From: Promethearchaeota archaeon
GTDB taxonomy: Archaea; Asgardarchaeota; Lokiarchaeia; Sigyniarchaeales; SOKP01
Direction of reading: 5' to 3'
Assembly: GCA_048941015.1 (NCBI GenBank)
Contig: JBHLNZ010000023.1
Coordinates: 1 to 45,223, forward strand
DNA length: 45,223 bases
Shown: piece after piece, positions 1 to 45,223 of the stretch
Layout: each line of letters begins with the position of its first letter
Position numbering within the stretch: position 1 is the stretch's first letter
Translations under genes and position numbers: made by a program
The notes under the pieces: generated by a model
Told to the model about the DNA's origin: nothing
The model's database searches: none
Seen by the model: only the letters and a program-made list of their open reading frames with translations

Positions 1-363
1 AATATAAAGAACGTTTATTATAGTTATAAACTATCAAGCCTTTTAGATTTAGATATTTATTTCGGAGAAGCGTATATTTATAATCTAACTGAATACATTT
101 ATGCTCCTTCTTTTAAGGAGTTCTATCTCAGTGATTCAAAACAAAATATAGAAGAGGAAGCATTATTTTGGATAGCAGATCTTCTTCTTAATTTTGAAAA
201 TCCAAATATTAAACCTGTCATTGACTATAAATCAATATTACCTCACGCTATCACCTTCTTTACCTTCTTTCCTATCGGGTTTGGCGTTATATTCTATTTC
301 ACTCATAAAGAATCCAAGAAAATTGAATTTAAAGCTATTAAAAAGAAGTTAAAACTTAATTAA
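1..363 (+). CDS. 3' end of a protein with a C-terminal membrane anchor (partial, runs off the window)
   Basis: Frame 1 is open from base 1 to TAA at 361-363. It ends ...AITFFTFFPIGFGVIFYFTHKESKKIEFKAIKKKLKLN (hydrophobic helix + basic tail). Not in the ORF track. Confidence 0.7.
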   Translation, partial: NIKNVYYSYKLSSLLDLDIYFGEAYIYNLTEYIYAPSFKEFYLSDSKQNIEEEALFWIADLLLNFENPNIKPVIDYKSILPHAITFFTFFPIGFGVIFYFTHKESKKIEFKAIKKKLKLN

Positions 364-437
364 TTTTCTCTTTTATTCTTATTTATTAAAGCGTCTATAA
401 TTTTTTCTTTTTATAACATGGTAAAAATTTATAATAA

Positions 438-1013
438 ATGCTTCAGAGTTCAAAACTTTTGAAAAAAATCGGTTATATTATCGATGCAATAAGTCAATTT
501 CCTAATAAACAAGACAGTTTATTCAATGTGTCAAAATTAAAATCAATACTCCTATTATCTGATGAAGAAATGGATCAAATTCTTAAAATAATTTTCAAAC
601 TACAAGATCAATTCTCAATTCTTTTTAAAGATTACCAGCTTCGAAAAATATGGAAAAATGGTACTATTTTTCTAACTTTAATTCCAAAAGATCACTGTAA
701 AAACGATTTTCTCTTCTCAAAAGAAATTTCGCTTACTCCCGATCATTCTAATTTGCTTAACGATATAATTTATTATTTTGAGCATGTGAAAATCGGAAAA
801 GGGTTCAATCTTCACATCAATGGCACTATGCTATCCAAAAAAGTTAATGAATTATATAAAACACATCCGTATCTTTTTGAAAGCAGAGGAAACGGGCTAA
901 TATATCCTACTAATCTTGCGGTTAAAATTGGAAAACAACTCTATTCATATAATAAAGGTAATCGTGAAGTTTGTAATTTACAAATCGATGAATATGACAT
1001 TATTATACGGTGA
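438..1013 (+). CDS. hypothetical protein, possibly winged-helix-like
   Basis: 191-aa ORF ending 3 bp before hef. No diagnostic motif. Confidence 0.6.
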   Translation: MLQSSKLLKKIGYIIDAISQFPNKQDSLFNVSKLKSILLLSDEEMDQILKIIFKLQDQFSILFKDYQLRKIWKNGTIFLTLIPKDHCKNDFLFSKEISLTPDHSNLLNDIIYYFEHVKIGKGFNLHINGTMLSKKVNELYKTHPYLFESRGNGLIYPTNLAVKIGKQLYSYNKGNREVCNLQIDEYDIIIR

Positions 1014-1016
1014 TAA

Positions 1017-3143
1017 GTGAGTATGGAAGCCTTGACGAAAAATGAAAAGAACTTTTTGCGTACAGAGAAAATTGAAGAACGTGATTATCAAGTTGAAATA
1101 GCAAAAAGATGTATTTTAAAAAATTCGCTAGTAGTAATACCAACAGGATTAGGGAAAACGGTAATAGGTGTATATGTTGCTGCCAAGACTTTAGACTATT
1201 TTAAATCTGAAAGTAAGATTATCATTCTTGCTCCTACTCGTCCTCTAATTAATCAACATTATGATTCTTTTAGAGAGTTATTGACTATTGACGAGCAAAA
1301 ATTTATCGTTCTTACAGGAAAAACAGCACCAGGAAAACGAGCTCAATATTATAATGAACACCAGATTATTTTTTATACTCCACAGACATTAAGAAATGAT
1401 CTTTCTTATATGCGATATACACTTGAAAATGTCGCGTTAATTATTTTCGATGAAGCTCATCATGCCACAGGAGATTATGCCTATTGCCTTATTGCAGATG
1501 AATATTTAGATCAAAATCCTGATGGCAATATTCTTGGACTGACCGCTAGTCCTGGATCTTCCAAAGAAAAAATAAAAACATTATGTAATAATTTACATAT
1601 CCCCCTTGAAAATATTCATACTCGCACTCGAAAAGACTTAGATGTTAAGAAATACCTTCAGCCCTTAGACGTTTATAAAATTGGGGTAAACCTTACAGAG
1701 CTCATGGAAGATGCTTATTATGTTATAAAACAATTATTAGAAGAGCGCTTACAATATCTCTCGCAGTATAATTTTTTAGAAACTAAAGGAGAAAATTTAC
1801 AAAAAGAAGTTATTAGAAAAGATCTTTTACGCCTTAATACTGAACTTGTAAAATTAGTTAAAGGAGACGGAGAAAAAACTGGAATTTATAGTGCTCTTTC
1901 AGTTAATGCTCAAGGATTAATATTGTATCATATGTTAGAACTGATTGAACAACAAGGTTTAGATGTGTTATTCATATACTTAGAAAAGCTAAAGAAAGAA
2001 GCTCTAAAGAAAAATAGTTCGAAAGCTTCAAAAATTTTAGCTTCTGATTCTCGAATCACTCGAATCTTTATTGAATTACAAAAACATAAAGATCTATCAC
2101 CTGAACAGTTAATTCATCCTAAATATCTCTTTTTAGAAAAGATCTTAAGAAAAGAACTTAAAAATAATTCTGAAAGCAGAATCTTAGTTTTTGTAAAACT
2201 ACGAGATTCAGTAAAAAATATTGTAAAAAAATTAAAACAATATGATAATAAATGGATAAAGCCAGCTCGATTTGTAGGGCAAGCAACAAAATCTGAAGAT
2301 GACAAGGGACTTTCTCAAAAGAAACAGTTAGAAATATTAGAGAAGTTCAAAAAAGGGGAGTTAAATATTTTAGTAAGCACGAATGTAGGAGAGGAAGGAT
2401 TAGATATTGCCGAATGTGATTTAGTAGTATTCTATGATGTGGTAGCCTCTGAAATACGCTTTATACAGAGAAGGGGCAGGACAGGTAGACATCGAAAAGG
2501 GAAAGTTATTATTCTTTATTGTAAGAACACTCATGATGAGATCTATATGAAAATCGCGCTCAATAAATTACGAAAAATGAACGTCAATCTAAAAGATAAA
2601 AAAGAGCTAACTCAAGCATATCATCCTTCCTTACCGAAAATTATCCCCTCTATTCCTTTAGAAATGTCTGAGAATGAGATGAAAGAATATGATTCTCAAT
2701 CAAATTTAATGGATTTTCTACATAAGCTTCCTGAAAAACAACAAAAAAAACTGGATCTGAAAGTTAGTCATTTATTTCCTGTAAAATTTGGAATTCGGAA
2801 AAAATTAAATGAGGAGGGAATTGAGTTTGATGTTAATACCGGTGAATTTCATATTATTATGTTTGATAAAGTGTTAATTCAAGTCTATGATCCTCGGCTA
2901 TTTATTAGCAGTTGGAAAGAGTCATTATTAGAAACAGTAAATCGACAAAAAAACCCTTTTAATCTTATAATCGCGCTGTTTGATTTCGTAGATTTTAAAG
3001 AGCGATTTTCAGGAGAAGAAAGACTCCTGAAAAAGAAAATTAGAGAATTCAGTAATCAAAAGGATTTACAAGTTATTAATATTGATAATTCTGAAGAATT
3101 GTATTTTATAATTAAAAATATTTGTGAACATCATAAAACTTAA
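1017..3143 (+). CDS. hef: Hef/FANCM-like (ERCC4-type) SF2 DEAH helicase with degenerate C-terminal nuclease-like domain
   Basis: Q motif RDYQ, Walker A PTGLGKT, LAPTRPL, DEAHHATGDYAY, GLTASPGS, FVGQA, STNVGEEGLDI, IQRRGRTGR. These are Hef/Mph1 signatures. Confidence 0.92.
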   Translation: MSMEALTKNEKNFLRTEKIEERDYQVEIAKRCILKNSLVVIPTGLGKTVIGVYVAAKTLDYFKSESKIIILAPTRPLINQHYDSFRELLTIDEQKFIVLTGKTAPGKRAQYYNEHQIIFYTPQTLRNDLSYMRYTLENVALIIFDEAHHATGDYAYCLIADEYLDQNPDGNILGLTASPGSSKEKIKTLCNNLHIPLENIHTRTRKDLDVKKYLQPLDVYKIGVNLTELMEDAYYVIKQLLEERLQYLSQYNFLETKGENLQKEVIRKDLLRLNTELVKLVKGDGEKTGIYSALSVNAQGLILYHMLELIEQQGLDVLFIYLEKLKKEALKKNSSKASKILASDSRITRIFIELQKHKDLSPEQLIHPKYLFLEKILRKELKNNSESRILVFVKLRDSVKNIVKKLKQYDNKWIKPARFVGQATKSEDDKGLSQKKQLEILEKFKKGELNILVSTNVGEEGLDIAECDLVVFYDVVASEIRFIQRRGRTGRHRKGKVIILYCKNTHDEIYMKIALNKLRKMNVNLKDKKELTQAYHPSLPKIIPSIPLEMSENEMKEYDSQSNLMDFLHKLPEKQQKKLDLKVSHLFPVKFGIRKKLNEEGIEFDVNTGEFHIIMFDKVLIQVYDPRLFISSWKESLLETVNRQKNPFNLIIALFDFVDFKERFSGEERLLKKKIREFSNQKDLQVINIDNSEELYFIIKNICEHHKT

Positions 3144-3154
3144 GAGTAAGAACT

Positions 3155-3676
3155 ATGGAAGAAAAAACATTCAAAAAAGATACTACCCCTTATATTGTTT
3201 TCCGCTGCTCAAAATGTAAACAGTTTTCCTACGTTAAAAGTACTCAGAAAACAAAAAAATGTTTACGTTGTGGTCGAACTTATCAGGTAAGATCATTACT
3301 TACCTCAAGCGAGATTGTTTACAGTATGAGTGCTGCAGTAAAAGCTGTGCAAGAAAAACAAAATAAACTTGGACTGAAAAAATCTGATGGCGCTATTACT
3401 CTTAGCACTGAAAGTGATTTCATCATTATTCCGAGTAATTCTAAAAAAACAATACCTTCTACTTCAACTGATAATTATTCAGAAATATTCTATAAATTAT
3501 TAAAAGAACTTTCTAGACAAAACAAGACGTTCCCACGTTATTTGATTGAGATCGGAGCCGAAAATTATGGGATTCCCGCTTCTGAAGTGAAGCTATTGAT
3601 TCATGAATTTCTAAATAAGGAAATTTTAATTTTATTCAAAAATAATGGCTATTATTATACGTTGAAAAACTTATAA
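3155..3676 (+). CDS. DUF1922-like Zn-ribbon protein with C-terminal winged-helix-like region
   Basis: YIVFRCSKC...KTKKCLRCGR (two CxxC), followed by A..AVQ..Q. Co-oriented 11 bp after hef. Confidence 0.7.
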   Translation: MEEKTFKKDTTPYIVFRCSKCKQFSYVKSTQKTKKCLRCGRTYQVRSLLTSSEIVYSMSAAVKAVQEKQNKLGLKKSDGAITLSTESDFIIIPSNSKKTIPSTSTDNYSEIFYKLLKELSRQNKTFPRYLIEIGAENYGIPASEVKLLIHEFLNKEILILFKNNGYYYTLKNL

Positions 3677-3696
3677 GAAGATGAGTAATATAAAAA

Positions 3697-3951
3697 TTAT
3701 TTCTTTTCTTTTTTGTTTAAAATAAATTCTCTGAGCACGTCCTCAAATTCAATCTTCATCATAGCTTTAAAGATGGGATGACGCTGAGAGAATGGTATCT
3801 TTTCATATCCTTCATAAATATCAGGAATAGATTTTTTTTCCATAACTTCAGATAACGGGATGACAATTTCAGAAAGAATAATATCTATTGGTTTTTCAGG
3901 AACAATTATAATATGCTCTTCTTTTTCTTTTTCAATTGATCCAAAACTCAT
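3697..3951 (-). CDS. small hypothetical protein
   Basis: 84-aa ORF filling the gap between two genes, with ATG start. Confidence 0.55.
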   Translation of the reverse strand: MSFGSIEKEKEEHIIIVPEKPIDIILSEIVIPLSEVMEKKSIPDIYEGYEKIPFSQRHPIFKAMMKIEFEDVLREFILNKKEKK

Positions 3952-4052
3952 TATTAATCATTTTAAAACTTCTTTTTATTAAGAAATATTGAGGATTTAT
4001 TTAAAGAAAAACTAAACTTGAATAAAACAAATTATAAAAAAAATTAAATAAT

Positions 4053-5732
4053 TTAACAATAATTTTTAGATCGTTGTATTCCGATTCCAATCTGTTCCAT
4101 CTTAATATCAACATTTTTTCTTTCTTTTCGTGCTTCTTTTCTTTGCCTGATAACTTCATTAATTGCATATTGCAGTACTCCCCCTATTCTGAACCCACTA
4201 TTTTTATCTACTATGAGAGCACGTTGTATTAACTCTGAAATGTTATTCGCTGGAATAGGATGGGTAAATGTATAGGGGATTTCAGAAAGACTCGATTCCA
4301 AATTTTTGATTATCATTTTATTTTGGGGAGTTATTTCCTTACACTTCCAAGAATACATTGGATGGATTTGGTTTTTGAAATCCATTGATCCAGGAACTAC
4401 ACACATGGGGGCTGGTCTAAATTGAATTGAGAGTGGTAATTCCCTTCCTTGCTCGTCTACGATTCGTTCTTTTGAAAACATTTTAATTAACTTAATGGTA
4501 TTTTTAGAATTCTCTTCTTCAAATTTTTCATTACTTACACCCACTACCAGCATTGCAATAACGTTCATTCCTGCTTTTGTAAAAGTATAAATAGCTTCAA
4601 TGTTTTGATTCGTTGTTATTCCTTTATTCATCATTTCTAGTTCTTTATCTGAAAATGCTTCAAGTCCTACCCACGCATCATTAAATCCTGCACAATAGGC
4701 TTTTTTTGCTATTTTTGGAGTAATATCTGCCCGAAAATGGGTCCCAAACTTCATTTCAAAGTTTTTTTCGATCATTTTATCGCATAACTGCTCAAAATAC
4801 TCGAGATCATCATTTATCAATGATTCTCCAAATATGATATATCCAGGTTTCCATTTTTCAATCACCATTTCAATATCTTGTATCACCTTATTAATTGAAC
4901 GTCTTCGAAACTTAGGGCCAAACAAAAACCACTCTGCACAAAAAGAACACCTGTTAGTGCACCCTCGAGATCGATATATAGACACTATATTAAAAAATGA
5001 TTTTATTGGAATGTCTGTATAATCCGGAGTGGGAAGATCATCAAGATTAAGTTGCACTCCATGATCATAAATTATATTATTTCCATCAAAACTCATTACA
5101 CCTTTAACTTTATCTAAAGGAATTCCTCTTGTAATTTGTAAAATTGGATGCTCTCCTTCTCCAATGACTAATCCATCACAAACTTCTTTCTTAAGAAAGT
5201 AGGTAAATGCTTCCTTTGATTGGGTAATAGATGGTCCTCCCCATATTATCTGTATAGAAGGTTTGATCTTTCTTATAAAAACCGTAGCCATTACCGTTTC
5301 TACTATATTCAAATAATCCACTGAAAAACCTATTGTAGAATAATTTATTAATTGTGGAACAATAGTATGAAGATATTTCATCATAGACTTATAACGTTGA
5401 ATCATATTTTCTCCTGAATCATGAATTAGACTACAATAATCACGAATAAGATCAAGAAATATTCCCTTAGTAAAATCTAATTCTTTACCATTATTTACTA
5501 CATTTACCATGTGAGCTAAAATTGGAAAAACGGTATGGTTCATAACGAGAGTTGGAGGAGCAACTGCTGATAACGGATTTATCATAAATTTCGCAAGCGA
5601 ATATGAAGAAGGTCTAAAACAAAACACTTTCACTGGAACGTTGTTTTGTTTTAAGTAGGCTTGTAGACAGGCTAAACCTAAAGGAACTAATCTATCATCG
5701 ACATTAGCAATTTTTACTAAAGCGATTGTCAT
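4053..5732 (-). CDS. B12-binding domain radical SAM protein (class B methyltransferase-like)
   Basis: PLGLACL, IIWGGPS, IGEGE, LDDLPTPDY, SRGCTNRCSFC (CxxxCxxC), GLEAFSDKELEMMNKG. Confidence 0.9.
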   Translation of the reverse strand: MTIALVKIANVDDRLVPLGLACLQAYLKQNNVPVKVFCFRPSSYSLAKFMINPLSAVAPPTLVMNHTVFPILAHMVNVVNNGKELDFTKGIFLDLIRDYCSLIHDSGENMIQRYKSMMKYLHTIVPQLINYSTIGFSVDYLNIVETVMATVFIRKIKPSIQIIWGGPSITQSKEAFTYFLKKEVCDGLVIGEGEHPILQITRGIPLDKVKGVMSFDGNNIIYDHGVQLNLDDLPTPDYTDIPIKSFFNIVSIYRSRGCTNRCSFCAEWFLFGPKFRRRSINKVIQDIEMVIEKWKPGYIIFGESLINDDLEYFEQLCDKMIEKNFEMKFGTHFRADITPKIAKKAYCAGFNDAWVGLEAFSDKELEMMNKGITTNQNIEAIYTFTKAGMNVIAMLVVGVSNEKFEEENSKNTIKLIKMFSKERIVDEQGRELPLSIQFRPAPMCVVPGSMDFKNQIHPMYSWKCKEITPQNKMIIKNLESSLSEIPYTFTHPIPANNISELIQRALIVDKNSGFRIGGVLQYAINEVIRQRKEARKERKNVDIKMEQIGIGIQRSKNYC

Positions 5733-5820
5733 TTTTAATACCTTATAGTTTTTAGATTGAAAATAATAAGGGGGTATATAAAGAAAAAAAGATTAGGAAT
5801 CTTTGAAAATATGCTTTTTC

Positions 5821-6087
5821 TTATTCATTCTCTTGAATTTTTTTTAAATAGAGTTTAATAAGGGTACGCTGAGTCTTACAATATGCAATTTTTTGCTTAT
5901 CGGTTAAATTAGGATACATTTCTAAAATTTTTTTGATTAATTTTAAGATTTCGAAATTTTGTTGTTTTGTGTTCTCAAACTGTTTAATTATGTAGATATT
6001 TTGATCTTTTTCTGGTCTTTGAATTACTAAAAAGTCTTTAATTCGAATCTTTTTTTCATAATTTAAATCAAATGGATCTTCTTCAAT
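5821..6087 (-). CDS. small hypothetical protein with probable non-canonical (ATT/ATC) start
   Basis: Stop-free frame of 88 codons (IEEDPFDLNYEKKIRIKDFL...KIQENE*) directly downstream of the helicase, preceded by GGAGGGG. It has no ATG/GTG/TTG near its 5' end, so the track missed it. Confidence 0.55.
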   Translation of the reverse strand: MEEDPFDLNYEKKIRIKDFLVIQRPEKDQNIYIIKQFENTKQQNFEILKLIKKILEMYPNLTDKQKIAYCKTQRTLIKLYLKKIQENE

Positions 6088-6106
6088 GATAACCTAATCC
6101 CCTCCT

Positions 6107-8668
6107 TTACTCTCCTTTTACAATTTTTTTACATAAATTTACCCCTAATCCTGTTTTTCTATTAAGATTATATATATTTTCTTTTTTTACCTGATTCGCA
6201 GTGTGATATCCTGCATTAAATAAAATTCGTGCCCGTACCCTTGCTACATTTACCAATCGTAGCACCAAATCAAACAGTTCTTCTTTAATTCCATAGTGAA
6301 TTCGAACCTTTAAAGTTTCACACATTTCTGCGATTTTAATCATCCTATCTTGAAGATCCATACCAGTTTCACTTAAATACATTGCAATAATACCAATAAA
6401 GGTAATTATTCTTTCTAAATTATCGCGTATTGTATATAGATCACCTGCCATTATATTATACCGCTCTATAATTGTTTCAATCGGTTCTTCGTCTGCCCAT
6501 TCCAGTATAGGTTGAAGAAGATTATAATTTCGTTCTCTTCCTTCCGCAATAAGGATGTCAAAGGCTTCCTTAACAATATCCTGAAATGAGTCCATTTCTA
6601 CATTCTCTAATTTCTGGCGAATTAATACGCCTGATACAGGATATAAATATAACCGTATAATAAGCTTTCCGAACTGGGAGCATTTAAGTGTCCTATCATC
6701 ATTTTTTAAGATTAATCCCTTTTCAAATAAATAATTAAGGATATATTGGTTCTTTACAGATTTCGGAATGATTGAATCAACATATTTCTGAAAAGAGATA
6801 TCAGGAATTTTGACAAGGTGAAGTAAAAAGAGAGTTATATGGTCACAAAAAACAAAACTAAACTCATCATTAGCATAATTATCAGAAATACCATTCTTAA
6901 ATCCACATGAGCAACGTATTCCGTTTTCAATGCTAAATTCACAGAAATAGACTCCAAAAGAAGTTTTTACATAACCTGCAATTATATTATTATTTAGCTG
7001 AGAAACTTTTACTTGGCTTTGGTTGCTTCTTAATTCCTTCACCTTTTTTAAGTCAGCATGCAACTTTAGTATATTAATAGGAGTAATTTCCTTAATGAGC
7101 AAAAACTGGTCAACGGGAATGTTCTGTCCCTTCAATTTATTTTGTATTATATACCAAAAATATGTTTTCCTGAAAAAATCCTTTAATTTCTCAATGGTAA
7201 TACGTTTATCTTCATATATTCGCAATAAGACTTGTTCTTTTAAGGTATTGATTTTATTTAATCCAGAGACAAGCTCATTATATTTTGGAGTGTAAAATTG
7301 TTCTTCGATACCTTCTTGAAAGTAATGATCTTCTACCCAATTTCTCTCCTCTACATCGCTAACTAGAATAATTCCATACCCAATTGAATCTAATCCAGGC
7401 CTTCCTGCTCGGCCTAAACATTGAAAAACCTCATTTGCCGAAAAAGGACGGAAAAATGAAAATCCATCCCCATTTTCAAAATAACCTTTAAAACATTTTA
7501 TATTGTGTCCAGAAGTAATAAACTTTTTAAAATCCCGTAAGATGACTACTCTAGCAGGGAGATTTATACCTGCACTGAGCGTCGTAGTACAACAAATTAC
7601 TTTTAGTAATCGTTTGCGAAATGAATCTTCCACTAATTTTCGCTCTTTTGGAAGCAAACCCGCATGATGAAAAGCAATCCCATGCTTAATTACTTTTTTA
7701 AGTTCATTGCTTCCTCCTTTAATCTTGTTAATACTTGCTTCCAACCTTTTGCATGTTTTCTTCTCTAAATCAGATAAAAAATTTTTGACTAAGTGTTTAA
7801 GATTTTGAGCTGTCTGTTGAGCGGATTTTCTTTTATTCAAAAATATTAAAACTTGTCCTTTTTTCTCCATGGTAGATCTTATAATCTTTTTTATAGTCGA
7901 ATTCTTATTTTGTGTTACCTCAATTTTATAATGAAGGGGTACAGGACGATCTTCCGATGTTATGAGGTATGTCTTATTACCTAATGAAGAAAGCCATTGA
8001 TTAAAGAATTCGGGATTAGCAATAGTAGCAGATAAACCTAAAATTTGAGGTTTATTTAAAAACTCATTAAGCCGAACAATTAGAGACTCCAATCGTGGAC
8101 CTCTATCCGACTCCCCTATGATATGGATCTCATCGATAATTAATGTTGAGATGTTAAAAATCCAATCTTTATCATAGAAATTTCTTAAGATAGAATCCAT
8201 TTTTTCATATGTTGTAATAATAATATCTGCTTTTTCCAATTTGGAGTCATCAACATCATAATCTCCTACTGAAAGTTCAACATTTATACCAAACCGTTCA
8301 TAACTATTTTTGAAATGAAGATATTTTTCGGTAGCAAGAGCTTTAAAGGGGACTAAATAGACACTCTTCCCAAAATTTTGAAACACATTATGAACAGCGC
8401 ATATTTCTCCAATAAGAGTCTTACCACTCCCAGAAGGGGCACAAACTAAAAAAGATTTTCGAAAAAAAAGACCATTTTTTATAGCTTCCTTTTGAATTTT
8501 ACGGAGTTTAAAGATTCTTTGCTCAAATAAAACTCGTTGTATACGTTCATCCAGGATATATTTAAATATCTTTTCGTCTTGAGTTGAATCTTCTTTCTCA
8601 ATAAACTTTGTTATGGTTATTCTCTTCTCACCTATTATCCTCTTTTGAATATAATAGCTTGCAATCAT
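6107..8668 (-). CDS. hel308: Hel308/Ski2-like SF2 helicase with inserted SWIM-type Zn finger
   Basis: APSGSGKT, TTYEKMDS, DEIH, GLSATIAN, AFHHAGL, TTTLSAGINLP, QCLGRAGRPGLD, ratchet/HhH C-terminus (RVRARILFNAG). Insert CSCG-x19-FCDH. Confidence 0.85.
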   Translation of the reverse strand: MIASYYIQKRIIGEKRITITKFIEKEDSTQDEKIFKYILDERIQRVLFEQRIFKLRKIQKEAIKNGLFFRKSFLVCAPSGSGKTLIGEICAVHNVFQNFGKSVYLVPFKALATEKYLHFKNSYERFGINVELSVGDYDVDDSKLEKADIIITTYEKMDSILRNFYDKDWIFNISTLIIDEIHIIGESDRGPRLESLIVRLNEFLNKPQILGLSATIANPEFFNQWLSSLGNKTYLITSEDRPVPLHYKIEVTQNKNSTIKKIIRSTMEKKGQVLIFLNKRKSAQQTAQNLKHLVKNFLSDLEKKTCKRLEASINKIKGGSNELKKVIKHGIAFHHAGLLPKERKLVEDSFRKRLLKVICCTTTLSAGINLPARVVILRDFKKFITSGHNIKCFKGYFENGDGFSFFRPFSANEVFQCLGRAGRPGLDSIGYGIILVSDVEERNWVEDHYFQEGIEEQFYTPKYNELVSGLNKINTLKEQVLLRIYEDKRITIEKLKDFFRKTYFWYIIQNKLKGQNIPVDQFLLIKEITPINILKLHADLKKVKELRSNQSQVKVSQLNNNIIAGYVKTSFGVYFCEFSIENGIRCSCGFKNGISDNYANDEFSFVFCDHITLFLLHLVKIPDISFQKYVDSIIPKSVKNQYILNYLFEKGLILKNDDRTLKCSQFGKLIIRLYLYPVSGVLIRQKLENVEMDSFQDIVKEAFDILIAEGRERNYNLLQPILEWADEEPIETIIERYNIMAGDLYTIRDNLERIITFIGIIAMYLSETGMDLQDRMIKIAEMCETLKVRIHYGIKEELFDLVLRLVNVARVRARILFNAGYHTANQVKKENIYNLNRKTGLGVNLCKKIVKGE

Positions 8669-8765
8669 TTAAAGAAAAAAGAGTCCTGAGAATTACATTA
8701 ATTTTTTGTTCTTCTCGTAATATTTTTTCTTTAAATATTTTTAAATATATTGCTCTCTGATTCCT

Positions 8766-9992
8766 ATGACAGGTACTAATGAACGCCAAATGGAAAAAAA
8801 ATATGATTTGAATAATACTCGTAACTTTATCAGTGAACATTTTACATCTGAAATTTCTTCAGAAAAGGTAAAAGAAACTTCTAAAACCAATAATATTGCC
8901 TATTTAGTTTCTAATATAATACAAGATATGGGTTATTATTTAATTCCTCAACAACATCGTAAACAATATCCTCTTGATTTACTTTCCTTTCGAATATTAG
9001 AAATTAATGAAAAAGTATCTGTTATTTTGTTAATTCCTATAATTATTGATACCAATCACTTAGATATATTTGTTTCTGAACAGACCATTAGATATGATAC
9101 CAAAGATCATACAAAACTTAATCCTTATGCACAGCAACTTGTTCGTGTTGCTGAAGTCTTATTTGAAGAATTAGTTATGGAACACCATTTTTTCCAAATA
9201 CTTAATAATTCATTAGATACGCCTATAACCATTGAAAAAACTATTGAACAAAAACCTCTTTATTTTCACTCAGATAATATGGAATACAAATTGAGAATAG
9301 ATCCAATTATAGTAAAGGAAAAGCCTCCCTTATTTTCAGAAAAAACGCTTTCCTTCGCTTATCAGCGTCATTCTAATCTTCATGTTATTGCGTTAAATCA
9401 AATTTCCAATTTATTAGAATTTTTGGAGCAGAAATACATCATTCTTGAAAGTTTGGAAAAAAAAAGTAATATAAAAAATTCTTATGAACCGTTAAAAGGG
9501 AGATATTCTCGTTACTTTCAATGGATGCAACTACCTTTTATTGGATATTTAGTTCTGTTTGGAATTATCTTATTATCTAACTTCCCTTCGCTCACCAATA
9601 TAATGATTAGTCTAGGTTATGCTGCTATGGGTGTATATATTTTCTCTTCAGGTTTTCTTTATTCCTTGATTTTTCGAGAAAAAATTAAAATAGCTAAAGA
9701 ATTTTTAACTCCCTTTCATAAAAAAATTCTTAATATCAGTGATGAAGAATTATTCCTAATAAGTGAAGGCTTAAATCCTGAATATCTAGAACAACTTGGA
9801 TATGAATGTTTTGGAAAAGAACATTCTTATAAAACATTAGATGAATTGGAACAAAAAAAAATTGAAAAAGAAATTAATAATAGACCCATTACTATCGAAA
9901 AAAAGGTGGATGAACTCTACGAGCCAAAAGAATCCACCCAAGCTCTTCATAAGAGTATAATTGAGAAATATAGCTCATTTTTGGATGATTAA
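8766..9992 (+). CDS. hypothetical membrane protein (2 TM helices)
   Basis: 408-aa ORF with two hydrophobic segments at about aa 255-303. Divergent from hel308. Confidence 0.75.
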   Translation: MTGTNERQMEKKYDLNNTRNFISEHFTSEISSEKVKETSKTNNIAYLVSNIIQDMGYYLIPQQHRKQYPLDLLSFRILEINEKVSVILLIPIIIDTNHLDIFVSEQTIRYDTKDHTKLNPYAQQLVRVAEVLFEELVMEHHFFQILNNSLDTPITIEKTIEQKPLYFHSDNMEYKLRIDPIIVKEKPPLFSEKTLSFAYQRHSNLHVIALNQISNLLEFLEQKYIILESLEKKSNIKNSYEPLKGRYSRYFQWMQLPFIGYLVLFGIILLSNFPSLTNIMISLGYAAMGVYIFSSGFLYSLIFREKIKIAKEFLTPFHKKILNISDEELFLISEGLNPEYLEQLGYECFGKEHSYKTLDELEQKKIEKEINNRPITIEKKVDELYEPKESTQALHKSIIEKYSSFLDD

Positions 9993-10039
9993 AATCTCTT
10001 TCGATTACCCTCTTAATTTTTTTTCTCATTGAAAAGGTA

Positions 10040-10154
10040 ACTCCTGCCACCAAGACCTAAAAAAAGGTCAAAATCGAAATAGGGGGAGGAGGACAAAATG
10101 AGTGTATGTAAAATACACTTCCAAAAGACAAAAATCCAGGGCGGTAGCAGGAGT
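10040..10154. ncRNA. putative structured RNA / cis-element (multi-stem)
   Basis: Terminal 12-bp stem ACTCCTGCCACC (10040-10051)/GGTAGCAGGAGT (10143-10154) encloses hairpins GACCT-A6-AGGTC (10054-10069) and AGTGTAT-GTAAA-ATACACT (10101-10119). GC-rich relative to its surroundings. Confidence 0.5.
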
Positions 10155-10286
10155 CATGGATTATGTTTTTTGTTTTTGTCTTACACTTAGATAGATATAA
10201 TACTTTAAAAACTTTATTCCTTAAGAAAGAGAAGGGGTATAAGATTTTTTTTCTTTAAATAGTTCTAACTCTAAACTAATCAAGTC

Positions 10287-11054
10287 ATGAGTGGTAACCT
10301 TAAGGCTGTATCTAAAGTCTTTTTTATAACTGGGATCATTCTTCTCTTTATTTCATTATTTATGGATTGGTATTTTTTTCAAGCTACTGATAGTAAAGGA
10401 AATATAGTTATTGTATGGAGTTATTATCTTTTTTATGGCTGGCAAACAACTCTTCCTTCTAATACATTTATTAATGAGTTATATCTTCCCGAAAACGTAT
10501 CTGTTCCTATAATAATTCCGATTTTAATGATTATCTCACTATTGATGGGAGTTTACGGAGTAATTGCTCATGATCTTGAGAAAAAAGTAGATTTTTCTGC
10601 TTTAAGAAAGTATGCGTATGCCAATTTAATAGTTTTATTGATGACTGGATTTTTTATTTTAATATTCCCTGCTTATTATCTTATTTCCAACAATCTCTAT
10701 TATCCCTTTATGAACTTCAATGATATAGATCTTGGTGTACATTTTGTATATCGTATGGGAATTGGCTATTTCATGCAAATAATTGCATTTATTCTAATCT
10801 TTCCCTTTATTATCTTCAATTTTCAAACAATTCGTACTTTTGAAAAGAAAAAACATTCTCCTCGAGCATATATAGCTCAGATACTCGAGCAAGTCAAAGA
10901 AACAATAGACTTGGATAGATTCATTACTGAAGAGAAATTAATCTTAGAAAGGTCCAAGAGTAAGATAGAGAAATCTCCCATTCAAGATACCATCAAAGAA
11001 ACTGAAATTGATCATATTTATCATAAATTTTTAGAATCGAGAAAGGTGATTTGA
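10287..11054 (+). CDS. hypothetical 4-TM membrane protein
   Basis: Four hydrophobic helices and a charged C-terminal tail. Its stop overlaps the next start (TTGATG). Confidence 0.8.
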   Translation: MSGNLKAVSKVFFITGIILLFISLFMDWYFFQATDSKGNIVIVWSYYLFYGWQTTLPSNTFINELYLPENVSVPIIIPILMIISLLMGVYGVIAHDLEKKVDFSALRKYAYANLIVLLMTGFFILIFPAYYLISNNLYYPFMNFNDIDLGVHFVYRMGIGYFMQIIAFILIFPFIIFNFQTIRTFEKKKHSPRAYIAQILEQVKETIDLDRFITEEKLILERSKSKIEKSPIQDTIKETEIDHIYHKFLESRKVI

Positions 11055-11923
11055 TGGAAAATCGTCAATTATTAGATGTGAAACTTAAAAAGTTAATTCA
11101 AGTCTGTAAGCAAACTCTTAATTATAGGAAATTAGCTGTTGTAGGTTTTATTCTTCAGAGTAATCTTATCGATGAGATAGGACTCAAATTAGCATTCCGA
11201 TTACGGAATAAAAGTGCTGGAGAGAAAATATATGAATATATGAAAGCCATTAACGATTTTTTTTGGCATAATTTACAGATTAGTATATTTCGGTCCGATC
11301 TTATTGAAAGCATGAAACGAGTGGAACTTATTTTCTTAGCAAAACGAGGTGATATTTCTATGGATTATATCAAAGAACTTTTTAAAATTTACTTTACCAT
11401 AAGAAATGTTCATATTCCTAATCTTCAAGAAGAAATCACCCTTAATGATTTCACTCAAGAATCACATTTTAATTATTTATCGTTCTTAGCAAAGAGAAAA
11501 CAATCAAAGAACAGTACTGATAAAATTAAACCTCTTTTACTTCACAAAATTTCTCAGAAAGAAGCATTATTACGCGATTCCTATGATGAACAGAACGATG
11601 AAAAAATATTTAGGGATTTATTAAAATTAAATGCTCTTAAAAAATCCATTAAAAGAAGTTCTCCAGGAAAAATTATAATTAACGAAAACTTAACAGATAA
11701 TTTAGTATATCGTGCTTCCCAACAGAATATTATTAAATTTGCTATATGGGGGGTTTTTATTGTTTTTCTTATGATTATAGGCCTCATTCTTTACGAAACA
11801 ATGCTCATTCCTTATCTTACACTGAAATTAAGTCCCGTTTTACTTTTGGGAATAATATCATGCATAATTACATTTTTAATTCATAAAAATTATTGTAAAA
11901 GGAGAAGCTATTCTAATGGTTGA
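11051..11923 (+). CDS. hypothetical protein with two C-terminal TM helices
   Basis: 290 aa, overlaps both neighbours (translational coupling). Confidence 0.8.
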   Translation: MMENRQLLDVKLKKLIQVCKQTLNYRKLAVVGFILQSNLIDEIGLKLAFRLRNKSAGEKIYEYMKAINDFFWHNLQISIFRSDLIESMKRVELIFLAKRGDISMDYIKELFKIYFTIRNVHIPNLQEEITLNDFTQESHFNYLSFLAKRKQSKNSTDKIKPLLLHKISQKEALLRDSYDEQNDEKIFRDLLKLNALKKSIKRSSPGKIIINENLTDNLVYRASQQNIIKFAIWGVFIVFLMIIGLILYETMLIPYLTLKLSPVLLLGIISCIITFLIHKNYCKRRSYSNG

Positions 11924-14900
11924 AATTGATAATGAATCTTTATATAATTCTTCTGCTTCATTAAAAACTAAGAAAAAGGTTCCTAATAATAGAAAACATA
12001 TTAATATCTGGGAAACCTACCCCTCCTATAAAGATATTAGCAAGACACGAGAAAGATTAAAACATACTTTTTTACTTATTCTTGGATTTGGTTATGTTTA
12101 TGCTCTTTTTATAATCACCTCTAATATTATATTCTCTCTTGGCTTGAGTGGCGTTATAATCATTATAGTTATTATGTTAATTCATGACCAATTTTTCTTC
12201 TTTTCACACTTTTTCTCAAAAGGTAATTTTCAACCTTTTGGGAAGTTTATCTTCTGGAAAACGATAGAGGATCCTTTTACAATATTTTATACTCATAGAA
12301 AAGATAATTTTACCGTTGCACTTCGCACCTTTAAAATTACAGTTATTCCTCAAAATATTCATGCAAATATGAGACAATTTATCCAATCACTTAATAGTTT
12401 ATTAATTCCATTTTCATTCCAGGTAATCCAAAAGCCACTTCTTAATGAAGATAAATTTTCCTTTAAAACGATACTGATATTCAATTTATATTATTCTATC
12501 TATGGAAAAATAACCTATTCGAAGCTTCAAGAGCTATTATTAAAATTAAAGAGTTATACTTCTGCATTAGATTCAGGATTAGCAGCTAATTTTCATCATT
12601 TTAAAATATCGAAACTTACTTCTTTAGAAATTATTGATTCCATTCGAGCTTCATTTATACCACAAAACATGTTGGATAAGACTCTTTCTGAAAATGTTCT
12701 CATCAAAAAAAGTCAAACTTATTTTTTAATAGGAAAAATTCTTCTCATGATAAGTATAATTTTTCTCTTAGACCTACTATTTTTCACAAGTTCTATTCCT
12801 ATTTTCGTTAGAATTGGAGTAACTGTTGGAGTCAGTATTTTAATTACAAAACTATTTGCAAGAGAACTTCTCTTTCACCTTTTTACTTCTAAATTTTTTG
12901 CAATGAAAGATATTGAGACTATCAATCCCTTTTCCAATATAGATTTTTATTATTCCTCTCAAACTCCTGACACCATTTTTTTTCATATTGAAGGAAATAT
13001 AACTGGTGGAATAAAAATGGTTAATGTTAAATATATTATCCCTCCTCCTTTTTTTTTCTCTAGTAAATTCTATCTCGGTCTGATTAAGGAAAAAATACCC
13101 TTTACATCCTCTTTTATAACGGCACCCATGAGTTATTACGAATTTGAAAAAGAAGGCTATGAATATTTACAGGAAAAAGAAAAGAAGATCCATCTTAAAA
13201 TGATTAAAACCGAAGCCGATGAAAATAATTGGTTATCTCAAAGATCGGGAGTATGGAAAACCATCATTACTTTTTCTACCTCCTGTGTTCAATTTAGTAC
13301 TAAACTTGAGATGAATCAACTAATTGACATTGAATTGGCACTCCAAACACAGATACAAAATTTAATAATTAATTTTAAAGGAAATTTTAATAATTTTATT
13401 CTTGAGCCACTACGATCTACTCATTTGATATCTGGATTCCAAGTAGAAGTATTAAAGAACAAATCGATTCGATTTGTGGGCTCTCATTTAAATTATATTC
13501 TCATGCAGGGTCGAACACTTACTAAACTAATCGATATAGTGGATGAATTTAAAAAAGGGATGGATACTCGTATTGCCGCGGAGTTTAACAGTCCCCTTCA
13601 ATTAGAAAGTTCTGTAACTATTGGGAATACCATTAATACCGAATTTTTAAAAGAAGAAATACCCGCGGGATTTAACTTACAACAACTTCATAGCTTACTA
13701 ATTATGAACGGAACAATTCAGAGCAGAGAGCATACTGCCATGAAACTGATTTTAGGACTTATTCAGGATAGCTTTCCTGTGCTGATTTTTGATTTTTACG
13801 GGGAATGGACAGGTATTATTAACTATTTTCAAAAAACAGAATATGCAAAAAATTTTCTCTATTTTAAATTAGGAAAAACTCTTAATTTACATCCCTTGAG
13901 TTCAGAAATACTCTATGATAAAGATAATATTAAATATCTGGACTATATGATTGATGCTTATGGATTATGTTTTAAGAAAGATGAAAAAACGATGGAGATG
14001 TTTCGTAACACTATTATTCGTAATGCTGATACCGCTTTGTCTACATTAAAATTAGATCTTACCACTAAACGGGAATGGGAGAAAAATCCTGTCACTGATG
14101 AATTGATTGGATTCTTACAAGGATTTTCAGAGCAAGATTTGATTTTCTTCAGACCGATAAAAAACGAGCAAGAAGAGATAATAAAACCTTATGAGTTTAT
14201 TACCAGTGATAAATCTATTATCATTGACTTATCCCAATCACCCGATCTTGTTAAGAAATGCTTTTTTATGATGGTTATTTTATCTAAATGTATTCATTAT
14301 TTAAATACCGAAGGGGAATACGTTTCTAAATTTTTGTATATTCCACATATTGATATGATCTTCGATAATTTTCATCTTGATAAGCATATAAAGTATGGGA
14401 AAATCGATAAATTCTTTCAACCATTAACTCGCCGAGATTTTGGACTCATTTGCTCTTGTGCCCAAAATCATTATTTGCATCCTAATCTTTTCAATAGTTA
14501 TTTTAATAACTACATTTCCTTTAAAACAATTGATAATCGAGATATTGCTCAGCTTAAAAACATCTTAAATTTAGAAGAAATCCATGGTCAAGGAATCTAT
14601 AGTAAAACTAGAAACGAGAGCTATCAGATTAAATATTTAATGAGTATGCAACCTGAGGAAGCATTAATCAAGCGATCAGATCTTCATCAACCATTCCCAG
14701 TTAAAATTGATATTTCAGAAGTGAATCTACTTCCTAAAATGGAATGGGAAGATATTATAAAATATATGAGAACTCAAGGATACGATTTAGAACATACTGA
14801 GCGTGCTATACTCCAGCAGAGAAAAAAAACCATTCTTGAAAAAGATTTTGGAGATTATGTGGTCTTAATTGATCCAATCATTAAATTTCTAAGAAACATT

Positions 14901-15638
14901 GCCATTGTTGATAAAATTGGTAATTTATATTTAACCAAAATAAAAGAAGAGCTAAAAAAATCTTTACACCCAGTCCTTTCGACCATTACCAATGATAAAC
15001 AACGAATAAAAGAGATGAGATCTAAGATATTGGAGATATTATTAACTCAAGAATACTTGGTAGAAAATCATCCTAAACGAGCGAGTGGTAGTGAATCAAT
15101 TCGAACTTCCTATTCAGTTGGAATTCATTTCCAGAAAGCATTAGATGATTATTTCAATACCCAAAGAGAAATTCAAACCCTTCCTGAAATAGAGGTTGTT
15201 GAATCTGATTCTTATTCAAAAGATATCCTGGCTAATTTACCTTTTAATGAAGAAGAACAAGCACAGTTAACAGAAGCGTTAGCAAAAGAAATAGCAGATT
15301 CACTTTATTGGGAATTATTTATGCTTCATAAACATCTAGCACGGAACAATACCAAAAAAGTAGCGGAAATTGCTACTAACTTTGTCAAACGCTTTTTTCA
15401 TCGTCTCTTTCACCGTTATTATAATGTGAATTATGCAGTTGTAGATCGTGATATCGAAAATTTCATAAGCTTTATAACGCGTATTGATAGATTTCCCTTT
15501 ACTAAAAAAGAACTTAATGTTTATTTAAAGAAGTATATGCGAGTTTCTGAGAATGAAACAAAAGAGTTTTATGCAACATTGTATCAAGAATTAAGTAGTT
15601 TTTTCAAAAGACTTCAAAACTTTATTAATCAAGCTTAA
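11916..15638 (+). CDS. membrane-anchored HerA/VirB4-like P-loop protein with degenerate Walker motifs
   Basis: Two TM pairs, each followed by a similar alpha/beta domain. Then HSLLIMNGTIQSREH (Walker A position), VLIFDFYGEW, KSIIIDLS, KFLYIPHID (Walker B position), GLICSCAQ, NNYISFK, MQPEEALI, in HerA/VirB4 motif order. Confidence 0.65.
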   Translation: MVEIDNESLYNSSASLKTKKKVPNNRKHINIWETYPSYKDISKTRERLKHTFLLILGFGYVYALFIITSNIIFSLGLSGVIIIIVIMLIHDQFFFFSHFFSKGNFQPFGKFIFWKTIEDPFTIFYTHRKDNFTVALRTFKITVIPQNIHANMRQFIQSLNSLLIPFSFQVIQKPLLNEDKFSFKTILIFNLYYSIYGKITYSKLQELLLKLKSYTSALDSGLAANFHHFKISKLTSLEIIDSIRASFIPQNMLDKTLSENVLIKKSQTYFLIGKILLMISIIFLLDLLFFTSSIPIFVRIGVTVGVSILITKLFARELLFHLFTSKFFAMKDIETINPFSNIDFYYSSQTPDTIFFHIEGNITGGIKMVNVKYIIPPPFFFSSKFYLGLIKEKIPFTSSFITAPMSYYEFEKEGYEYLQEKEKKIHLKMIKTEADENNWLSQRSGVWKTIITFSTSCVQFSTKLEMNQLIDIELALQTQIQNLIINFKGNFNNFILEPLRSTHLISGFQVEVLKNKSIRFVGSHLNYILMQGRTLTKLIDIVDEFKKGMDTRIAAEFNSPLQLESSVTIGNTINTEFLKEEIPAGFNLQQLHSLLIMNGTIQSREHTAMKLILGLIQDSFPVLIFDFYGEWTGIINYFQKTEYAKNFLYFKLGKTLNLHPLSSEILYDKDNIKYLDYMIDAYGLCFKKDEKTMEMFRNTIIRNADTALSTLKLDLTTKREWEKNPVTDELIGFLQGFSEQDLIFFRPIKNEQEEIIKPYEFITSDKSIIIDLSQSPDLVKKCFFMMVILSKCIHYLNTEGEYVSKFLYIPHIDMIFDNFHLDKHIKYGKIDKFFQPLTRRDFGLICSCAQNHYLHPNLFNSYFNNYISFKTIDNRDIAQLKNILNLEEIHGQGIYSKTRNESYQIKYLMSMQPEEALIKRSDLHQPFPVKIDISEVNLLPKMEWEDIIKYMRTQGYDLEHTERAILQQRKKTILEKDFGDYVVLIDPIIKFLRNIAIVDKIGNLYLTKIKEELKKSLHPVLSTITNDKQRIKEMRSKILEILLTQEYLVENHPKRASGSESIRTSYSVGIHFQKALDDYFNTQREIQTLPEIEVVESDSYSKDILANLPFNEEEQAQLTEALAKEIADSLYWELFMLHKHLARNNTKKVAEIATNFVKRFFHRLFHRYYNVNYAVVDRDIENFISFITRIDRFPFTKKELNVYLKKYMRVSENETKEFYATLYQELSSFFKRLQNFINQA

Positions 15639-15649
15639 AGGAGAATATT

Positions 15650-16006
15650 ATGAATTCAGCATCAAAGGATGAAAAATTATATGGCCTACTAGAAAAAATA
15701 CTATTTAATACAATTGAATTTGATAGTTTAAAAGCTACTATACATGAAGTTAGTTTGGGTAAAAAGCCCACCAAAATATTAAGAGAACAGATCATTCAAG
15801 AAAAAATACGTATCTTAGAGGATTTAGTGGATTTTTTCTATTTTTATGTTCAATATTCAACTCAATATAATAAACACCTATCATCAGACATCTCTTTTGA
15901 AGAAAAAGTAACTCTTGTGCAAAAAATAAATGAACGGGAAGAATTACTTGAAATAATTGCAAAAAAATTAAACAAACTGACGAATAACACCTTTGATAAT
16001 CTATGA
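15650..16006 (+). CDS. small helical hypothetical protein
   Basis: 118 aa, AAGGAG ribosome-binding site upstream, last gene of the operon. Confidence 0.7.
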   Translation: MNSASKDEKLYGLLEKILFNTIEFDSLKATIHEVSLGKKPTKILREQIIQEKIRILEDLVDFFYFYVQYSTQYNKHLSSDISFEEKVTLVQKINEREELLEIIAKKLNKLTNNTFDNL

Positions 16007-16249
16007 AGCCTATAAAGAATTGTTTAATATTGTCAAATACTTATTCTTTATAAGATGGAAGATATTTTCTTATCAAGAAATCCCAATAAAGTGGATCATC
16101 AAACCCGTCGCCACTATAATACATTAGAAAGTCTTGCTCTTCCATTGTTTCATATATAGTTTCAGTTTCGATTTCTAACATTTATCTCATTTTAAGTGAT
16201 TAATATAACTATAGTCAATTTGATCTGGATCTATTTAAAGAAAAATATT

Positions 16250-16278
16250 AACGAAAAGTGTATCAACGAAAAGTATAT
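16250..16278. repeat. 14-bp tandem direct repeat AACGAAAAGT(G/A)TAT
   Basis: Copies at 16250-16263 and 16265-16278, intergenic. Confidence 0.5.
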
Positions 16279-16292
16279 GATGATCTAATATA

Positions 16293-16553
16293 CTACGTGA
16301 TCTTCTTCCTTACTTGTTTATCCTTTACCATATGCCATATTGCTGGAAATATACATAACATAAAAATAATAAATGCAATTACAAAGATTACAACCCTCAC
16401 AATATTTAATAATACAGGATTGGTGGATCCTCTATAAAATATTCCTAAGGTTATTAATGAAATGACAATAGGAATCCCGATACAAAAAAGACACCCCGCT
16501 AACTCCTTTATTTTCGACCCTTTTTCTTGTGGAGGTTTATTAATTTCATTCAT
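16293..16553 (-). CDS. small 2-TM membrane protein
   Basis: 86 aa with two clear hydrophobic helices. Confidence 0.7.
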   Translation of the reverse strand: MNEINKPPQEKGSKIKELAGCLFCIGIPIVISLITLGIFYRGSTNPVLLNIVRVVIFVIAFIIFMLCIFPAIWHMVKDKQVRKKIT

Positions 16554-16812
16554 TAGGTATTATTATAAAAAAAAATGACTTTATAAGCCTTACGTTAAAA
16601 AAGTAAGTTTTATAGAATTCTAAATTAAAATCTGACTGATAATCAATTTGCGTATTTGAGGTTCTTTCAAGAGGTTTATCACAATACAGACATTTCTTAT
16701 TATAGACTTAATAAAGGAGAAGTATCAGTTTGATATCAAAACAAAATGTAAATTTTTCTCTTTAAATATAATTGTTGTATAATAAGAGAAAATAGTCCCT
16801 ATATAACAAATT

Positions 16813-17991
16813 ATGATTTCCCAAGAAAATGTTCCTTCTCAAGAACGAGTATATCCCTTTTTTATTGAACAATATTTAGATAGCAGTTTTGAACTTCAAC
16901 GGGTAACCCCCATCAGAAAATTTACTCCTCGTTTATCAATAGCTAAACCTGAAGATGCATATATTTTAGCAGATATCTGCAAAGAAGTCTATGAGAATTC
17001 ATATCCTTATCGTGAAATGGAAGATCCTACTTATGTACGAAAGATGATTCAGAGTCCTGAACATCATTTTGTCATTTTCAAAACCAAAGAAGGAGAACCA
17101 GCTGGGTGTTTTCGATGTGCCTTAGACTTTAAGCAAAAAAAAGGATATATGGGTGGTTTTATGGTTCGACCTAAATTCCAAGGGGAGTTAGATGTCGTAA
17201 AAGCTATCATGTTATCTTATATCTGGATGTGGACAACGTTTAAAAATAAGATATTAGTATGGTGGTGTGAAAATCGGACTGCCCAAACCGCTTCCCAATA
17301 TATAACAGCTGTATGCGGGATTCATACCGTTGCATTTTTCCCTAATAAGGACATATTTTATAATCAAATTGAGTCGGATGTTATGGGTATGATCTTTGTA
17401 AAAAGAGCATTAAGAGAGATGAGAAAAAAGAAAAGACCCAAATTTATTAAATCCGCATTAAATTGCTTTCTTTATACTAATAATCTCTATAATTTAGGTC
17501 GATTTAAAATAGAAAAGCCTAATTATTTTTTAGATAATTCAAAGATTAAACAATTTCAAAAGAGGTTAAAGAAAAAGGTATTGATTGATGAATATGGTTA
17601 TAAATATGTTACCTTTACAATTGAGGGAACTGATTCATACTTGAGTTTCATTCATACTACTCATCTTAAGAATTTTGAAAAAGCTAAATATAAAGTATCT
17701 TGTATAGAAGAATTTTATTTATTTGTGAAGCAAATAAAAAAAAGTATGAAAGAATTCAATATTCGGTATTGTGAATTATTTTTATCTGCCTATAAACCGG
17801 AATATCAACAAATAGTTTATGATGAAGGTTTTCGAGCCAGAGGATATATCCCGTGTTGGTATTATGATAAAGAATTCGATGAGTTTGAGGATGCCATAGT
17901 ATTTAATTATTATAAAGGAAACCTAGAACATCTTAATCTCCTTTCTGAAGGTCAGAAGTTAGTTAAAACCCTCAATTCTGTCTATCAATGA
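16813..17991 (+). CDS. tandem GNAT-fold acyltransferase-like protein
   Basis: AKPEDA..LA....EVYENSYPY, GGFMVRPKFQG (acyl-CoA binding motif A), second degenerate GNAT half ending GFRARGYIP. Confidence 0.7.
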   Translation: MISQENVPSQERVYPFFIEQYLDSSFELQRVTPIRKFTPRLSIAKPEDAYILADICKEVYENSYPYREMEDPTYVRKMIQSPEHHFVIFKTKEGEPAGCFRCALDFKQKKGYMGGFMVRPKFQGELDVVKAIMLSYIWMWTTFKNKILVWWCENRTAQTASQYITAVCGIHTVAFFPNKDIFYNQIESDVMGMIFVKRALREMRKKKRPKFIKSALNCFLYTNNLYNLGRFKIEKPNYFLDNSKIKQFQKRLKKKVLIDEYGYKYVTFTIEGTDSYLSFIHTTHLKNFEKAKYKVSCIEEFYLFVKQIKKSMKEFNIRYCELFLSAYKPEYQQIVYDEGFRARGYIPCWYYDKEFDEFEDAIVFNYYKGNLEHLNLLSEGQKLVKTLNSVYQ

Positions 17992-18024
17992 AAACTCTTT
18001 TAATATAGAGAAAAAAAGTAAAAT

Positions 18025-18879
18025 TTAAAGTGAAGCATTGAAAAATTTCAGTCTCATATAATCGAATCCTACTATATTTGGAGCAAGAACTTTTGGTTTT
18101 ATTTGTAGTATTCCTGCGAAAATAATATCTATTGCAATGTAATTAGCGCTAAGACGAACAAAAGGAGCAAACGATCGTGCTCCAATTTCTCCCGTCATCA
18201 TTTGTTCAAAAGCACCTGGCTCTCGATCATAGGATTCCTTTACGCCAGGAATACGAAATACCTGAGGAAGGAAAGCTTTGTATGTTTGAAAATCACTATC
18301 TTGTTTCATACCATACATTTGGTTAAATGAAAGGTGATGAGTATTTAAGTTATAACATGATTCGTAATCAATACTTTCTTTAGTAAACCACCATGAAAAC
18401 AGAAAAGGGACTCCCCATGATTCAACCATTGGAATATTCCGCTTTCGACATTCTCTCGCAATCAGTATTGATGTAATTGGATCATCTAATGATAATGCTA
18501 CTGCACTTACTTCATTAAGCAGTAAGGAAATATTTGAAAGATTAATTTCAAGTGTTTTGGTTATATTCATCTCAGGATCTATGTTCTTTAGACGTTCTTC
18601 AACTATATCAATTTTATTTTTACCTATATCCTCCAAGGTACAGATTTGACGATTTAAATTACTTTCATCAAATATATCATAATCTGCTATGACTAAATTT
18701 TGACATCCAGCACGTACTAACTGCTCAGTTAATGATCCTCCTAACCCCCCTACACCAAATACAGCGATCTTTGATACTCTTAATTGCTCTTGTTCGGAAA
18801 ATTTAACCGGGCCAATATTTCGGGTAATATGATTCCAATAAGCATCGGTCCACATTTCATATTTTTGATTAGTAAACAT
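18025..18879 (-). CDS. ThiF/E1-like adenylyltransferase lacking Zn-binding CxxC pairs
   Basis: IAVFGVGGLGG, IADYDIFDESNLNRQ, IGKNK. Confidence 0.9.
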   Translation of the reverse strand: MFTNQKYEMWTDAYWNHITRNIGPVKFSEQEQLRVSKIAVFGVGGLGGSLTEQLVRAGCQNLVIADYDIFDESNLNRQICTLEDIGKNKIDIVEERLKNIDPEMNITKTLEINLSNISLLLNEVSAVALSLDDPITSILIARECRKRNIPMVESWGVPFLFSWWFTKESIDYESCYNLNTHHLSFNQMYGMKQDSDFQTYKAFLPQVFRIPGVKESYDREPGAFEQMMTGEIGARSFAPFVRLSANYIAIDIIFAGILQIKPKVLAPNIVGFDYMRLKFFNASL

Positions 18880-19053
18880 TTTCTCATTGTATTAATAACA
18901 TTAAATAAAGTTACCTCTCTATATGCTGAATCTATTTAAAAAAAAAAGATTCTAATTGAGATGTTTGGAAGGTAGATGATAGAAGGTTTAAAATCGGGAA
19001 ATTTAATTTAGTAATTTCTAAATAAGAAATAAACCAATTAAAAAGAAAGTAGG

Positions 19054-20223
19054 TTATTTTAATTTATTTGCTTTTATTAGTTCAATGTTTTTAATGATGC
19101 GATGATGATTTGGATCAGCTGTTCTTTGTTGTTCTATTTTTTCGATTAATTCTTGTTTAGAAAGTCCTAGCTTCTCAAAAAATTGTCGTAAACCTTCCAC
19201 ATTAAATGAACCATTAATAATGGATTTTCCAATCTGTTTATAAAGCCTTAACCAATCCTTTCTACTTTTTCTACGAATTTCATCATCATTTTCTTGACGA
19301 ATCAGCTCAGCATACTGTAAAGCATAGGTAACACCACCATATCGAAACATATCATATAATAATGCCGCTTTTACTACATGACAATTAGTAAGGACGGGGT
19401 CTCCTTTTCCAATTTCTATTAAACCCTTACTTTCTATTCTTTGAATGATTTCTGATTCATCATATTCGATTACATGATATGGATAGAGAACTCTTGGTAA
19501 TATATTAGTAGAAATCTCTTTAGGTGTTAGATACCATTTAAAATCTTTTTCAGCATAAATAGTTTCAAGTTGAGAAGGGATGCTCCCATCTATAATTACA
19601 TCTAAAATTGGAGTCTCATAAAAGTATCGAGCAATTTGATCAGGGGAGAACCCTATTATTACATATGGGATCTTACGCTTTATCGCTTCCTTTATTATTA
19701 TAGTATGAATTAAATCCGTACATTTATGACAAATGTCTACTGTTAAACTCTTTTCGTTTGATTGATGATGAAAGAAAAAATGTTTATATAGTTTTGAGAA
19801 GGTTGGAGTAGCGCCTTCAATTAAAATATGATCTTTAAAAAGATTCATTTTTTTTAATGTATCTCTAATATTTTTTTTAGCGATCTTGGTCATAAAACTT
19901 GTATCAACCGTAATTAGAAATGGTTTCAAATTATATTCATTTATAAAAGTATCAACAAGTGCCGTGGAGTCTTTTCCTCCTGAATATCCTATTACGCAAT
20001 CATATTTCTCTATATTATGATTTTTTTGCATTGAATTTACTACTCTTTTCCAATCTTCATAAGCATCCTTGCGTTCTTGATAGTCGATATGAATTTTTGA
20101 CCAATTAGGATTCTTATGATTTGGATCAGAACAAAAATCACATAGCCCATTATCGTTAATATGTATACCCAGAAATCCATCAACTAAAATACAATTTTTA
20201 CAGATTACATGTTCTTCAGTCAT
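19054..20223 (-). CDS. PP-loop ATP pyrophosphatase (N-acetyl-sugar amidotransferase/WbpG-like) with N-terminal Cys cluster
   Basis: CKNC...GLCDFC, YDCVIGYSGGKDST, CHKC, TNC. Confidence 0.8.
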   Translation of the reverse strand: MTEEHVICKNCILVDGFLGIHINDNGLCDFCSDPNHKNPNWSKIHIDYQERKDAYEDWKRVVNSMQKNHNIEKYDCVIGYSGGKDSTALVDTFINEYNLKPFLITVDTSFMTKIAKKNIRDTLKKMNLFKDHILIEGATPTFSKLYKHFFFHHQSNEKSLTVDICHKCTDLIHTIIIKEAIKRKIPYVIIGFSPDQIARYFYETPILDVIIDGSIPSQLETIYAEKDFKWYLTPKEISTNILPRVLYPYHVIEYDESEIIQRIESKGLIEIGKGDPVLTNCHVVKAALLYDMFRYGGVTYALQYAELIRQENDDEIRRKSRKDWLRLYKQIGKSIINGSFNVEGLRQFFEKLGLSKQELIEKIEQQRTADPNHHRIIKNIELIKANKLK

Positions 20224-20351
20224 TTTATAAACCTTTACGTGGTCAATATTCGCTAAATATTCACTAAATATTTAAAGAAAAAAATTTCATAATTTTTTTT
20301 TTATATATTTTCAAAAAGAAGTTCTATAAAATAGATATAAGGTAAACTTAA

Positions 20352-21518
20352 ATGGTACAAGCAATAAAAGCAATTTCAAAACCGGATGAAAAGATCTATG
20401 TGTGTGACACAACTTCAATTTCTACTATTAAATCTGTTCTTAGCAATTATTTATTTGTTCCCGATCTTCGAATAAAGCCATTAATAGTCGAAAAACTGAT
20501 AGAATATTTACAAAGTAAAATTAATGATAAAAAATATAAAATTAAGTTTTATATTGCTAAAAAAAATCAAAATATAACAGGTTATATAGTATGCCAGATA
20601 GATAATGAATACAAGAGCTATAGTAGGAAGTGTGCAACATTTGGGTGGGTATATTTTCAAGATTTCGAAAGTTGTAGAGCATTATTGGAATCTTGCGAAG
20701 AATTTGTAAATAAATTTCGAATTCGAAAAATAAGAGGGCCAATTAACTTTCCAACTTATATAGGAGGGATTGGCTGGCAAACCTACGGTTTTCATAATCC
20801 GATGATGGCAGGAGTTGCTTTCTCAGATCCACAATCTAAAGCATTAGAATATCTCCAAAAGTTAGGATATGAGGTTGAATCAAAATATACATGCGTTTAT
20901 GTTACCGAATCAGCATGGAAAAAAGGAATTAAACTCGATTCATCTATTAGGTTAGAATTTCGGGATGTAGACGGGATACGAAAATTAAAATCGCAAATCA
21001 TGGAAATTGCTCAAAACTCCTTTTATTCGGTGTTGGCAGATGCTCCTGGAGGTGAAACTAAATTTGAAACTATGATGAACATTTATGATTCACTTCCTGA
21101 ACAATATTATCATTTACCTCCAGATATCGATCTCGAGTCTTATTTCAGAGTTCCTGAGTTTATCGAAGCAGTAAAGAATTGTGATTTTGAGAAAGTAGTT
21201 CATTCAGCACCATTAGCTTTTGACCGAGAAACAGGAAAATTAGTGGGAATAATTTTTGCCCTTCCAGACATATTTCAAATTTGGCTTGGAGAGTATCCTA
21301 CCCATTTAAATGTGGATACTGCTATGGTGGATAAAAACTATGAGCGGAAGGGAATATTCTCTTCACTCAATAATATTGGACAACTTGCTTGTAAGTTAAG
21401 CGCGTTTCATTATTTTGAAGGTACTACCATTTGGTCCAATAATGATCGGGCAATTAAAACTATCTTTCCCCATTCCATACCTATTCGAAAGCATGTCGTG
21501 GTTCAAAAAAGAATCTAA
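20352..21518 (+). CDS. YghO-like tandem GNAT protein (family that includes bacterial ceramide synthase)
   Basis: ATFGW..F.D...ALL...EEF...IRGPINF....G....GF, ALPDI, VDKNYERKGI, EGTTIWSNN. Confidence 0.7.
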   Translation: MVQAIKAISKPDEKIYVCDTTSISTIKSVLSNYLFVPDLRIKPLIVEKLIEYLQSKINDKKYKIKFYIAKKNQNITGYIVCQIDNEYKSYSRKCATFGWVYFQDFESCRALLESCEEFVNKFRIRKIRGPINFPTYIGGIGWQTYGFHNPMMAGVAFSDPQSKALEYLQKLGYEVESKYTCVYVTESAWKKGIKLDSSIRLEFRDVDGIRKLKSQIMEIAQNSFYSVLADAPGGETKFETMMNIYDSLPEQYYHLPPDIDLESYFRVPEFIEAVKNCDFEKVVHSAPLAFDRETGKLVGIIFALPDIFQIWLGEYPTHLNVDTAMVDKNYERKGIFSSLNNIGQLACKLSAFHYFEGTTIWSNNDRAIKTIFPHSIPIRKHVVVQKRI

Positions 21519-21532
21519 ATTACTTTTTTATT

Positions 21533-21709
21533 TTACTTCATATTGGGTATTTGATTTCTTTCTCTCCATATTTTTAAGTATTGCTTGAAAAGTAAGTTGG
21601 AAATACCTAATGAATTCATTAAATTAAATTCTTTTACTTCATTTTCATTTTTTTTTAGTTTATGTTTAAATTCAGATTCCCAATCAAAAAATGACGAGGC
21701 TTCTTTCAT
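21533..21709 (-). CDS. possible 58-aa hypothetical protein
   Basis: ATG-started frame MKEASSFFDWESEFK...QIPNMK* in an otherwise empty gap. Below the track size cut-off. Confidence 0.3.
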   Translation of the reverse strand: MKEASSFFDWESEFKHKLKKNENEVKEFNLMNSLGISNLLFKQYLKIWRERNQIPNMK

Positions 21710-21977
21710 AGATAAGAAGTTTAATTACAATTATTAAAATCTAAGCTGTGTTTAAAATTACTGAATTTATAATTTACCCCAACTATTTCAAAATTGATTT
21801 ATGTCGAGATTTTGTCGTTGATTGAGTAATAAAAAATGTAAATCAAAAAATTAGGAAGGACGCATTATTTAAATTCAATAAAAATATACTTATATTGCCT
21901 TTGAACTTATAGGACGCCTAAAAATTTCTCAAGGTTAGAAATATTATTTCTAACTATATAAATCTTTTCTCCTTTTT

Positions 21978-22814
21978 TTACTGATTCTGCATTTTCTTCC
22001 TGAAATTATAGATTGATTTTAAAAGATGAAATTCTTTCTTTTGAAGAAGGTTTTTTCTTCTTAAGATATCATATAATAAATGTAATCCAAATATTGGTTC
22101 AAATTTTCTTACAGCAACATAAAGGAGAGTCTTTTTAATATTTAAATTTGAGGAAAAACTTGCAGAATTTTTAAAATGAGAAATTTCATTGCTAAAGTTT
22201 TTTAAAAAGTTCCCTATTGCTTCATAGCAAAGATTTCGTACATTTGGGTCTAAAAATCGAGCTAATTTGTATCCATAGTTTCTAAATGTAGTAATATTCA
22301 AGGAAGTGAGTGTCCCAGGAATAATTGTACTGTTTATTTTTGATTTAGAATAGACACAAAAATTTGGAGTTATTTTTCTGCATTCATAATAAGGCGCAAA
22401 ATGTAAGGGAAAAAGAGGTGTTATTATTCTATCTTTTTTAGTATTCATATAATAAACGCGTCCACGATACATTTTATGCAGTTCTTTCTCAATTTTTGTG
22501 AGTGAGATTCCTTCTTCATAGCAAGGATACTTATTAAAAGATATACCATCTAATATCCATATCACATACAAATCATTATCATTATACTCCTTAGTACGTT
22601 GTTTTATATCTTCAACCTTGATTTTTGAACGTTGTATCTCTATTATAATCTCTTTTCCATCTTTTAATTTTAAATATATATCTGCTATACGTTTTCCAAT
22701 ACAATATTCAAGTATAATTCTAGTTACAGGATTATCTTGAGGTAGATTTGTATTAAGATATTCTTTAATCCTTAGATGCTCAAATGATTCTGAAATCTTA
22801 CTATTTGAGTTCAT
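21978..22814 (-). CDS. CoiA-like PD-(D/E)xK nuclease family protein
   Basis: ES.EH..IK, LEY.IG.RIADI, IIIEIQRS.I......RT..Y......VIWI: the CoiA-family pattern. Confidence 0.75.
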   Translation of the reverse strand: MNSNSKISESFEHLRIKEYLNTNLPQDNPVTRIILEYCIGKRIADIYLKLKDGKEIIIEIQRSKIKVEDIKQRTKEYNDNDLYVIWILDGISFNKYPCYEEGISLTKIEKELHKMYRGRVYYMNTKKDRIITPLFPLHFAPYYECRKITPNFCVYSKSKINSTIIPGTLTSLNITTFRNYGYKLARFLDPNVRNLCYEAIGNFLKNFSNEISHFKNSASFSSNLNIKKTLLYVAVRKFEPIFGLHLLYDILRRKNLLQKKEFHLLKSIYNFRKKMQNQ

Positions 22815-22988
22815 TTGTCTCTATTATGCCCCTGAAAGAATAAGGATTAAAAAGCTAAATATTGTTTTATTTTAAAAGAGATATCAATAATAGTGAATTA
22901 TCGATTAAAATTATCAATTCATATTAATAAGATAAAGTTCTCTCAATCTTAAAAAATATTAAAAATCATTATTCAATTATAGTATTAT

Positions 22989-23717
22989 ATGATCTCTGCT
23001 GTTACATTTGATCTTTGGAACACTTTGATCACCCGTGTTTCTTATAACAAGATTAGATTCAACTTTTTGATTAAATATTTTAAAAGTCATAAATTGGATT
23101 TTGATTTTAAAGAATTAAAGAGCCAATTTGATAATTTTTTTACTTTGGAAAGATATAATTCAAATGTTAATTCAAATACTATAATAATTAATCACATTTT
23201 TACTGAAGATCGGATTATTAATTTACTTGACGCACTCAATATTAGCTTGCAGAAAAAAGAAATAAATTTACTTAAAACAAATTTTGAAAGAGCAGTCTTT
23301 AAAAATCCACCTAAATTAAAATTAAGTGTTAAAGAAACGTTGAAAAAACTCGCGATTGATTATAAAATAGGCCTTATTTCTGATATAGGGATAACTCCTG
23401 GACATTTATTGAGAAAAATCATGAAAAGAAATAAAATACTTCAATACTTTGACACTCTTATCTTTTCCGATGAAATTGGATATTATAAACCTCACCCTAT
23501 ATTGTTTGAAACAGCTTTAACAAATCTAAACGTTAAACCTCATAATGCGATTCATATTGGAGATTTATTAGAAACTGATATTCAAGGAGCAAAAAATGCA
23601 AATATGTTAAGTGTTTGGATTAACGATTTATCTATGCCTAGATCTGTGGAAATTCAACCTGATTATGAAATACGTCAAATTTCAGAAGTAATAGAGATTA
23701 TACAGAATTTAAGTTAG
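22989..23717 (+). CDS. HAD-superfamily hydrolase
   Basis: FDLWNTL, ISD, KPHP.LF, HIGDLLETDIQGA. Confidence 0.92.
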   Translation: MISAVTFDLWNTLITRVSYNKIRFNFLIKYFKSHKLDFDFKELKSQFDNFFTLERYNSNVNSNTIIINHIFTEDRIINLLDALNISLQKKEINLLKTNFERAVFKNPPKLKLSVKETLKKLAIDYKIGLISDIGITPGHLLRKIMKRNKILQYFDTLIFSDEIGYYKPHPILFETALTNLNVKPHNAIHIGDLLETDIQGAKNANMLSVWINDLSMPRSVEIQPDYEIRQISEVIEIIQNLS

Positions 23718-23889
23718 ATTTTTTAAAATGATAGAATTTATTACTGAAATTTTTTCTTTTTAAATCGCATAAAGCCTAAATTTATATTGAAAATCTGTAT
23801 TTTATAGTATATACAAATTTATCAAATCCAGAAAAAAAAATATTCGCTAAAACATTGTAATCTTTTATTTAAATAAATTATTTGCTAAA

Positions 23890-24102
23890 ATGCCTGATTT
23901 AAAGCTCTTTAACTGTCCTCGCTGTGGGAATAAAAATGTTTTAGATTTTGATGAAATAGTGGAATGTCCTGCATGTGGATTATCATTCACGAAAGAAATC
24001 CTTAAAAAGATTGAAGAAGAAAATATAATTGCTGATGAAGAAATCATGGAACTTCTGAAATCTTTTAAAAAGAATGGTGATATTAATAAACTAAAAGAAT
24101 AA
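23890..24102 (+). CDS. small Zn-ribbon protein
   Basis: CPRCG...CPACG with an acidic helical tail. Confidence 0.75.
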   Translation: MPDLKLFNCPRCGNKNVLDFDEIVECPACGLSFTKEILKKIEEENIIADEEIMELLKSFKKNGDINKLKE

Positions 24103-24134
24103 TATTCATTGCCCAATTATATGGAATACTTCTC

Positions 24135-24503
24135 TTATTCAGGTAAATAAAATTTACATAAAATACATTGTTTTACTTTTAATCTTCTTTCTGGTCCAAG
24201 AATAATATATTTACTCTGCATTTCTCCTCCACATTTTGGGCAGTTCTTTACGAAATTTTCTTTTATAGCATTTAATACTTGCTGGATATTTTTTTCAAGT
24301 TTCAGTAATTCATTAGCATTACGAATGATTTTTTTTGCAGAAACAATTCCTATCCCTTTTATCCATGCTAATTGTTCAGGTTTAGAATTTGCTATTTCTT
24401 CAATCGTTTTTACTCCCGCTTTATTTAAGTTAATTGCTGCTACTGGACCAATTCCCCTGACACGTTCGAGTTCATTGGACATTATAGACACTCTAATTAT
24501 CAA
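24135..24503 (-). CDS. tandem helix-hairpin-helix + Zn-ribbon protein
   Basis: VRGIGP and IKGIG HhH motifs, CPKCG...CILC. True start is probably the second Met (MSNEL). Confidence 0.85.
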   Translation of the reverse strand: MIIRVSIMSNELERVRGIGPVAAINLNKAGVKTIEEIANSKPEQLAWIKGIGIVSAKKIIRNANELLKLEKNIQQVLNAIKENFVKNCPKCGGEMQSKYIILGPERRLKVKQCILCKFYLPE

Positions 24504-24656
24504 TTCTATGTATTATAAAATATATTTTTCAGAATTAAGCTAATTCATCAAATAAAGCATATTTTGAATATGTTCAAATTTTGAGTAATTTATATATATA
24601 AAGTGAATTCTAAAAGATAAAATTTAAGAATTAAAAAAAAAGTATTTTAAAAAAAG

Positions 24657-25385
24657 TTATTTTTCTATTTGACGTCCAACTCCATAATACATTAAGTATC
24701 CTCCGCATATAGCCAAGATTAGTCCAATTAGCCCCATTATTGTTCTAAATATCGTTATGCCTAAAAAGTTTGAGACAAATATTCCATACATAAAAATCGC
24801 GAGAGCACAAAATCCATATATGAAATATTTCCACTTCTTTTTCAAAATTTCATCTTCAAATTTACCTAATATTCTAAATGAAAGAAATAATGCGGGTAAT
24901 ACAGCAAATGATTCTATAATAACAAGATAGATGAAAAAAGGAAAACTCCACTTCGGTGACCATCCAGTAACTACATTTATTTCAACACCCCATTCTGGTA
25001 TAAGTAAGAAAAATATCATACTAAACATTGCTATACCATAAACAATAAGAATAATTAATTGCTTGGGGGATGTAATTACCTTTTCTGATTTCAGAAGAAT
25101 TAGTTCAAAAACAACTAAAAAGATCGGAGCATAAAAAATTCCGAAATTAGTTATGAAATTTAAAGCAATTATAACTGCTTCTTCAGTTAAGGGGCCATAG
25201 ATAAAATTAATAAGCAATCCGAATACAGGAGATATATAAAAGCTAGCAAAGATTACATTCAATCGTTTTCTATCTCTTTTAAGAATTTTGAAAGCTAAAA
25301 ATAGAAATACGGCAAAAACTAGTCCTTGTGCTATATAAATTGTAATAAATCGAGTTAATGATAATGGTTCTTGAAATAATACCAT
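24657..25385 (-). CDS. stand-alone 7-TM protein (HisKA_7TM-like sensor fold)
   Basis: Seven hydrophobic helices, W.P.WS loop, LKKKW.YF motif. Paralogue of the upstream gene. Confidence 0.75.
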   Translation of the reverse strand: MVLFQEPLSLTRFITIYIAQGLVFAVFLFLAFKILKRDRKRLNVIFASFYISPVFGLLINFIYGPLTEEAVIIALNFITNFGIFYAPIFLVVFELILLKSEKVITSPKQLIILIVYGIAMFSMIFFLLIPEWGVEINVVTGWSPKWSFPFFIYLVIIESFAVLPALFLSFRILGKFEDEILKKKWKYFIYGFCALAIFMYGIFVSNFLGITIFRTIMGLIGLILAICGGYLMYYGVGRQIEK

Positions 25386-25524
25386 ACTTTATTCACTTAA
25401 ATTATTTTTTTTCAATTTTATGTTAATATTATTGTAGAAGACTAATTTAAATGCATTTAACATGGCGATATTCTTTATAAATAAAATAAAGTTGTTCTCT
25501 CAAAATATATCGATAGATTTATAT

Positions 25525-26235
25525 TTAGAGTTTTTTTGCTACTCCATGATATATAAAATAAAGTGATATTAAAGTAGGCAATGAGATTAATGACCATATT
25601 AATCGAAAGGTTTGATTTGCTAAAGTATTAGAAAGCGAGGTACCATAATAAAGGAAAAAGTAAGCAAAGATTCCTATAAGAAAATATCTCCATTTTTTTT
25701 TCAATTCTTCATGTTTAAATTTATTATATATTTTTATAGAGAAATAGATAGCAGGACCAATTGCAATGAAAGTACATATCAAAATACTATAAATAAAGAA
25801 AGGCCAGCTCCATACAGGCTTCCAATTTGTAGTGTCATTTATAGTAATTCCATTTGGAATAAACCATACACCAAAAATACTGGCTCCAAAGATGAAAATA
25901 ATCATAAACCTTCTTCTAATTGTAATGATTTTTTCAGATTTTAAAACCAATAATACAAAAGTCAATAAGAAGATTAATGATAAACAAAGAATATAATATG
26001 TAAGAAAATATAAAACATAAACAATAGTCTCGTTAAGTATTAACGAATAAATTATATTTATGGTAACACCAACACCCCCACAGATATAAAAAACACTTAA
26101 AGTAAAATTTATCCCTTTTTTTTCCCTTCTGAGAATCTTAAATGCCACAAATAAATATACAAATCCAATTAATCCTTGTACAATAAAAACTTGAATAAAT
26201 CTAGGAACATCAAAAGTTTGTACTAAAATAAACAA
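25525..26235 (-). CDS. stand-alone 7-TM protein (HisKA_7TM-like sensor fold)
   Basis: Seven helices. Shares RFI...QGL, KSEK.IT, WKPVWS, LKKKW.YF, IYHGV with its neighbour. Confidence 0.75.
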   Translation of the reverse strand: MFILVQTFDVPRFIQVFIVQGLIGFVYLFVAFKILRREKKGINFTLSVFYICGGVGVTINIIYSLILNETIVYVLYFLTYYILCLSLIFLLTFVLLVLKSEKIITIRRRFMIIFIFGASIFGVWFIPNGITINDTTNWKPVWSWPFFIYSILICTFIAIGPAIYFSIKIYNKFKHEELKKKWRYFLIGIFAYFFLYYGTSLSNTLANQTFRLIWSLISLPTLISLYFIYHGVAKKL

Positions 26236-26401
26236 ATCTAACCCCTTAAGACTAATTAAATGATTTGGTATAAATGTGTTTGTCTAGAATAAATATTAAA
26301 CCTTATTATATAAAAATGCTCACTTAACCATAATTACCAAATCAAAATTACGTAACCAATTTCTGTAAAAAATTAAAAATAAAACCTTTTTTAACGTAAT
26401 C

Positions 26402-26590
26402 CTATTTTTCTCGCCATTCGGTGCCGCATCGACCACATCTATACTTTTTACCATACACTCTTGGATAATCACTTATTATATTCGTTCTATCGGTTGATTC
26501 ATGAAGCATATTCATATTTTCTTCTCCACATGAAGGGCATTTGCGTCGACCATCACTTTTTTCTATTGTGAGTACTTTATCTTCTCCCAT
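26402..26590 (-). CDS. small Zn-ribbon protein
   Basis: RRKCPSCG...KKYRCGRCGTEW. Confidence 0.8.
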   Translation of the reverse strand: MGEDKVLTIEKSDGRRKCPSCGEENMNMLHESTDRTNIISDYPRVYGKKYRCGRCGTEWREK

Positions 26591-26757
26591 CTTAAATTAT
26601 CAACTCTTTATCTTCTAGTTTTTTTCTAGTTCTTGATAAATTAATTAAAATAGAGTTTATTAAATCTTTTTAAATATTTAAAATAAGAATTTAATGTTTT
26701 AAAATTATTTGTGCTTCTTTAGCATCTTAGTATCAAAAATAAAAAAGAGTCAATTTT

Positions 26758-27366
26758 TCAGTCCTTATTCTGAATGAGAAGATTTTTACCATATTCTTTT
26801 AAGCGTTCAAATAATTCCGGATTTGATAGTTGAAATTTGAATATAAACTCATCAAAAACTTTATTAAAGAGTTCCATAATGTCAGTTGTGTCATTTTGTA
26901 TCTCAAAAAAATAGATGATATCATATTCTTTTACTTTTTCTATTACGCTATATCTATCGATTCTTAAAATATTAGAACGATTGTAATTTTTAGTTAGATG
27001 AGTATCAATTAAGGAAAGAATCGAAATCCCTCTAAAATCAAACTTGATAGAAAAATCATTAAAATCCTCGAAATTGAAATTTACAAAAGAAGGAATATTA
27101 TATAAATTTAAAGTTATTAATATTATATCTAAATTTTTAAAGCTTTTATTAACTTCCATAAGTTCTTTAAAATTTGTTGCCAAATATACCTTAATTTTTA
27201 AAGGAACTCGATTATGAATTAAATAATATTCATTTTTTTCACTGATCGTTGGATATATGTTATTTTTATTTAGATACGTTATAAAAACTTCTTTTCCGGA
27301 ATCTTCTTCTCCAATAATTCCTAAATGCAAAGTGAAATATACTTTTTTCAAAAATATTCGTTCCAA
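26758..27366 (-). CDS. degenerate Ras-like small GTPase
   Basis: hhhhGEEDSGKE (G1-like), DIILITLNLYNIPSF (beta4 + SF), YFFE...I.ELF (G5 region). G3 DxxG and G4 NKxD are not recognisable. Confidence 0.6.
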   Translation of the reverse strand: MERIFLKKVYFTLHLGIIGEEDSGKEVFITYLNKNNIYPTISEKNEYYLIHNRVPLKIKVYLATNFKELMEVNKSFKNLDIILITLNLYNIPSFVNFNFEDFNDFSIKFDFRGISILSLIDTHLTKNYNRSNILRIDRYSVIEKVKEYDIIYFFEIQNDTTDIMELFNKVFDEFIFKFQLSNPELFERLKEYGKNLLIQNKD

Positions 27367-27438
27367 AAATAATAACTTACTTAAATAATATAATTAAATT
27401 ATGTTATTTAAAATATTGATTAACATAATAGTGAGAAT

Positions 27439-28365
27439 ATGCTTTTAAATTATTTATTATTGTCAATAATGATAATCATTTGGAGCTTTTCCTTCATTAT
27501 GGTTGATTTTGCAGTAGAATTTATTCCACCTTTATCTGTGGCACTCTACAGATTTATTATCGCTTCAATTACATTTCTAATAATTGATCTTTATCTTTAC
27601 TTAAAAAAAACAAATCGAAAAGAAAAATTATCAACAAACTCACATCACATTAATTTTTCAAAAAACGAATGGCTTTTTATTATTTTATCAAGTTTTTCAG
27701 GAGTATCTTTATTTTTCCTAACCCAATATAATGCCATTAATATAATTGGACCTTCTCTCCCTGCCCTATTTGTGTGTTTATTAGCTCCTCTAATAATTTC
27801 AATATTAGCTTTAATTTTTTTTAATGAAAAGTTGAGCTTTTTGAAAATCATTGGATTTATTATAGCAACTTTTGGAGGTTTTTTACTAATTACTGGAGGA
27901 AATATTGAAAATATTGCCCCAGAATCTCCACACTTTTTAGGTTATCTGTTTGCACTTCTAACACCAATATTATGGGCAATTTATGCAACTTTGACTAAAA
28001 AATTGTCTAAAAAACACTCTATCAATACATTAAATAAATATATCTCATATTTTGGAACATTAGAATTATTAATTTTTGTTTTGGTCGCTAATGAATTTAA
28101 AATTTTAATTTCAAATTTCTTTAATATTATTTTATTCTTTAGTGCTATTTATCTTGGAGTAGGATGTTACGTAATTGGATACTTCATATGGCAAAATTCT
28201 CAAAACAAATTAAAATCTTCCAAAGTTGCTTCATTTTTATATATAGAACCATTTTTAACCCTTTTATTTTCAACTCTTCTAAGGCGAGCTGAAATAATTG
28301 TTATATGGAACATTATAGGAGGTGTCTTTGTTTTAGTAGCGATGTTAATAATTAATTACAAATAA
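27439..28365 (+). CDS. EamA/DMT family transporter
   Basis: 10 TM, IWSFSF, PPL..A.YRF, NEKLS, W...Q..L....VA.FLYIEP. Confidence 0.9.
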   Translation: MLLNYLLLSIMIIIWSFSFIMVDFAVEFIPPLSVALYRFIIASITFLIIDLYLYLKKTNRKEKLSTNSHHINFSKNEWLFIILSSFSGVSLFFLTQYNAINIIGPSLPALFVCLLAPLIISILALIFFNEKLSFLKIIGFIIATFGGFLLITGGNIENIAPESPHFLGYLFALLTPILWAIYATLTKKLSKKHSINTLNKYISYFGTLELLIFVLVANEFKILISNFFNIILFFSAIYLGVGCYVIGYFIWQNSQNKLKSSKVASFLYIEPFLTLLFSTLLRRAEIIVIWNIIGGVFVLVAMLIINYK

Positions 28366-28407
28366 CGAGAGAATTTATGCTTAATTTATAATTGAAGTAG
28401 TTAAAAC

Positions 28408-29835
28408 TTATTTTAAAAAATTCGAAGCAATTTTATCTAATTCTTTTTTAAGATTCTCATCTATTTGCTTAATAGGTGGTTTGCGCATTAATCTTTCAGC
28501 CTCCTCTTTTGCTCTCTTTCTTGCAGATTTAGATCCCAATTCTTTCCAGGAATCACGAGATTGTCTGTCAATTATTTTTCCAGGAATAAAGAGTTCCTTC
28601 CTAAATAGTTTGAGGGTAGTGTGATGAGATAACAATTCTTCTTTTTCACTATAATCCTCGAGAATATCGGCAGCAAAAGGAACGCCATAATCTTCAATAC
28701 CATTTATAAATCTTTTAACCATTCCGATTATTTCATTATCAATGATAAGTTTTTCAATACTCTGTGTAGATTCAAAGTCCAACATACCAGGACCAGACAC
28801 CATATTAATACCTGTAATTGCAGCTAAAATAGCTCCAATACCTGCCTCAAAACCCGCTTGGGCATCAGGAATTTTGGAATCACTTAAACTCATATAAGCA
28901 TGAGTTGGTAAGTCTAGAAATTTACCCATCTCGTTATTTCCGATATTTATCATCATAGTTTCAATCGCACCCATAGGAGTAGTTCCATATCTCATATCCA
29001 TGACTGATGGAGAACCTCCCCATACTATTGGAGCGCCGGGATTTGATAATTGGGCAATCACTACACCTGCTAAACTCTCAGCGCAATGTTGAGTAATACA
29101 TCCAATTATAGTAATGGGAGCACTAGCACCTGCGAGTGGCATTGATACAAATTCAGAAGGGATCATGCTTTTTGCCGCATCAATTACAGATTGAGTCGTT
29201 AGATCCGACCATTTAAGAGGTGGGCTTGGACAAGCATCAAAGATGGCTAATGGTCTTCTTGCTAAATCATCTTCAGATAAACGACAAGTTAATAGAATTT
29301 CTTTCATCACAGAAAAACTTTCTTTTCTAAATGTCCCAGTAATAATAGGTTTGTAGCAATTAGAGAGAGCAAGATATAATCGATGCCAATCTTGAGCTTC
29401 TTTAGGAACATCTTGATAAATCAATGCGGTACTTTGCGCTTCTATATAATTTAAATGTTCTACTATTTTTGAAAAGCGTACAAAGTCTTTGGAATGAGCA
29501 TCTCTTATATTACCTGTATTTTCATCTAAAATCAAGATAGCAGCTGAACCAGGGTCATAATATACATTTTTATCTTTCAATTCAATATGTTTATTACCAT
29601 CTCGATCATACAATATAATCTCATTTGGAACTTTCTTTAAACATCTTTCAACTAAATCTGATGGGATTAAAAATCGTGAATTTTTACCAGAGATTCCATG
29701 TTCAGAAAATAAATCAATAGCTTCTTTATTTTCTATAAAAACGCCTTGTTTTTCAAGAATCTGTTTTGCTTCGTTAAAAATCTTGAGTTTATGCTCCTCA
29801 TCCAATAACGTTATTTCAGGTCTTAAAATTGTCAT
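28408..29835 (-). CDS. mttB: trimethylamine methyltransferase (MttB) superfamily, non-pyrrolysine
   Basis: SPPL, PLAGASAPIT..G...Q..AE.LAG, PGAP..WG, DMRYG, SDSK.PDAQAGFE, GPGML. No in-frame TAG. Confidence 0.88.
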   Translation of the reverse strand: MTILRPEITLLDEEHKLKIFNEAKQILEKQGVFIENKEAIDLFSEHGISGKNSRFLIPSDLVERCLKKVPNEIILYDRDGNKHIELKDKNVYYDPGSAAILILDENTGNIRDAHSKDFVRFSKIVEHLNYIEAQSTALIYQDVPKEAQDWHRLYLALSNCYKPIITGTFRKESFSVMKEILLTCRLSEDDLARRPLAIFDACPSPPLKWSDLTTQSVIDAAKSMIPSEFVSMPLAGASAPITIIGCITQHCAESLAGVVIAQLSNPGAPIVWGGSPSVMDMRYGTTPMGAIETMMINIGNNEMGKFLDLPTHAYMSLSDSKIPDAQAGFEAGIGAILAAITGINMVSGPGMLDFESTQSIEKLIIDNEIIGMVKRFINGIEDYGVPFAADILEDYSEKEELLSHHTTLKLFRKELFIPGKIIDRQSRDSWKELGSKSARKRAKEEAERLMRKPPIKQIDENLKKELDKIASNFLK

Positions 29836-29857
29836 TTTTTATTCGAATTCATCCAAT

Positions 29858-30739
29858 TTAATTTGATTTTATAATTTCAGAGAGTGTTAAAATATTCTGT
29901 GGACTTGTTCCACAACAACCACCAACTATTTTAGCTCCCAATTCAATTATCTGTTTCATATCTTCTTTATATTCTTCAATAGTTTGATTATAATATACTG
30001 TACCATCCTTATCTAGTTGAGGCTTTCCAGCATTAGGCTTTATGGAAATGGGAATACTGGTCAAATTTTTCAAATCTTTTGTTAATTCGATCATTTCATT
30101 GGAACTAATTGTGCAATTTGCCCCTATCACATCAATTTTCTCTTTTTCAAGTGCTTGAACACATTTCTCTAATGAATTCCCCATGATTGTATAATATCCC
30201 CTTTTTGTTTTTTTATATGTCATTGAACATATGACGGGTTTTTTAGAGATCTCTTTCACTGCTTTTACTGCTGCTAACATTTCTTCAATGTCAGAAATTG
30301 TTTCAATATGCCATAGATCAACACCCTCCTCTAAAAGCATGACTTGTTTTCTATAACTTTCATACCACTGTTCAAAAGTAGCTTTTCCTACAGGAGGTTT
30401 AAATTCTCCCGAAGGGCCTATATCACCTACAATTAATCCATTAGAAGGACAGGCTTTTTTAATATTCTTAATCGCTTTGGAAATAATTTCAGCCATACGG
30501 TTCTCAAGTTTATGATTTTTTAAGTTCAAATAGCTTGAGCCGAAAGTGTTTGTTTGACACATATCAGAACCCGCATCATAATAAGCTTTATGGATATTAC
30601 TGATAACTTCTGGTTCTTCAATATTAAGGAGGTCAGGAATTTTTCCCGGTTTTATTCCTCGCTTAATAATTTCAGTTCCCATTCCTCCATCAAATATAAT
30701 TATTTTTGAGTTATCAGCTAACCAATCTTTAAAATTCAT
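29858..30739 (-). CDS. homocysteine S-methyltransferase domain protein (stand-alone MetH Hcy-binding module)
   Basis: FDGGMGT, TNTFG, GDIGP, IET, GANC, PNAG.P, GGCCGT (Zn ligands). Confidence 0.92.
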   Translation of the reverse strand: MNFKDWLADNSKIIIFDGGMGTEIIKRGIKPGKIPDLLNIEEPEVISNIHKAYYDAGSDMCQTNTFGSSYLNLKNHKLENRMAEIISKAIKNIKKACPSNGLIVGDIGPSGEFKPPVGKATFEQWYESYRKQVMLLEEGVDLWHIETISDIEEMLAAVKAVKEISKKPVICSMTYKKTKRGYYTIMGNSLEKCVQALEKEKIDVIGANCTISSNEMIELTKDLKNLTSIPISIKPNAGKPQLDKDGTVYYNQTIEEYKEDMKQIIELGAKIVGGCCGTSPQNILTLSEIIKSN

Positions 30740-30762
30740 ATTTTTTAATCCAACTCCTATAT

Positions 30763-31410
30763 TTATTTTCCTAACAATTTTTTCACTAATTTCACAGCCT
30801 CAATAGCGCTCCCAGCATATCCATCAGCACCACATTCTTCTACCCAAGTTTTAGTCACTGGAGCACCTCCAAGTATAACCTTAAAATCGTCACGGATTCC
30901 CTTAGCATTTAATATCTCTATAACTTTTTTCTGTCCAATCATAGTTGTTGTAAGAAGTGCTGAAATACCGATAATATTCACTTTTTTTTCTATAGCTATT
31001 TCAACGATTTTTTGAGCAGGAATATCAGCACCAAGATCATATACCTCGAAACCATTTGCACTTAACATTGTGGCTACAATTGTTTTTCCAATTGAATGAA
31101 TATCTCCCTCTATTGTTGCAATCACAACTTTTCCTAATGAAAAGTTATCATCAGAAATCTTTAATTGTGGTAAAAGAATTTCCATAGATTCCTGCATAAT
31201 AGTTCCACCCAACATCAGCTCAGGCAGGAAAAATTCGCCTTCTTCCCATAAATCACCAATACGACGAATTCCCTCTCCAAAACCTCTCTCAATTACTTTT
31301 AACAAATCCATCTTTTCATTAATAGCATGGTTAGCTAATTCAATTGCTTTAACTTTATCTAACCCTACAATTGCATCAGATATCTCTTTATAAAATTGCT
31401 CTTGAGACAA
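30763..31410 (-). CDS. methyltransferase cognate corrinoid protein (MttC/MtbC-like)
   Basis: B12 cap GEFFLPEL, GDIHSIGK (DxHxxG), SALLTTT, GGAP. Confidence 0.92.
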   Translation of the reverse strand: MSQEQFYKEISDAIVGLDKVKAIELANHAINEKMDLLKVIERGFGEGIRRIGDLWEEGEFFLPELMLGGTIMQESMEILLPQLKISDDNFSLGKVVIATIEGDIHSIGKTIVATMLSANGFEVYDLGADIPAQKIVEIAIEKKVNIIGISALLTTTMIGQKKVIEILNAKGIRDDFKVILGGAPVTKTWVEECGADGYAGSAIEAVKLVKKLLGK

Positions 31411-31503
31411 ATTTATTTCTCTTAAATCTAGTTAATTATAATTTTAAAAATATTTTAGTTAATTAATTAAAATTTCGAAAATGAGAAAACTGAAATTAAC
31501 GAT

Positions 31504-34500
31504 TTATCTTAAGATTTCATTGTATAAATTTTCGATAAATTCACTAAAATTATCCCTAGTAAATTTGACATATAACATTGGCATTAGTAGAACGGGAACA
31601 AATTTCTCATCTTCGCAAACTGGAATTATTTTTATTAATCCTTTTTTGCTAATTTGATAAGCTGATTGCCATTCTCCTTTTACGGCTTCAGAATTCATAG
31701 CATTTTCAGAACAAAAAAGAATAAATGTATCACTTCTTCGAAGAGTTTTTTCCATAAAATCAACTATATTTTCCCCGCTATCTACTTCCCAAAAAGAAAT
31801 TTTTTCAATTTCAGAATATCTTTTTAGGTTTTCAACAATAATTGGAATTTGAAAGTAATCCGAATCCTTAGTAGCATAACTTATAAAAATTTTTCTTTTA
31901 TTACTTGTTTTAAAACTCTTTCGAAGTTCTTTAAAACTTAGCTTAAATTTATTCGCTGACGATTTAGTTGCGAATATTCTATTAGATTCCTCTGCAATTT
32001 CACGAATTTCACTTAATCTAGGAGATTGACTGATTTCCACAGGACATGCAGGAGCAACGATGCCCACAGTACTTCTTGAAATAGATGGTTCTTTAATTGT
32101 ACTAAGGGCAGAAATTAATATCAATTCCTCTTTCTGTATTCTTTCCAATTTGTTTAAAACCTCTCCTTCCTTATCTTGATGACCTGCCTTGCTAAATAAT
32201 TCTGCTGCAGACTTTAAATAACCAGATCCTATCCTTAAGTGCTTTCCTCTTTCATCAAGATCTAACTCTTCATCAACTCTGATTAAATGCCAAGCAGCAT
32301 CAAAATATGTTGAAGTAGCTAACGCCCAATCAGCCGCACTCTTAAAATTTCCTTTTTCATACAAAGAAGCTGCTTTCCTAAGCATGGATTTAATTTTTGA
32401 ATATTGATCTGTTTTAATTTCTTTTTCAATAGACTCATCAAATTTACATCCGTATTCTAATGCTTGGCAAAAAGCAGAGTTTCCTGAAGCAAGTAATTGA
32501 AGTTTAGTATCAATGAAACTATTACTGGCTTTTTTGAACAAATTTGCTGCTTCAGCAAAACGTTCGGGGTCTTCATATTTCTCAGCAAGTGCCATATTCT
32601 CCCAAGCTCGGCAGAGATAATATATAGATTCAAGTTCTCTTCGCTCTCGCTTAATTTTAAATACAGTACAAATAATTCTAAATTGTGAAGCTGCAATCGC
32701 AAATTTTTCTGCAGCTTCAATGTATCTGTCATGCTTGCTTAGAATTCTACCTTTTTCAAGATGAATCCTAGCAGAACAATAATCTTTCCTAATTTTAGCT
32801 ACTTTCTCAAGTTTTTCGATTCTTTTCCTTTCTTCTTTAAAAGGTTTAAATGTTTGTTTTAATTTTTTAATAGTGTTTTTAAAAGCTATTTTAGTCATTT
32901 TATAAATCCTTATGGCTTCTTCTTGATTCCCTTGTTTACTAAGATGTTCTGCTTCTTCTAATAAAGCCCATGCAGTATAATATGGTGCTTCATAATTGTA
33001 TCTATGTACTTTTTTGAGAATAATAACTGATTTCTCGTAACTTTCTTTTGCTTTTATATGCTTTTCTCTCTTATGGTACGTTTTAGCACTTTCTATTAAA
33101 CTCCAAGCATGAGCATATCTTATTTTTTCTTGAACTCCTTTTTTAAGCGGTTTATATTCAATATTCTTCAATGATTCTCTATGAAGTTCTTGTGCTTTTT
33201 TATAATTTTCTGCTGAAGCATCGTGATTACCCAACCTATCTTCTATACGTGCAGTATATTCATGCGTAGCAGCTGCGAGGGAACTATGTCCTCTCTCAAG
33301 ACATTCATTAATTGTCTCAAGAAATAACTCTTTTGCCTCGATTAGAGGATTAATATCTATTTTAGTAATCCCTAATTCTTCAAGGAGCAGTCCTAACCTA
33401 ACTTGTCCCACTATATTGCCAGTACGAGACTCCACTGCATGTTTAATATAATTTTTAGCTGATTCTATGGCAGCTGATAACATATTTATCCTTTTTTGTT
33501 TGTTTTTTGCGATATCTGCCATAGTTTTGTATGCTCTATATTGAGATGAATTAAATGATGCTGCTGCATTTCCCCCTCTGTATTTTTCACCAATATCTTT
33601 AGCTTGTTTAGCAAAATAAAGCATCTTTCTAGCGTATTTATCTTGTTGATCTTCTTCTGTTGTCAGAATTACCATTTGTGAATAAGACCAGGTTAACATT
33701 TGATAAGCCCATGTACAAAAAGGACCGAAAGAAAGGTTTTTAAGTGAATTCTTAGTATATTCAATTCCTTTTTTCGCATAAATCTGTCTCTGCTTTAGTG
33801 GAATAAAACTTCTCTGAGCAAAATTACCATAATAAAATCCAGGCAGGAAATTGGCATAAAAGTACCAGAGACTATATTCATGTTTATATATTTTTCCCAA
33901 TTCTATTATTTCATTTATATCATTAATTATCCTCTTTTGTAGATAATTAAATCTGCCACTTACAATAGCCCATAAATTTAACCAAAATAAGGAAAGAATT
34001 GTAAGTTTTTTTTCATTTGAATTCGTAGCGAAATTTAAACCTTTTTCATGATATTCTAATCCTTTAAGAAAGTTTAACCTCTGTTCCCTTTCGTCTTCAA
34101 TAAAATGAAATGCATAGGCAGAATATATAAAGCCAGCTGAAAAATAAATCATAGCAAGGGTGAAATTATCATCGCAATTCTCAACTATCCTTAAACTTTC
34201 TTCACACTTTGAAAGGAACTCCCTGGCATTTTGCTTATAAAAATTGTCCCGCTTAAAAGGCATTATAAAGAATATGACATGTAAATTAATAAAAAATTCA
34301 GCAAACAAGGATTCGGCTAGAATCTGAAGGTTTTCTTTATCTTTTAAAATTTCCCAAGTTTTATTTAAAATATCAATAGCTTTTTGAAATAAATCCTCAA
34401 TCTCTTTATTATCACTACAATATGATATTATTAATCCTAAAGTAATTGCAGCACGACTGTTAACTCTTGCTATACTCATTTGATTATCTTCTTTAGAATA

Positions 34501-34899
34501 TATCTCACTAGCTTTAATAAATAGATTATATGCCTTATTAAATGACTCCTTTGCTTCATCTACAGATTCTTTTAGAAAACCAATATAAAAATTAACTTCA
34601 GCCTTACTTTCTAGTTCTTCAGGTTGCATTTCAATTTCTTTAAAAAGATTTGCAGCTTCTGTATAAGCTTTAATAGCATTATTATACATCTCTATATGTT
34701 TTTCCGCTGTTTTTATGGTATCTGCGGCTCTAGCACTGGCATAGCCGGATTTTCTATAAAAATCTGCAGCCTCTGTAATCATATTTTCATTTGAAAAAGA
34801 ATTGGCGGCATTTTCATATAATCCTGCAGCCTCTACCCAATTATATCTCTTTTCCTCTGCCTCTGCTGTCTCTATTGAGCCATTTTCCATTTCTAGCAT
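31504..34899 (-). CDS. large TPR/SNAP-like helical-repeat protein with C-terminal TIR domain
   Basis: Repeated AA..Y..AA..F helices over about 950 aa. C-terminal KIFISYATKD...SDTFILFCSENAMNSEAVKGEW...IIPV. Confidence 0.85.
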   Translation of the reverse strand: MLEMENGSIETAEAEEKRYNWVEAAGLYENAANSFSNENMITEAADFYRKSGYASARAADTIKTAEKHIEMYNNAIKAYTEAANLFKEIEMQPEELESKAEVNFYIGFLKESVDEAKESFNKAYNLFIKASEIYSKEDNQMSIARVNSRAAITLGLIISYCSDNKEIEDLFQKAIDILNKTWEILKDKENLQILAESLFAEFFINLHVIFFIMPFKRDNFYKQNAREFLSKCEESLRIVENCDDNFTLAMIYFSAGFIYSAYAFHFIEDEREQRLNFLKGLEYHEKGLNFATNSNEKKLTILSLFWLNLWAIVSGRFNYLQKRIINDINEIIELGKIYKHEYSLWYFYANFLPGFYYGNFAQRSFIPLKQRQIYAKKGIEYTKNSLKNLSFGPFCTWAYQMLTWSYSQMVILTTEEDQQDKYARKMLYFAKQAKDIGEKYRGGNAAASFNSSQYRAYKTMADIAKNKQKRINMLSAAIESAKNYIKHAVESRTGNIVGQVRLGLLLEELGITKIDINPLIEAKELFLETINECLERGHSSLAAATHEYTARIEDRLGNHDASAENYKKAQELHRESLKNIEYKPLKKGVQEKIRYAHAWSLIESAKTYHKREKHIKAKESYEKSVIILKKVHRYNYEAPYYTAWALLEEAEHLSKQGNQEEAIRIYKMTKIAFKNTIKKLKQTFKPFKEERKRIEKLEKVAKIRKDYCSARIHLEKGRILSKHDRYIEAAEKFAIAASQFRIICTVFKIKRERRELESIYYLCRAWENMALAEKYEDPERFAEAANLFKKASNSFIDTKLQLLASGNSAFCQALEYGCKFDESIEKEIKTDQYSKIKSMLRKAASLYEKGNFKSAADWALATSTYFDAAWHLIRVDEELDLDERGKHLRIGSGYLKSAAELFSKAGHQDKEGEVLNKLERIQKEELILISALSTIKEPSISRSTVGIVAPACPVEISQSPRLSEIREIAEESNRIFATKSSANKFKLSFKELRKSFKTSNKRKIFISYATKDSDYFQIPIIVENLKRYSEIEKISFWEVDSGENIVDFMEKTLRRSDTFILFCSENAMNSEAVKGEWQSAYQISKKGLIKIIPVCEDEKFVPVLLMPMLYVKFTRDNFSEFIENLYNEILR

Positions 34900-35124
34900 T
34901 ATTAATCATTTCGTAATTCGAACTAACTTCCTTCTTTTTATGGGATAATGCCATACAAAAAAGTATAATAATTAATAATTTGCATATTGAATTAATATGT
35001 TTTTTTAAATTAATTTGAATTTTTAAGACCAAAACTATTTGATACTTTTCTTCTTATCTGATAAGTCATAAGATTTTAAAAATTAATTGCATTAATAGCT
35101 TTAAATACTTGAGAGGTACGAGAA

Positions 35125-35325
35125 TTGAAGAATAATGAATTATTTATCAAAATATATCTGATTACTCTATCGATATTATTTTCAATATTCCATGGATTTA
35201 AACTTATTACAGAATTGCATGTTCTGGACATAACTTTTATGTTATGGATTTCTGCTTTGATCTCTTTATTGATTTATGGAATTTTGCTCCAAATGGAAGC
35301 TCAAAAAAAGCGGAACAGCAAATAG
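35125..35325 (+). CDS. small 2-TM membrane protein
   Basis: 66 aa, TTG start after GAGG, two hydrophobic helices. Confidence 0.55.
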   Translation: MKNNELFIKIYLITLSILFSIFHGFKLITELHVLDITFMLWISALISLLIYGILLQMEAQKKRNSK

Positions 35326-35335
35326 TGGAAAAAAA
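35308..35335 (+). repeat. direct repeat copy 1 (AAGCGGAACAGCAAATAG-T-GGAAAAAAA)
   Basis: 27/28 identical to 36336-36363. Both copies are preceded by TTGCTCCAAA. Confidence 0.85.
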
Positions 35336-35358
35336 AATAATCGATAAAGGAGTTATAT

Positions 35359-36117
35359 CTATACGGTTTTTGCAACAATAATTAAATTTTTACTTGTTTT
35401 TAAATCAAAATCTTCGAATTTGAAACCACTATATTGATTTTCAATTTCAAAGCCCGTTTCCCTTAGATATTGAATAAGCTTTTTAAATAGAATTGGGTAG
35501 TAAGTAGTCGAAAATGTCTGGAAATCTCTATTTTTCAAATTAAAGTAAAGTACATTGAATTGAATTGATCTTTTTTCATATTCTAATACGTAAATGAAAC
35601 CATAATTCTCTCGAAAGGAGATTGGTATAAACCGGGGTTTTTCTTGTAGTAAATAATCATAATTTCGAAGATCAAGAACTAATACACCATTATTTGATAG
35701 CTTGATATAACAACCTTTGAGATAGCTTAAAATTTTTTTTTCATTATCTACATAGGCTAGTGAATTTCCTAGATTCACAATTAAATCAACGGGATTAAGA
35801 AGATAATTTCCTATATCACAAAAATCAGCTTGAAAGATATTACATTTAATATTTTTCTCTTCACAATTTCTTCTTGCTTTACGAACCATATCATCAGAAA
35901 GATCAGACCCAGAACATGAAACATTTAAATCATTAAACAACATTAAATGATGGCCCGTTCCACATGAACAATCATGGGCATTCTGTATATGATATTTATT
36001 AAATAAATTACTCCAAAAAGACGTCTCTCTTTCTTTTCGATTTTCATAAGAAATTAATTTTTCGTATAATGGGAGAATTTTAGAATAGAATTTATTACTA
36101 TTTGTCATAAATTTCAA
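35359..36117 (-). CDS. class I SAM methyltransferase, glycine/sarcosine N-methyltransferase-like
   Basis: DCSCGTG, GSDLS..M, LGNSLAY, GVLVLDLRNYDYLL. Confidence 0.8.
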   Translation of the reverse strand: MKFMTNSNKFYSKILPLYEKLISYENRKERETSFWSNLFNKYHIQNAHDCSCGTGHHLMLFNDLNVSCSGSDLSDDMVRKARRNCEEKNIKCNIFQADFCDIGNYLLNPVDLIVNLGNSLAYVDNEKKILSYLKGCYIKLSNNGVLVLDLRNYDYLLQEKPRFIPISFRENYGFIYVLEYEKRSIQFNVLYFNLKNRDFQTFSTTYYPILFKKLIQYLRETGFEIENQYSGFKFEDFDLKTSKNLIIVAKTV

Positions 36118-36335
36118 ACCCTCTCTTTTATGTTCTCTTTTTAAAAATACAACATTTAAATATAAACTAAATTTTATGTTTTGAATATTATGATTAATAC
36201 AACTAAGTTATTAAAATAAGCTTGTCTTAAACTGTTCTTTCATTTTTTTCCGGATTTGATATTCCTCCTGAATCTCCCTATAACAATCTACACAATACTA
36301 TTGCTCCAAAATTGAATTAAAAATCATAATCTTAG

Positions 36336-36363
36336 AAGCGGAACAGCAAATAGGGGAAAAAAA
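36336..36363 (+). repeat. direct repeat copy 2 (AAGCGGAACAGCAAATAG-G-GGAAAAAAA)
   Basis: Matches 35308-35335. Confidence 0.85.
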
Positions 36364-36522
36364 GTAAAAATTGTCTCTGGTTTTTTAATGTAAAACCAAT
36401 CTACTAAAATCATAAATATCTCTTTATGATTTAATATCCTTTTAACAATAAGAATTTTAAATTCAGACACTATACAATATTAAAATCAATCACTATAACT
36501 CAATATAAAAAAAGTGTAAAAA

Positions 36523-37011
36523 ATGAGCAGAAGATACTATGCTAAGGGGAAAAAGACATATGCAAAAGATCAAACTTTTGAACAAGATCAAGTAGGAGAA
36601 GAAAAAGAGCGATATTTTATAAGTATAGATCTTATGAGTCTTAAAACACTTAAAGATTATGATATTTTAGGCTGGCGTGGGGAATTTTATTTCAAGGTTG
36701 ATGGTCCCAAAGTATTTAAAGCTCGTTGGCCAAATAAGGGAACTGTAAAATTGCAGAGAAATCAAGAATTTACATCCAGGGCGGATATGTCCCTTTGGAG
36801 TCAATTTAAAACCGTTAGAGCCGACAAACCTGCTATTGAAAATGTAAAAGTGATATTAAGAGAGCGAGACCATTTGAAAAAAGATCACACGGTCGCAGAA
36901 TTGGATTTGGAAATAAAGCTTCCTTCTAAAACTCAGTATGTAATTCTCCAAGATGATAAGGAAAATACTAAAGCTAAACTCCGAATTCAGGCTTCAAGGA
37001 GTAGGTATTAA
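36523..37011 (+). CDS. beta-sandwich protein, C2-domain-like
   Basis: KDYDILGWRGEFYFKV and VILRERDHLKKDHTVA resemble the two acidic loops of C2 domains. Confidence 0.55.
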   Translation: MSRRYYAKGKKTYAKDQTFEQDQVGEEKERYFISIDLMSLKTLKDYDILGWRGEFYFKVDGPKVFKARWPNKGTVKLQRNQEFTSRADMSLWSQFKTVRADKPAIENVKVILRERDHLKKDHTVAELDLEIKLPSKTQYVILQDDKENTKAKLRIQASRSRY

Positions 37012-37067
37012 AGCTTTTTATTTAATCTTTTATTTTTTATTTCTTTTTATAAGAGATTTCAAAATTA

Positions 37068-37421
37068 TTAAGTTTCAACTGGCAATTTAAAAACGACTGT
37101 AGTAAAGAATTCAATCATTATCCCAAAAAAGGCATTGATGAATAAAACACCAATTACGATGATCAAATCTACACCCATGGTAATATCATAGAGAAAGAAA
37201 GGTAAACCAACAACTTCTCCAATCAAAATGCCATGCAATACCCAATTCATCCGTAATCTTGAGATACCAATTACAAATCCTATAAGGGTTCTATTAACTA
37301 GAATTACTATAAACCGTAATACGTCAATTGGCAAACCCAATAATAATGCACCAATAAAGCATATAAATCCTGCTATGATTCCGAATATAATTGAGATGAC
37401 AATTCTTTTTAGTTGATTCAT
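37068..37421 (-). CDS. 4-TM membrane protein
   Basis: Gly-rich hydrophobic helices, NRTLIGFVIGIS. Confidence 0.8.
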   Translation of the reverse strand: MNQLKRIVISIIFGIIAGFICFIGALLLGLPIDVLRFIVILVNRTLIGFVIGISRLRMNWVLHGILIGEVVGLPFFLYDITMGVDLIIVIGVLFINAFFGIMIEFFTTVVFKLPVET

Positions 37422-37503
37422 AACAAGTGCTAAGAAAATATCCTTTTTATTTATTATCTTAGTTTTTATTGTATTAAAAAAAGAATATAGAAATTTTTAG
37501 ATG

Positions 37504-38898
37504 CTATAATTTTTTCTCTTGCGATCTATAGATATAAAATGCCAACGAAACAATTGAAACTGCGATAATTATTTGAACAATACCCCAATAAGTACCTCCA
37601 AACAAATCATCCAATGCAAGTGAAATTACCAAAATTGCTATTTCAAAAACCGCAAGATAATTAAGAATTGCTAAAAATTTATTTTCAATAGAAGCGGATT
37701 TAGTATTAAGAGTATTCCTTTGTCTATTTAATGTTTTCCTAATTCTTGCTATCACATCATCAGTCGCTTTTGAGAAAGTAAATCCATCTAACTTATCAAT
37801 TTGTTCATTAAACATGCTTGTCTTAAAGGTAGAAGTGAATAATAAGCGTGTTATTTTGGATATAATCACATCCTTATTTAATTCAAGAATAATTCTATTA
37901 AGTTCAGTTTCTAATTCTTCCAATAAATCTATTTTAGTTCTGAGCGTTATATTTTCAGCCATAGCTCGAGATTCTGAAATAATTTTATCAAATTTTTCAG
38001 CAACAATTAAAATATTTTCCATATGCATAAGAATGAGAAATCTTTGAACATTCCCAACCTCTGGTGCAAATAAGGTGTCGATAAACAGATTTTTCATAGA
38101 ATTAGAATCTAAAAGCCCCGGACCGGGTATTACAACATTACCTGCATGAGTTATCATCACAAATTCATCCTTATATGGACTTAAATTTTTGAGATTGATT
38201 TGATCTCGATATGCTATAGGATCTAATTCATGATATTTATCTGTACGTAGCGTTAATGCGATTGAATATTTAGCATTCTTTCCTATTTCGTTTCCTATAA
38301 AACGATAATACTCTCTCTTAAAGTCGGGTTTAGCATCCCAAATTATCCATGTATGATGCCATGGCTCTAAAGAAGATTCTAATTTTGCTTTATCTAGAAA
38401 ATCTCCCTTCTTTAATAATGAAATTACATTATCTCTTATTTCTATAAACTTTTCTGTTATAGGTCTTCCTGTGCTTTCAAGAATCATATTATCGGGCTGA
38501 GAAATTTCGATAAATTCTTCTATTTTATGATAATTATCAAATCTTAACTCACAATGTATTACGAGAACTGATCCATAATGAATATGTCCTTCTAATCTGA
38601 TTTTCCCATTAATAAAGGAATTATTTGCGCAGCGAAATCGTTCTGATCTTCCAATTTTGAAACAGACTGGAGCAAAATTATGTGATTGACTAGATATCCA
38701 TTTTAACGGTTGATGGCAAATTTCACCTGTTCTAGGATCCTTTAATTGACAATGGTAGTCCTTATATAATTTTAAAGAATCTTCTTTTTCAAGATATTCT
38801 CTTACTTCTGGTAATTCAAAATATAGTCCTAGTTCATAAAATTTCCAGAATACAAGGGTAACTTTAAAACTATATTCTTCTTCAGAAACCTCCATCAT
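37504..38898 (-). CDS. hypothetical protein with long helices and two C-terminal TM segments (CorA-like topology)
   Basis: alpha/beta N-domain, coiled helices, 2 TM at the C-terminus. No GMN motif. Confidence 0.65.
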   Translation of the reverse strand: MMEVSEEEYSFKVTLVFWKFYELGLYFELPEVREYLEKEDSLKLYKDYHCQLKDPRTGEICHQPLKWISSQSHNFAPVCFKIGRSERFRCANNSFINGKIRLEGHIHYGSVLVIHCELRFDNYHKIEEFIEISQPDNMILESTGRPITEKFIEIRDNVISLLKKGDFLDKAKLESSLEPWHHTWIIWDAKPDFKREYYRFIGNEIGKNAKYSIALTLRTDKYHELDPIAYRDQINLKNLSPYKDEFVMITHAGNVVIPGPGLLDSNSMKNLFIDTLFAPEVGNVQRFLILMHMENILIVAEKFDKIISESRAMAENITLRTKIDLLEELETELNRIILELNKDVIISKITRLLFTSTFKTSMFNEQIDKLDGFTFSKATDDVIARIRKTLNRQRNTLNTKSASIENKFLAILNYLAVFEIAILVISLALDDLFGGTYWGIVQIIIAVSIVSLAFYIYRSQEKKL

Positions 38899-39092
38899 AA
38901 TTTTTCTATCACTCTTTTATTTCCATTATTCTGTAAATTTAATAAATTATTTTGACTAACTTACTTTATATTTAAAAGATATTAACGTTCTACAATTTAT
39001 AAAAAGATATATTAAAATAATCTTTATTATAAAAAGTATATTTGAAATAAAAAGTATTTCCGACATTTAAGGTAAAATAAGGCTTATTCTTA

Positions 39093-39728
39093 ATGGTTAA
39101 TGAAATTATGTCTAAAGAAAATGATGAAATGACTGTTGAGATCGCTACAGTCGAAGATGCAGAAGGAATTTATAAAACCTTGAAAGCAAATTTAATTGAA
39201 ATAAAAGACTTCAATTCAATTCCAAAAGAAAAGATTAAAGATCTGGAAGAACAAGGTTTTTTAAGAAAAGAAGTAGATATTGAATATTATAAGATGCTAA
39301 TTAATGACGAAAAATGTGAAATTTATATAGCGAAAAAAAAAAATGGTGAAATTATTGGTTTTGCAAGTATACATAAAAATGAATATAATATTTGGAACTT
39401 TCGGAGTACATTAGAAAATCTTTATGTTAACGATCCAGAAATTTTTTCTTTACTTACGGAGAAGGATAAAAAATTTGCATATTTAGACCAAATTAGTATT
39501 ATCCCTAATTTTAAGCGTCAAGGAATTGGATATGCTATTATTTCAAAAGCTTTATATAATATAAAATCACCTTTCGTTGCTTTTATAGTAGAAAAACCAT
39601 TAGCAAATAAAGCATCTATTCTCTGGCATGAATATTGCGGATTTAAGCTAGTTGGGACTGCTGATGGAGGTTACAAAGATGAAAAATTTGAATGGAAGAT
39701 CTATATTCATTGGAACAATGAAAAGTGA
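39093..39728 (+). CDS. GNAT family N-acetyltransferase
   Basis: ATVEDA, LDQISIIPNFKRQGIG, N.AS..WHEYCGF. Confidence 0.9.
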   Translation: MVNEIMSKENDEMTVEIATVEDAEGIYKTLKANLIEIKDFNSIPKEKIKDLEEQGFLRKEVDIEYYKMLINDEKCEIYIAKKKNGEIIGFASIHKNEYNIWNFRSTLENLYVNDPEIFSLLTEKDKKFAYLDQISIIPNFKRQGIGYAIISKALYNIKSPFVAFIVEKPLANKASILWHEYCGFKLVGTADGGYKDEKFEWKIYIHWNNEK

Positions 39729-39798
39729 TAAAAAGAAACTTAATACTTAACTATAACTCAAAAATTTGTTGAGAATTAGAATAGAAAATATAATAAAG

Positions 39799-40056
39799 TT
39801 ATTTCTGGGAATTTTTATTTTTGAATATCTTACTTAAATTCTCAGCAAGTTCATTACCCATGTCAAAAAAGTTCTTCATTGAATTATAGAATAAATCGCC
39901 TATTATTTCTCCTAAATCTTTTTCAGATTTTGGCGGTTTTTCTAACCTTTCGGAAGAATTTATTTCTTTAATAAGTTCTTCCTTTTTCTTTTCTAATTCG
40001 GTATTTAGTTCTTCTAAACTATTATGAATCTCTTCATAATGTTGGTTGTTTTCCAT
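39799..40056 (-). CDS. small coiled-coil/amphipathic helix protein
   Basis: 85 aa, AGGAGG RBS, last gene of the activase operon. Confidence 0.7.
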   Translation of the reverse strand: MENNQHYEEIHNSLEELNTELEKKKEELIKEINSSERLEKPPKSEKDLGEIIGDLFYNSMKNFFDMGNELAENLSKIFKNKNSQK

Positions 40057-40079
40057 AAAAATAACCTCCTTTCTCTTTT

Positions 40080-40766
40080 TTATTCAATATCTGGTTGAAT
40101 TTTAAGGGAATCGATGATCTTTAAAATATCTTCAGCAAGTTCATATCTTTGAGCTCTATATTTTTCGCGATTCATATTTTTCTCAACTGCTAATGGTGTT
40201 CCAATTTTCACCCGTATGCCATCGGCATCAATGATGTTTAGGATCTTGGTTTTTTCGGTGTATATTGCTAATGGAATTATTGGAGCATCACCAGCAACTG
40301 CAAACTTGATGATTCCTGCCATCGCTTTCAATTGAGTTTCAGGATCCAATTTTGATTCTGGAGTCATCGCCACTAAATCGCCTACTTCATTAAGATAACG
40401 AAAAACCATATCAATCGGTTCAGTGTCATCTTTATCTATCGTGCTTCTAAACATTCCAAGATTTTTAAGCACAGGACCATAGATCTGATGCTTCATTAAT
40501 TTATGATGCACCATAAAATGAATTCTGCGTCCTGTAACTTGACTTATAATTGCCATGTCTCTTAAAGCATTATCACTAATTGTGGTTAAAATTGCTTTTC
40601 CTCTTATTGGAATATTTTCTTTCCCATCTATTTTCAGATCAGTAAATAATTGTAGACCTAATCCACTTATCCCTTTTACAGCCCCATAAAGAAGCTCTTG
40701 TATAGTATCTTTCCCTACAAGTTTTTCTTTTCCTTTCGTTTCTGGTTCTTGACTTATTTCAGCCAT
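40080..40766 (-). CDS. PlsC/LPLAT-fold acyltransferase-like protein with degenerate HxxxxD motif
   Basis: IDGKENIP.RG.AIL, IHFM....L, MTPES (FPEG position), APIIPLAI, VKIGTP. The NHxSxxD motif reads TISDNALRD. Confidence 0.75.
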   Translation of the reverse strand: MAEISQEPETKGKEKLVGKDTIQELLYGAVKGISGLGLQLFTDLKIDGKENIPIRGKAILTTISDNALRDMAIISQVTGRRIHFMVHHKLMKHQIYGPVLKNLGMFRSTIDKDDTEPIDMVFRYLNEVGDLVAMTPESKLDPETQLKAMAGIIKFAVAGDAPIIPLAIYTEKTKILNIIDADGIRVKIGTPLAVEKNMNREKYRAQRYELAEDILKIIDSLKIQPDIE

Positions 40767-40789
40767 AATTTTTCACTTTTTTTAAATTT

Positions 40790-40984
40790 TTATAATTTAT
40801 CTATAAAATCATTTACTTCTTCCATCCGCCTATCATAATATTCTTTTAACTCTTTTTCAGAGACGAATGACGGTATAACTTTTTCTAATAAAAAATCAAA
40901 TATAGTTGATAATTTAGCTTTATGTTGTATAGTTTCGAGAAACTCTTCTCCAATGCCCCTTAACTGTTTAAAAAATTCTGCCAT
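40790..40984 (-). CDS. small amphipathic-helix protein
   Basis: 64 aa, tightly packed inside the operon. Confidence 0.65.
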   Translation of the reverse strand: MAEFFKQLRGIGEEFLETIQHKAKLSTIFDFLLEKVIPSFVSEKELKEYYDRRMEEVNDFIDKL

Positions 40985-41003
40985 TTTCTTTAAGATACCT
41001 TTT

Positions 41004-42029
41004 TTATGTTAATTGATCCCATTTACCGCATCTACTGCCCCAACGGGCTATGATTTTATTACCTTCTTGAGGCATCTTTACCTGAACAATCTCACAATTA
41101 TTAGGGCAATCACCGCAATGGAATGCCGAAGTGGTGAATTCAATATCTGATACCTCAAGTCCACGAAACAATGTTTGATGCTCATGTTCAATATAATAGT
41201 CTCTAACAAGAATAGACATACCTAATGCACCCATCAAGACATTATATTTCGGCACGATTACTTTACAATCGAGATGCCTCTCGAATGCTTGTATAATTCC
41301 CTTATTATAAGATACTCCTCCTTGAAATACTATAGGTTCTTCCAATTCTTTACCTTTTCCAACATTATTCATATAGTTCCTGACTAATGAATCACATAAT
41401 CCTGCAATTATGTCTTCTTTCGAATATCCCGCATTTTGTTTGTGGATCATATCTGATTCCGCAAATACAGTACATCTACCAGCAATACTTACAGGATTTC
41501 TTGATCGAACTGCATAATCACCAAATTCTTCTATGGGAATACCAAGTCTAGCAGCTTGATGATCGAGAAATGAGCCTGTGCCTGCTGCACAAACAGAATT
41601 CATAGCAAAATCTACGATAATTCCATCACGTAAAATAATTATTTTGGAATCTTGACCTCCAATTTCTAGAATTGTCCGAACATCGGGATACATAGACTGG
41701 GTAGCAACAGCATGAGCAATAATCTCAGTTTTAGCAAGATCACCCCCTACAATAGCTTTAGTTAAATATCGTGCAGAACCAGTTGTGCCACAACAACGTA
41801 TAGTATACTCTTGTAATGTTTCACTATCTTGTATTTTAGTTCGTAGTTGTGCCATTCCCGCTTTTGCTGAATCAATAGGAGAACCTCTATTACGCAAGAA
41901 CACGCTAGTGAGTACGTTTCCATCAATATCCATTAAAACAAATTTGCAACTAACACTCCCGATATCGATTCCAAGGAATGCATCTTTTTTCTCTGCTTCT
42001 ACTTTTACTTTATCTGATACTTGTACCAA
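41004..42029 (-). CDS. CoA-substrate enzyme activase (ASKHA ATPase, HgdC/BadF-BcrAD family) with C-terminal Cys cluster
   Basis: GIDIGSVS.K, EIGGQDSK, MNSVCAAGTGSFL, RCTVFAESD, FQGGV, C.DCPNNC...RC. Confidence 0.92.
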   Translation of the reverse strand: MVQVSDKVKVEAEKKDAFLGIDIGSVSCKFVLMDIDGNVLTSVFLRNRGSPIDSAKAGMAQLRTKIQDSETLQEYTIRCCGTTGSARYLTKAIVGGDLAKTEIIAHAVATQSMYPDVRTILEIGGQDSKIIILRDGIIVDFAMNSVCAAGTGSFLDHQAARLGIPIEEFGDYAVRSRNPVSIAGRCTVFAESDMIHKQNAGYSKEDIIAGLCDSLVRNYMNNVGKGKELEEPIVFQGGVSYNKGIIQAFERHLDCKVIVPKYNVLMGALGMSILVRDYYIEHEHQTLFRGLEVSDIEFTTSAFHCGDCPNNCEIVQVKMPQEGNKIIARWGSRCGKWDQLT

Positions 42030-42040
42030 TAATTTTCACC

Positions 42041-43228
42041 TTATTGTGTTTGAATTAATTGATAACATTCATTATAGAAGAGATCCCCATAGTGTGGATA
42101 TATTTTTTTCTTCCCATTTGCTATGAATTCTGGTGTATTTTTTATTTCCTGATCACGTCGGGTATTCATAAGATCTACAAAAGCTTCTAAACGGGTTCGA
42201 AAACCTTCCATTCCCGATTGTTCATCAAATGAAAAATAAATAATGGGTAAATCATATAATTTTTTTAATTTATTTGTTATTATTGTTCTTGCAGTGACTT
42301 CTGGCATACAAGTAAATGGGTATTGGTGAACAAAACCATCAAATCCTGATTTTGCTTTATCAATATATTCTCCAATAACCCATTGGCATTCTCCTCCAAT
42401 ATCCATCGGGACGTAAGGTTTTGATAAATGTTCAAGCCACTTTCGGTGATAATTTAAATGAAATTTATGTACAACCCAATCATAAAGACTTAAATTCTGA
42501 TGAATTTCTACTCCCATTTCACCAAGTTTTCGCCTAATATCTAAATTAACGTAAGGTTCTAAGCTGATATGAATCTCTCCTGATAATCCTACCTTAAGGG
42601 GTGTTAGTGAGTTATCCACATCTATAGAATTAAAATCTTGCTTTATTATGTTCTTAAAGTTTCTTAATTCTTTAAGAGTATTTGACTCATCAAGCTTAAT
42701 CAATAAGTTTTTAACTACTTCGGTTGTATCCCCCTGTTTGCATTCATAAGCACGGAAAATTCCTTCTGCAGTTTGGATATCATTTAATAATTTTGCTTTT
42801 TTCAAGAAAAATATTACTGCTTTTACAAATTTGGAATAAATAAATAAATCTCTTCTCCCGCTCAATTCTTGAAGAGTTTTAACCCAGTGAAATTCTAATA
42901 AATCTGCTTGATCTAATGGAATAATCCTGATATTCTTATAACCCATATCCCTCAAAATACGCTCTTGAACGCTTGCATAAAACCCAAACCGGCAAGGACC
43001 ACAATCTATAGCCATGACCAAGGTATCTGCTCCTTTCTTAATTGAACTTACAAAATCTCCAATGGTAGCCTTAAAAGGGAAACAAACAAATTCTGGACTA
43101 TATTTTACTCCAATCTTTACCGCTTCACGATTAGTAGGATCTGGAAGTACAACTTCTAAATCCAAGGCTGTAAACAAAGTTTTGAAGGCAACCCAGTTTG
43201 GCCCCATATTAGGAAATGAAATCAACAT
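42041..43228 (-). CDS. activase-associated reductase/2-hydroxyacyl-CoA dehydratase-like subunit (DUF2229/PlsR-like)
   Basis: SFPNMG, SPEFVCFPFK, GPCRFGFY, GEI, PFTCMPE, DEQSG.EG.RTRLEAF.DL. Confidence 0.85.
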   Translation of the reverse strand: MLISFPNMGPNWVAFKTLFTALDLEVVLPDPTNREAVKIGVKYSPEFVCFPFKATIGDFVSSIKKGADTLVMAIDCGPCRFGFYASVQERILRDMGYKNIRIIPLDQADLLEFHWVKTLQELSGRRDLFIYSKFVKAVIFFLKKAKLLNDIQTAEGIFRAYECKQGDTTEVVKNLLIKLDESNTLKELRNFKNIIKQDFNSIDVDNSLTPLKVGLSGEIHISLEPYVNLDIRRKLGEMGVEIHQNLSLYDWVVHKFHLNYHRKWLEHLSKPYVPMDIGGECQWVIGEYIDKAKSGFDGFVHQYPFTCMPEVTARTIITNKLKKLYDLPIIYFSFDEQSGMEGFRTRLEAFVDLMNTRRDQEIKNTPEFIANGKKKIYPHYGDLFYNECYQLIQTQ

Positions 43229-43503
43229 TTAAAGAGTATCTCCTCAGCAGTATTTACGTTTTGACAGATGCTATTTAATTTTTATATTTTACTTAAGTAA
43301 TTATTTGATTAAATAACACAGTCTGATATAAAAAATTACCCATTAAAAACAGATTCTCAAAAGTATGTTTATTTTATTAAAAATAATAGAAATTTTTACT
43401 AAAATAATGAAATCATCAAAATGACAATATTATTTTATTACTTTCGACGTTTCTTGTTAATTATCACTGAATGGTAATCCTATAACTTTCATATCTCGCA
43501 TAA

Positions 43504-43668
43504 TCAAGTTCTGAAGGGAAAACAGATGAACTCAGGGCTTTTTTTCACGCCAATCTTCACATCGTTACGATTCGTGGGATCTGGTAGAATCACCTCGGTA
43601 TCCATACACTCGAAGAAAGTCTTGAACGCCGGCTACGAATTGCCCATATTTGGAAAAGAAACTTTTAT
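43504..43668 (-). pseudogene. truncated paralogue of the downstream reductase-like gene
   Basis: IKVSFPNMGNS*PAFKTFFECMDTEVILPDPTNRNDVKIGVKKSPEFICFPFRT* aligns with the N-terminus of 42041..43228. TAG (43633-43635) sits at the Trp position, and the frame ends at TGA. Confidence 0.85.
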
Positions 43669-43682
43669 AATAAAATAGCTTC

Positions 43683-45017
43683 TCAAAGGTTAAAAAGAGA
43701 TCCGATACTAAAAAACGAATTTCTTGAAAAAAACTCGAGTCCATTCTTAACGGCGAATCCTAAATCTAATTTCTTTGATGGATTCAGCATTGTTAAAACC
43801 TTTGACATTGGTGTTTCAATACTAGACACGAAATATTCAAAATTAGATTTCGGCTTAAAATATATATTTTTTATTTCATCAGGGACCACATACTTGACAT
43901 CTCTAAATAAGGGATTACTTTTCTTGTTGCTAACCATTAAATCATGAAATGCTTCGATTCTTGTTCTAAGTCCTTCAAAACCAGAACTTCCATCAAGACT
44001 AAAATGAATGTGGGGCATGTAAAACTTCTCCATATTTTTCTCGGCTTCTAACATTCCCATTAGGGATATTTCAGGCATGCAAGTAAATGGGAATATATGG
44101 ACAAAACCATCAAAACCTTTTTCTTGAGACTCAAGATAACTTCCCATGTTCCATACTGCTTCTCCACCAATATCCATTGGAATATACTTTCTTGCACTAT
44201 GTTCAAGCCGTCTTCTTCGTTTGCTGGCGTCAAGTTTGTACATGACCCAATCAAAGACATCATACTGCTTGTGAACCTCGATACCCATGACGCCTAATTC
44301 TCCCATCAGATCATAATTAACCCATTTCTCCAACATGACTTGGATTTCCCCAGTATAACAAACCCTCAAAGGTTCCATTTCCTTGTCAATAGGAATCTTG
44401 CGAAAATTTTCATCTATCGTTCTATCAAAATTAGATAATTTCATCAAATTATTTTCGTTATCAAGTAAATTCATCAAAGTATGAACTACTTTGGTAGTCA
44501 TTGCTTTGTTTTTTTCTCGACATCTAACAAGTCCTTCAATATGGCTTATTCTTTCAACATAGTATGCTTTGATCAAGAACAAGAGTGTGTTTCTTAAAAT
44601 TTTATAGTCATCAAATTTTCTTCCTGTTCTTTTTTCTAAATCACGAAATACCATTAGCCATTCAAGATTTCTGAAATCATCTTGACTTAGATAAAACATT
44701 CTAACATCCTTGAATCCCATATTTTTCAAGATTCTTTTCTGAACGACAGCATACATTCCCGCTCGACATGGGCCGTGGTCAACAATCATCGCAAAATCTT
44801 TAACATCATAATTACGATACAGGTTTATCATTTCACCAAGAATGACTTTAAATGGAAAACATACGAATTCAGGAGAACGTTTGACTCCTTCACTAACGAT
44901 TTCAGTGTTTACTAGAGGGGGTTCAACAACTTCAATACCAGGAAGATCATGGAATAAACCTTTGAAAAAAATATAGCTCCAACCCATTCGTGAAAATGAA
45001 ACTCTAACATTTACCAT
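43683..45017 (-). CDS. second activase-associated reductase/dehydratase-like subunit (DUF2229/PlsR-like)
   Basis: SPEFVCFPFK, GPCRAGMY, GEI, PMDIGGE, PFTCMPE, RTRIEAF.DL. Confidence 0.85.
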   Translation of the reverse strand: MVNVRVSFSRMGWSYIFFKGLFHDLPGIEVVEPPLVNTEIVSEGVKRSPEFVCFPFKVILGEMINLYRNYDVKDFAMIVDHGPCRAGMYAVVQKRILKNMGFKDVRMFYLSQDDFRNLEWLMVFRDLEKRTGRKFDDYKILRNTLLFLIKAYYVERISHIEGLVRCREKNKAMTTKVVHTLMNLLDNENNLMKLSNFDRTIDENFRKIPIDKEMEPLRVCYTGEIQVMLEKWVNYDLMGELGVMGIEVHKQYDVFDWVMYKLDASKRRRRLEHSARKYIPMDIGGEAVWNMGSYLESQEKGFDGFVHIFPFTCMPEISLMGMLEAEKNMEKFYMPHIHFSLDGSSGFEGLRTRIEAFHDLMVSNKKSNPLFRDVKYVVPDEIKNIYFKPKSNFEYFVSSIETPMSKVLTMLNPSKKLDLGFAVKNGLEFFSRNSFFSIGSLFNL

Positions 45018-45223
45018 TTACCGCACCTACTATTCCATCGTGCAAATATCCTCTCATCCTTTTCTCTTCCAGTTACTCTTCTTTTATCTTCTTCCCTGAC
45101 AATGTATTTAACTGTACATCTATTTGGACAATCAGGACAGACAAACGAACCTGTAGCCAAGTTCATTTCACTAACTTTTAGGCCATGAAAAGAAGATATC
45201 TGTCCATTTACATGTTCCTTTGC
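45011..45223 (-). CDS. C-terminus of a second CoA-activase (partial, runs off the window)
   Basis: AKEHVNGQISSFHGLKV...FVCPDCPNRC...ARWNSRCGKW*, homologous to the C-terminus of 41004..42029. Overlaps the next start. Confidence 0.85.
   Translation of the reverse strand, partial: AKEHVNGQISSFHGLKVSEMNLATGSFVCPDCPNRCTVKYIVREEDKRRVTGREKDERIFARWNSRCGKW

Follow-up and report, generated by a model that had tools for sequence, protein, structure and literature searches.

Five genes (g1–g5) in the 45,223 nt stretch of Asgard archaeal DNA analysed here, hereafter the window, most likely encode a cytoplasm-facing membrane complex built around a full-length homologue of VirB4, the g4 product. The operon is tight, conserved and chromosomal in Loki-type Asgard archaea. 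As the best explanation overall we tentatively favour a DNA-handling membrane platform that would be derived from a conjugation system, would lack a pilus and would surround a catalytically dead VirB4, with its motor supplied in trans.

Gene arrangement and predicted membrane topology

The first-pass annotation had described five co-oriented genes with four membrane-anchored products. The five ORFs (8766–16006, plus strand; Table 1) lie exactly where it had placed them, and hydropathy likewise assigns TM segments to g1–g4 and none to g5. The g2 and g3 genes overlap by 4 nt (by 1 nt should the ATG at 11054 be the g3 start codon) and g3 and g4 by 8 nt, while g5 follows g4 after a gap of 11 nt and has its own GGAG ribosome-binding site ahead of the ATG. 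Median spacings in 47–55 related loci are −4, 3 and −1 nt for g2/g3, g3/g4 and g4/g5, respectively, and the median for g1/g2 across loci is 4 nt. The GC-rich element in the g1–g2 spacer of the window has no match in Rfam.

Table 1. Features of the g1–g5 locus (positions in the window; residues refer to g4)
Feature	Position	Strand	Description
Hel308-like SF2 helicase	6107..8668	-	853 aa; Pfam DEAD, Helicase_C, Helicase_dom4_arc
Helicase–g1 intergenic region	8669..8765	.	97 nt, AT-rich, divergent; TTTAAATA-type boxes upstream of g1
g1	8766..9992	+	408 aa
g1–g2 spacer	9993..10286	.	GC-rich element inside; g1 and g2 abut in most relatives
g2	10287..11054	+	255 aa
g3	11051..11923	+	290 aa
g4	11916..15638	+	1240 aa; VirB4 homologue (structural match of predicted model) with dead nucleotide site
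g4 TM hairpin 1	12066..12191	+	residues 51–92; helices 43–68 and 71–92, 3-residue loop
g4 N-terminal module 1	12213..12701	+	residues 100–262
g4 TM hairpin 2	12717..12857	+	residues 268–314; between N-terminal domain halves
g4 N-terminal module 2	12897..13475	+	residues 328–520; repeats module 1; structural match
g4 RecA-like FtsK/HerA/VirB4-type C-terminal domain	13548..14750	+	residues 545–945
g4 degenerate Walker A, NGTIQSRE	13707..13730	+	residues 598–605
g4 degenerate Walker B, FLYIPHID	14331..14354	+	residues 806–813 (LYIPHID, 807–813)
g4 putative winged-helix-like domain	14928..15176	+	residues ~1005–1087; conserved wing around ENHPxRASGSE
g4 C-terminal tail	15177..15635	+	helical, poorly conserved
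g5	15650..16006	+	118 aa

None of the five products gave a match in Pfam, NCBIfam, PADLOC or PHROGs, or a hit in IMG/VR, and g1–g3 and g5 belong to no detectable family. In its predicted topology g1 has a cytoplasmic alpha/beta domain, a TM hairpin (approximately residues 255–305) and an acidic C-terminal tail. Its orthologues are ~560–830 aa long, and most carry an N-terminal HHH_5 (helix-hairpin-helix, HhH) domain. The g1 of this genome is truncated, aligning only from orthologue residue ~220–296 onward, and has no HhH domain, so that any contact of g1 with DNA is not universal. In the sister family a g1-like protein (hhalign E 5e-6) is likewise present, encoded divergently to a g4-like gene. 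The g2 product, for which 53 orthologues were found in the loci, has four TM segments, two aromatic-rich outer loops (42 and 21 aa) and a charged cytoplasmic tail of 76 aa, and its profile found no match among PDB sequences. The g3 product combines a conserved cytoplasmic helical domain (~220 aa) with a C-terminal TM hairpin (mean column identity 53 %), and no known relative was detected; that of g5, which lies downstream of g4 in ~35 loci, is small, soluble and helical. All soluble domains are predicted to be cytoplasmic, only the two g2 loops lie outside the membrane, and the operon contains no pilin-like ORF. Because almost nothing is predicted to be exposed and a pilin is absent, the cell-contact role that had been considered for the cluster is unlikely.

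VirB4-like fold and nucleotide site of g4

Two repeats, each consisting of a TM hairpin (located by hydropathy) and an alpha/beta domain, had been noticed in g4, and profile comparison bears this out: residues 40–262 align with residues 262–520 at an hhalign probability of 98.8 % (E 1e-16, 205 columns). Foldseek searches with a predicted model of residues 1–620 (pLDDT 86, pTM 0.83) matched only TrwK/VirB4 chains, at E values of 8e-9 to 1e-6, the next match having an E value of 8e-3; by this structural match a VirB4-type N-terminal domain fold is present. Together the two repeats would form the VirB4 N-terminal domain, with a TM hairpin preceding each half, and the first hairpin may occupy a position analogous to that of VirB3 in VirB3–VirB4 fusions. 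The RecA-like FtsK/HerA-superfamily fold expected for the C-terminal half was confirmed, HerA and DndH being among the top structural matches. Judged from these models, g4 is a VirB4 homologue across both its N- and C-terminal domains and not a generic HerA; the first-pass annotation had termed it a HerA/VirB4-like pseudo-ATPase, of which the VirB4 part stands and the generic HerA part does not. Sequence searches with g4 returned nothing at E <= 1 in Pfam and NCBIfam (including CagE_TrbE_VirB, PF03135, and AAA_10), and a g4 profile found no PDB sequence. Beyond the core, a strongly conserved segment modelled as three helices followed by two strands is putatively winged-helix-like, from its secondary-structure pattern alone, and apart from it no recognizable DNA-binding domain is present in the operon products of this genome.

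The motifs quoted earlier as degenerate Walker A and B sequences lie at the residues reported, and their degeneracy proved to be family-wide. When g4 is aligned to GLTGVGKT of the Walker-intact ATPase encoded in paralogous clusters (see below), R604 takes the position of the Lys and E605 that of the Ser/Thr, and in the same profile alignment P810 and H811 take the positions of the Walker B Asp and Glu. Dead Walker A and B motifs are common to all 101 aligned g4 homologues: the Walker A consensus is TNGxxxxRE, in which the four residues inside the loop are unconserved, and the Walker B region is conserved as KxhhhhPxhD. A degenerate P-loop is also found in diverged, single-unit and split forms of g4. 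The nucleotide site should thus be incapable of working canonically.

It seems quite improbable that g4 hydrolyses or senses nucleotides in a non-canonical way, with Arg604 and other conserved, acidic residues standing in for the classical motifs. The residues lining the former site are strongly conserved (N598, G599, R604, E605, D626, D771, K805, P810 and D813), and Arg604, D626, D771 and D813 could still bind nucleotide; moreover, many single-unit and split relatives keep an hhhhD[DE] Walker B despite a P-loop of the GGxxxxR type. However, the P-loop lacks both the Lys and the Ser/Thr, its four internal residues are not maintained, and in the window's family the Asp of Walker B is replaced by Pro. 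In P-loop ATPases, furthermore, Walker A Lys-to-Arg mutants are generally inactive.

Distribution, relatives and genomic neighbours

The g4 gene was found in 98 of 134 genomes (73 %) of the window's GTDB family and is single copy in its genome. The gene order Hel308-like helicase/g1-g2-g3-g4-g5 recurs in about 35–50 of 78 Asgard loci, the five genes thus being found together well beyond the window. The cluster had been taken to be chromosomal, and in addition to its copy number and distribution the flat GC content across the region, with no anomaly, and the absence of any integrase or relaxase within ~8 kb agree with that view. Other Asgard lineages possess diverged, single-unit and split forms of g4, often beside Hel308, RadA or FEN1. 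There a single unit of the g4 type is a separate protein, the split forms end in a segment resembling the winged-helix-like region of g4, and small proteins with one to three TM segments accompany distant relatives. In paralogous clusters, a dead g4 is accompanied by a soluble HerA-like ATPase carrying GLTGxGK[ST] and hhhhDE; such clusters are patchily distributed and also carry giant proteins and TPR proteins. By analogy, these clusters may serve as a precedent for a partner motor of a dead g4.

Both the patchiness and the cargo of the paralogous clusters would suit a decaying integrated conjugative element or a HerA-type antiviral defence system, as would the status of VirB4 as a hallmark of conjugative elements and the occurrence of the HerA and DndH folds in defence systems. 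For the present locus this origin is very improbable and largely refuted, given that all ORFs are intact, that conservation extends throughout the family with fixed synteny, and that the copy number, the GC content, the lack of a nearby integrase or relaxase and the database searches described above all speak against it. By Pfam, the operon contains no defence effector domain (Sir2, DUF4297, DndF/G).

The earlier description placed the operon divergent from a Hel308 gene and near Hef-like helicase and CoiA-nuclease-domain genes, and these neighbours are indeed present, the CoiA-nuclease-domain gene being 6 kb away with unrelated genes between. A Hel308-like helicase is located divergently upstream of g1 in 38 loci (it was detected in ~45), at 63–80 % identity. 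Within one GTDB family such adjacency may be inherited synteny. Hel308-like genes also adjoin the diverged form L091 and the split forms L094 and L095, and are not adjacent in L092, L093, L096 or L098. Other repair genes beside g4 relatives are those for a Hef-like helicase (L091), RadA (L093) and FEN1 (L095 and L097). Elsewhere in the genome, the true HerA, with an intact Walker A, belongs to a separate operon of the Rad50-Mre11-HerA-NurA type, and PF01935 (DUF87/HerA) matches five other ORFs and not g4. A whole-genome search with PF03135 was empty, the Caulobacter control being matched; PF04610 (VirB6/TrbL) found nothing in the genome, nor was any pilin or relaxase found there, and TrwB/VirD4-type signal was confined to one unlinked HerA-like gene, which matched weakly.

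The link of the operon to DNA is circumstantial, consisting of HHH_5 in the g1 orthologues, the putative winged-helix-like segment of g4 and the adjacent repair genes. Alternatively, the same VirB4-derived scaffold could be unrelated to DNA and serve some other membrane process as an organizer or gate, for instance in handling proteins or lipids, building a surface structure or remodelling membranes, with the repair neighbours reflecting inherited synteny only. We regard this as unlikely. It would account for the scarcity of DNA-binding domains in the operon of this genome and for the unrelated gene contexts of the single-unit relatives L096 and L098, and the whole block is syntenic, since the GNAT-like (downstream) and ThiF genes are conserved neighbours too. 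VirB4 of bacterial type IV secretion systems also drives pilus biogenesis. On the other hand, most g1 orthologues do carry HHH_5, the genes for Hel308, Hef, RadA and FEN1 adjoin relatives in different Asgard lineages and arrangements, and neither a pilin or other candidate for a secreted substrate nor an extracellular domain was found.

Proposed platform and comparison with known systems

From these features we infer a ring, a physical complex, a DNA substrate, a direction of transport and a motor. We hypothesize that the TM hairpins ahead of the two halves of the duplicated N-terminal module fix g4 in the membrane, and that g4 would form a ring beneath it, like VirB4 in type IV secretion and CedB/CedD in the Ced system, with this ring serving as a passive gate or dock and not as a motor. 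With the three membrane proteins g1–g3 and with g5, the ring would constitute a platform that lacks a pilus and whose ancestor was a conjugation-type machine. Such a platform would handle DNA at the membrane, most likely in exchange or import that feeds recombinational repair, contacting it through the HhH domain of g1 (in most genomes) and the winged helix of g4. A separate motor would supply the energy in trans, and the divergently transcribed Hel308-type helicase is the best candidate for it; in the paralogous clusters, the motor would be the adjacent Walker-intact HerA-like ATPase.

To our knowledge, type IV secretion and conjugation have VirB4 as their single universal motor. Compared with VirB4/TrwK (PDB 7o42, 8rtb, 8rtd and 4ag5), g4 has had its Walker A and B motifs destroyed, has a second TM hairpin inserted in a visibly duplicated N-terminal domain and carries ~300 extra C-terminal residues including the winged-helix-like segment. 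It also lacks a sequence-level match to CagE_TrbE_VirB or any PDB chain, and it is a chromosomal core gene rather than part of a mobile element, at a locus without VirB6, VirB2, VirD4 or relaxase. Unlike HerA (PDB 4d2i and 7f6d) and the C-terminal domain of DndH (7es4), g4 has a region before the core that is VirB4-like, and it lacks DUF87. TrwB/VirD4 (1e9s and 1gki) are active NTPases without a VirB4-type N-terminal domain, whose all-alpha domain has no match in g4.

CedB and CedD, which function in chromosomal DNA import, contain TM segments together with N- and C-terminal domains that are VirB4-like and HerA/VirB4-like, respectively, and the two proteins cover different parts of the N-terminal domain of VirB4 (PMC11868833). 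Compared by description only, they resemble g4 in being archaeal, chromosomal, TM-anchored and of the same domain order, and both Ced and the g4 operon are linked to DNA repair. By analogy, CedB/CedD may thus be seen as a precedent for TM-fused archaeal VirB4-like proteins in chromosomal DNA import (PMC11868833). In contrast, g4 holds two such parts, each with a TM hairpin, in a single chain, and it is dead whereas CedB and CedD are reported to be ATPases that are indispensable for import (PMC11868833). Ced further possesses a CedA/VirB6-like channel, a CedA1 pilus and Ups pili, none of which is recognizable at the g4 operon, and the g4 complex differs from both type IV secretion systems and Ced in having almost nothing predicted to be extracellular.

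Bacterial competence machinery comprises the extracytoplasmic HhH receptor ComEA, the channel ComEC and the helicase ComFA. As in the platform proposed here, a membrane-anchored HhH DNA binder is combined with membrane proteins and an SF2 helicase motor, but this is an analogy only: no component is homologous, and the HhH domain of the present system is predicted to lie in the cytoplasm.

A dead ATP site, soluble domains that are all cytoplasmic, the lack of an evident channel-forming polytopic subunit beyond the four-TM g2 and the HhH and winged-helix elements would befit a static DNA-binding tether, keeping either the chromosome or an extrachromosomal element bound to the membrane, for segregation or the organization of repair, and moving no DNA across it. 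We think this improbable, because each protomer set would contribute as many as 12 TM helices (g1 2, g2 4, g3 2 and g4 4, if g4 is hexameric), which exceeds the membrane mass that an anchor needs. In addition, an active ATPase of the translocase type is present in the paralogous clusters, and the known relatives VirB4 and CedB/CedD act in translocation (PMC11868833).

It is tempting to speculate that the platform belongs to a novel class of machines that translocate DNA without a pilus, in which a fossilized VirB4 gate would be served by a Hel308-family motor (in the paralogous clusters, a HerA-like ATPase) in chromosomal DNA exchange or uptake, although we consider this doubtful. In the literature searched we found no paper describing the g4 family, nor any description of a dead-site VirB4 conserved throughout a lineage or of such a VirB4 with membrane anchors of its own fused to it and encoded in a dedicated five-gene operon. 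We know of nothing established on DNA exchange between cells of Asgard archaea, whose gene flow and recombination bear on models of eukaryogenesis; were the translocation reading true, a machine for DNA exchange or uptake would exist in the closest prokaryotic relatives of eukaryotes. More generally, g4 would provide a clean case of a hexameric motor retained as a scaffold after loss of catalysis. The five proteins, the helicase partner and the active sister ATPase are concrete targets, and the question could be pursued in cultures, by cryo-ET and by biochemistry because the sister family includes complete genomes, each on a single contig, that contain diverged g4 orthologues.

The VirB4-like protein g4 and its nucleotide site

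Two overlapping stretches of g4 were modelled, both from alignments of 101 sequences. A Foldseek search with the model of residues 500–1090 (pLDDT 81) returned HerA (4d2i, E 1e-10), the C-terminal domain of DndH and that of VirB4 (4ag5; target-normalized TM-score 0.64); the C-terminal half thus has the RecA-like FtsK/HerA fold, one of the two points on which the first-pass annotation was from the outset to stand or fall. With the model of residues 1–620 (pLDDT 86, pTM 0.83), the matches were confined to TrwK/VirB4 chains from the R388 secretion system, at E 8e-9 to 1e-6 (next best 8e-3). Taken together, the matches of both models indicate that g4 is a homologue of whole VirB4, N- and C-terminal domains both, and of its earlier description as HerA/VirB4-like the VirB4 part stands and the generic HerA part does not. 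The proposed repeat of a transmembrane (TM) hairpin plus alpha/beta module is clearly recovered (residues 40–262 against 262–520; hhalign probability 98.8 %, E 1e-16), and the two modules jointly cover the VirB4 N-terminal domain, so that the second hairpin is an insertion inside that domain. This two-module N-terminus parallels the situation in Sulfolobales, where CedB and CedD resemble HerA/VirB4 and carry TM segments, and where the N-terminal domain of each superposes on a different part of that of VirB4 (PMC11868833). Past the core, the model has three helices followed by a wing of two strands, built around the highly conserved segment 'ENHPxRASGSE'; provisionally, this is a winged-helix pattern.

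All motifs quoted in the first-pass annotation were found where it had placed them, and the degeneracy of Walker A and Walker B is common to the family, the corresponding positions reading TNGxxxxRE and KxhhhhPxhD, respectively, in 101 of 101 aligned homologues. In a profile–profile alignment with the Walker-intact ATPase of the paralogous clusters (loci of related genomes with extra g4 copies), the Walker A Lys and Ser/Thr correspond to R604 and E605, and the Walker B Asp and catalytic Glu to P810 and H811. The four residues within the P-loop show no conservation. One rival view of g4 is that of a non-canonical NTPase; many residues surrounding the former pocket are conserved, and for this reason some nucleotide binding may persist.

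Operon layout, conservation and neighbours

The g2/g3 and g3/g4 junctions overlap, g4 and g5 are separated by 11 nt with GGAG preceding the g5 ATG, and GC content is flat across the operon region (coordinates in the table). Hydropathy predicts that g1 and g3 each have one TM hairpin, C-terminal in g3, that g4 has a pair and g2 four TM segments, and that g5 has no TM segment. The loops of all hairpins in g1, g3 and g4 are 3–8 residues long and, judged by the charges flanking these hairpins, the soluble domains of g1–g5 are all predicted to be cytoplasmic, leaving two g2 loops (42 and 21 aa) as the only parts predicted outside. This near absence of extracellular mass, together with the absence of a pilin, argues against a classical conjugation-like or cell-contact apparatus, and the cell-contact complex envisaged earlier is not borne out.

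A synteny survey of 78 loci from species-representative genomes showed that the order helicase (opposite strand)/g1 g2 g3 g4 g5 recurs in most loci with sufficient flank (g1 detected in 51, g2 in 53, g3 in 56, g5 in about 35–50 and the helicase in about 45), with median spacings of 4 nt (g1>g2), –4 nt (g2>g3), 3 nt (g3>g4) and –1 nt (g4>g5). Across loci the helicase is 63–80 % identical as against 33–45 % for g4. The GNAT-like 392-aa gene downstream, which many relatives have as a fusion with a C-terminal DUF998 membrane domain (~640 aa), is a conserved neighbour too, and part of the operon synteny may therefore be simply inherited.

Orthologues of g1 are ~560–830 aa long and nearly all carry an N-terminal HHH_5 domain. 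The g1 of the window is a short form of 408 aa lacking HHH_5, with too little space upstream for the missing part; a search of its own genome for an HhH partner supplying that part returned generic HhH matches only and no separate gene. A 639-aa protein on another contig (C56) was considered as a substitute and rejected, the HhH domain being the sole shared part. The g1–g2 spacer is 294 nt long and contains a GC-rich stretch (~10040–10190) as against a genome of 29 % GC; an Rfam scan of 8600–16900, spacer included, gave no match. The two genes are contiguous in most relatives and 0.4–1.8 kb apart in some.

Coordinates of the operon, its neighbours and related loci
Feature	Position	Orientation	Content or arrangement
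Hel308-like helicase	6107-8668	–	divergent neighbour of g1
g1	8766-9992	+, with g2–g5	ORF
g1–g2 spacer	9993-10286		
g2	10287-11054	+, with g1–g5	ORF
g3	11051-11923	+, with g1–g5	ORF
g4	11916-15638	+, with g1–g5	ORF, 1240 aa
g5	15650-16006	+, with g1–g4	ORF
GNAT-like gene	16813-17991		downstream of operon
Paralogous cluster	L064:7911-18621		dead g4-like, Walker-intact HerA-like ATPase, large protein
Paralogous cluster	L068:7899-18838		same order
Paralogous cluster	L057:2688-13758		same order
Paralogous cluster	L002:10001-20403		same order
HerA/FtsK-type ATPase, contig C101	L101:4337-6148		603 aa
Distant form (sister family)	L091		Hef-like and Hel308-like helicases adjoin g4-like gene
Distant form	L092		g1-like protein divergent to g4-like gene (hhalign E 5e-6); weak ERCC4 match
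Distant form	L093:1368-8045		split or single-unit dead-VirB4 gene adjoins RadA
Distant form	L094	same strand	Hel308-like helicase upstream of g4-like gene
Distant form	L095:4450-12310	divergent helicase	Hel308-like helicase; FEN1 downstream of dead-VirB4 gene
Distant form	L097:1784-11371	convergent copies	two copies (814 and 815 aa); FEN1 adjoins dead-VirB4 gene
Distant forms	L096, L098		g4-like genes in unrelated contexts

Distribution, paralogous clusters and other ATPases

Near-full-length g4 homologues number 117; none has a precomputed Pfam domain, and those with names are all from Asgard metagenome-assembled genomes. Neither a profile of 34 g4 homologues nor the g3 and g2 profiles matched the sequences of solved structures in the PDB, ESM Atlas models for g3 and g1 were poor or absent, and the sole similarity in an all-against-all hhalign comparison of g1, g2, g3, g5 and the parts of g4 was the internal g4 repeat. 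A literature search returned no paper connecting VirB4 with Asgard or Lokiarchaeia.

By taxon, g4 is present in 98 of 134 genomes of the window's GTDB family, and 7 of 14 genomes of a sister family carry a far more divergent counterpart of equal length (22–24 % identity), two of these genomes being single contigs (G138:C1, the source of L091, 6,035,313 bases; G143:C1, the source of L092, 4,324,194 bases). A few other families have a split form (a unit of 280–325 aa plus a C-terminal-domain protein of 510–550 aa), and most other families in the phylum survey (400 genomes, g4 C-terminal half as query, E <= 1e-10) gave no match with that query. A spread across all Asgard phyla, as NCBI labels would have it, is rejected: under GTDB family assignments, the 1250-aa form sits mainly in a single family and a diverged sister family. 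A wide search with the g4 C-terminal-domain profile against 1.8 billion representative proteins (E <= 1e-3) returned 1384 proteins, the named members all Asgard, in three architectures: double unit (~1250 aa), single unit (~770–920 aa) and split. The P-loop in nearly all is of the G[GS]xxxxR type, without Lys, which indicates that its loss is old and clade-wide; the canonical GxxGxGK[ST] is first seen at around E 1e-20, and hhhhD[DE] is still kept in many single-unit and split forms.

Extra g4 copies occur in several genomes of the window's family; in a FastTree phylogeny, run once and with no topology test, they fall among the core copies, and this placement is all that is taken from the tree. 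At about ten loci the extra copy is followed by a gene for a soluble 630–720 aa protein with intact GLTGxGK[ST] and hhhhDE and a weak DUF87 match, and at five of these the next gene encodes a large protein of 1466–1745 aa; for the four clusters in the table the large protein spans 1376–1745 aa. A TFIIB repeat and HTH motifs are present in the large protein of L068, a LAGLIDADG match in that of L002 points to an intein, and some clusters have genes for Zn-ribbon and TPR proteins upstream. The gene order therefore suggests that a dead g4 can pair with an active member of its own ATPase superfamily.

The window's genome (95 % complete) has one g4; no homologue of the paralogous-cluster ATPase was found in it with that query, and no VirB4-N-terminal or TrbL Pfam match. 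It does have a canonical HerA gene, in an operon of the Rad50-Mre11-HerA-NurA type, and a second HerA-like gene. The HerA/FtsK-type ATPase of contig C101, with three predicted N-terminal TM segments, intact Walker A GSTGTGKS, a weak TrwB_AAD_bind match and housekeeping neighbours (thermosome, Obg-like GTPase), is only a lead, a candidate for a trans-acting motor in the membrane.

A possible role in DNA handling

What speaks most for a connection of the g4 family with DNA is circumstantial: repair and recombination genes turn up repeatedly, in varied arrangements, beside its distant forms, those of L093, L095 and L097 coming from other Asgard lineages. The same neighbours speak against the rival of a scaffold having nothing to do with DNA. 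Small proteins with 1–3 TM segments lie directly upstream in several of the distant-form loci. Our working hypothesis is that g4 would form a ring beneath the membrane, by analogy with VirB4 and CedB/CedD, anchored through the four TM helices of each chain, with g1–g3 and g5 attached to it. Because the nucleotide site is dead, the ring would serve as a dock or gate, with energy supplied from elsewhere: the best motor candidate would be the adjacent Hel308-type helicase and, in the paralogous clusters, the live HerA-like ATPase. Contact with DNA would be made by the g1 HhH domain and the putative g4 winged helix, and the DNA may either cross the membrane or merely be held there; a static tether is a rival to the dock or gate. 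As a whole, we regard this trans-powered DNA-handling complex as possible and put it forward tentatively.

A further rival is that the locus is the remnant of an element, a mobile element or a defence system. The Hel308-like helicase matches PADLOC models of HamB, the Hachiman helicase, at up to E 3e-44, which we read as family homology because the helicase is so well conserved across genomes. A mobile element or defence system is unlikely here, since the locus is present once, is intact, shares synteny with housekeeping genes and has a native composition, no integrase or relaxase was found nearby, g1–g5 have no match in PADLOC or PHROGs (nor in Pfam or NCBIfam), and an IMG/VR scan gave no relative; the chromosomal character first proposed for the cluster is thereby upheld. 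A second Hel308/Ski2-like ORF, of 891 aa, is present in the window's genome on contig C46.

Follow-up and report, generated by a model that had tools for sequence, protein, structure and literature searches.

A conserved Lokiarchaeial operon joins PlsC-family acyltransferases to a split ATP-driven Fe-S enzyme of the DUF2229 branch

The anaerobic plasmalogen synthase PlsA/PlsR occurs as a two-gene form in C. perfringens and as a single-gene form in Enterococcus, Lactococcus and Bifidobacterium. PlsA/PlsR and the glycerol ester reductase Ger, described from Thermotoga maritima (Tmari_0479) and Desulfatibacillum alkenivorans (PMC13159169), are the only characterised DUF2229 enzymes, and both are reductases of lipid esters (PMC13159169, PMC12838417). 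Ger has been described with the architecture Act-Act-A-B, and Ger homologues have already been reported in Lokiarchaeota and Heimdallarchaeota by a search with a threshold of at least 30% query coverage (PMC13159169). The operon described here is probably not what was detected there, because its split subunits of 340-395 aa cannot reach 30% coverage. Reviews mention PlsC homologues of Lokiarchaea with no function assigned (PMC9385802). New here is that PlsC homologues and Ger-like homologues share one conserved operon, which holds all PlsC-family domains of the genome (three PF01553 domains, all in the present gene cluster).

The window, that is, the whole stretch of 45,223 nucleotides that was analysed, is an entire contig, hence the gene that is cut at position 45223. 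The region of interest is the downstream portion of a long Lokiarchaeial operon, truncated at the contig end. The sequence-only reading had listed eight elements here, and their coordinates, their common minus-strand orientation and the gene order were confirmed. In relatives, the upstream part of the core set consists of a gene for a HAD phosphatase, followed by a double PlsC-type acyltransferase that carries both HX4D motifs, then subunit A and then subunit B; the window covers the core set from B onward. The full operon is present in three genomes of the same genus (G162, G109 and G113), and the order HAD-AT2-A-B-Act-64aa-pseudoAT-85aa is repeated in four loci (L004, L010, L012 and L068). 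The conserved neighbours in the operon are HAD, PF01553 acyltransferase and MFS genes. In the present genome, the HAD and double acyltransferase genes are located at positions 3-2346 of another contig (C136), running off its start. Subunit A falls in an assembly gap: A, the FAD-fused second A subunit (FAD::A') and the front of the second activase (activase') were not found anywhere in the assembly.

The core B-type Fe-S subunit, B (395 aa, 42041-43228), matches PF09989 with 42.4 bits, above the cut-off, over the first ~70 positions only. More than 120 homologues have 77-98% identity, and the names given by their sources (Promethearchaeota, Lokiarchaeia) agree with an Asgard origin. Cys48, Cys78 and Cys306 are invariant across 38 sequences, and subunit A likewise has three invariant cysteines; hhalign pairs A with B over the full length (probability 99.9%), which makes them paralogues. 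The AF2 model of B (pLDDT 89.8) matches 3o3m, 6eno, 8s02 and 9gai at E ~1e-7, with HadBC, DCCP and BzdNO as the best folds (TM 0.52-0.56), and no close relative of A or B was found in the PDB. B thus has the catalytic-subunit fold and the conserved cysteines of the BCR/HAD/DCCP superfamily of ATP-driven Fe-S enzymes. The second B-type gene, B' (444 aa, 43683-45017), stays below the Pfam cut-offs for both PF09989 (26.7 bits) and PF06050 (19.9 bits). The two genes had been taken for different halves of one enzyme, but they are 41% identical and encode the same subunit type, and by sequence comparison B' is paralogous to B and does not represent an A orthologue. The A and A' subunits of relatives, in contrast, match PF09989 strongly (1e-43 to 9e-46), and no A-type gene is found in the present assembly.

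The core activase (341 aa, 41004-42029) is an ATPase of the HgdC/BcrAD type (PF01869 2e-46, TIGR00241 5e-57) with a Cys-rich C-terminal tail, and it aligns best, tail included, to the second activase domain of fused proteins. At the contig end, the open-ended frame at 45011-45223 encodes the C-terminal 70 aa of activase', a Cys-rich activase tail. It matches the final 70 residues of a 343-aa PF01869 activase in G109, G162, G113 and G276 at 91-97% identity, compared to 41% identity to the tail of the core activase. A tandem pair of activase domains, as found at the N-terminus of the fused proteins, was not seen, and each system has a single free-standing activase gene. The assumption of two activases per system is thus not borne out, as the second one in the window belongs to a cassette. 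Taken together, the window carries parts of two separate three-part enzymes, each with a subunit A, a subunit B and one activase.

The cassette, ~4.8 kb in length, is placed between A and B in the present genome and comprises a FAD-domain gene fused to A' (FAD_binding_4::A'), activase' as its second gene, B' and a scrap of a B gene; its 3' end lies at 43507-45223. By blastn, this part is 88-96% identical in DNA to six other genomes, in contrast to ~75% for the adjoining 40099-43402. Third codon positions are 81-94% identical in B' versus 42-48% in the adjacent B gene, and the B' protein is 88-95% identical to copies in other species and genera. The cassette is found at different places in G276, G138 and G186. 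The near-identical DNA in different genera shows a recent spread by horizontal transfer. The scrap at the 3' end (~150 nt, 43507-43660) is a degenerate relic that covers the start of a B-type gene, about its first 50 codons. Its nucleotide identity to the 5' end of B is ~70%; by tblastn, it aligns to B residues 3-54 at 67% identity, interrupted by a stop codon and indels. The relic is missing from same-genus loci that have B' followed by B, and in G276 it corresponds to an intact 82-aa ORF after B', with 96% DNA identity continuing through the relic. The FAD domain fused to A' was also considered as an alkyl-DHAP synthase; this was rejected, as that match reaches only 3e-5 compared to 2e-19 for cytokinin dehydrogenases, with DprE1 among the best matches. 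Between the cassette and B, ~100 nt upstream of the latter, an AT-rich, TATA-like block at 43328-43352 is a candidate internal promoter. It is kept in the B'-B spacer of four genomes and occurs once in the window, with zero occurrences expected by chance. Scans for sigma-70 promoters and terminators gave sites no commoner than in shuffled sequence.

Downstream of the core activase, three further genes complete the operon. The first encodes an acidic, soluble protein of 64 aa (40790-40984) with no family match and no hydrophobic segment. Counterparts in 12 other loci are 65-96% identical, and the gene is missing where the reductase block is missing; the protein thus travels with the A-B-activase block. 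It is followed by the PlsC-fold protein (228 aa, 40080-40766), which meets the PF01553 profile with 32.9 bits (cut-off 23). The best PDB match of its AF2 model (pLDDT 81) is T. maritima PlsC (5kym, E 2.8e-7, TM 0.56-0.62), with which it shares the fold; unlike that enzyme, it is a pseudo-acyltransferase without the catalytic histidine of the HX4D motif. The histidine is replaced in 20 of 20 aligned homologues, the substitute being Ile within the family and Ser/Thr or Phe in homologues from the wider order and class, the aspartate is kept, and the motif FPEG reads TPES. HX4D is present in 136 of the 150 best library representatives for this protein and absent from the nearest ten, and the clade without the histidine is small (~9 cluster representatives below 1e-30). 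The double acyltransferase of the same operon, in contrast, keeps both HX4D and PEG motifs (TIGR00530 153 bits, cut-off 103). The last gene encodes a hydrophilic protein of 85 aa (39799-40056) with no significant family match, 41-78% identical in 8 other loci. It travels with the PlsC-fold gene: in the operons of G083 and G174, which lack the reductase, it persists at a length of 73 aa, with no such ORF listed in G249. No transmembrane segments were found in any of the proteins. This counts against ester-to-ether lipid chemistry.

The linkage of acyltransferases to the A-B-Act genes is conserved in Lokiarchaeia at the family, order and class level. Of 68 genomes in the family, 62 carry the PlsC-fold gene, and B and the PlsC-fold gene lie on one contig in 43 of the 54 genomes that have both; AT-AT-A-B-Act or tripleAT-HAD-A-B-Act arrangements are found at order and class level. 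The PlsC-family link proposed from the window holds across Lokiarchaeia but not in other Asgard families, where it was not found among up to six matches per genome; none of 79 bacterial loci has an acyltransferase neighbour. Because A-B-Act occurs without an acyltransferase elsewhere, family membership alone does not imply a lipid substrate. Three sister species (G083, G174 and G249) retain the acyltransferase genes and have no reductase block. The PlsC-fold protein had been regarded as a partner of the reductase. Its catalytic histidine is missing in every orthologue, and since the protein is kept in operons that lost the reductase, it is to be tied to the acyltransferase instead.

Our best guess, given a little less than an even chance, is that the operon enzymes convert ester lipids to ether lipids. 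By analogy with the family, an activase homodimer would spend ATP on driving a low-potential electron into the A/B Fe-S heterodimer, and the heterodimer would then reduce a carbonyl. The neighbourhood suggests as the substrate an O-acyl ester set by the adjacent acyltransferases on a glycerol or glycerol-phosphate backbone. The product would be an alkenyl or alkyl ether, as with PlsA/PlsR and Ger in bacteria. The reductase block may represent an optional tailoring step, since it is missing from some sister species that do have the acyltransferase genes. This ester-to-ether route is testable, yet it is proposed from gene neighbourhood. A point against it comes from the one cultured relative with published lipids, which may or may not carry the operon: ether cleavage released phytane and biphytanes alone (PMC7015854).

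Alternatively, the target of A, B and the activase may not be a finished glycerolipid ester. They may instead reduce or dehydrate an acyl-CoA, which would shape the donor used by the acyltransferases, or reduce an unrelated small molecule, as in the case of DCCP. Fold and C-terminal similarity are as close to DCCP (7yyl, 6eno), HadBC and BzdNO as to anything, and both in bacteria and in other Asgard families the split A-B-Act set is widespread with no acyltransferase at its side. Moreover, the acyltransferase genes function without a reductase in three sister species, and the proteins all look soluble. This explanation is nevertheless considered rather unlikely: every characterised DUF2229 enzyme is a lipid ester reductase (PMC13159169, PMC12838417), the conserved operon genes include no CoA-transferase, acyl-CoA ligase or hydroxyacid dehydrogenase, and the acyltransferase link is kept across the whole class despite gene rearrangements. 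The lack of such neighbours, with acyltransferases and a HAD phosphatase in their place, also argues against a 2-hydroxyacyl-CoA dehydratase or a benzoyl-CoA-reductase-type system for amino-acid or aromatic fermentation. Such an assignment would agree with the fold superfamily, with the HgdC-type activase and with the amino-acid fermentation of Lokiarchaeia (PMC7015854). However, PF06050 scores of 19.9 and 23.4 bits fall short of the cut-off of 28.4, and the stretch that resembles HadB in sequence spans no more than ~65 C-terminal residues (E 0.004-0.01), so that a fermentative role appears very improbable.

The same low probability applies to the sequence-only reading when it is taken literally, namely that a complete PlsA/Ger orthologue is encoded in the window in split form, as two activases plus two different reductase halves, with the lipid presented by the PlsC-fold protein. 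The domain content is superficially 2+2 and a PlsC-fold gene is adjacent. The window actually combines the core B and activase with the end of a transferred cassette, however. Both reductase-like genes are of the B type with their A-type partners off-contig, the upstream pair stems from the recently transferred cassette, relatives without the cassette have one activase, and the PlsC-fold gene persists without a reductase. One complete split enzyme can hardly be reconciled with these findings.

It is an open question why eukaryotes, whose host lineage was archaeal, possess lipids of the bacterial type. The ester-to-ether reading can be extended to the broader proposal that Lokiarchaeia make alkenyl or alkyl ether glycerolipids derived from fatty acyls by a one-operon 'acylate, then reduce' route independent of isoprenoids, supplemented by a mobile flavoprotein-fused tailoring module that is exchanged between species. 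This proposal is speculative and, as a whole, seems doubtful; if true, a bacterial-style lipid branch apart from the isoprenoids would exist in close archaeal relatives of eukaryotes. Also new are the natural variants without the reductase block and the mobile second module, which provide a defined gene set and natural 'knock-outs'.

Compared to the known systems, the operon shares with PlsA/PlsR the building blocks (activase, A-type DUF2229 and B-type parts), their linear order when fused and, by family, a probable Fe-S/ATP dependence. In contrast to the fused forms, it consists of three separate genes, A-B-Act, with one activase gene per system. Ger has a comparable domain set, two PF01869 domains plus PF09989 and PF06050 pieces, but is one protein of ~1400 aa for which no acyltransferase linkage is described (PMC13159169). 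Only four of 14 control genomes gave PF09989 matches. T. maritima, the source of Ger, and Lactococcus lactis are among these four; a characterised PlsA comes from Lactococcus cremoris (PMC13159169, PMC12838417). A kinship with PlsA/Ger, as suggested earlier, is retained insofar as the operon belongs to the DUF2229 branch and is colinear with the fused proteins: on fused proteins of 1400 aa, the alignments of Act, A and B follow the order Act-Act-A-B, at only 23-31% identity. In a subunit phylogeny of the kind called for by the sequence-only reading, an A-domain tree that contains no characterised PlsA, PlsR or Ger sequence, the Lokiarchaeial A is placed outside an SH-aLRT 99 clade of all 34 sampled fused or Act-Act-A forms. 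Orthology to PlsA/Ger therefore does not follow from this tree. HadBC with its activator and DCCP with DCCP-R have catalytic subunits of the same fold (TM 0.52-0.56) and an ATP-driven HgdC-type donor, but the sequence similarity is confined to the last ~65-75 residues, and the Lokiarchaeial operon has no CoA-transferase context. Within the A-domain tree, the Lokiarchaeial A domains group with uncharacterised split bacterial forms. Such bacterial systems, organized as A-B-Act or as an AB fusion plus Act, are found, for example, in Desulfotomaculia, Moorella and Ammonifex thiophilus; they have no acyltransferase or HAD neighbour and, in Bacillota, lie among sporulation genes that give no hint of the substrate. 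A-B-Act is common in bacteria, and the split layout is thus no Asgard peculiarity. The bacterial systems match the Lokiarchaeial set in their three genes and in gene order, are 32-39% identical to the Lokiarchaeial A and form its nearest clade in the A-domain tree.

The assembly that contains the window comprises 3.59 Mb in 144 contigs, and the window is the whole of one contig (C43). At its end, the minus strand encodes, in order, a 70-aa open-ended C-terminus of an activase (activase') with a Cys-rich tail, the Fe-S subunit B' (444 aa), a 454-bp spacer containing the degenerate start of a B-type gene (the relic, 43507-43660), the related subunit B (395 aa), a core activase of the HgdC/BcrAD type (341 aa; PF01869 2e-46, TIGR00241 5e-57), a 64-aa ORF, a PlsC-fold protein (228 aa, PF01553) and an 85-aa ORF. 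Over 384 residues, B and B' share 41% identity. The relic shares 67% identity with B residues 3-54 and carries a stop and indels, and B homologues at 77-98% identity are named Promethearchaeota or Lokiarchaeia. The ORFs, profile matches, relic alignment and homologue names show the sequence-only description to be correct.

On the long contigs of relatives, a single gene order is conserved: a HAD phosphatase (~260 aa), a double acyltransferase (554-583 aa, two PF01553 domains), A (353-359 aa, full-length DUF2229 match at about 1e-44), B, a single activase, the 64-aa gene, the PlsC-fold gene and a small ORF (63-87 aa). A and B are paralogues along their full length (hhalign probability 99.9%), each with three invariant cysteines. 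Three genomes of the same genus (G162, G109, G113) carry a second set between A and B, consisting of FAD::A' (a FAD_binding_4 domain fused to an A-type domain, 806-837 aa), activase' (343 aa at full length) and B'. In the genome of the window, the HAD and double acyltransferase genes are found within the first 2.3 kb of another contig, C136, with the acyltransferase running off the contig start; this assembly yielded neither A nor FAD::A' nor the 5' part of activase'. Most simply, C136 and C43 would be neighbours separated by ~4.4 kb of unassembled sequence.

Some loci contain additional genes. In G113, ~4.2 kb with three ORFs (L026:5160-9423) are inserted between core B and the activase; the two ORFs compared with Pfam (7400-8431 and 8531-9415) gave no match. 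Upstream, an activase::A fusion belongs to a third system (L026:17405-19000). Two relatives encode a PF03417 protein (acyl-CoA:6-APA acyltransferase/C45 family) just downstream of the operon (L003:3335-4483, L010:14416-15567), with no counterpart among the window ORFs compared with Pfam.

The upstream part of the window operon is a mobile, transferred cassette. From 43507/43672 to 45223, the window is 88-96% identical at the DNA level to six other genomes, other genera included; the remainder of the operon shows ~75% identity even within the genus. Between genomes, B' is 81-94% identical at third codon positions, versus 42-48% for the adjacent B gene. The common block spans ~4.8 kb and exactly three genes (FAD::A', activase', B'), and in G276, G138 and G186 it is located away from the core operon. 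In G276, B' is followed by an intact 82-aa ORF that is similar to the beginning of B, and the match to the window, at 96% identity, extends through the relic. Same-genus loci in which B' immediately precedes B have no relic. It is therefore a passenger of one cassette variant and not the remains of a local gene. In the A-domain tree, cassette A' is nested among Lokiarchaeial A sequences (SH-aLRT 95-100); the cassette thus originated in this lineage and later spread. The sequence-only reading had counted two activases and two reductase subunits as a split "2+2" version of PlsA/PlsR and Ger. Taken literally, this is very improbable, since B' is paralogous to B and does not correspond to A, and the upstream genes belong to the cassette.

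The FAD domain of the first cassette gene (N-terminal 470 residues; L027:9592-11001, outside the window) is of the VAO/PCMH type and has its closest matches in cytokinin dehydrogenases of plants (E 2e-19) and in DprE1. Fusions of such a domain to a DUF2229 subunit occur in just three clusters, all Lokiarchaeial. G210, a 92% complete genome of the window's family, has a B'-type match and, with the queries used, no core B or PlsC-fold gene match; it may carry the cassette without the core operon.

The acyltransferase link, proposed earlier for the PlsC-fold gene, was borne out at family, order and class level. Within the window's family, 62 of 68 genomes have the PlsC-fold gene, which is nearly absent elsewhere in the phylum sample; combining the occurrence searches for both genes, B shares a contig with it in 43 of the 54 genomes that have both. 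Order-level relatives (e.g. Ca. Harpocratesius repetitus) encode an acyltransferase, an acyltransferase-like gene, A, B and the activase, and class-level relatives a triple-acyltransferase protein, HAD, A, B and the activase, the third acyltransferase domain being homologous to the stand-alone PlsC-fold gene. One class-level operon (G237) includes a LarA-like protein with lactate racemase N- and C-terminal domains (L028:7483-8862) and a HAD protein of 490 aa. All three PF01553 domains of the window's genome lie within the cluster. The double acyltransferase retains both HX4D and both PEG motifs (TIGR00530, 153 bits). The PlsC-fold model (pLDDT 81) best matches T. maritima PlsC; the protein lacks the catalytic His. 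This residue is replaced in 20/20 homologues (Ile in the window's family, Ser/Thr or Phe at order and class level), with the Asp kept and another His, 13 residues downstream, invariant. HX4D is absent from the nearest ten library representatives and present in 136 of the best 150.

The reductase is an optional module. Three complete genomes of the same genus (G083, G174, G249) have an operon of HAD, double acyltransferase and PlsC-fold genes, to which G083 and G174 add a final ORF of ~73 aa. The operon lacks A, B, the activase and the 64-aa gene, and the rest of these genomes gave no B-type match. The 64-aa protein thus goes with the reductase, and the His-less protein, retained in reductase-less operons, with the acyltransferase, as does the 85-aa ORF in two of three. 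An optional reductase is consistent with a tailoring step, and also with other roles. In G083 and G174, the stretch between double acyltransferase and PlsC-fold genes, exactly where other species have A-B-Act-64aa, holds an ORF of ~203 aa from the PF14424 toxin-deaminase family (L122:8069-8680, L123:8314-8919).

By analogy with its family, an activase dimer would couple ATP hydrolysis to low-potential electron injection into an A/B Fe-S heterodimer. From the gene neighbourhood, this heterodimer could turn an acyl ester produced by the acyltransferases next to it into an ether, a tentative reading to which we give slightly less than even odds. A non-lipid or acyl-CoA substrate is a less probable alternative. 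Against the lipid reading, A-B-Act is widespread without acyltransferases. None of the 79 bacterial loci in a genome scan adjoins an acyltransferase gene; most have the A-B-Act order with one activase, or an AB fusion ahead of an activase, and the split layout is therefore not peculiar to Asgard archaea. In Bacillota the A-B-Act unit lies amid sporulation genes, in many of them (among bacterial loci L036-L115) within a conserved stretch with spoIIAB, sigF, spoVAD/AE, gerA, dacF and lysA. Within the Asgard archaea, B-type genes are found in the family, order and class of the window and also in two further families, which carry A-B(-Act) with up to six matches per genome and no acyltransferases beside them.

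Further points against ester-to-ether conversion are an A-domain tree unanchored by characterised PlsA or Ger, the lack of transmembrane segments in the operon proteins, and the purely isoprenoid lipids reported for the cultured strain MK-D1 (PMC7015854), which may or may not carry the operon. A fermentative dehydratase is highly unlikely, with PF06050 scores of the window proteins below the Pfam cut-off. Lokiarchaeota Ger homologues were reported in 2022 (PMC13159169) and a review notes PlsC homologues in Lokiarchaea without an assigned function (PMC9385802); no description of a joint acyltransferase-reductase operon was found in the literature.

The B model (pLDDT 89.8) matches HadBC, DCCP, BzdNO and MbdON about equally (TM 0.52-0.56), a comparable fold match for all four, and its sequence match to solved structures is confined to the last 65-75 residues. 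PF09989 matches occur in only 4 of 14 control genomes, T. maritima and Lactococcus lactis among them. In the A-domain tree, sampled without characterised PlsA or Ger sequences, all fused forms share one clade (SH-aLRT 99) with split bacterial and Asgard forms outside, the Lokiarchaeial sequences being monophyletic (SH-aLRT 100). These sequence data favour a sister subfamily without a studied member. Along proteins of 1400-1480 aa (PF01869, PF09989, PF06050), the split subunits align as Act, Act, A, B; A-B and Act-Act-A fusions also occur. Ger has the published arrangement Act, Act, A, B (PMC13159169), and PlsA two activation and two reduction domains, with parts as in Ger (PMC12838417).
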